Origin: a virus
Taxonomy: Duplodnaviria; Heunggongvirae; Uroviricota; Caudoviricetes
Reading direction: 5' to 3' (one strand)
IMG/VR virus record: IMGVR_UViG_3300029184_000066
Location: 1-5,396 of that record
DNA: 5,396 nucleotides
Part shown: piece after piece, positions 1 through 5,396 of the stretch
Numbering within the stretch: position 1 is the first letter of the stretch
Layout of the letters: the number at the start of each line of letters is the position of its first letter
Made by a program: the position numbers and the translations under genes
The notes under the pieces: generated by a model
The model's input: only the letters and a program-made list of their open reading frames with translations
What the model was told of the DNA's origin: nothing
The model's database searches: none

Positions 1-75
1 CTAAATCGTGCACAGGCTCTGGCGAAGATCGCAGAAATTAAAGCTAAGTTCGGACTGAAAGGAGCAAGTGTATGA
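1..75 (+). CDS. P: Replication protein P (lambda P-like helicase loader), C-terminal 24 codons only; 5' end lies outside the window
   Basis: Frame 1 from position 1 translates to LNRAQALAKIAEIKAKFGLKGASV with a TGA stop at 73-75, matching my recollection of the lambda P C-terminus. The stop overlaps the ren ATG (gtATGa). The ORF track omits it because it has no start in the window. Confidence 0.55.
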   Translation, partial: LNRAQALAKIAEIKAKFGLKGASV

Positions 76-374
76 CGGGCAAAGAGGCAATTATTTATTA
101 CCTGGGGACGCATAAGAGCTTCTGTGCACAGGACGTTGCCGCGGTAACAGGTGCAACCGTAACCAGCATAAATCAGGCTGCGGCTAAAATGGCGCGGGCA
201 GGAATCCTGGTCGTTGATGGTAAGGTCTGGCGAACGGTGTATTACCGGTTCGCTACCAGAGAAGAACGGGAAGGAAAGGTGAGCACGAATCTGATTTTTA
301 AGGAGTGTCGCCAGAGTGCCGCGATGAAACGGGTATTGAGGGTATATAAAAGAACATCAATGGGTACACAATGA
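72..374 (+). CDS. ren: Ren protein (lambda Ren-like, Rex-exclusion resistance), 100 aa, apparently intact
   Basis: The translation MTGKEAIIYYLGTHKSFCAQDVAAVTGATVTSINQAAAKMARAG... closely resembles lambda Ren (96 aa) as I recall it. It sits directly downstream of P as in lambda, with an ATGA start/stop overlap. GC content is near 50%, like the phage backbone. Confidence 0.7.
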   Translation: MTGKEAIIYYLGTHKSFCAQDVAAVTGATVTSINQAAAKMARAGILVVDGKVWRTVYYRFATREEREGKVSTNLIFKECRQSAAMKRVLRVYKRTSMGTQ

Positions 375-391
375 TGAAACAGGTGAGTTGA

Positions 392-426
392 GTTCAAACT
401 GTAGTACAATTCTCTCCAGTTTGAAC
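392..426. repeat. Perfect 10-bp inverted repeat (GTTCAAACTG / CAGTTTGAAC) with a 15-nt spacer, in the ren-emrE intergenic region / emrE leader
   Basis: Direct reading: 392-401 gttcaaactg is the exact reverse complement of 417-426 cagtttgaac. It lies at the transition from ~50% GC phage sequence to AT-rich cargo and 16 nt upstream of the emrE start. No U-tract follows, so it is not a classical intrinsic terminator. Confidence 0.5.
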
Positions 427-441
427 AGGAAAGAATATGTT

Positions 442-774
442 ATGAACCCTTATATTTATCTTGGTGGTGCAATACTTGCAGAGGTCATTGGTACAACCTT
501 AATGAAGTTTTCAGAAGGTTTTACACGGTTATGGCCATCTGTTGGTACAATTATTTGTTATTGTGCATCATTCTGGTTATTAGCTCAGACGCTGGCTTAT
601 ATTCCTACAGGGATTGCTTATGCTATCTGGTCAGGAGTCGGTATTGTCCTGATTAGCTTACTGTCATGGGGACTTTTCGACCAACGGCTGGACCTGCCAG
701 CTATTATAGGCATGATGTTGATTTGTGCCGGTGTGTTGGTTATTAATTTATTGTCACGAAGCACACCACATTAA
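442..774 (+). CDS. emrE: EmrE, small multidrug resistance (SMR) family proton-coupled efflux transporter, 110 aa
   Basis: From the ATG at 442 the translation MNPYIYLGGAILAEVIGTTLMKFSEGFTRLWPSVGTIICYCASFWLLAQTLAYIPTGIAYAIWSGVGIVLISLLSWG...STPH is near-identical to E. coli EmrE as I recall it, including the essential Glu14 (LAEVIG). It has four hydrophobic segments and an AGGAAAG Shine-Dalgarno 8-9 nt upstream. The 128-aa version in the ORF track (start 388) is an upstream in-frame extension. Confidence 0.9.
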   Translation: MNPYIYLGGAILAEVIGTTLMKFSEGFTRLWPSVGTIICYCASFWLLAQTLAYIPTGIAYAIWSGVGIVLISLLSWGLFDQRLDLPAIIGMMLICAGVLVINLLSRSTPH

Positions 775-803
775 AAATAATTTCTTTTAAAAGACTGCAA
801 TAT

Positions 804-837
804 GGCGGTTCATATCTTTACATGGGCCGCTTTTGTT
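804..837 (+). terminator. Candidate rho-independent terminator downstream of emrE
   Basis: The stem 804-813 (ggcggttcat) pairs with 822-831 (atgggccgct) using GC pairs plus G-U wobbles, around an 8-nt loop. It is followed by ttttgtt and further T-runs (831-856), about 30 nt after the emrE stop. Confidence 0.4.
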
Positions 838-1018
838 AATGTTTTTAGTTTTTGTGTATTCTTTTGTGCCTTCAAGATTATTGCGTAAGCAAATTGCAAT
901 ACGATTATTGTTGTATATTCAAGATAGTGTGATCGTAATTGTCTTTTTAAATAAAAATTAAACAAAAATTATATCTCACCACTAAGGTTTATAAAAGCAT
1001 ACGTTAGCAGGTGTCACC

Positions 1019-2545
1019 ATGAAAAAAGCCATAGCATATATGCGATTTTCATCACCAGGTCAGATGTCTGGCGACTCATTAAACCGACAGAGAAGACTTA
1101 TTGCTGAATGGTTAAAGGTAAATAGTGATTATTATCTTGATACCATAACATATGAAGATTTAGGATTAAGTGCATTCAAAGGAAAGCATGCACAATCAGG
1201 AGCTTTTTCGGAATTTTTAGATGCTATAGAGCATGGTTATATATTGCCAGGAACTACATTGTTAGTTGAAAGTCTGGACAGACTTTCAAGAGAAAAAGTC
1301 GGTGAAGCGATTGAACGTCTGAAATTGATTTTGAATCACGGTATTGATGTTATAACTCTTTGCGACAATACAGTCTATAATATTGACTCTTTGAATGAGC
1401 CATATTCATTAATAAAAGCCATACTTATAGCACAAAGGGCAAATGAAGAAAGCGAGATAAAGTCAAGTCGGGTTAAATTATCATGGAAGAAAAAACGGCA
1501 GGATGCACTGGAATCAGGTACGATTATGACGGCGTCTTGTCCGAGATGGCTCTCCTTAGATGACAAAAGAACGGCTTTTGTTCCAGACCCCGACAGGGTG
1601 AAAACTATTGAGCTAATTTTTAAACTCAGGATGGAAAGGCGCTCATTGAATGCAATAGCCAAGTATTTAAATGATCATGCTGTAAAGAATTTCTCAGGAA
1701 AAGAAAGTGCATGGGGGCCTTCTGTAATTGAAAAATTATTAGCGAATAAAGCTCTGATAGGTATATGCGTACCTTCATATCGTGCAAGAGGGAAAGGGAT
1801 AAGTGAAATCGCTGGCTATTATCCCAGAGTCATATCAGATGATTTGTTTTACGCTGTACAGGAAATTCGGTTGGCACCTTTTGGTATTAGCAATAGTAGC
1901 AAGAATCCTATGCTAATAAATCTACTTCGAACAGTTATGAAGTGTGAGGCTTGTGGTAATACCATGATTGTTCATGCGGTATCTGGAAGTTTGCATGGCT
2001 ATTATGTTTGTCCGATGAGAAGATTACATCGATGTGACAGGCCATCAATAAAGAGAGATTTGGTTGATTATAATATCATTAATGAATTGCTTTTTAATTG
2101 TAGCAAAATTCAACCAGTTGAAAACAAGAAAGATGCTAATGAAACTTTAGAGTTAAAAATTATTGAGCTTCAGATGAAAATTAATAATTTAATCGTTGCA
2201 TTGTCTGTCGCGCCTGAAGTTACCGCTATAGCAGAGAAAATAAGACTATTAGATAAGGAATTACGAAGAGCTTTGGTATCATTGAAAACTTTGAAGAGTA
2301 AAGGTGTAAATTCATTCAGTGATTTTTATGCTATTGACTTAACCAGTAAAAATGGACGAGAGTTATGCCGTACACTTGCCTATAAAATATTCGAAAAAAT
2401 CATAATTAATACGGATAATAAAACCTGTGATATCTATTTTATGAATGGCATTGTTTTTAAACACTATCCTTTAATGAAAGTAATATCCGCCCAGCAGGCG
2501 ATAAGTGCTCTCAAATATATGGTTGATGGTGAGGTTTATTTTTGA
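1019..2545 (+). CDS. ybcK: Large serine recombinase (YbcK-like, DLP12-type putative recombinase), 508 aa
   Basis: The N-terminus AIAYMRFSSPGQMSGDSLNRQ carries the serine-recombinase catalytic motif (Y-x-R-x-S...Q) in a resolvase-type domain. The C-terminal half has a Cys-rich zinc-ribbon-like segment (CEACGNTMIVHAVSGSLHGYYVCPMRRLHRCD) followed by a predicted coiled coil (LELKIIELQMKINNLIVALS), the large-serine-recombinase architecture. Length and N-terminus match my recollection of E. coli YbcK (508 aa). The gene is very AT-rich, unlike the flanking phage genes. Confidence 0.85.
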   Translation: MKKAIAYMRFSSPGQMSGDSLNRQRRLIAEWLKVNSDYYLDTITYEDLGLSAFKGKHAQSGAFSEFLDAIEHGYILPGTTLLVESLDRLSREKVGEAIERLKLILNHGIDVITLCDNTVYNIDSLNEPYSLIKAILIAQRANEESEIKSSRVKLSWKKKRQDALESGTIMTASCPRWLSLDDKRTAFVPDPDRVKTIELIFKLRMERRSLNAIAKYLNDHAVKNFSGKESAWGPSVIEKLLANKALIGICVPSYRARGKGISEIAGYYPRVISDDLFYAVQEIRLAPFGISNSSKNPMLINLLRTVMKCEACGNTMIVHAVSGSLHGYYVCPMRRLHRCDRPSIKRDLVDYNIINELLFNCSKIQPVENKKDANETLELKIIELQMKINNLIVALSVAPEVTAIAEKIRLLDKELRRALVSLKTLKSKGVNSFSDFYAIDLTSKNGRELCRTLAYKIFEKIIINTDNKTCDIYFMNGIVFKHYPLMKVISAQQAISALKYMVDGEVYF

Positions 2546-2898
2546 GTAATAATCACTTTTTCAACCGTGCTATGGTATGAAAGTAAAGTAACTACTATGA
2601 TATTAACTATCGAGCAAGAATATCCCCAGGCACTCAACAGGGCGCAGGTCAACGTGAATCGGTCATGACACGACACCGATTTTGCGGAATCAATGTTGCT
2701 TATGAATACAACATCCCGCTTAGTACATGTTCAACACATCAGCAAATTTTGAACTGGGTGTGGCACTTAACTGAAAAAACATGGATGACACAAAATGTTA
2801 CTCGTCGCTTCATTGAAGTAGCTTGTGGATATCACAAGCTAGACTATCGCCAATGATATTCAATTTTTGATTTTTTAGTATCAACCTTCCATAATAAT

Positions 2899-2940
2899 GT
2901 CACCGGAGCTTGAACAACTCCGGTGACTTCTGCGCATTTA
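2899..2940. terminator. Perfect 10-bp stem hairpin (GTCACCGGAG-cttgaacaa-CTCCGGTGAC) followed by TTCTGCGCATTT; candidate tR2-like terminator or boundary element upstream of the nin operon
   Basis: Direct reading: 2899-2908 is the exact reverse complement of 2918-2927, with a 9-nt loop. The stem is GC-rich and the downstream tract only moderately T-rich. It lies at the right edge of the AT-rich cargo and 25 nt upstream of the ylcH-like start. Confidence 0.35.
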
Positions 2941-2951
2941 AGGGGACTTAA

Positions 2952-3050
2952 ATGCGACCACAATCTGAACTCCTTACCTTGTCACAGATGCAGAAATGCA
3001 CCTGCGATTCTTTGCATCCAACGTTTGACCTCTGCGGAGGTGAAGCGTGA
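2952..3050 (+). CDS. ylcH: Small ORF (32 aa, [32 protein letters not shown]), ylcH-like, first gene of the coupled nin operon
   Basis: The ATG at 2952 is preceded by AAGGGGA (2939-2945). Its stop TGA (3048-3050) overlaps the ybcN GTG start (3047-3049) as GTGA, the same 4-nt coupling seen at every downstream junction. Position and size fit DLP12 ylcH (about 33 aa as I recall). It is below the ORF-track length cutoff. Confidence 0.4.
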
Positions 3051-3502
3051 ACCTCCCACAAGACGGCATCAAATTACATCGCGGCAACTTCACCGCTATC
3101 GGTCGGCAGATCCAGCCTTATCTGGAGGATGGCAAATGCTTTCGCATGGTGCTTAAACCGTGGCGCGAGAGACGCAGTCTTTCCCAGAATGCACTCAGCC
3201 ACATGTGGTACAGCGAAATCAGTGAGTACCTCATCAGCAGGGGTAAAACGTTCGCTACTGCAGTATGGGTAAAAGATGCACTCAAACACACATACCTCGG
3301 TTATGAAACCAAGGACCTGGTTGATGTCGTAACCGGCGAAATCACTACGATCCAGTCGTTACGCCATACCTCCGATCTTGATACCGGAGAGATGTATGTC
3401 TTCCTGTGTAAGGTTGAAGCCTGGGCGATGAATATTGGCTGCCACCTGACTATTCCGCAGAGCTGCGAGTTCCAGCTGCTGCGCGACAAGCAGGAGGCGT
3501 AA
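3047..3502 (+). CDS. ybcN: YbcN-like protein (DLP12 ybcN family, reported DNA base-flipping protein; occupies the lambda ninB/orf position), 151 aa
   Basis: The translation [61 protein letters not shown]... matches my recollection of E. coli YbcN (151 aa). It has a GTG start with a strong GGAGG Shine-Dalgarno 6 nt upstream, and its stop overlaps the ninE start (TAATG). Confidence 0.8.
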
Positions 3503-3672
3503 TGGCTACACCGCTTATTCGTGTCATGAGCGGACACATCTACAGAGCACCAAATCGTCGTAAGCGTAAGCCTGAGCTGAAACCATCCGAAATACCAACA
3601 CTGCTCGGATATACCGCCAGCCTGGTTGATAAAAAATGGTTGCGACTGGCAGCAAGGAGGAACCATGGCTGA
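3502..3672 (+). CDS. ninE: NinE family protein, 56 aa
   Basis: This ORF is missing from the ORF track because it is short. Translation from the ATG at 3502 gives [56 protein letters not shown], basic and of the size and position of lambda/DLP12 NinE. It overlaps ybcN by 1 nt and ybcO by 8 nt. Confidence 0.7.
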   Translation: MATPLIRVMSGHIYRAPNRRKRKPELKPSEIPTLLGYTASLVDKKWLRLAARRNHG

Positions 3673-3955
3673 TTTGAGAAAAGCAGCGCGTGGTCGGGAA
3701 TGCCAGGCAAGAATCCCTGGCGTATGTAATGGCAATCCTGAAACGTCTGTACTGGCACATATCCGGCTGGCTGGATTGGGCGGTACCGGTATCAAACCGC
3801 CAGACCTGATTGCCACCATTGCATGTTCTGCCTGTCACGACGAAATCGACCGCCGCACACATTTTGTCGATGCTGAGTATGCAAAAGAATGCGCGCTGGA
3901 AGGTATGGCGAGAACGCAGGTTATCTGGCTGAAAGAGGGGGTAATCAAGGCGTGA
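3665..3955 (+). CDS. ybcO: YbcO-like protein (DLP12 ybcO family, putative metal-binding nuclease), 96 aa
   Basis: I place the start at the ATG at 3665, which has an AGGAGG Shine-Dalgarno 4 nt upstream. The translation [67 protein letters not shown]... has Cys/His residues spaced like a zinc site and matches the 96-aa YbcO of DLP12 as I recall it. The ORF-track version starts 13 codons earlier without a Shine-Dalgarno. Confidence 0.8.
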
Positions 3956-4314
3956 ATACTTACTACATCACACTACCCTGGCCGCCGAGCAATAACCGCT
4001 ACTACCGCCATAATCGCGGGCGCACGCACATCAGCGCAGAGGGGCAGGTATACCGCGATAACGTCGCCCGAATCATCAAAGGCTCCATGCTGGATATCGG
4101 TCTGGCTATGCCAGTGAAAATCCGTATTGAGTGCCACATGCCGGATCGCCGTCGCCGTGACCTGGATAATCTGCAAAAAGCAGCTTTTGACGCACTCACC
4201 AAAGCAGGTTTCTGGCTGGATGATGCTCAGGTCGTTGATTACCGCGTTGTGAAGATGCCCGTTACCAAAGGTGGGAAGCTGGAGCTGACCATCACCGAAC
4301 TGGGGAATGAATGA
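3952..4314 (+). CDS. rusA: RusA Holliday-junction resolvase, 120 aa, GTG start
   Basis: The sequence ...[119 protein letters not shown] is near-identical to E. coli RusA as I recall it, including the acidic catalytic cluster ([14 protein letters not shown]). The GTG at 3952 overlaps the ybcO stop (GTGA) and gives the canonical 120 aa. The upstream ATG at 3889 would add 21 residues that overlap ybcO. Confidence 0.88.
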
Positions 4315-4447
4315 TGTTTGAGTCTTATGTGGCAGAACGTCTTCGCCACCGCTGGATGCGCCTGCGCTTATATCGTTTCCCCGGTTCTGTTTTGACCGAT
4401 TACCGGATACTGAAGAATTACGCCAAAACACTGAAAGGAGCTGCCGC

Positions 4448-4451
<4 letters not shown>
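4311..4451 (+). CDS. ylcG: YlcG-like small protein, 46 aa
   Basis: This ORF is missing from the ORF track because it is short. Translation from the ATG at 4311 gives [46 protein letters not shown]. Both ends are coupled by ATGA overlaps, to the rusA stop and to the next ORF's start. Size and position match DLP12 ylcG. Confidence 0.6.

Positions 4452-5396
<945 letters not shown>

What the first reader, a model, noticed from the sequence alone, without database searches (positions are those of the whole stretch)
375..2950. AT-rich cargo block (emrE + large serine recombinase) in the phage backbone, bounded by two perfect 10-bp palindromes
Sequence from about 375 to 2950 is visibly more AT-rich than the flanking ren and nin genes, which are near 50% GC. 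It carries a drug-efflux gene and a 508-aa large serine recombinase, and both edges coincide with perfect 10-bp-stem inverted repeats (392-426 and 2899-2927). Large serine recombinases act on short, partially symmetric att sites, so this could be a self-mobilising or formerly mobile cargo module rather than core phage DNA, with the palindromes as candidate recombination sites or transcriptional insulators. Lambda itself has ninA directly after ren.
Basis: partly seen in the sequence, partly recalled or inferred. Interest (0 to 1): 0.6.

Follow-up and report, generated by a model that had tools for sequence, protein, structure and literature searches.

The report
Mosaic AT-rich cargo in prophage
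The AT-rich stretch is real accessory cargo (a drug pump gene, a recombinase gene and gene remnants) sitting in a well-used swap slot of a lambda-like prophage, but it is a patchwork of separately exchanged pieces and the two palindromes are ordinary transcript hairpins rather than its recombination ends.

Summary
Positions 365-2864 are 36% GC against about 50% in the flanks. emrE, a 508-aa large serine recombinase (ybcK) and both perfect 10-bp palindromes are present.

Comparison with about 100 related loci puts the cargo boundaries at 338-365 on the left and 2865-2867 on the right, not at the palindromes. The left palindrome lies inside the emrE module and travels with emrE, including to a ybcK-less site beside fliE. 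The right palindrome lies in conserved phage backbone and is present in prophages that lack emrE and ybcK. It occupies the position of lambda tR2.

The block is at least three independently assorting modules:
- emrE (365-782)
- ylcJ-ybcK (783-2611)
- a degraded variable slot (2612-2864), which in other phages holds ybcL-ybcM, an esterase, the defence gene BstA, or other genes

ybcK is intact and under purifying selection (dN/dS 0.06-0.09). In E. coli it was found only after ren-emrE, in phages that carry their own tyrosine integrase. No att sites were found.

Verdict: an ordinary lambdoid moron island, already annotated in K-12 DLP12. One residual lead is that YbcK-type recombinase genes may be gene-sized mobile cassettes.

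The parts
72..374 (+). ren (Ren-like exclusion protein), the last backbone gene before the cargo. Its 3' end from about 348 is an allele linked to emrE.
   Evidence: PHROG 142, E=5.6e-41. Homology to lambda, SfI, Stx1 phages and emrE-less prophages stops at 338-347.
338..365 (.). Left mosaic junction zone.
   Evidence: emrE-less loci L002, L009-L011 and lambda diverge at 338-347. The emrE module shared with the fliE locus begins at 365.
392..426 (+). Perfect 10-bp palindrome in the emrE 5' leader, ending just before the Shine-Dalgarno sequence AGGAAAG.
   Evidence: As RNA the dG is -13.4 kcal/mol, z=-1.4. It is present, with one mismatch, at the ybcK-less fliE-locus emrE. In viral contigs it is always beside emrE and the loop is invariant.
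442..774 (+). emrE, an SMR multidrug/quaternary-cation efflux gene (Glu14 present).
   Evidence: PF00893, E=2.6e-35. PHROG 1395, 'moron' category. dN/dS is 0.03 against the fliE-locus allele.
804..831 (+). Intrinsic-terminator-like hairpin with a T-run, downstream of emrE.
   Evidence: Terminator scan. dG -15.5 kcal/mol, z=-3.6. K-12-type loci have a different hairpin at the same place.
833..961 (+). ylcJ-like small ORF (42 aa), in the untranslated spacer upstream of ybcK.
   Evidence: PF23688 YlcJ, E=4.5e-19. A Rho-dependent terminator was reported in the region upstream of ybcK in K-12 (PMC4150792).
1019..2545 (+). ybcK, an intact large serine recombinase (508 aa).
   Evidence: PF00239, PF07508 and PF13408. 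PHROG 95 'integrase', E=7e-120. R9, S11, D87, R88, R91 and four Cys are invariant in 16 homologues. dN/dS 0.06-0.09.
2546..2611 (+). Conserved 3' flank of ybcK. Homology to K-12-type loci ends at 2554-2584 and to all other types at 2611.
2612..2864 (+). Degraded variable slot. 2612-2690 is a fragment of a P22_AR_C ORF. 2690-2864 is the 3' part of a 105-aa ORF, and the 63-aa ORF at 2665-2856 is its remnant.
   Evidence: The window type equals the L119 type with two internal deletions. ORFs are listed. P22_AR_C, E=1e-15.
2865..2867 (.). Right mosaic junction, the same position for every cargo variant.
   Evidence: Backbone homology starts at 2865-2867 in about 75 ybcK loci and in the ybcK-less loci L002, L003, L009-L011 and L185.
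2867..2895 (+). Conserved promoter-like element, TTGATT-17 nt-CATAAT, overlapping a short TTGAT..ATCAA inverted repeat.
   Evidence: Promoter scan. The hexamers are conserved while the spacer varies across 13 distinct versions.
2899..2927 (+).
   Evidence: With hairpin 2 the dG is -31.6 kcal/mol, z=-6.6. 93.5% of cells are paired in 14 versions. One-sided changes give U-G pairs only in the + sense. The + strand tail UUCUGCGC has no U-tract.
2933..2956 (+). Backbone hairpin 2. Its GGGA loop forms part of the Shine-Dalgarno sequence, and the ylcH-like start codon lies in the 3' arm.
   Evidence: Perfect 10-bp stem. Three pairs are changed on both sides between the window type and the other types.
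2952..3050 (+). ylcH-like 32-aa ORF whose stop overlaps the ybcN start.
   Evidence: Read from the sequence. Annotated as a 33-aa hypothetical protein at the same place in related loci.
3047..3502 (+). ybcN (NinB/Orf family), the first nin backbone gene after the cargo.
   Evidence: PHROG 72, E=2.7e-51. PF05772.

Best explanation
The block is a composite moron island in the ren|ninB slot of DLP12-type lambdoid phages. Lambda has only the tR2 terminator in this slot.

The island is made of separately exchangeable modules:
1. emrE, with its own leader hairpin and intrinsic terminator.
2. ylcJ-ybcK.
3. A further cargo slot, which in this window is a twice-deleted remnant.

Shown: the modules and their boundaries. 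Inferred: new joints arise by illegitimate recombination, and the modules then spread between phages by homologous recombination in the conserved flanks. Those flanks are ren on the left, and on the right an approximately 85-bp linker (promoter-like element plus two hairpins) followed by ylcH-ybcN.

The palindromes are transcript elements, not recombination sites. The left one is part of the emrE leader. The right one, with a neighbouring second hairpin, is a conserved + strand RNA structure at the head of the nin genes.

Inferred for ybcK: it is a functional integrase-type serine recombinase retained as an accessory gene. It is kept silent in lysogens by termination upstream and read only when the early-right operon is antiterminated. 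Its DNA substrate is unknown.
For: Composition:
- The GC shift is confirmed.

Boundaries:
- The right junction is fixed at 2865-2867 and the left junction at 338-365 in all comparisons.

Cargo variety:
- At least 9 alternative cargos lie between ybcK and the linker, among them ybcL-ybcM, an alpha/beta hydrolase and BstA (PADLOC E=3.6e-121). ybcK-less prophages carry still other cargos in the same slot.

Separate assortment of emrE and ybcK:
- emrE-ybcL-ybcM occurs without ybcK beside fliE. This was verified in 2 genomes, and at least 2282 genomes carry only that ~91%-identity allele.
- ren-emrE-esterase occurs without ybcK.

Signatures of illegitimate recombination:
- A duplicated emrE 3' end with a 15-bp exact repeat flanks the ybcK segment in L006 and phage 4A7.
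- The window carries two internal deletions relative to L119.

ybcK is not the phage integrase:
- The isolated phage 4A7 and the B-strain and O157 prophages carry the block together with their own tyrosine Int/Xis, at two different att sites.

ybcK is maintained:
- dN/dS is 0.06-0.09 and the catalytic residues are invariant.

ybcK is silenced:
- A Rho-dependent terminator lies upstream of ybcK (PMC4150792), and ybcK DNA is bound by Hfq/polyP (PMC10954037).

Hairpins:
- Folding z=-6.6. Hairpin 1 shows U-G-compatible one-sided changes in the + sense and hairpin 2 shows compensatory changes.
- Lambda tR2 occupies the same slot.
Against: - No transcript mapping was done here, so the roles of the leader hairpin, the promoter-like element and the backbone hairpins are inferred.
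- Hairpin 1 lacks a U-tract on the + strand, so it is not a canonical tR2-type terminator.
- The compensatory changes in hairpin 2 all come from one lineage, that is, one event.
- The very constant right junction, and the clean ~2.04-2.08-kb ybcK indels (against L001 and L185), could also reflect a site-specific process.
- Strong purifying selection on ybcK shows it does something, and this explanation does not say what.
Confidence: 0.78

Rival explanations
1. emrE+ybcK is one self-mobilising (or formerly mobile) element. YbcK recombines the two 10-bp palindromes, which act as its att sites or ends.
For: - An intact large serine recombinase lies inside an AT-rich block.
- Palindromes occur near both ends more often than chance predicts.
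Against: - The junctions are 27-54 bp and 34 bp away from the palindromes and on opposite sides of them.
- The two palindromes share no sequence.
- The right one is present in prophages with no emrE or ybcK. The left one is present at ybcK-less emrE loci.
- emrE and ybcK assort independently.
- The block was seen only after ren in lambdoid prophages.
Confidence: 0.03
2. ybcK, with about 0.1-0.25 kb upstream, is a gene-sized mobile cassette: a minimal TnpX/TndX-like serine-recombinase element. It inserted between emrE and the downstream cargo, and its relatives invade early genes of other lambdoid phages.
For: - Clean indels exist: 2083 bp (L004 against the fliE locus L001) and about 2.04 kb against ren-emrE-esterase L185, flanked in L006 by a 15-bp exact repeat.
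- In an unidentified enterobacterial contig (L019) and in Pantoea (L043), homologous recombinase cassettes of about 3 kb are flanked by diverged partial duplications of a phage gene: 229 bp at 82.5% identity and 380 bp at 75% identity. In each case one intact gene copy is left.
- In Atlantibacter only the recombinase gene, from -68 to the stop codon, is shared between a nin-region context and a prophage-end context next to the tmRNA gene.
- dN/dS is low.
Against: - In E. coli there is a single context across 1426 genomes.
- The right-hand boundary of the ybcK segment differs between variants: 2554-2584, 2611, about +280 and about +420.
- No conserved att-like motif was found upstream or downstream among homologues.
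- The flanking partial duplications are equally well explained by unequal or illegitimate crossover between two phages. L028 has the cassette without the duplication.
Confidence: 0.13
3. ybcK is a decaying relic of an integrase from another phage, stranded in the nin region and with no present function.
For: - Homologues sit at prophage ends like integrases.
- The host phages have their own tyrosine integrases.
- Transcription is terminated upstream in K-12.
Against: - All 6 alleles translated are full-length, and all ~80 IMG/VR loci match residues 1-508 at 97-100%.
- dN/dS is 0.06-0.09 at dS 0.12-0.18.
- The catalytic and zinc-binding residues are invariant.
- The gene is carried by isolated, viable phages.
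Confidence: 0.05

Closest known systems
DLP12 cryptic prophage of E. coli K-12, genes renD-emrE-ylcJ-ybcK-ybcL-ybcM-ylcH-ybcN
   Same: - Same gene order and about 97% identity from ren through ybcK (window 1-2584).
- Same linker and nin genes from 2865 onward.
   Different: - The window lacks ybcL-ybcM and has a 253-bp remnant of other cargo instead. This O157:H7-like arrangement covers at least 80% of the window in 320 of 5426 genomes.
- The Q gene is a different allele and is cut by an IS element.
Lambdoid phage morons and nin-region mosaicism (Hendrix/Juhala model; my own knowledge of that literature)
   Same: - Extra AT-rich genes lie between conserved backbone genes.
- emrE has its own terminator.
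- Junctions fall at gene boundaries.
- Related phages carry alternative cargos, including a defence gene (BstA).
   Different: The island is unusually layered, with three nested exchange points. It also includes an intact integrase-type serine recombinase, which is not a typical moron.
Lambda tR2 intrinsic terminator (between ren and ninB)
   Same: The position is the same: a strong hairpin immediately upstream of the NinB-family gene.
   Different: - The DLP12-type element is two tandem hairpins preceded by a promoter-like motif.
- It has no U-tract on the + strand.
- It shares no sequence with tR2.
Large serine recombinase mobile elements and phage integrases (phiC31, Bxb1 and A118 integrases; TnpX of Tn4451; CcrAB of SCCmec; from my own knowledge)
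   Same: YbcK has the three-domain architecture and the catalytic residues. Relatives sit at prophage termini.
   Different: - No att sites were identified.
- The gene is internal to a phage that integrates with a tyrosine recombinase.
- No evidence of mobility was found in E. coli.
- No PDB relative was detectable by sequence.

Membership tests
Large serine recombinase (serine integrase/transposase) | N-terminal resolvase catalytic domain with the Ser nucleophile and conserved Arg/Asp residues | tested here: met
   PF00239, E=5e-19. R9, S11, D87, R88 and R91 are invariant in 16 homologues.
Large serine recombinase (serine integrase/transposase) | C-terminal Recombinase domain plus zinc-ribbon domain | tested here: met
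   PF07508, E=2e-14. PF13408, E=8e-8. C309, C312, C331 and C339 are invariant.
Large serine recombinase (serine integrase/transposase) | Cognate att sites or element ends next to the gene | tested here: inconclusive
   No motif is shared upstream or downstream among homologues. The 10-bp palindromes belong to other modules.
Large serine recombinase (serine integrase/transposase) | Recombination activity | not testable with these tools
   Needs an in vivo or in vitro assay.
   There is a single genomic context after ren. The junctions at 338-365 and 2865-2867 are not at the palindromes, and the block splits into separately assorting modules.
   No allele with ren joined directly to the linker was found; the smallest gap is about 0.77 kb of other cargo. 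Alleles lacking only the ybcK segment do exist (L001, L185).
Phage moron | Gene(s) present between backbone genes in some phages and absent in close relatives | tested here: met
Phage moron | Deviant base composition | tested here: met
   GC 0.36 against 0.50-0.51.
Phage moron | Own promoter and terminator | tested here: inconclusive
   A terminator-like hairpin lies at 804-831. No convincing emrE promoter was found by the scan, and no transcript data were used.
SMR transporter (EmrE) | Four-TM SMR domain with the membrane-embedded Glu14 | tested here: met
   PF00893 over residues 3-94. Glu at residue 14, read from the translation.
Intrinsic (Rho-independent) terminator, for hairpin 2899-2927 | GC-rich stem followed by a U-tract | tested here: not met
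   The stem is present, but the + strand tail is UUCUGCGC. Only the - strand has 5 of 8 U.

The most novel reading that the evidence does not exclude
YbcK-family large serine recombinase genes are autonomous cassettes of about 2-3 kb that insert into early or nin regions of lambdoid phages. Some carry a copy of the displaced gene end, so the target gene stays intact. On this reading the E. coli ylcJ-ybcK segment is one fixed insertion of such a 'phage-within-phage' element.
Probability: 0.12. Interest if true: 0.6.

Novelty: already known. Interest (0 to 1): 0.27.

Why it matters
Mostly housekeeping. The analysis shows that the emrE drug-efflux gene reaches E. coli as phage cargo through a recombination hot-spot slot, which it shares with defence genes such as BstA. 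It also shows that the palindromes should not be read as att sites.

One point is worth follow-up. An intact, strongly conserved integrase-type serine recombinase sits in 26% of complete E. coli genomes and in viable phages with no known substrate. Finding its sites could reveal a second recombination system in lambdoid phages, or a new mini mobile element.

Tried and rejected
- Rfam (E<=1) finds nothing at either palindrome. The only real hit is isrC, inside the IS element.
- phmmer of YbcK against PDB sequences gives no hit at E<=0.001.
- PADLOC gives no defence-system hit for YbcK.
- A search for long direct or inverted repeats bracketing the block found only a 28-nt, 71% AT-rich pair (951-978 / 2854-2881). 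I judged this to be chance.
- Comparing the sequence 3' and 5' of ybcK homologues for a shared att-like motif found nothing above chance.
- The left palindrome pattern was scanned in IMG/VR. 109 contigs matched. Of the 75 loci checked, 73 were beside emrE, 1 was at a contig end and 1 was a chance match inside an unrelated gene with a different loop.
- Apparent 'ylcJ without ybcK' and 'emrE without ybcK' hits H60 and H72 turned out to be IS1-mediated deletions and were uninformative.
- A search for a truly empty ren|linker junction found none. The shortest gap is about 0.77 kb of other small ORFs.
Full report
**What the window is.** The window is the early-right/nin region of a DLP12-type lambdoid prophage. 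Its features are:
- ren (72-374)
- emrE (442-774)
- a ylcJ-like small ORF (833-961)
- ybcK (1019-2545)
- a 63-aa ORF (2665-2856)
- a ylcH-like ORF (2952-3050)
- ybcN, ninE, ybcO, rusA and ylcG
- a Q antiterminator gene (4448-4978)

The Q gene is cut at about 4963 by an IS3-family element, which is itself interrupted by IS30 at about 5307. The closest complete-genome matches are O157:H7-type prophages with the same arrangement. Identity over 1-4960 is 98.2%, and ybcK is identical.

**Check of the observation.**
- Composition: GC is 0.362 over 365-2864, against 0.497 upstream and 0.511 downstream. In 100-bp bins the means are 0.361 and 0.513 (p=1e-7). GC3 is 0.34 for emrE and 0.29 for ybcK, against 0.46-0.63 for the nin genes.
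- Gene identities hold.
- Both perfect 10-bp palindromes exist at the stated coordinates. There are four such palindromes in the window, adding 1266-1289 inside ybcK and 2933-2956. Dinucleotide shuffles expect 0.145 per window, with P(>=3)=0.009.
- The claim that fails is that the edges of the block coincide with the palindromes.

**Where the edges are.** I compared the window with the following:
- K-12/B-type DLP12 (L004)
- two other ybcK-bearing prophages (L005, L006)
- the isolated phage 4A7 (L008)
- O157 (L007)
- prophages without emrE/ybcK (L002, L003, L009-L011)
- lambda (L012)

I also used 80 IMG/VR contigs and 2 GTDB genomes carrying ybcK.

Backbone homology on the right begins at 2865-2867 in essentially every locus, whatever lies to its left. 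On the left, phages without emrE, including lambda, SfI and Stx1 phages, diverge at 338-347, inside the last codons of ren. The emrE module shared with a second chromosomal site starts at 365.

The left palindrome (392-426) is therefore inside the cargo. The right palindrome (2899-2927) is 34 bp inside the conserved backbone.

**The block is a patchwork.**

*(a) emrE module, 365-782 (or to about 840 including its terminator).*
- It occurs without ybcK beside fliE as emrE-ybcL-ybcM, in a prophage remnant. This was verified in strains W5-6 and APEC O1. That ~91%-identity allele is the only emrE in at least 2282 of 5426 genomes.
- It also occurs as ren-emrE-esterase in 2 genomes and in 3-4 viral contigs.

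*(b) ylcJ-ybcK module, 783 to 2584/2611.*
- It is present in 1426 genomes.
- In all 82 loci examined it follows ren-emrE, or the upstream sequence is missing from the locus or unaligned.

*(c) A further slot between ybcK and 2865.*
- It has at least nine alternative contents.
- Most variants begin with a 107-aa P22_AR_C ORF and then carry one of: a 118-, 260-, 168- or 83-aa ORF; BstA (PADLOC E=3.6e-121); or a reverse-strand alpha/beta hydrolase.
- K-12-type loci instead have ybcL-ybcM.
- The window's own 2612-2864 equals the L119 variant with two internal deletions, with junctions at about 2612 and about 2690. The 63-aa ORF is the tail of a 105-aa ORF.

**How the pieces were joined.**
- In L006 and phage 4A7 the ybcK segment is flanked by a second, partial copy of the emrE 3' end plus downstream sequence. 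The repeat is 72 bp at 71% identity, with an exact 15-bp core CATTAAAAATAATTT.
- The ybcK-less allele L185 has a single copy.
- This pattern is what an unequal or illegitimate crossover between a ren-emrE-ybcK-P22AR phage and a ren-emrE-esterase phage would leave. L185 may alternatively be a deletion between the repeats.
- Together with the internal deletions in the window, this fits the standard lambdoid mosaic mechanism. Spread would then occur by homologous recombination in ren and in the conserved linker plus nin genes. That mechanism is an inference.

**The palindromes.**

*Left palindrome.*
- It ends just before the emrE Shine-Dalgarno sequence, with the start codon 16 nt downstream.
- It folds only modestly as RNA (-13.4 kcal/mol, z=-1.4).
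- It has no T-run.
- It is found only with emrE, including the ybcK-less allele, where one arm carries a mismatch.
- I read it as part of the emrE leader. Its role is unknown.

*Right palindrome.* It is the first of two tandem hairpins (2899-2927 and 2933-2956), with a combined dG of -31.6 kcal/mol and z=-6.6. A motif TTGATT-17 nt-CATAAT precedes them; its hexamers are conserved while the spacer varies. Across 14 distinct versions:
- 95% of cells pair.
- Hairpin 1 varies on one side only, giving U-G pairs in the + sense. At one position U-G is the majority state, and it would be a C-A mismatch on the other strand.
- Hairpin 2 shows three pairs changed on both sides, but all in one lineage.
- Hairpin 2 holds part of the Shine-Dalgarno sequence in its loop and the ylcH-like start codon in its 3' arm.

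In lambda the same slot holds the tR2 hairpin with its U-tract (identification as tR2 is from my own knowledge). The DLP12-type hairpins lack a + strand U-tract, so I do not file them as an intrinsic terminator. My best guess is a structured 5' leader and translational-control element of the nin genes. A terminator or insulator role remains possible.

**ybcK.**
- It has the full large-serine-recombinase architecture, with invariant catalytic and zinc-binding residues.
- It matches the PHROG integrase family 95.
- It is under strong purifying selection (dN/dS 0.06-0.09 at dS 0.12-0.18).
- The phages that carry it have their own tyrosine integrase and excisionase, at argU or at icd. It is therefore not the prophage integrase.
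- In K-12 its upstream untranslated region contains a Rho-dependent terminator (PMC4150792).
- Its DNA is an Hfq/polyphosphate binding site (PMC10954037).
- Its overexpression raised sabinene tolerance (PMC7181518).
- I found no paper in the library that tests recombination by YbcK.

**Relatives of YbcK.** Homologues at 50-60% identity occur in other Enterobacterales, in several kinds of context:
- The very end of prophages, after tail-fibre assembly genes and next to host genes. In Atlantibacter L013 the gene ends 540 bp from the tmRNA gene. Erwinia L017 lies next to lepA, and Yersinia L015 is similar.
- The nin region of lambdoid prophages (L019, L028).
- An element with conjugation-type genes in Citrobacter (L020).
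- A locus with no phage markers detected, in Kluyvera (L021).

In L019 and in Pantoea L043 the recombinase cassette of about 3 kb is flanked by diverged partial duplications of a phage gene: the DUF1367 5' end, 229 bp at 82.5%, and the P gene 3' part, 380 bp at 75%. One intact copy is left in each case. In Atlantibacter only the recombinase gene itself, from -68 to the stop codon, is shared between the two contexts.

These facts keep alive the idea that the recombinase gene is a gene-sized mobile cassette. Against it:
- The duplications are equally explained by unequal crossover.
- L028 has the cassette without a duplication.
- No att-like motif is shared.
- E. coli shows one context only.

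**Verdict.** This is the emrE-ybcK region already annotated in DLP12, a layered moron island in a recombination hot-spot slot. The only open item of some interest is the unknown substrate of a conserved integrase-type recombinase carried as phage cargo.

Noticed in passing
window 4963-5396: The Q antiterminator gene is truncated at about residue 172 by an IS3-family element (ISEc31-like, 4963-5306). That element is itself interrupted by the left end of IS30 from about 5307. Rfam's isrC sRNA model hits 5031-5153 (150 bits) inside the IS3-family orfA region.
   Followed up: partly
window 1266-1289: A third perfect 10-bp palindrome (TTGAAAGTCT-GGAC-AGACTTTCAA) lies inside ybcK, over the codons of the conserved catalytic ESLDRLSR motif. 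It is conserved in the other ybcK alleles.
   Followed up: no
L005 6191-7120; L165: In some prophages the slot between ybcK and the linker holds BstA, an abortive-infection defence gene (PADLOC E=3.6e-121). It is preceded by a stand-alone P22_AR_C ORF that follows ybcK in most variants.
   Followed up: partly
L019 9623-9851 and 12609-12831; L043 9281-9657 and 12216-12592: YbcK-homologue cassettes of about 3 kb in other Enterobacterales are bracketed by diverged partial duplications of a phage gene (DUF1367 5' end; replication gene P 3' part). One intact gene copy remains in each case.
   Followed up: partly
L006 3766-3837 and 5839-5908 (same in phage 4A7); L185 4325-4362: The ybcK segment is flanked by a duplicated emrE 3' end with an exact 15-bp repeat, CATTAAAAATAATTT. 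Rare ren-emrE-esterase alleles carry a single copy and no ybcK.
   Followed up: yes
L001 6001-8252; L186: Most E. coli carry a second, ~91%-identical emrE beside fliE, as emrE-ybcL-ybcM in a small lambdoid remnant that still keeps a degraded copy of the linker hairpins. This is the commonest emrE context, not DLP12.
   Followed up: partly
window 4441-4452: Homology to K-12-type and many other prophages stops at 4441-4452. Those have quuD, whereas the window has a different Q family. This is another mosaic junction, at the ylcG|Q boundary.
   Followed up: no
window 2867-2886: Exactly at the right junction there is a short inverted repeat, TTGAT(N8-10)ATCAA, overlapping the -35-like hexamer. It is conserved in nearly all versions of the linker and could be a protein-binding site.
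   Followed up: no

What the first reader, a model, noticed from the sequence alone, without database searches (positions are those of the whole stretch)
1019..2545. Uncharacterised large serine recombinase with zinc-ribbon and coiled-coil C-terminus; substrate unknown
The protein has the full architecture of phage-integrase or transposase-type large serine recombinases (catalytic Ser motif RFSSPGQ, recombinase domain, Cys-rich ribbon, coiled coil). Yet it sits in the middle of a prophage early region, far from any phage att site, next to an efflux gene. It is also lower in GC than any other gene in the window. What DNA it recombines is an open question.
Basis: partly seen in the sequence, partly recalled or inferred. 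Interest (0 to 1): 0.5.

Follow-up and report, generated by a model that had tools for sequence, protein, structure and literature searches.

The report
ybcK: orphaned serine recombinase cassette
This gene is ybcK, a known but never characterised DNA-cutting-and-joining enzyme carried by many E. coli lambda-like prophages; comparison with related genomes suggests it once moved its own 2-kb gene cassette in and out of a site at the end of the neighbouring emrE gene, a site that is only half preserved here.

Summary
Window 1019-2545 is ybcK, a 508-aa large serine recombinase. The catalytic residues R9/S11/D87/R88/R91 and four zinc-ribbon cysteines are invariant. The predicted fold matches the SPbeta, PhiC31 and Bxb1 integrases. 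At 35.6% GC it is the lowest-GC gene in the window. It is annotated but functionally unknown. It occurs in 1424 of 5426 complete E. coli genomes, and every one of the 1398 near-full-length copies follows emrE in the nin region. The lambdoid phages that carry it have their own tyrosine integrase and excisionase, so it is not the phage integrase. dN/dS is about 0.07.

One allele has ylcJ-ybcK (2073 bp) flanked by a roughly 40-nt imperfect direct repeat. Its 15-nt identical, palindrome-centred core overlaps the emrE stop codon. Six otherwise syntenic loci lack exactly this segment and keep one repeat copy. In other genera, four of 25 loci have an LSR-containing segment flanked by duplicated gene fragments.

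My best reading (confidence about 0.45) is that YbcK integrates and excises its own small cassette at the 3' end of emrE. This window keeps the left site (766-805) but has lost the right one. Ordinary phage mosaicism remains a serious rival. No recombination was demonstrated.

The parts
442..774 (+). emrE, an SMR efflux gene. Its last two codons and stop codon lie inside the proposed attachment core. It is the proposed target gene, not part of the cassette.
   Evidence: Pfam Multi_Drug_Res, E=2.6e-35. Annotated emrE in matching genomes. All 1398 near-full-length ybcK copies are preceded by it.
766..805 (.). Left junction repeat (attL-like, DR-L). The identity core CATTAAAAATAATTT is at 769-783. 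An imperfect palindrome, TTAAAAATAA-T-TTCTTTTAAA (8 of 10 arm positions complementary by my own reading of the sequence), is at 771-791.
   Evidence: It corresponds to L009 5737-5776, which matches 33/40 with a second copy at L009 7810-7849 downstream of ybcK. Empty-site alleles join the left part of one copy to the right part of the other. Homology to emrE-only loci stops at window 781-782. In L009 the palindrome is perfect (10-1-10), against 0.1 expected per 2.5 kb.
804..831 (+). Intrinsic-terminator-like hairpin directly after the junction. It would terminate emrE transcription.
   Evidence: Terminator scan: 10-pair stem followed by a T run. The K-12 allele keeps a hairpin here with different stem bases.
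839..961 (+). ylcJ-like small ORF of 40 aa, function unknown.
   Evidence: Annotated as a hypothetical CDS in O157 and as ylcJ in K-12. Pfam YlcJ is recorded on a related contig. It is 71-76% identical across alleles.
775..1018 (+). ybcK leader, 29.5% GC. This untranslated region is reported to hold a Rho/NusG-dependent terminator in K-12.
   Evidence: GC. PMC4150792 as read.
1019..2545 (+). ybcK, a large serine recombinase. Catalytic domain about 1-165, recombinase domain about 190-285, zinc ribbon 302-357, coiled coil about 368-426, clade-specific C-terminal alpha/beta domain about 444-508.
   Evidence: dN/dS 0.06-0.08 for the well-diverged allele pairs.
2546..2611 (.). Conserved 66-nt 3' flank of ybcK, shared at 86-100% identity with the other allele types except the K-12 type. 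It is all that remains here of the right part of the cassette.
2612..2890 (.). Filler scarred by deletions, in the place where other alleles carry a P22AR-C gene and cargo. It includes ORF63 (2665-2856). No right-hand repeat is present.
   Evidence: The window equals the 1395-nt variant L123 minus two internal segments, with junctions at about 2611 and about 2690. No DR-R-like sequence is found. ORF63 matches phrog_2559.

Best explanation
ybcK encodes an intact large serine recombinase that is not the integrase of the phage carrying it. I propose that it is the integrase/excisionase of its own small cassette. The cassette is about 2.07 kb: terminator, ylcJ, ybcK and a short 3' tail. Its attachment site is a roughly 40-nt sequence whose 15-nt core (CATTAAAAATAATTT) overlaps the stop codon of the phage-borne emrE gene. 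Integration would put one hybrid site 235 nt upstream of ybcK and a second downstream of it. emrE stays intact, and the cassette supplies a replacement terminator. This resembles the way Ccr recombinases place SCC elements at the 3' end of rlmH (my own knowledge, not tested here). In this window only the left hybrid site survives (766-805). The right end was removed by deletions beyond 2611, so the cassette cannot excise in cis and YbcK is an orphan enzyme. The prophage is also crippled by an IS30 in Q. Shown: the protein's integrity and fold, its fixed position, strong purifying selection, the presence/absence polymorphism with a flanking direct repeat, and the palindromic core. Inferred: that YbcK catalysed that polymorphism. 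Also inferred from gene position alone: that it is expressed mainly when antiterminated early-right transcription reads through the leader.
For: (1) The enzyme is intact. Catalytic and zinc-ribbon residues are invariant. The profile matches SPbeta SprA, A118 and TP901-1 integrases. The fold matches SPbeta, PhiC31 and Bxb1. dN/dS is about 0.07. (2) It is not the phage integrase. Isolated phages that carry it have a tyrosine Int and Xis. (3) In the hydrolase-type allele (L009, Perceval, 4C10; 172 genomes), 2073 bp containing only ylcJ and ybcK is flanked by a direct repeat matching 33/40, with a 15-nt identical core. (4) Two complete genomes and four IMG/VR contigs have the same synteny, ren-emrE-hydrolase-ybcN, without that segment and with a single repeat copy. 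That copy is the left part of DR-L joined to the right part of DR-R. (5) The core is the centre of a perfect 10-1-10 palindrome in L009, against 0.1 expected per 2.5 kb. (6) Family pattern: in four of 25 non-E. coli loci an LSR-containing segment of 3-7 kb is flanked by direct duplications of a gene fragment of 110-384 nt. The duplicated genes are DUF1367, a gene that looks like replication protein P (my reading of the translation; no family search was run), a pilV-like gene, and a small gene I did not identify. In three of the four (L106, L031, L098) one copy is intact and the other is a displaced fragment; L032 does not fit this geometry cleanly. Four of the seven direct repeats of at least 80 nt found in 508 kb flank the LSR. 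In L106 and L031 the junction lies 150-300 nt upstream of the LSR start, as it does in E. coli. (7) Between genera, homology is often confined to the LSR gene plus short flanks, as expected for a portable module.
Against: The arm to the left of DR-R (GGTCACGCCCCC) can be aligned to a P22AR-C ORF found in other alleles. The right junction could therefore be an illegitimate join between a P22AR-C gene and the end of a second emrE. In that case the two repeat arms would simply be orthologous emrE 3' flanks. Most alleles, including the window, K-12, NCTC9100 and Turner types, have no right repeat. The K-12 insert has an unrelated right end. No circle junction (attP) was found in IMG/VR or JGI metagenome contigs. 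No dyad with 22-nt half-sites stands above shuffled controls. Every full-length ybcK sits at one site only, so no independent insertion events were observed. A single historical insertion would also give the shared left boundary. Strong purifying selection in lineages that have lost one site is not expected if the only role is self-mobility.
Confidence: 0.45

Rival explanations
1. YbcK is an accessory (moron-type) recombinase kept by the phage or host for a role in trans, unrelated to moving its own cassette. One possibility is a second recombination route between the emrE-end site and similar sites elsewhere, such as the chromosomal emrE copy at fliE-yedK. Another is a stress-related role that does not involve recombination.
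For: dN/dS is about 0.07 even among alleles that lack the right repeat. The gene is full length in 1398 of 1424 carrier genomes and is present in plaque-forming phages. An attB-like emrE end exists at a second chromosomal locus in many genomes. Overexpression of ybcK raised sabinene tolerance and deletion lowered it (PMC7181518). Homologues in other genera lie among SOS/stress morons: umuD'-like, umuC-like, DinI and KGG genes.
Against: No second substrate was identified. No rearrangement with an endpoint at ybcK is seen in about 1400 genomes. PADLOC gives no defence-system match. The tolerance phenotype has no mechanism and comes from a single study.
Confidence: 0.22
2. YbcK currently has no substrate. 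The presence/absence and cargo differences around it are ordinary lambdoid mosaicism, produced by homologous and illegitimate recombination and by deletions. The flanking repeat is an accident of joining two emrE-bearing phages.
For: The ybcK-ybcN interval exists in at least 10 length variants with scattered breakpoints at +9, +66, +212-239 and +400-490 nt after the stop codon. Random deletions and IS hits occur. The left arm of DR-R looks P22AR-derived. The 5' leader is silenced by Rho (PMC4150792).
Against: A relic should not show dN/dS of 0.07 with invariant catalytic residues. The junction falls exactly on a 15-nt identity block with a palindromic centre. The same signature of a duplication flanking an LSR recurs in four unrelated loci.
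Confidence: 0.25
3. YbcK is a DNA invertase that flips a nearby segment as a genetic switch, in the manner of Pin, Gin or Hin.
For: It belongs to the serine recombinase superfamily, and phrog_125 'DNA invertase' gives a weak secondary hit. Several homologues lie next to tail-fibre and tail-fibre-assembly genes.
Against: It is 508 aa with recombinase, zinc-ribbon and coiled-coil domains, not about 190 aa with a C-terminal HTH. The best inverted repeat flanking it is only 71% complementary over 28 AT-rich nt. No dyads stand above chance. All about 1400 copies are collinear with no inverted arrangement. The tail-fibre neighbours in other genera are all on one strand, with no inverted alternative gene segments.
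Confidence: 0.03

Closest known systems
Phage-type large serine integrases (SPbeta SprA, Listeria A118/LI Int, PhiC31 Int, Bxb1 Int, TP901-1 Int)
   Same: The domain order is the same: catalytic domain, recombinase domain, zinc ribbon and embedded coiled coil. The catalytic Ser/Arg set is conserved. These are the best sequence-profile and fold matches, and the top PHROG is phrog_95 'integrase'.
   Different: ybcK is not at a prophage end and is not the phage's integrase, because a tyrosine Int and Xis do that job. Sequence identity to solved integrases is only 14-23%. It has an extra C-terminal domain of about 65 aa that is specific to the enterobacterial clade. No recombination directionality factor was identified.
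Ccr recombinases of staphylococcal SCC elements (my own knowledge; not compared by sequence here)
   Same: In both cases a large serine recombinase would insert an element at the extreme 3' end of a gene. The ORF stays intact and the element is flanked by imperfect direct repeats of about 15 nt or more that include the stop codon.
   Different: The proposed ybcK cassette is about 2 kb with no cargo other than ylcJ, whereas SCC elements are 20-60 kb. Its target gene is itself phage-borne. Excision and integration have not been shown.
TnpX/TndX 'large resolvase' transposases of Tn4451 and Tn5397 (my own knowledge)
   Same: These are serine recombinases that excise their own element as a circle and reinsert it at sites resembling the joint. 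attP-like and attB-like sites are similar to each other, and no separate directionality factor is needed.
   Different: No circular form, GA-type crossover dinucleotide or multiple target sites were observed for ybcK.
Helper-embedded PICIs, genomic islands nested inside prophage genes (PMC10111431)
   Same: Both involve a small integrative element embedded within a lambdoid prophage. When the target is inside a gene, the att identity blocks can extend to hundreds of bp. The 110-384-nt duplications around YbcK homologues behave the same way.
   Different: Those elements use tyrosine integrases, are about 11 kb satellites with capsid genes, and interrupt late genes. The ybcK cassette has a serine recombinase, no packaging functions, and lies in the early-right region.
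Small serine invertases of E. coli cryptic prophages (PinE, PinQ, PinR) and Gin/Hin
   Same: They share the catalytic-domain superfamily and are also carried by prophages.
   Different: Their size and C-terminal architecture differ. ybcK has no inverted sites and no invertible segment.

Membership tests
Large serine recombinase (LSR) family | N-terminal resolvase-type catalytic domain with the nucleophilic Ser and the conserved Arg/Asp set | tested here: met
   Pfam Resolvase, E=5e-19. R9, S11, Q15, D87, R88 and R91 are invariant in 38 homologues.
Large serine recombinase (LSR) family | Recombinase domain followed by a zinc-ribbon domain with four Cys | tested here: met
   Pfam Recombinase, 2e-14, and Zn_ribbon_recom, 8e-8. 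C309, C312, C331 and C339 are invariant. The profile aligns to the A118 and SPbeta integrases across these domains.
Large serine recombinase (LSR) family | Coiled-coil motif inserted in the zinc-ribbon domain | tested here: met
   The AlphaFold2 model has helices 368-397 and 401-426. Full-length Foldseek matches to the SPbeta, PhiC31 and Bxb1 integrases have E from 5e-19 to 2e-12. This is a prediction only.
Large serine recombinase (LSR) family | Attachment sites of about 40-50 bp with dyad symmetry around a central crossover dinucleotide | tested here: inconclusive
   The candidate site has a 15-nt identity core and a 10-1-10 palindrome that is perfect in L009; in the window I count 8 of 10 arm positions complementary. 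Half-sites of 22 nt are not more symmetric than shuffled controls. The crossover position is unknown.
Primary prophage serine integrase | It is the only integrase of the phage and lies next to attP, so at one end of the prophage | tested here: not met
   ybcK lies between ren/emrE and ybcN. The phages carry a tyrosine Int and Xis at the prophage end.
Self-integrating LSR cassette (SCC/Ccr-like or TnpX-like element) | Element bounded by direct repeats, with empty-site alleles that carry a single repeat copy | tested here: met
   This is met for the hydrolase-type allele only. The 2073-bp segment has a 33/40 repeat and there are six empty-site loci. The window itself lacks the right repeat.
Self-integrating LSR cassette (SCC/Ccr-like or TnpX-like element) | Excised circular intermediate (attP junction), or copies at more than one target | tested here: not met
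   The predicted attP sequence has no hits in IMG/VR or JGI metagenome contigs. All 1398 near-full-length copies sit at the same site. Assembled contigs are a weak test for circles.
Self-integrating LSR cassette (SCC/Ccr-like or TnpX-like element) | Recombinase-dependent excision and integration | not testable with these tools
   This needs an in vivo or in vitro recombination assay.
Small serine DNA invertases (Hin/Gin/Pin) | Protein of about 190 aa with a C-terminal HTH, acting on inverted sites that flank an invertible segment | tested here: not met
   The protein is 508 aa with recombinase and zinc-ribbon domains. There are no significant inverted repeats. No inverted arrangements occur among about 1400 copies.
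XisF-type developmental excision recombinase (NCBIfam NF041201) | Score above the equivalog cut-off | tested here: not met
   46.9 bits against a cut-off of 375.
Known anti-phage defence systems (PADLOC) | Match to any PADLOC model | tested here: not met
   No hits.

The most novel reading that the evidence does not exclude
YbcK-family recombinases define a class of minimal (about 2-7 kb) serine-recombinase cassettes that live inside temperate phages and conjugative or mobilisable elements of Enterobacterales. They would insert into or at the end of the carrier's own genes (emrE 3' end, DUF1367, a gene resembling replication protein P, pilV-like) while restoring the target with a carried copy of the gene end. 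In doing so they would ferry accessory genes such as DinI and KGG. That would be a site-specific mechanism for how phage genomes acquire and exchange morons. In E. coli the enzyme may still recombine emrE-end sites between co-resident prophages and the chromosomal fliE-yedK emrE locus.
Probability: 0.3. Interest if true: 0.7.

Novelty: new member of a known kind. Interest (0 to 1): 0.42.

Why it matters
ybcK is one of the remaining genes of unknown function in E. coli K-12, and it is carried by about a quarter of complete E. coli genomes, including O157:H7 and LF82. The gene and its family assignment are not new. What this analysis adds is a concrete, testable substrate: a roughly 40-nt site overlapping the emrE stop codon, with predicted attL, attR, attB and attP sequences and natural occupied and empty alleles. 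If the prediction holds, it would be an unusually small serine-recombinase element nested inside lambdoid phages. It would also give a site-specific explanation for part of the gene shuffling in the phage nin region, and a compact new integrase with about 40-bp sites for engineering use. If it fails, ybcK is an ordinary conserved accessory gene whose role lies elsewhere.

Tried and rejected
1. Single-sequence phmmer against PDB found nothing. The profile search and the fold search both succeeded.
2. Nothing stood above shuffled controls.
3. PADLOC gave no defence-system hit. NCBIfam gave only a sub-threshold XisF match.
4. I looked for a flanking motif conserved across genera, using 160 nt upstream and 130 nt downstream of 23 homologues. 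None was found. A TGTTCA-N5-TGAACA palindrome upstream of the Ewingella genes is clade-specific.
5. A ren-to-ybcN 'empty site' within 800 bp does not exist in the E. coli collection.
6. Neither the window, K-12, NCTC9100 nor Turner allele has a right-hand repeat.
7. An exact search for the predicted circle junction found nothing in IMG/VR or JGI metagenomes.
8. I tested whether the emrE or ren sequences of occupied and empty alleles reveal the parental background. With only 2-6 differences in emrE, this was uninformative.
9. I tested whether L016 is an independent insertion of the L106 element. It is not: the right side is the same and the left flank has been replaced 29 nt inside the element.
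10. A 2.9-kb ENA contig carrying a ybcK variant turned out to be a linear fragment, not a circle.
11. H65, a '150-nt ybcK-like' hit, is only a deletion derivative.
12. I rejected the idea that ybcK is the prophage integrase in loci where it lies at a prophage end (L003, L094, L096, L105). This could not be tested because the far ends of those prophages lie outside the fetched flanks.
Full report
IDENTITY AND OBSERVATION

The window is the early-right (nin) region of a DLP12-type lambdoid prophage of E. coli. The gene order is ren (72-374), emrE (442-774), ybcK (1019-2545), ybcN (3047-3502), ninE, ybcO, rusA, ylcG and a Q antiterminator gene. Positions 1-4962 are 98.2% identical to O157:H7 prophages integrated next to icd. 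The ybcK DNA is 100% identical in many O157:H7 genomes and 99.5% identical to K-12 ybcK.

RFSSPGQ is residues 9-15. GC is 35.6%, the lowest of any gene in the window.

IS THE ENZYME INTACT?

I aligned YbcK with 37 homologues ranging from 97% down to 28% identity. R9, S11, Q15, D87, R88 and R91 are invariant, as are C309, C312, C331 and C339. A single-sequence search against PDB sequences found nothing. The family profile matched SPbeta SprA (E=1e-18), the A118 integrase C-terminal region (2.5e-15), the TP901-1 catalytic domain and PhiC31 integrase.

An AlphaFold2 model (pLDDT 81.9) shows four parts: the catalytic domain with its long E-helix, the recombinase domain, a beta-ribbon, and a helical hairpin at 368-426. 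A further alpha/beta domain follows at 444-508. Foldseek places the SPbeta, PhiC31 and Bxb1 integrases on top, with E from 5e-19 to 2e-12. Among seven E. coli and phage alleles, dN/dS is 0.06-0.08 for the well-diverged pairs.

Neither is met.

WHAT IS ALREADY KNOWN

RefSeq annotates the gene as 'ybcK: recombinase family protein'. Phage Perceval annotates it as 'Large serine recombinase'. The literature held here reports three things and no recombination substrate:
- a domain-level match to B. subtilis CisA (PMC6637259);
- a Rho/NusG-dependent terminator in the ybcK leader that keeps it silent (PMC4150792);
- a sabinene-tolerance phenotype on overexpression or deletion (PMC7181518).

DISTRIBUTION AND CONTEXT

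ybcK is present in 1424 of 5426 complete E. coli genomes. All 1398 near-full-length copies lie in the same block, emrE-ylcJ-ybcK. It is also found in isolated lambdoid phages (Perceval, 4C10, 4A7, D2, Turner, PhiR34_1 and others). Perceval has its own tyrosine integrase and excisionase about 10 kb away, and so do the prophages I opened. YbcK is therefore not the phage integrase.

The interval between ybcK and ybcN is highly variable. It is 501 nt in this window. Other alleles carry ybcL-ybcM (K-12), an alpha/beta hydrolase on the other strand (NRG857C, LF82 Perceval), a P22AR-C gene plus other ORFs (NCTC9100, Turner), and more. There are at least 10 length classes among 80 IMG/VR loci.

The breakpoints are scattered. 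This window's version is a 1395-nt variant that has lost two internal pieces, with scars at about 2611 and about 2690.

THE PRESENCE/ABSENCE POLYMORPHISM

In the hydrolase-type allele (L009), a 40-nt sequence begins in the last codons of emrE. It recurs 283 nt downstream of the ybcK stop codon (L009 7810-7849). The two copies match at 33 of 40 positions and share an identical 15-nt block, CATTAAAAATAATTT.

From this I built the predicted empty junction and searched for it. Two complete genomes (F467 and Rb-50, which have different immunity regions) contain it as one uninterrupted match at 98.5-98.8% identity. Four IMG/VR contigs contain the exact junction as well. All six have ren-emrE-hydrolase-ybcN and no ybcK.

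The single repeat copy in these loci equals the left part of the upstream copy joined to the right part of the downstream copy. The missing segment is 2073 bp and holds a terminator hairpin, ylcJ, ybcK and a short tail.

In L009 the identity block is the centre of a perfect 10-1-10 palindrome, TTAAAAATAA-T-TTATTTTTAA. Shuffled sequences give 0.1 such palindromes per 2.5 kb.

A second comparison agrees on the left boundary. Many genomes carry a chromosomal emrE-ybcL-ybcM block between fliE and yedK that has no ybcK. Relative to this block, the K-12 allele carries an extra 2082 bp that begins at the same point, directly after AATAATT.

THE FAMILY PATTERN

Homologues of 40-61% identity and about 506-515 aa occur in Atlantibacter, Yersinia, Erwinia, Ewingella, Pantoea, Citrobacter and Kluyvera. 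They are found in three kinds of place:
- at the tail-fibre end of prophages with quite different tail types;
- in the replication-to-Q interval of lambdoid prophages, which is the position seen here;
- on a mobilisable element and on plasmids.

Between related loci, nucleotide homology is often limited to the recombinase gene plus tens to hundreds of flanking bases.

In four of 25 non-E. coli loci, the LSR-containing segment (3-7 kb) is flanked by a direct duplication of a gene fragment:
- L106: the first 60 codons of a DUF1367 gene, 200 nt at 85% identity;
- L031: the 3' part of a gene that looks like replication protein P (my reading of the translation), about 380 nt at 76%;
- L098: the N-terminal part of a pilV-like gene;
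- L032: the 5' part of a small gene that I did not identify.

In L106, L031 and L098 one copy is an intact gene and the other is a displaced fragment. This is the pattern left by an element that integrates inside a gene while carrying a replacement for the gene end. L032 does not fit this geometry cleanly. Of seven direct repeats of at least 80 nt found in 508 kb of these loci, four flank the recombinase.

In L106 and L031 the junction lies 150-300 nt upstream of the recombinase start. In E. coli it lies 235 nt upstream.

INTERPRETATION

The most economical reading is that YbcK-family enzymes integrate and excise small cassettes that ride inside phages and other mobile elements. On this reading the E. 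coli cassette targets the 3' end of emrE.

In this window the left hybrid site is present at 766-805, and the palindrome arms match at 8 of 10 positions by my own reading of the sequence. The right end of the cassette is gone. Here the enzyme is therefore an orphan inside a prophage that is itself disabled by an IS30 in Q.

One further inference rests on gene position alone. ybcK lies in the early-right operon, behind a terminator and a Rho-dependent leader. It would then be made mainly when antiterminated transcription reads through after induction.

WHY CONFIDENCE IS ONLY ABOUT 0.45

- The bases left of the downstream repeat can be aligned to the P22AR-C ORF of other alleles. That junction could be an illegitimate join between two emrE-bearing phages, with the repeat arms being orthologous emrE 3' flanks.
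- Only one allele type (172 genomes) has both repeats.
- The K-12 right end is unrelated to it.
- The shared left boundary needs only a single historical insertion.
- The predicted circle junction was not found in two contig collections.
- Long half-site symmetry is absent.
- Purifying selection persists in alleles that could not excise. This points to some additional or different role.
- No experiment on recombination exists.

The inversion hypothesis is effectively excluded.

COMPARISON WITH KNOWN SYSTEMS

By sequence, domains and fold, YbcK is a member of the large serine recombinase family. It is not a primary prophage integrase, a small invertase, an XisF equivalog or a known defence component.

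Functionally, the proposal most resembles two known kinds of element: SCC/Ccr insertion at the 3' end of rlmH, and TnpX/TndX-type self-excising elements (both from my own knowledge). In concept it also resembles the tyrosine-integrase islands nested in prophage genes (PMC10111431).

VERDICT

The gene is known and annotated and belongs to a known kind. A specific substrate hypothesis is now available and can be tested directly.

Noticed in passing
window 4963-5396: Homology to O157 prophages stops at 4962, inside the Q antiterminator gene. The remaining sequence is 99.8-100% identical to ends of IS30, so Q is truncated and the prophage is probably defective for late transcription. The Rfam isrC hit at 5031-5153 lies inside the IS30 sequence.
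   Followed up: partly
L012 5061-6920 and L013 5061-6920 (E. coli chromosome between fliE and yedK): Many E. coli genomes carry a second emrE (92% identical) followed directly by ybcL and ybcM, and in L012 an ompC/nmpC-like porin. There are no ybcK and no nin genes. It looks like a remnant of a DLP12-type prophage, and it carries an attB-like emrE end.
   Followed up: partly
window 2546-3046: The ybcK-ybcN spacer is a doubly deleted derivative of a 1395-nt variant (L123). Segments 2546-2611, 2609-2690 and 2689-3046 correspond to 1-66, 295-376 and 1038-1395 of that variant. The 63-aa ORF at 2665-2856 (phrog_2559) spans the second scar.
   Followed up: yes
window 1267-1288: A perfect palindrome, TGAAAGTCTGGACAGACTTTCA, lies inside ybcK exactly over the codons for the catalytic ESLDRLS motif. 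It is conserved in L009. It is probably a by-product of codon choice, but it is the only other perfect 9+9 palindrome in the low-GC block.
   Followed up: no
window 2899-2927: A 12-pair hairpin (GTCACCGGAGCTTGAACAACTCCGGTGAC) lies at the conserved right edge of the variable ybcK-ybcN interval, just upstream of the small ylcH-like ORF and ybcN.
   Followed up: no
L003 9092-9684; L096 9212-9845; L094 12207-12772; L103; L105; L106: YbcK homologues in other genera repeatedly sit beside a conserved gene pair: an 80-aa protein and a UmuD'-like protein that begins MGFPSPAADY. They also sit beside UmuC-like (IMS), DinI and KGG genes. This places them in the SOS/stress accessory zone of prophages.
   Followed up: partly
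H1-H8, H156 (E. coli genomes); L193 7001-7156; L186 and L141: ybcK and its downstream spacer are occasional targets of IS1203, IS1 and a 1333-bp insertion that I take to be an IS element. One genome has a deletion that fuses ybcK codon 50 to the ybcN upstream region. These are ordinary decay events, distinct from the clean empty-site alleles.
   Followed up: partly
L002 10700-10760 (K-12, downstream of ybcK): The K-12-specific 300-nt segment between ybcK and ybcL contains a 13-bp perfect inverted repeat, AAAATACGTGACA...TGTCACGTATTTT. The GTCACG motif also occurs at the emrE end and next to the downstream repeat in L009.
   Followed up: no
L032 11740-13876: A 1251-bp tandem duplication with identical ORF pairs lies downstream of the Pantoea coffeiphila YbcK homologue.
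   Followed up: no
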